Of a stretch of DNA of 14,733 nt, positions 1 to 14,733 are shown piece after piece. The stretch is from NCBI GenBank assembly GCA_039591655.1, contig JBDHDE010000060.1:1-14733 (forward strand). Direction: 5' to 3'. Within the stretch, counting starts at the first letter, position 1, and each line of letters opens with the position of its first letter. Source of the DNA: Gemmatimonadota bacterium. GTDB lineage: Bacteria; Gemmatimonadota; Gemmatimonadetes; Gemmatimonadales; GWC2-71-9. The notes beneath the pieces are model-generated. The model searched no databases. It worked only from the letters and a program-made list of their open reading frames with translations, and was not told the origin of the DNA. The position numbers and the translations under genes were made by a program.

Positions 1-1
1 G

Positions 2-298
2 CAGCCCCAGCGCCCGCGCTGCGTGGGCGGCTGCAACCGCCGTGTCGTCATCCACCCCGAACACGGCATCAACCGGGTAGCGTGCGGCGAACTCTCGCAC
101 CGTGGCCGCGATGCCGCCGGGCGACCGGAAGTTCAGCGTGAGGAGCCCCTCCGCCTCCCAGTCCGAGAAGGCGCTGTCCCGCTCCGACGCCACGCTGAGC
201 TCCACACCCAGCCGTTCCGCGGCGTCGACGAATGCACCGGTCCGGTAGGTAGTGGTGGGGAGAAGGAGGAGCAGCCGGGGAGGATGGCCCTCAGGCAT
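2..298 (-). CDS. ATP-grasp domain protein, N-terminal part (continues beyond window start)
   Basis: Manual translation from ATG at 298 gives MPEGHPPRLLLLLPTTTYRTGAFVDAAERLGVELSVASERDSAFSDWEAEGLLTLNFRSPGGIAATVREFAARYPVDAVFGVDDDTAVAAAHAARALGL, open to the window edge. The 'VDAVFGVDD-TAV-AA-AA-ALGL' pattern is the pre-ATP-grasp N-domain of ATP-grasp/L-amino-acid-ligase-like proteins. It is absent from the ORF track because it has no stop in the window. Confidence 0.75.
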   Translation of the reverse strand, partial: MPEGHPPRLLLLLPTTTYRTGAFVDAAERLGVELSVASERDSAFSDWEAEGLLTLNFRSPGGIAATVREFAARYPVDAVFGVDDDTAVAAAHAARALGL

Positions 299-310
299 GG
301 CTCAGGGCGA

Positions 311-353
311 GGCCGGGCGGGCGACGGGTCTCGTCCCCGCCGCCCGCCCGGCC
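311..353 (-). terminator. 18-bp GC-rich hairpin between nfu-like gene and ATP-grasp gene
   Basis: GGCCGGGCGGGCGACGGG-(7 nt)-CCCGCCGCCCGCCCGGCC. The single mismatch is a G.U pair on the minus-strand transcript. There is no U-tract, so it may be a stabilising or attenuating stem rather than a true terminator. Confidence 0.5.
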
Positions 354-358
354 CGTAC

Positions 359-643
359 TCACTTGGACGAAGCCGAGATGTAGGGGTTCGCGCCGGCAGA
401 GTGGTCGGTGATGTCCCTGATGCCCTGAACGCCGGGGATGGAGCGCTTCAGCGCCGCCTCAATGCCCTGCCGTAGCGTCACGTTCGCCATACCGCATCCC
501 TGGCATCCACCCATCATCCGGACGACCACGATGCCCTCGTCCACATCGATCAGGTCCACCTGGCCACCATGTTGGGCGACCGCCGGGTTGATCTGCGTGC
601 GGAAGAGCACGTCCACCTGATCGAATATTTGGTCGTCATTCAT
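359..643 (-). CDS. NifU C-terminal domain / NfuA-like Fe-S cluster carrier (94 aa)
   Basis: INPAVAQHGGQVDL...MMGGCQGCGMANVTLRQGIE...DITDHSAGANPY matches the NfuA C-terminal domain with its CxxC motif. It lacks the N-terminal A-type domain of full NfuA. Confidence 0.9.
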   Translation of the reverse strand: MNDDQIFDQVDVLFRTQINPAVAQHGGQVDLIDVDEGIVVVRMMGGCQGCGMANVTLRQGIEAALKRSIPGVQGIRDITDHSAGANPYISASSK

Positions 644-673
644 GGTGTCACCCGCAGTGCAGTGCTACATAGT

Positions 674-702
674 AGCTTAGCCAGCCCGGGCCCGATCTCC
701 AA
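674..702 (-). promoter_or_regulatory. Putative sigma70 promoter for nfu-like gene
   Basis: The minus strand reads TTGGAG-N17-TAAGCT, about 30 nt upstream of the ATG at 643. Confidence 0.45.
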
Positions 703-716
703 ATGCCAACTCCTGC

Positions 717-1283
717 CTAGAGACCTCCCCCCCAAGCATGCTGCCACGCCGCGTAGAACGTGCTGTAGTCGTTGCCCACGGAGGTACTGAGGCCCGTAGT
801 GAACGCGAACTTGAGCGCGTGGCGCCCAACCGGTATCGCCAGCGTCGCGCCCACCCGGTTGTTGGACTCCGGCGTCGTCTCCTCCGCCCCATTCACGCTG
901 GTAGCCCCGCCGAAGCTCTGGCGCGTTGACGCGGCGAGCCAGAAGCCGCGCCGGAAGCGGTAGACCACGTGCGCCTGCAGCGTCAGGATCGGGGCCTGGT
1001 TCTGCGTGTTCCCGTTGGCGAAATCCGTGTTGTCGGTGAAGAACCACATGCCGCCGTACAGCTCGAGGACGAAGCGCCCGGCGCGATGTGCCACCCCCAG
1101 CCGCGGGCTAATCATCCACCGGTTCGACCCCAGGTTGATAAACCTGCTCGGATCGTACTGGCCCAGGGGAACCCGCACCCGGAGGGCCACACCCGCAACA
1201 GTCTTCGCCTCGTACCGCGCGAACTCGGCGCCCGAGATAGCCGGTGCACCAGCAAAGAAGAGCGCGCCGCGCACGAGGTGCAT
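717..1283 (-). pseudogene. 5'-truncated 'transporter' / putative MetA-pathway of phenol degradation outer-membrane beta-barrel protein
   Basis: GAPAISGAEFARY...VPLGQYDPSRFINLGSNRW...PRLG...LQAHVVYRFRRGFWLA...WQHAWGGGL is typical of the C-terminal two thirds of this family. There is no signal peptide, an in-frame TGA lies at 1359-1361, and the divergent gene starts at 1437, leaving no room for the usual N-terminal part. Confidence 0.6.
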
Positions 1284-1436
1284 CTCACCCAGTGGATGCT
1301 CGCGTCTTGCATCGCCGCGGCATCCGGTTTGCTTATGTACGGCCAGACCTTCTGGACATCACGCGCGCCGCGTGGCAGCCCAAAGGGGAACGCGACCGTC
1401 CAGCATCGCCGCGTCGCTCAATCGGAGGACTGAAAC

Positions 1437-4400
1437 GTGACAACCCGGATACTCACAGCGTGCCTCGCCCTCAGCCTCGCAGGGTCGAGCGTCGCCACCG
1501 CCCAGATCGACCCGTCCCTCTTCGAGGGCATGGCGGCCCGTTCCATCGGCCCCGCCGGCATGAGCGGCCGGATCGGCGCAATCGACGCTGTGAATACGAA
1601 CCCCAACATCATCTACGTCGGGGCCGCCACGGGGGGGCTGTGGAAGTCGGTGGACGGTGGCGTGACCTGGACCCCCTTGCTGGACGAGCACCCCGCCTCG
1701 TCCGTCGGCGCCGTCGCCGTCTTCCAGCCGGCCCCAGACATCGTATGGGTCGGCACGGGCGAGAAGGGCCGACGCAACAGCTCCGGCGTCGGTACCGGTG
1801 TGTACAGGTCGCTGGATGCCGGGAAGACCTGGGAGCACATGGGGCTGGAGCACACCGGTGCGATCTCGGAAGTCATCCTGCACCCCAGCGATCCCGAGGT
1901 GGCCTACGTCGCGGCCCTCGGGAGCACCTGGAGCGAGAGCGAGGACCGCGGCGTATACAAGACGACCGACGGCGGGAGAACCTGGGTCAAGATCCTCTAC
2001 GCTAACGAGCGGACTGGCGTCGCCGACCTCGTGATGGACCCCGTGAACCCCAACAAACTGCTCGCCGCCATGTGGGAGCACCGCCGCTGGCCGTGGTTCT
2101 TCGAGTCCGGCGGGCCGGGGAGCGGCTTGTACGTCACCTGGGACGGGGGCACGAACTGGAAGCAGCTTACTGAGGAAGACGGACTCCCTGGGGGCGACCT
2201 CGGCCGGATCGGCCTCGCCATCGCACGCAGCGACCCCAAAGTGGTGTACGCCCTGGTGGAGGCCGATAGCTCCGAGCTCATTCGCTCGGCTGACGGCGGC
2301 CACAAGTGGGAGACTGTGAACAAGGAACGCGGGATCGCCAACCGGCCGTTCTACTACGCCCAGCTCAGGGTCGACCCGGAGAACGAGAACCGGGTGTACA
2401 ACGTGGCCGGCGTGGTGGACGTGAGCATCGACGGGGGTAAGTCGTTCGAGACGCTGTTGCCGTTCCGGGAGGTCCATGTAGATCACCACGCGTTCTGGAT
2501 CAACCCGCTGGACGGCCGCATGATCATCGACGGCAACGACGGCGGCGTGTACATATCCCGCGATCGCGGCACCGAGTGGCGTTTCGTCCACAACCTTCCG
2601 CTGGCGCAGTTCTATCACGTCAACGTGGACATGGAGACCCCGTTCAACGTCTACGGCGGCCTCCAGGACAACGGCTCGTGGGAGGGACCGAGCCGCGTGT
2701 GGGAGAACGGCGGTATCCGGTTCTACCACTGGAAGGAGGTGGGCTTCGGAGACGGGTTCGCCACCGTCATCGACCCCAACGACCCGCGCTACGGCTACGG
2801 CATGTCACAGGGCGGCTATCTGTTCCGGTTCGATCGGCTGACCGGAGAGCGCAAGACGGTGCGACCGGCGCACCCCGAGGGCGTGCGGCTACGGTTCAAC
2901 TGGAACGCGGGCATCGCCGTCGACCCGTTCGATGGAGCGGTGTACTATGGGAGCCAGTTCGTACACAAGAGCGCGGACATGGGGCACAGCTGGACCATCA
3001 TCAGCCCCGACCTCACCACAGACGACCCAGAGAAGCAGCGGCAACTCGAGAGCGGCGGGCTCACCTACGACGTCACGGGCGCCGAGAACCACACCACGAT
3101 CCTCACGATCGCGCCGAGCCCGGTGGAACAGGACGTCATCTGGGTCGGCACCGATGATGGGAACGTGCAGCTCACGCGAGACGGCGGCGCGACCTGGGCC
3201 AACGTTGTCGACCGGATCCGCGGTGCGCCCGACAACACCTGGGTGCCTCACATCGAGCCGTCCAAATTCGACGGCGGCACCGTCTTCGTGGTGTTCGACG
3301 ACCACCGCCGCGGGAACAACCGGCCGTACGTCTACGAGACCACGGACTATGGCCGCTCGTGGACCAGCCTGGTCACAGAAGACATCGAGGACTTCAACTT
3401 CGTGCACGTGATCGAGCAGGATCCGGTCGATCCCGACCTGCTCTACCTCGGCACCGAGTACGGGATGTACGTGTCACTGAACGGCGGCCAAGACTGGTTC
3501 CGCTGGGACCACGGCCTGGGCCGGTTTCCGCACCGGGCCCTCGTGGTGCACCCCCGGGATCACGATCTCGTGATCGGGACGCACGGACGCGCGGCCTACA
3601 TCCTGGATGACGTCCGGCCCCTCCGGGCCATCGCTGCCGACCCGTCGATCATGGAAGGGCCGCTTCACCTCTTCGAGATCCCCTCGACGACTCAGTACCG
3701 AGTGGCACAGGTGCCGGGCATCCGATTCACCGGCGATGCCATGTTCATCGGCGAGAATCGGCCGTACGGGGCGCTGCTCACCTACCACGTCGGGGGCGGC
3801 GAGGATGAGCGTGCGGCGGAGGGCAGCGGCGAGGACAGACCTGCGGCTCAGGGCGAAGGGGACGATGGCGATGCGAAGACGATCATCGAGGTCGTGGACG
3901 CGGGCGGCGAGGTGATCCGCCGGTTCGAGGGGCCCGCGGAGCCCGGGATCAACCGGAGGGAGTGGGACCTGCGCCGGGACGGGTACCGCCGCCCGCAGAG
4001 CGGCGAAGAGGCCAGCGAGTTCCTTCCTTCCGGTCCACACGTCCTCCCGGGCACCTACACCGTCCGAGTGCTGCACGCCGAGGAGGAAGCGACGGCAACG
4101 GTAGAAGTGCTGAGCGATCCGCGCTACGACATCCCGCCGTCCCAGCGCCAGGACAAGCTCGACCTCCAGCTCCACGCGCAGCAGCGGCTCGAGGTCGTGA
4201 CCGAGGCCATCGAGCGTATCCGAGATGCGACGGAATCGGTCGACAAAGTCCTGGACCACGTCAAGTCGAATGACGACAGCGTGTCGCAGGCCCTGAGGGA
4301 GTCGGGGAAGGAGCTCAAGGAGACGCTGGCCGGGCTCGATGAGCGGTTCACGGGCGGTACCGAAGTTCAGGGCATCCGGCGCAATCCCGACGCCGCCCAG

Positions 4401-4637
4401 CGTATGCTCAGTTCAGCGTACTTCGCCCTCGGCTCCTCGTGGGACGCCCCCACCGAGGCACAGCGCATCTACCTCGAGCAGGCAGAGGCGAGGCTCGCGG
4501 AAGTACTGGAAGAAGTGAATCAGGTGTTCGCCGAGGACGTCCCTGCCTTCCGGCAGCAGGTGGGACAAGCGCGGCTCGAGCTCTTTCCGGAGGAGGAGCC
4601 GCTCATGCTCGATTGGGTGAGGTCCGGAGAGCCATAG
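1437..4637 (+). CDS. Secreted VPS10/sortilin-like BNR (Asp-box) repeat beta-propeller protein, putative glycosyl hydrolase (1066 aa)
   Basis: GTG start with a GGAGG SD. The signal peptide ends ...ATA-Q, followed by RSIGPAGMSGRI. Asp-boxes include SVDGGVTW, SLDAGKTW, TTDGGRTW, SADGGHKW, SRDRGTEW, TRDGGATW, TTDYGRSW and SLNGGQDW. A FlgD-like Ig segment (GINRREWDLR...PGTYTVRV) and a helical C-terminus follow. Confidence 0.88.
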   Translation: MTTRILTACLALSLAGSSVATAQIDPSLFEGMAARSIGPAGMSGRIGAIDAVNTNPNIIYVGAATGGLWKSVDGGVTWTPLLDEHPASSVGAVAVFQPAPDIVWVGTGEKGRRNSSGVGTGVYRSLDAGKTWEHMGLEHTGAISEVILHPSDPEVAYVAALGSTWSESEDRGVYKTTDGGRTWVKILYANERTGVADLVMDPVNPNKLLAAMWEHRRWPWFFESGGPGSGLYVTWDGGTNWKQLTEEDGLPGGDLGRIGLAIARSDPKVVYALVEADSSELIRSADGGHKWETVNKERGIANRPFYYAQLRVDPENENRVYNVAGVVDVSIDGGKSFETLLPFREVHVDHHAFWINPLDGRMIIDGNDGGVYISRDRGTEWRFVHNLPLAQFYHVNVDMETPFNVYGGLQDNGSWEGPSRVWENGGIRFYHWKEVGFGDGFATVIDPNDPRYGYGMSQGGYLFRFDRLTGERKTVRPAHPEGVRLRFNWNAGIAVDPFDGAVYYGSQFVHKSADMGHSWTIISPDLTTDDPEKQRQLESGGLTYDVTGAENHTTILTIAPSPVEQDVIWVGTDDGNVQLTRDGGATWANVVDRIRGAPDNTWVPHIEPSKFDGGTVFVVFDDHRRGNNRPYVYETTDYGRSWTSLVTEDIEDFNFVHVIEQDPVDPDLLYLGTEYGMYVSLNGGQDWFRWDHGLGRFPHRALVVHPRDHDLVIGTHGRAAYILDDVRPLRAIAADPSIMEGPLHLFEIPSTTQYRVAQVPGIRFTGDAMFIGENRPYGALLTYHVGGGEDERAAEGSGEDRPAAQGEGDDGDAKTIIEVVDAGGEVIRRFEGPAEPGINRREWDLRRDGYRRPQSGEEASEFLPSGPHVLPGTYTVRVLHAEEEATATVEVLSDPRYDIPPSQRQDKLDLQLHAQQRLEVVTEAIERIRDATESVDKVLDHVKSNDDSVSQALRESGKELKETLAGLDERFTGGTEVQGIRRNPDAAQRMLSSAYFALGSSWDAPTEAQRIYLEQAEARLAEVLEEVNQVFAEDVPAFRQQVGQARLELFPEEEPLMLDWVRSGEP

Positions 4638-4643
4638 CCGGCG

Positions 4644-4898
4644 CTACGTGTAGCTCGACAGTCGTCCGATCAGGTCGGTAACGCGGCGGCGGTATGCCTC
4701 GTACTCGTCGTCCGTCACGCCGTGGATGCCGCCGCGCTCCGGCTCGTGCTCGAGCAGGTGGATCAACTCCACGACCTCGGGGTCGGCAAGCTCCCCGAGT
4801 GCCTCGACGAAGTCCTCGCGCGCCACCCGGCCCTCGTAGAGTGAGCGCGTGAGAGCGGCGACCTGCCGACGCTCCTGCTGCGAGAGCTCGTGCGTCAT
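4644..4898 (-). CDS. Small acidic alpha-helical hypothetical protein (84 aa)
   Basis: The ATG at 4898 overlaps the egtD TGA (ATGA), indicating translational coupling. Codon usage is GC3-rich. The protein begins MTHELSQQERRQVAALTRSLYEG. Confidence 0.7.
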   Translation of the reverse strand: MTHELSQQERRQVAALTRSLYEGRVAREDFVEALGELADPEVVELIHLLEHEPERGGIHGVTDDEYEAYRRRVTDLIGRLSSYT

Positions 4899-5884
4899 AC
4901 CGTATCGGCGGCGCACCGTCGCCCCTTCTGCAGCAGCAACACCGCGAACCAGTCCCTGTCGTCCGTGTAGACCGCCCGCGTAGCGAGGTCGAAGGCGTCC
5001 AAATAGGTCGCGAGATCGTCCAGCACGAACTTGCGACTGATCTCGATCATCACCTGCTCGCCGGCCGAGATCGCCACCGTTCGACCCAGCGGGCCGATCC
5101 GAACGGTCTGCGCCGCATCGAAGCGGGTGAAGATCTCCATCCGCTGCCAGTCGGGGTTGTACCGCGCCAGGTGCCCAAGCTGGCTCACATCCACACCGGC
5201 GTCCAGCTCGCGATTCATCCGCGCGAACAGATTGGTGGTGAACTCCGCCGTGACCCCGGCGCTGTCGTTGTAAGCCGCGTTGAGAACCTCGGGGTCCTTG
5301 ACGAGGTCGACCCCCAGGAGGAAGTAGTCGCCCGGTGCCAGATCGCGCGCCACCCGCCGCCAGAACGCCAGAGATTCGCCGTTGTTGAAGTTCCCGATGG
5401 TGGATCCTAGGAAGAGCACCATGGCGGGCGAGTAGCGGTGAAGGAGTGGGAACGCTTCCTCGTACCGTCCCGTGATGCTATCCAGCTCCACCGTGGGATG
5501 CTCGCGCTCGATGCGCTGCCGCGCGCCCTCGAGCGCCGACTTGCTCACGTCCACGGGCACGTATCGTACCCCGTCGCCGGCAGCGGCGTAGGCCGATAAG
5601 AGCAGGCTCGTCTTGATCGAGCTTCCCGAGCCGAGCTCGATCAGCGTGACCGGCCCGGTCAGGTCGCGAATGTCGCGGGCATGCCGCTCCAGGATTCCCG
5701 CTTCGGTGCGGGTCGGGTAGTACTCCGGCTGCCGGGAGATCGCCTCGAACAGCTCGCTCCCGCGGGCGTCGTACAGGTACTGGCACGGCAGCCAACGGGG
5801 CGTGTCGGAGAGACCTCGGAGTGCGGCCCTGGCGAACTCCAGCACGGCATCCGAGTAGCGGCCGGACGTCGCGACGTGATGCAA
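4895..5884 (-). CDS. egtD: EgtD-family L-histidine N(alpha)-methyltransferase (Methyltransf_33)
   Basis: Motifs LPCQYLYDARGSELFEAI, PEYYPTRTE, LIELGSGSSIKT, FLGSTIGNF, LLGVDLVKD..VLNAAYNDSAGVTAEF and EISRKF. The start is uncertain: TTG at 5884 or ATC at 5929. The ORF-track start at 6085 lies upstream of the predicted promoter. Confidence 0.9.
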   Translation of the reverse strand: MHHVATSGRYSDAVLEFARAALRGLSDTPRWLPCQYLYDARGSELFEAISRQPEYYPTRTEAGILERHARDIRDLTGPVTLIELGSGSSIKTSLLLSAYAAAGDGVRYVPVDVSKSALEGARQRIEREHPTVELDSITGRYEEAFPLLHRYSPAMVLFLGSTIGNFNNGESLAFWRRVARDLAPGDYFLLGVDLVKDPEVLNAAYNDSAGVTAEFTTNLFARMNRELDAGVDVSQLGHLARYNPDWQRMEIFTRFDAAQTVRIGPLGRTVAISAGEQVMIEISRKFVLDDLATYLDAFDLATRAVYTDDRDWFAVLLLQKGRRCAADTV

Positions 5885-5990
5885 TCGGGCATGCTCGCCG
5901 GACGATCTGCGTGACGTGGGTGTTGTGATGAGACACCTCTGAGAGCGGGAGGGGGATCGGGTGTGCCGTCGGGCTTTCTGCGAGTGTCTC

Positions 5991-6019
5991 AACCTATCCC
6001 ACTCAAGGGTGCGTCGCAA
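5991..6019 (-). promoter_or_regulatory. Putative sigma70 promoter for egtD
   Basis: The minus strand reads TTGCGA-N17-TAGGTT, followed about 50 nt later by the SD-like AGAGGTG (5934-5940). Confidence 0.5.
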
Positions 6020-6168
6020 CACGCGGCCCCGGCCATCCGGCTTCCGAACCAGCGTGACGGTGGTTACTGTGCACGCACCGCTCACCGTTCATCTTCGCAA
6101 CGAGACGCGGCCCGCCGACGTCTCAGGAGCGGCAATCCCAAATGCAGGCCCCGGGTTGAGAGGCGCAC

Positions 6169-7479
6169 ATGCTGCCACGGTCATTGCGACTGACCCTCAC
6201 GATATCGGCGTGCCTCGTATGCGTCCAGCTCGCACGAGCGCAAGAGCCGGCGGCTCCGGTTGGCGGCACGATCGGTGTGTTCCTGGACTGCCACGCCCCT
6301 TATTGCGACTTCGACCACTTCCGCCGCGAGATCACCTTCGTCAATTGGATGCGGGACCGACGGGACGCGGACGTGCATGTGCTCATCACGTTCCAGAGCA
6401 CCGGCGGCGGCGGCTTCGCGTACACCCTTGCATTCATCGGGCTACGCGAGTACGAGGGCAAGCAGGACACGCTGTTCTACGTCTCCGACGCCGACGACAC
6501 CGAGGCGGAGGTGCGGGACGGTCTCACACAGACCCTGACGCTGGGTCTCGTGTCGTACGCCGCTAAAACTCCCGTCGCGCAGCAGATCGAGATCAGGTAC
6601 GAGGCTGCCGCGGTGGCGCTGGTCACGACGGACACCGTGCACGATCCGTGGAATTACTGGGTGTTCCGGCTCGGCGTGGGCGGGGGAGCCGCGCTGGAGA
6701 GCCAGCAGCGGGAGTGGGCGGGCAACGCCTCGTTCCGGGCCAACCGAACGACCGAATCCCTCAAACTCACCCTCCGATCGCACTGGCGAGGCAGCCGTGA
6801 GGAGTTCGACTTCACCGACAGCACCACCGTCAACGACAGCATTATCGTCAACGACAGCACGATCGTAGGTGTTCGCACGTTCTGGAGCGTGGATCTCCTC
6901 AGCGTGTGGAGCCTCTCGGATCACTGGTCGGCCGGGGCCATGGCGGAGATCGAGCACAGCAGCACGCGGAACACCGAACTCGGTATCGCGGTGGGACCGT
7001 CGCTGGAGTACAACATCTACCCGTGGCGTGAATCCACCCGCCGGCAGCTCACGTTTCTGTACACGATCGGCGTGGGCGCGTTCGACTGGCAGGAGGAGAC
7101 GATATTCGGGCGGACCTCGGAGGTGCACCCGCTCCACCTGCTGGAGATCGGTACCGAGATCCAGCAGCCGTGGGGATCGGTGGACGCGGAGTTGGAGGCG
7201 TTCCAGTACCTGCACGACCTGGAGCTGCACAGCGTCGAGCTGGGCGGTGGCCTCAATATCCGCATCTTCCGGGGCCTGGAGTTCGGCCTACACGGGAGCG
7301 TCGCCCGCGTGAAGGACCAGATATACCTCCCAGTGGAGGAGGCCACTGCCGAGGAGATCCTCCTGCGGCAGCAGCAGCGCGGCACGGAGTTCTTTTTCTT
7401 CCTGGATCTGAACCTGAGCTACCGGTTCGGCTCCAAGTTCAACAACGTGGTGAACCCGCGCATGCGGGGCGGGTTCTAA
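6169..7479 (+). CDS. Uncharacterised outer-membrane beta-barrel protein with periplasmic N-domain (436 aa)
   Basis: GAGAGG SD and a signal peptide ending ARA-Q. The N-domain reads VFLDCHAPYCDFDHFRREITFVNWMRDRRDADVHVLIT. After DPWNYWVF come alternating amphipathic strands, ending in YRFGSKFNNVVNPR, a family I recognise from Bacteroidota/Gemmatimonadota. Confidence 0.8.
   Translation: MLPRSLRLTLTISACLVCVQLARAQEPAAPVGGTIGVFLDCHAPYCDFDHFRREITFVNWMRDRRDADVHVLITFQSTGGGGFAYTLAFIGLREYEGKQDTLFYVSDADDTEAEVRDGLTQTLTLGLVSYAAKTPVAQQIEIRYEAAAVALVTTDTVHDPWNYWVFRLGVGGGAALESQQREWAGNASFRANRTTESLKLTLRSHWRGSREEFDFTDSTTVNDSIIVNDSTIVGVRTFWSVDLLSVWSLSDHWSAGAMAEIEHSSTRNTELGIAVGPSLEYNIYPWRESTRRQLTFLYTIGVGAFDWQEETIFGRTSEVHPLHLLEIGTEIQQPWGSVDAELEAFQYLHDLELHSVELGGGLNIRIFRGLEFGLHGSVARVKDQIYLPVEEATAEEILLRQQQRGTEFFFFLDLNLSYRFGSKFNNVVNPRMRGGF
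6816..6866 (+). repeat. 3 x 18-bp in-frame tandem repeat (DSTTVN-DSIIVN-DSTIV)
   Basis: cgacagcaccaccgtcaa / cgacagcattatcgtcaa / cgacagcacgatcgt. Confidence 0.8.
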
Positions 7480-7522
7480 CCAGGGCTTCGCCCGCAGACG
7501 CGGCGGCGGCCAACAGCAGAAG

Positions 7523-7550
7523 CGGGCGGCCGCCATCCGGCGACCGCCCG
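7523..7550 (-). terminator. Hairpin between convergent genes, probable intrinsic terminator
   Basis: CGGGCGGCCGCC-ATCC-GGCGACCGCCCG forms a 12-bp stem with one G.U pair on the minus strand, followed by CTTCTGCTGTT. Confidence 0.55.
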
Positions 7551-7585
7551 TCACGCTTGAGAAGGGCGAGCGGGTCGCTGCGCGC

Positions 7586-8038
7586 TCAGCCGCCCCGCCG
7601 CTCCTGCCACCAGATCTTGTTCACGATCTTCCACTCGCCTTCGACCTGCAGCAGCGACAGGTAATCCACGTAGTGCACGTCGGGCCACTCGAGGTCCGTC
7701 TTCGCAACCGCGGCGTTGCCCTGCATGTCCACGCTCACGATCCGGTTCACGTGGGTGTCAGGATCCCGCGTTTGGGGCTCGGCGAAGTACCCGAGCCACT
7801 GCTCGAAGGGAATCACGATCAGCTCGCCGTTGTCGGGCCGCGCCGCCATGAGACGGGCCTCGGGATGAAACGCCCGCCTGAGGGCCTCCTGGTCCGAGCC
7901 CATGAGGCCATCGAAGTACGACTGCACGGCTGCTTCAACAACCACCCGCTCAGCGGAGTCATCGAGCGAGGTGACAACGGCCGTGGTAAGCGCCGCGAAC
8001 GGGAGTACCAGAGCGAGAGCGAGCGCTGACTTGCGCAT
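7586..8038 (-). CDS. Secreted NTF2-like / putative lumazine-binding family protein (150 aa)
   Basis: GGAGG SD and an N-terminal hydrophobic signal. Motifs AVQSYFDGL...LRRAFHPEARL...IVSVDMQGNAAVAK...YVDYLSLLQVEGEWKIVNKIW. Confidence 0.85.
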   Translation of the reverse strand: MRKSALALALVLPFAALTTAVVTSLDDSAERVVVEAAVQSYFDGLMGSDQEALRRAFHPEARLMAARPDNGELIVIPFEQWLGYFAEPQTRDPDTHVNRIVSVDMQGNAAVAKTDLEWPDVHYVDYLSLLQVEGEWKIVNKIWWQERRGG

Positions 8039-8119
8039 GGACGCCTCCGGGATATTGGGGAACGATACTCCCGTTCTACGCTCGGGAGCGTCCCGCGGTT
8101 TCCTGACGAAGTTCCGAGT

Positions 8120-8581
8120 CTACATTTGCGCGGCGGCACCACCGCCGGCAGCCGCACCCTCCTGATAGAGCCAGCCGGCGGCCAGGGCGGCGAGCTCCAC
8201 CTCGATCAGCGTCAGGATCAGGCCCAGCACCATCGTGCCCGCCGGAAGGAACTCGGCGAACATCGGCGCCATAGTGATCGAGGGCCAGAACCACGCCAGG
8301 AACCACATGACGCCGCCCGCAATGAGCGCCGTCTTGGGCCCGGGACCGAATCGCGGGCGCATCGAGGCATAGAGGCAGGCGAGAACGATGCCGCCCACGA
8401 AGCCCAGGACGACAAACACAGCGATCCAGATGCCGCCCACCGGCTCGATGCCCATGCCTTCCAGGGCACCCTCCCACACGTCAGCGAACACAACCATGTT
8501 GAGGAGGCTCTCGCCGATGTTGATGATCAACCCGGCCACGAGCCCTCCCAGAACCACTCTACCCCAGTTGATCTGTCCCAT
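8120..8581 (-). CDS. Hypothetical integral membrane protein, ~4 TM (153 aa)
   Basis: GGAGGT SD before the ATG at 8581 (MGQINWGRVVLGGLVAG). It has four hydrophobic segments, a LYASMRPRFGPGPKTALIAG motif and a C-terminal AGWLYQE. Confidence 0.82.
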   Translation of the reverse strand: MGQINWGRVVLGGLVAGLIINIGESLLNMVVFADVWEGALEGMGIEPVGGIWIAVFVVLGFVGGIVLACLYASMRPRFGPGPKTALIAGGVMWFLAWFWPSITMAPMFAEFLPAGTMVLGLILTLIEVELAALAAGWLYQEGAAAGGGAAAQM

Positions 8582-8684
8582 ACCGACCTCCGTGGTGGGA
8601 AACACAAGCTTACCCCATGGCACTCAGGCCGCTCCGTGTCAAGGACTGGTAGCGGCGCGCCATCCGGCGTTAGGTTGCCACCTC

Positions 8685-10358
8685 ATGAACCCGCCGTCGA
8701 TTCGCAGAGATCTGATCCTCCCGGTCCTAGCAGGCGTGGTGGTGTTGGTCGCCGCCACCCGCATCATCGCAACCCACCGGGTGTTCAGCGGCACCTTCGA
8801 TGAGCCGGCTCACGTGGCGGCCGGGATGGAGTGGTTGGACCGTGGGCAATTCACCTACGAGCCCATGAACCCGCCGCTCGCCCGGGTGGCCGTCGCCGTG
8901 GGTCCCTACGCCGCCGGGATCCGGTCGTTCGGCAGCCCCAACCGCTGGCGTGAGGGCAGCAGGATCCTCTACGCGGACGGAGCGTACGGCCGGAACCTCG
9001 CGCTGGCGCGCCTCGGGGTGCTGCCGTTCTTCTTCGTAGCAGCAGTTGTCGTCTGGCTCTGGGCGCGGCGCCTGTTCGGCGCCCCGACCGCCGCCCTCGC
9101 GGCAGTCCTCGTGGCTACCCTCCCTCCGATGCTCGCCCACGGCGGCCTAGCCACCACGGACATGGCGCTGGCGGCATTGCTGACGGCGACCATCTACGCC
9201 TTCATGCGGTGGCTCGACGCGCGCACCGTGGAGCACTCTCTAGCGCTGGGACTCGCCGCGGGCCTTACCATCCTGGCCAAATTCTCCGCCCTGGCCTTCC
9301 TACCGGCGGCCGGGGGAGCGATCCTCGCCGTCCGCTGGTGGGCGCGGCGCGCCGGTGACGGGAGTGCTCCCGTTACAGAGCGGCCCGGCAGCGCGGCGAC
9401 CGCCGGCAACGAGTCACCCCAGGAGGGAGCAGGTAGGAGGCGCGTCGCCACCGCCCACGCAGCCGCGATCGCCGCCGCCGCCGCCTGGCTGGTCATCTGG
9501 GCGGGCTATCGCTTCTCGTTCCACTCTCTGGAGGGAAGTCCCCCGCTCCCGGCGGTGGAGTTGTGGCAGGGCATCGCCCATCTCGTGCAGAAGGCCAAGA
9601 TCGGACACGAGACGTACCTGTTCGGGGAGATCTCGACCAGGGGCTGGTGGTGGTTCTTCCCCATAACCCTGGCGGTGAAGACGCCGCTGCCGTTCGTCGC
9701 CCTCACGGTGATCGGGGGCGTCGGATCCCTCGAGCTACTGCGCGGGCGGCGAGACTGGCAGTCCATCGCCCCCCTCGTCGCCGCCGTCGCCATCGTCGTC
9801 GTGACCCTGCCCCCCAGGCTGAACATCGGTTTGCGCCACGTGCTCCCGGTCTACCCCCTGGCCGCGGTAATCGCCGGCTACGGCGTCACCGTCCTGTGGC
9901 GCGCGACGAGGGCCCGGACAGCTCAGCGAGCGCTCGCGGTGGGCCTGCTCCTCTGGCAGCTGGCGGGCACGTGGCGCGCCCATCCCGACTATCTCCCCTG
10001 GTTCAACGAGTTGGCCGGGGGCCGTCCGGAGCGCATCCTCGTCAACGCCGATCTGGACTGGGGGCAGGACCTGCTGCGTCTCGCCGACACGGTGGAGGCC
10101 CTGGGGATCGACTCGCTGGCCCTAGCCTACTACGGATCCGCCAATCCAGCCCGCCATTTCCCCCGCGTGCGGCCCATGGCGCCTTTCGAGCGACCCGAAG
10201 GGTGGTTCGCCGTGAGCGTCGCCGTCATCAAAGGCCTCCACGTTCCCGATTGGACGGGCTTCGAGTGGCTGGAGTCGGTGGAGCCGGCCGCCCATGTCGG
10301 CGAGTCGATTCGGCTGTATCATTCGGCGACGGCCGACGACGATCCCGTCGGGAACTGA
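8685..10358 (+). CDS. GT-C fold glycosyltransferase (ArnT/PMT-like, GT39/GT83 family), 557 aa
   Basis: An N-terminal TM is followed by TFDEPAHVAAG (DE motif), NPPLAR, AHGGLATTD, LAKFSAL, NIGLRHVLPVYP, HPDYLPWFN and DLDWGQDL, with many TM helices. The start is taken at ATG 8685 because the upstream extension overlaps the divergent gene. Confidence 0.88.
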   Translation: MNPPSIRRDLILPVLAGVVVLVAATRIIATHRVFSGTFDEPAHVAAGMEWLDRGQFTYEPMNPPLARVAVAVGPYAAGIRSFGSPNRWREGSRILYADGAYGRNLALARLGVLPFFFVAAVVVWLWARRLFGAPTAALAAVLVATLPPMLAHGGLATTDMALAALLTATIYAFMRWLDARTVEHSLALGLAAGLTILAKFSALAFLPAAGGAILAVRWWARRAGDGSAPVTERPGSAATAGNESPQEGAGRRRVATAHAAAIAAAAAWLVIWAGYRFSFHSLEGSPPLPAVELWQGIAHLVQKAKIGHETYLFGEISTRGWWWFFPITLAVKTPLPFVALTVIGGVGSLELLRGRRDWQSIAPLVAAVAIVVVTLPPRLNIGLRHVLPVYPLAAVIAGYGVTVLWRATRARTAQRALAVGLLLWQLAGTWRAHPDYLPWFNELAGGRPERILVNADLDWGQDLLRLADTVEALGIDSLALAYYGSANPARHFPRVRPMAPFERPEGWFAVSVAVIKGLHVPDWTGFEWLESVEPAAHVGESIRLYHSATADDDPVGN

Positions 10359-10360
10359 TC

Positions 10361-10807
10361 ATGCCACGAGACGCAGCGCTGGAAGCCATCTGGATCAAGC
10401 GGGTCCACCGCGGGCCCATGGATGCCACCGACCGGGCCTCGCTCAAAGCCGGCAGCGGCATCGTGGGCAACGCAGACCTGGGCGGGAAGCGCCAGGTGAC
10501 CTTCATCGAGCAGGAGCGCTGGGCGGCGCTCAGGGAGGAGCTGGGGCCCGCAGTGGTGCCTTCCGCACGCAGGGCCAACCTCATGGTGCGCGGGGTCCGC
10601 CTGGCCGACAGTCGGGACCGAATCCTCGAGGTGGGCGCCGTCCGCATCCGCATCCAGGGCGAGACCACGCCGTGCGCTCGCATGGACGAGGCGTGTCCCG
10701 GCCTGCGGGACGCGTTGGCCGTCGACTGGGGGGGCGGAGCGTATGGCCAGGTATTGAACGACGGGGAGATCGCCGTAGGTGATTCCGTGCGCTGGATCGC
10801 GCAGTAA
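10361..10807 (+). CDS. MOSC domain protein (148 aa)
   Basis: The ATG is 2 nt after the GT stop. Motifs GIVGNAD...RQVTFI...RRANLMVRG...[16 protein letters not shown]...GEIAVGDSV, including the conserved Cys. Confidence 0.88.
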
Positions 10808-10832
10808 CCGGGAGTCCGCGAGGCACGCGCTA

Positions 10833-11228
10833 ATGAAGAAGTCCGACGCGGAGTGGAAGGCCCAGTTGACGCCGGAGCAGTACCGGGTGACGCGGGAGAA
10901 GGGGACCGAGCGGGCTTTCACAGGCGAGTACTGTGACTGTAAGACCCCGGGCGTCTATCGTTGCATCTGCTGCGGGAGCCCCCTGTTCAGCTCCAACACC
11001 AAGTTCGACTCCGGGACCGGTTGGCCGAGCTTCTGGGGCCCGGTCGTGGCGGAAGCCGTCCGGAACGAGCCCGACGACAGCCTGTCCATGCATCGGACCG
11101 AGGTGCTATGCAGGTTCTGCGATGCGCACCTGGGGCACGTGTTCGATGACGGGCCGGAGCCCACCGGCCTGCGCTACTGCGTCAACTCCGCGGCCCTGCG
11201 CCTGGAGCCGCGGGAGGGCGAGCCCTAG
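10833..11228 (+). CDS. msrB: Peptide-methionine (R)-S-oxide reductase MsrB (131 aa)
   Basis: Motifs [20 protein letters not shown], the Zn motifs CICC and [25 protein letters not shown] and catalytic RYCVNS. Confidence 0.96.
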
Positions 11229-11379
11229 GAGAGTTTTCTTGCAGGGAGGCATTAAGGCCACTTTAAGCGGTTCTTTGTGCAATCCTAAGACTGTGCTCGA
11301 TAGGCTGTTGTGCTGGCGTCGTTGGGGGAGAGTAGCCCGGCGGATGCCTCACGGAAGCAGTGGTGGCGGCGGTCGCAAA

Positions 11380-11398
11380 GACGAGTGATCCACTCGTC
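11380..11398 (+). promoter_or_regulatory. Perfect 8-bp inverted repeat upstream of malic enzyme SD
   Basis: GACGAGTG-ATC-CACTCGTC, followed by CAACCAAGAGGGGTGATTCC-GTG. Confidence 0.45.
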
Positions 11399-11418
11399 CA
11401 ACCAAGAGGGGTGATTCC

Positions 11419-13362
11419 GTGGCACGCAAGAGGGCCAAGCGGTCCAAGAAGAAGGCCACCGGGCGGGTGAAGAGGGCGGCAACGTCGGTGAAGAAGGCCG
11501 TTCGCCGCGGGGCGAAGACCGCACAGAAGATGCAGAAGACGACCGGCCGCAAGGTGAAGCGGGCGGCCCAGAAGGCGAAGAAGACCGCCCGACGCCGTGT
11601 GCAGAAGGCGGCCAAGGCGGCCAAGAAGACGGCACGCCGCGGCGCCACGCAGGCGGCCAAGGCCACGACACGGGCGGCGCGGGACTTGAAGAAGGCGGTC
11701 GAGGCCCGCAAGCGGGCGGCCGAGGGCCGCGCCAGGAGCGCGTTCCCCACCGGGATCGAGTTGCTGCACGACTCGCGCCTCAACAAGGGCACCGCCTTTG
11801 CAGAGGCGGAGCGCGACGCCCTGAGGCTGCGTGGCCTGCTGCCGCCGGTCGTGAACAGCATCGAAGTGCAGCAACACCGCGTGCTCGAGAACTACAACCA
11901 CAAGCCCACGCCCCTCGAGAAGTACATCTTCATGATCGCCTTGCAGGATCGCAACGAGACGCTGTTCTACCGCACGGTGATCGACAACATCTACGAGATG
12001 ATGCCCATCATCTACACGCCGACCGTGGGTGAGGCGTGCGCCAAGTTCGGGCACATCTTCCGCCAGCCGCGCGGCCTCTACGTCTCGGCCAAGCACAAGG
12101 GACAGATCGCCAAGGTGCTGCGCAACTGGCCGGAGAAGGACGTGGGCGTCATCGTGGTGACCGACGGCGAGCGCATCCTCGGGCTGGGCGATCTGGGCGC
12201 CGACGGGATGGGCATTCCCATCGGGAAGCTCTCGCTGTACACGGCGTGTGCCGGGGTGCACCCGAGACTCACGCTACCCGTCACGCTGGACGTGGGCACC
12301 GACAACGACGAGCTGCGGGAGGACCCGCTCTACATCGGCATCCGGCAGAAGCGGCTCCGCGGCAAGGAATACGACGACTTCGTCGAGGAGTTCATCACCG
12401 CGGTGCGGCGTAGCTTCCCGGAGGCGCTCGTGCAGTTCGAGGACTTCGCCACGCTCAACGCCTTCCGGTTGCTCAGGAAGTACCACGACCGCATTTGCAC
12501 GTTCAACGACGACATCCAGGGCACCGCGGCCGTGACGCTCGCCGGCCTGTTGGGTGCCGGGCGCATCACCGGCCAGGACATCACGAAGCAGACGGTGCTC
12601 TTCCTCGGCGCCGGCGAGGCGGGCATCGGCATCGCCGATCTCTGCGTCTCGGCCATGGTCCGGGAAGGCATGGACCGCGATGAGGCCATGCGCCGTGTGT
12701 GGCACGTGGACTCGAAGGGGTTGGTGGTGAAGTCACGCACCGACCTGGCGGAGCACAAGCTCCCCTACGCCCGGGACCACGAGTTCGTGCCCGACCTGGC
12801 GGCGGCCATCGAGGCGGCGAAGCCCACGGCAATCATCGGGGTCTCGGGCAAGCCGCAGTCCTTTACGGAGCCGATGGTGCGACGGATGGCGGAGATCAAC
12901 CAGCGTCCGATCGTGTTCGCACTCTCGAACCCGACCTCCAAGGCAGAGTGCACGGCCGAGCAGTGTTACCAGTGGACGGACGGCCGCGCGATCTTCGCCA
13001 GCGGCAGCCCGTTCGACCCGGTCACCTACCAGGGCAAGCGGCACGTCCCGACGCAGGGGAACAATGCCTACATCTTCCCGGGGCTCGGGCTGGGCGCCGT
13101 CGTGTCGCGGGCCAGGCATGTGACCGACGACATGTTCTACGTCGCCACCCGGGCCGTGGCGAACATGACGACCGAGGAGGAGCTGGCGCAGGGTGCCATC
13201 CTGCCGCCGCTCACCGCGATCCGCGAGGTCTCGGCGACGATCGCCGCAGCGGTGGCGGAATACGCGTGGGACGAAGGCCTCGCCACACGCAGGCGGCCTC
13301 GGGACATCATGGCATTGGTGCGGTCCCAGATGTACGACCCACGCTACGAGAGCTACGTGTAG
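11419..13362 (+). CDS. maeA: Malic enzyme (large-subunit MaeA/SfcA/eukaryote-like class) with N-terminal histone-H1-like basic extension (647 aa)
   Basis: Motifs LNKGTAF, LQDRNETLFY, PIIYTPTVG, VVTDGERILGLGDLG, QFEDF, FNDDIQGTA, GAGEAGIG, FALSNPTSKAEC and QGNNAYIFPG. GTG start with a GAGGGGTGA SD. Residues 1-110 are K/R/A-rich. Confidence 0.93.
   Translation: MARKRAKRSKKKATGRVKRAATSVKKAVRRGAKTAQKMQKTTGRKVKRAAQKAKKTARRRVQKAAKAAKKTARRGATQAAKATTRAARDLKKAVEARKRAAEGRARSAFPTGIELLHDSRLNKGTAFAEAERDALRLRGLLPPVVNSIEVQQHRVLENYNHKPTPLEKYIFMIALQDRNETLFYRTVIDNIYEMMPIIYTPTVGEACAKFGHIFRQPRGLYVSAKHKGQIAKVLRNWPEKDVGVIVVTDGERILGLGDLGADGMGIPIGKLSLYTACAGVHPRLTLPVTLDVGTDNDELREDPLYIGIRQKRLRGKEYDDFVEEFITAVRRSFPEALVQFEDFATLNAFRLLRKYHDRICTFNDDIQGTAAVTLAGLLGAGRITGQDITKQTVLFLGAGEAGIGIADLCVSAMVREGMDRDEAMRRVWHVDSKGLVVKSRTDLAEHKLPYARDHEFVPDLAAAIEAAKPTAIIGVSGKPQSFTEPMVRRMAEINQRPIVFALSNPTSKAECTAEQCYQWTDGRAIFASGSPFDPVTYQGKRHVPTQGNNAYIFPGLGLGAVVSRARHVTDDMFYVATRAVANMTTEEELAQGAILPPLTAIREVSATIAAAVAEYAWDEGLATRRRPRDIMALVRSQMYDPRYESYV
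11467..11643 (+). repeat. Degenerate ~45-bp (15-aa) tandem repeats in the basic extension
   Basis: VKRAATSVKKAVRRG (aa17-31), AKTAQKMQKTTGRK (32-45), VKRAAQKAKKTARRR (46-60) and VQKAAKAAKKTARRG (61-75). Confidence 0.75.
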
Positions 13363-13369
13363 GGCGCCT

Positions 13370-14275
13370 CTAGGGCTCCAGGCCGGCGTCGTAGTGCAGC
13401 ACGAACTCCAGGAACTTCGAGACGGCGATCATGTCCTCCCCCACGTAGCGGATGCTGTGCGCATCCGTCCGCTCCACGATGGGGAGATAGGCCAGGACCT
13501 GGGAGGGTCGGTAGTTCTTGAACCGCACGTCCAGCGTGACCGGTGTCTCCAGCACCACTGGCTCGAAGTCGTCCAGGCGCCGTAGAGCGGCCTCGACCTT
13601 CTCCTCGATGAGGCGGTAGGCGGCTTCCGGCATCAGGGTCCGGGCCGAGTGGAAGCTATGGTTCCACTTGACCACCGCCCCCTCGATGTCCCCCACGACA
13701 TGACTGATCTCGGCCACCGCGGCATCGTCACCCGACACCATGACCACGGGTACCCCGAAGTGGCCTGCGATCGCCGCATTGATCCCGCCCTCCGGCACTG
13801 ACAGACCGTTCAGGCGAATGTCCGCCAAGCGCGCACTCGACATGGTGTGGGCGCGTACACCGTCGGGGTTGGTGGTGCCGGCGTGGTACCCGATGAAGAT
13901 GGCGGCGTCGAAGGTGGAATCGATGCCCTCCATCATCATGAGCGGCCGGGGCCAGGATCGCACCACGGTGACATCCGGGGGGAGGTCGTCCAGCAGGAGG
14001 TTCTGTCCGTTGCCGTGGGAGTCGCTGATGAGGATCTCGGTGGCGCCGGCGGCACGTGCTCCTCGGATCGCCGCCAGCACCTCCTGTGTCATGTACTTGC
14101 GGGCCGTGGCGTAGTCGAAGCCACTCGGCCCCAGCTGGGCACCGGTCACAACTCCCACCACACCTTCCATGTCGGCCGAGATGTAGACCTTGCAGGGCCG
14201 TTGCTGGGCCCATGCCGGGCCGGCAGCGACGGCGACCAGCAGGAGCGCCGCCAGCGCAGTGTTCCGCGTTCGCAT
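13370..14275 (-). CDS. dppA: M55 family metallopeptidase (DppA-like D-aminopeptidase) with signal peptide (301 aa)
   Basis: Motifs KVYISADMEG, SDSHG, FIGYHA, AHT, EGGINA and SGDD. The start ATG overlaps the dodecin stop (TAATG). The N-terminus is MRTRNTALAALLLVAVAAGPAWA-QQ. Confidence 0.9.
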   Translation of the reverse strand: MRTRNTALAALLLVAVAAGPAWAQQRPCKVYISADMEGVVGVVTGAQLGPSGFDYATARKYMTQEVLAAIRGARAAGATEILISDSHGNGQNLLLDDLPPDVTVVRSWPRPLMMMEGIDSTFDAAIFIGYHAGTTNPDGVRAHTMSSARLADIRLNGLSVPEGGINAAIAGHFGVPVVMVSGDDAAVAEISHVVGDIEGAVVKWNHSFHSARTLMPEAAYRLIEEKVEAALRRLDDFEPVVLETPVTLDVRFKNYRPSQVLAYLPIVERTDAHSIRYVGEDMIAVSKFLEFVLHYDAGLEP

Positions 14276-14484
14276 TAGTCTTCCAGGGTGAAGCTGATCT
14301 TGAGGATGGCCTGCCACTGACTGACCTTGCTGCCCTCGATGTGCCCCCGGATCTCCGTTACCTCGACCCAGCGCATGTTGCGCACGGTCTTCGCGGCCCG
14401 GCCCACCGCCTTCTGTACCGCGTCCTCGATGCCCTTATCCGAGGTGCCGACGAGCTCGGTGGTCTTGTAGACGTGGTCCTGCAT
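14275..14484 (-). CDS. Dodecin (flavin-binding protein), 69 aa
   Basis: HVYKTTELVGTS...IEDAVQKAV.RA.KTVRNMRWVEVTEIRGHI...WQAILKISFTLE, with an AAGGAG SD. Confidence 0.95.
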   Translation of the reverse strand: MQDHVYKTTELVGTSDKGIEDAVQKAVGRAAKTVRNMRWVEVTEIRGHIEGSKVSQWQAILKISFTLED

Positions 14485-14563
14485 GGGCGGACTCCTTCGT
14501 TTGAGTGTTCCCAGACGCCACGGTCAGGCCCGCGCCGGTGAATGCGCCGACCACCGCGCTGGA

Positions 14564-14592
14564 ACAATACGCCCGCCGCACGACTGTGGCCA
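14564..14592 (-). promoter_or_regulatory. Putative sigma70 promoter for dodecin-dppA
   Basis: The minus strand reads TGGCCA-N17-TATTGT, about 80 nt upstream of the dodecin ATG. Confidence 0.35.
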
Positions 14593-14675
14593 GCGCACTT
14601 GCCTGTACCCATGACCGTTCGCAACTTTGGCACGACCATGACAATGGCAGACTGACGTGGCACCCCACCGGCTGG

Positions 14676-14714
14676 TCAGCGACTCCCGCCGCCGCATTCG
14701 CCGGCGGCTGCTGA
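14676..14714. terminator. GC-rich hairpin near window end
   Basis: The core is GCCGCCG-CATTCGC-CGGCGGC, extended by TCAGC/GCTGA. It may terminate a gene lying outside the window. Confidence 0.3.
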
Positions 14715-14733
14715 GGTTCGGCATCATACTCCT

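Follow-up and report, generated by a model that had tools for sequence, protein, structure and literature searches.

A conserved, proline-free basic arm with a two-faced helical pattern on a Gemmatimonadota malic enzyme, and its possible role in polyanion binding

The window analysed here is a 14,733-nucleotide stretch of a Gemmatimonadota genome, and at positions 11419-13362 of its forward strand it holds an open reading frame of 647 codons, with a GTG start and an intact frame. The product falls into three parts: a basic arm (residues 1-104; 11419-11730, +), delimited by composition, periodicity, register, dN/dS and low-confidence predicted helices; a short linker (residues 105-110; 11731-11748, +), recognised by the conservation of its terminal Pro110; and a core (residues 111-647 and stop codon; 11749-13362, +), which matches PRK13529 and both PF00390 and PF03949 and is a large-subunit, eukaryote-like malic enzyme with a putative NADP+-type signature. 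An extended Shine-Dalgarno (SD) sequence precedes the GTG (11404-11415, +), and no match to a sigma-70-type promoter was found in 11150-11500. An msrB gene and a MOSC gene lie upstream of the malic enzyme gene and an M55 peptidase gene downstream, the latter being common to many long- and short-tailed loci. In many relatives (L005, L006, L009, L031 and L032) a PF03977 gene precedes the malic enzyme gene; in the source genome it is msrB that does so. Beside the M55 D-aminopeptidase gene lies a dodecin gene (14330-14530, -), identified by similarity; the dodecin of a related locus (L002:151-498) was confirmed by Pfam. The window also encodes an EgtD-type histidine methyltransferase (PF10017; 4898-6085, -), and no other ergothioneine gene was recognised in it.

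The whole protein scores 771 bits against PRK13529 (curated cut-off, 326), over residues 103-646. The entire catalytic region aligns with large-subunit NADP-malic enzymes of known structure (PDB 6c7n, 7x11 and 1gq2; E about 1e-188 to 1e-192), and the nearest solved structures are those of plant and animal NADP-malic enzymes. In none of the 21-24 listed homologues of known structure does the alignment reach further upstream than query residue 82, and most begin at 104-117; the enzyme part thus begins at about residue 103-114 (from 103 with PRK13529, from 104-114 in the PDB alignments). Tyr199, Lys270, Glu341/Asp342 and Asp364/Asp365, which we take to be the catalytic and metal-binding residues, are invariant in all 16 orthologues and identical in the aligned PDB chains, and Ser432, Lys433 and Lys447 align with identical residues of 7x11. 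The NADP+ malic-enzyme signature is given as Ser/Lys/Lys at positions 346/347/362 (PMC3183043) and, if our mapping onto that numbering is right, the core carries it. Homologous malic enzymes are tetramers (PMC3183043), and by analogy this one is likely to be tetrameric too. It gave the one tblastn match in the source genome (95% complete) and is the sole malic enzyme found there; its closest relatives are proteins of Gemmatimonadota (Gemmatimonadales).

The first 110 residues include 24 Lys and 20 Arg (44 basic residues), only three acidic residues (Asp89, Glu95 and Glu102, leaving residues 1-88 without any) and a sole proline, at position 110, a recount that agrees exactly with the earlier note on this DNA. 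The repeats of about 15 residues described in that note are present, though degenerate: the self-match of the arm peaks at lags of 14, 15 and 29 (0.34, 0.34 and 0.36), stands lower at lag 11 (0.24), and TRF detects only weak arrays in the arm DNA (scores 32-57). GC3 is 0.93 in arm and core alike, and Lys is encoded by AAG throughout both. The net charge is +41 for the arm (0.38 per residue) and -5 for the core, so that the arm raises the total to +36; across tails it ranges from +32 to +50, with almost no acidic residues, the cores being at -3 to -5. The pooled composition of 16 tails is 27% K, 24% A, 17% R, 9% T, 5% V and 0.3% P. None of the 16 has an internal proline, and Pro110 is invariant in the nine genome-derived tails and nearly so among the 16. 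Aromatic residues are lacking, L/I/V/M make up just 7-11%, and the mean hydrophobicity is -0.15 to -0.25.

The basic residues of these tails are regularly spaced: their periodicity peaks between 97 and 100 degrees in every one of the 16, with a power that none of 500 shuffles of each attained. The pitch is about 98 degrees per residue, that is, about 3.67 residues per turn (range 3.6-3.7), and when the tails are drawn on an 11/3 wheel, K/R account for 82% of the basic pole and A, V, T and G for 54%, 21%, 12% and 8% of the pole facing it. At 98.2 degrees per residue, moreover, the two ends of the arm keep their register over lengths of 35-84 residues: 19 of 20 fall within 63 degrees (mean resultant 0.83) and the single outlier lies at 112 degrees, the sequences being related and hence not independent. 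As a control, 12 other basic tails from the source genome and its relatives do not have the pattern (8-496 of 500 shuffles reach their values). Among 43 basic segments of the source genome, the malic-enzyme arm alone was matched by none of 200 shuffles; the next best segment was matched by three.

The earlier note had considered that translation might start internally, for example at a TTG at codon 90, or that a sequencing error had removed the stop codon of a separate basic gene. Several database gene calls do begin within the tail (P0005-P0007, P0013 and P0025), and among contigs from four of the 20 listed sequencing runs, compared over 11200-12200, none bridges the arm-core junction, one near-identical contig covering 11527-11724. 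The SD of the GTG, however, has a duplex energy of -12.4 kcal/mol with a short anti-SD motif, as against -5.8 for TTG90 and -7.3 or weaker for the seven internal start codons; in 10 of 10 tailed loci the SD is conserved (duplex of -8.1 to -12.5 kcal/mol), the internal ones are weaker, and the first GTG is the strongest in-frame start. No start codon is conserved near the core, and three of nine long-tailed loci (L002, L003 and L005) are free of ATG, GTG and TTG over both the final 48 codons of the tail and the initial 10 of the core. Among the best 120 homologues, seven are the same protein or near copies of it and 23 more carry an in-frame basic arm; these 23 represent about 18 distinct, independent sequences, 71-91% identical, in which the frame is continuous. 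A search for a free-standing tail homologue of similar length (577 candidates) gave one match, a fragment of the same enzyme. In a survey of the genus, the enzyme was found in nine of ten other genomes, G001 (84% complete) giving no match, and all ten enzyme-bearing genomes, the source included, encode an arm of 65-121 residues, so that relatives do keep it. The tailed genes of two of them, G005 and G006, are broken or masked farther downstream; in the G006 orthologue (L198, on C47; P0122) the core is short of about 30 residues at its beginning and a frameshift follows later, owing either to assembly error or to decay.

The tail is also under selection. In the nine pairs whose tails are at least 68% identical, its dN/dS is 0.10-0.30 (core, 0.05-0.14). 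Of 45 pairs, 40 could be computed, and every one of these stays below 1, values of up to 0.76 being reached where the tails align badly; tail and core have similar dS. These values, together with the orthologues, exclude on sequence grounds a lost stop and make an internal start unlikely. We infer that translation starts at the GTG, and it is highly improbable that the arm lies outside the working enzyme, be it through an internal start, a lost stop or a separate small basic gene. The view of the arm as an add-on ahead of the malic-enzyme fold, real and selected, is borne out.

A profile built from nine tails, when run against longer proteins (7,981 candidates scored), matched malic enzymes in 29 of 29 cases. 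With a tail-plus-core profile, the long arm was seen in two of the best 150 cluster representatives; at least six of the 62 parsed loci among 80 GTDB loci listed have it, all in Gemmatimonadota or a subgroup of that phylum, and none of 29 loci sampled in the family's other genera does, one of these having 42 basic residues. Sister genera carry basic N-termini of 9-42 residues at the same locus, and these short-tailed orthologues share neighbour genes and a similar ribosome-binding site with the long-tailed ones. In a quick tree of 53 cores, the 16 long-tailed rows form one clade (SH-aLRT 99), nested in a larger clade (100) with the orthologues that have 9-42-residue basic N-termini; the larger clade also holds P0030, with a 107-residue arm (hhalign probability 92%, on low-complexity sequence), which has no firm placement. 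Since no free-standing or otherwise fused homologue was found, and since short basic N-termini occupy the same locus in sister genera, the arm most likely grew in place from such an N-terminus and did not arise by fusion of a histone-like gene. Malic enzymes with shorter basic N-termini of 29-58 residues were also seen (P0067, P0124 and P0187); P0067 falls outside the tailed clade, which suggests that such extensions began repeatedly and independently.

The earlier note had described the protein as a malic enzyme fused to a histone-H1-like domain. No Pfam match to the H1 winged-helix globular domain was found in the protein or its tail, and the domain was absent from the five tail families listed at E<=10. 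Canonical H1 tails consist mainly of Lys, Ala and Pro (PMC11331069), whereas the malic-enzyme tails, almost devoid of proline, resemble only the proline-free exceptions, sea-urchin sperm H1 and the engineered CH1PA, which are likewise of about 100 residues, Lys/Ala-rich and Arg-containing (PMC11331069), and with which the arm would share the expectation of folding only on neutralisation (PMC11331069). Even so, the likeness is compositional only, no homology having been found, and the arm differs in being N-terminal on a bacterial metabolic enzyme and in its strictly two-faced pattern, which includes a Val/Thr stripe. The add-on, and selection on it, stand, but the label of a fusion to an H1-like domain is not supported by the profile searches, the orthologues and the lack of proline.

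Other basic proteins offer partial parallels. The AlgP/PhaF regions are polycationic repeats borne on another domain and proposed as tethers to DNA or polyphosphate granules, but they are C-terminal, built of proline-rich KPAA tetrapeptides and predicted to be disordered (PMC9239181), whereas the arm has no proline and a helical repeat of about 15 residues; being proline-free and two-faced, it therefore differs from these as it does from canonical H1 tails. Chlamydial Hc2 also has lysine-rich repeats, the length of which changes by duplication and deletion, but it is free-standing and made of pentamers in 36-residue elements (PMC2848022), whereas the arm extends an enzyme and has 7/11/15-type spacing, its repeat lag being 14-15 and not the 5 of Hc2; Pfam gave no Hc1/Hc2 match at E<=0.05, nor among the best 25 of 41 families at E<=10 (nine tails). 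By these features the arm belongs with none of H1, Hc1/Hc2 or AlgP/PhaF, yet by analogy it may act similarly. Lineage-specific basic add-ons to catalytic or regulatory domains are known in another GC-rich bacterium, Streptomyces, on TopA, HupS, Ku and HrdB (PMC5714199), and in DdbA, an H1-like plus DksA protein that condenses DNA through its basic part, this part is likewise N-terminal (PMC3643593); those carriers already act on DNA or RNA polymerase, whereas the arm described here sits on an enzyme of central carbon metabolism. The 3-11 helices of perilipin-4 and alpha-synuclein (PMC8064757) resemble the arm in having about 3.67 residues per turn, an Ala/Val/Thr/Gly face, no aromatics and a repeat-built sequence, but the arm is far more positive, almost acid-free and without a clear 11- or 33-mer repeat, its self-match at lag 11 lying below those at lags 14-15 and 29; no homology to them was found, the best related Pfam matches (E 0.13-0.19) being far under the cut-off.

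AlphaFold, run on a 16-row alignment (mean pLDDT 57.7), placed helices at residues 2-71 and 77-104 with pLDDT of about 40-55; structure predictions are reported to overstate helix in Lys/Ala chains (PMC11331069). A complex prediction with two copies of the arm gave no usable answer (score 0.00). The ESM Atlas gave no usable match to residues 1-110, and a PDB search with the tail profile returned weak helical-bundle matches only (best E, 0.031). An NCBIfam match to Ceg14 (E 0.078; 11 bits against a cut-off of 950) was set aside as compositional noise, and a microcompartment cargo peptide was rejected, no BMC shell gene being found in the source genome. Organellar presequences are enriched in Leu, Ser and Phe; the arm is not, and this together with the bacterial context led us to reject a presequence.

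We give a probability of about 0.5 to the reading in which the arm turns helical on meeting a polyanion and holds the predicted tetramer on nucleic acid (DNA or RNA) or polyphosphate. Binding of polyanions is plausible for a polycation carried by an enzyme that is likely to be tetrameric, and the wholly basic face opposite the apolar stripe points to a polyanion as the ligand. The arm would be mostly unfolded until it met a phosphate polymer, which would neutralise its charge and let it fold into a long helix, as in proline-free H1 tails; such Lys/Ala tails are largely unstructured in isolation, may become more helical when DNA is present and are the more potent DNA condensers (PMC11331069). 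The basic face would contact the phosphates, and the small apolar stripe would pack against a partner arm or into a DNA groove. Four arms per tetramer, with about +160 charges, would provide avidity, duplications preserving the helical register would have lengthened the arm, and the enzyme would deliver NADPH at the anchoring site. This reading is consistent with an arm that is kept across the genus, selected, in frame and proline-free, with its Lys and Arg on one half of the wheel. Lysine repeats are over-represented among DNA-binding proteins (PMC5714199), and nucleic acid is favoured over polyphosphate, by abundance and precedent only; genes for both PPK1 and PPK2 are present in the source genome. 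Against a tether, the 12 other basic tails, several of them on nucleic-acid-binding proteins, do without an apolar stripe; a strict stripe is not required for simple electrostatic DNA binding, and the make-up of the stripe matches that of lipid-surface helices (PMC8064757). Within the genus the arms differ in length by a factor of two, and 9-42 residues suffice in sister genera, which raises the possibility that the function is modulatory, and no chromatin-linked neighbour gene was found at the malic-enzyme locus.

It is this stripe that is well explained if the arm is instead an anchor to anionic membranes, an 11/3 amphipathic helix of small residues that would lie on the inner membrane in the manner of alpha-synuclein or perilipin-4 and bring the enzyme close to membrane energetics. 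The pitch of 3.6-3.7 and the Ala/Val/Thr/Gly face match those of small-hydrophobic 3-11 helices (PMC8064757), and the upstream neighbour in five of five loci tested, long- and short-tailed, is the beta subunit of a Na+-pumping decarboxylase (PF03977). However, short-tailed orthologues adjoin that same gene, and the long-armed source genome (95% complete) has no PF03977 gene that we could find; the negative hydrophobicity, the lack of aromatics and the scarcity of L/I/V/M also fit a membrane helix poorly, and an almost acid-free polar face, wholly basic on its outside, is left unexplained. We regard a membrane anchor as the main rival to the polyanion tether, though clearly less probable. A PHA-granule surface is unlikely, since no PhaC was found in the source genome. 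A search for WS/DGAT, on the lipid-droplet route, gave no match anywhere, controls included, and so is uninformative.

The conserved register and the stripe would suit a helix-helix contact, in which the arm would bind either an acidic protein or the surface of the enzyme itself and so tune assembly or activity, possibly under the control of lysine acetylation or threonine phosphorylation, with Lys and Thr as frequent as they are in the arm. We consider such a regulatory or protein-binding role unlikely: with so high a net charge and so few acids, arms bundled only with one another would repel, the acidity of the core is weak, and the arm accommodates indels of as many as about 40 residues, unlike what is expected of a specific interface. 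Less probable still is a tolerated low-complexity outgrowth, constrained only for solubility and non-toxicity in a lineage prone to basic tails. Lysine-rich add-ons are indeed common in the lineage (L4, aconitase, TopA, L30 and a SWIB protein) and the length of the arm is variable, but the low dN/dS, a periodicity that is unique among the 43 basic segments, a register that survives indels and retention in every enzyme-bearing genome of the genus all speak against it. The polyanion tether could also be extended: the arms might pair through their Ala/Val stripes into rods of about 15 nm, so that the tetramer condenses the chromosome or scaffolds polyphosphate, and the aconitase tail might join in, gathering central-carbon enzymes on one polyanion; this extension is rather doubtful.

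The earlier note knew of no described case. A malic enzyme with such an arm was not found in searches of the open-access literature, and the main text of a survey of prokaryotic low-complexity regions does not mention malic enzyme, though its supplements may bear on the matter (PMC6821194). Lysine-rich tails on enzymes are nonetheless already known (PMC5714199; PMC3643593), lysine-repeat proteins numbering 554 in 22 Streptomyces proteomes, with 175 annotated as DNA-binding (PMC5714199); what sets this one apart is the malic enzyme as carrier and the proline-free, two-faced design. Basic low-complexity tails of bacterial enzymes are usually written off as disordered and seldom tested. Here, one locus in uncultured Gemmatimonadota, in which a single genus carries the arm, offers a natural length series (9, 12, 35-42 and 65-121 residues), a measurable design rule, in that a charge-free stripe is held in register despite indels, and an enzyme that is easy to assay. 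It is thus a direct test case of whether bacteria place metabolic enzymes on DNA, RNA, polyphosphate or membranes by means of grown arms; if the nucleoid reading is true, NADPH production would be located on the chromosome.

Other basic tails were seen in the lineage; the contig coordinates given for them are those of the source genome. A C-terminal basic extension of L4 is spread through the order (19 of 23 genomes), and TopA and L30 have N-terminal lysine-rich or basic segments (TopA, L4 and L30 at C11:38243-40699, C26:816-1868 and C26:8632-9018, +). Aconitase A (C12:21023-24316, -) ends in a Lys/Arg-rich, acid-free tail, 30-58 residues long across its carriers, that contains proline and has no helical pattern. 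Among 27 parsed of 30 aconitase loci, five have a long tail (four in genus g1 and one in sister genus g13) and one, in g1, a short one, the remaining 21, one of them masked, having none; the tail thus tracks the clade in which the malic enzyme has its arm, where aconitase is a second central-carbon enzyme with a basic extension. Two small open reading frames (C3:69656-70150, -, and C9:60009-60227, -), with no Pfam match, are mostly Lys/Ala/Pro-rich and H1-tail-like. In a SWIB/MDM2 protein (C50:15884-16474, -) the domain is preceded by about 104 residues, 70% Lys/Arg, with protamine-like repeats, which makes this protein a candidate for a true nucleoid protein.
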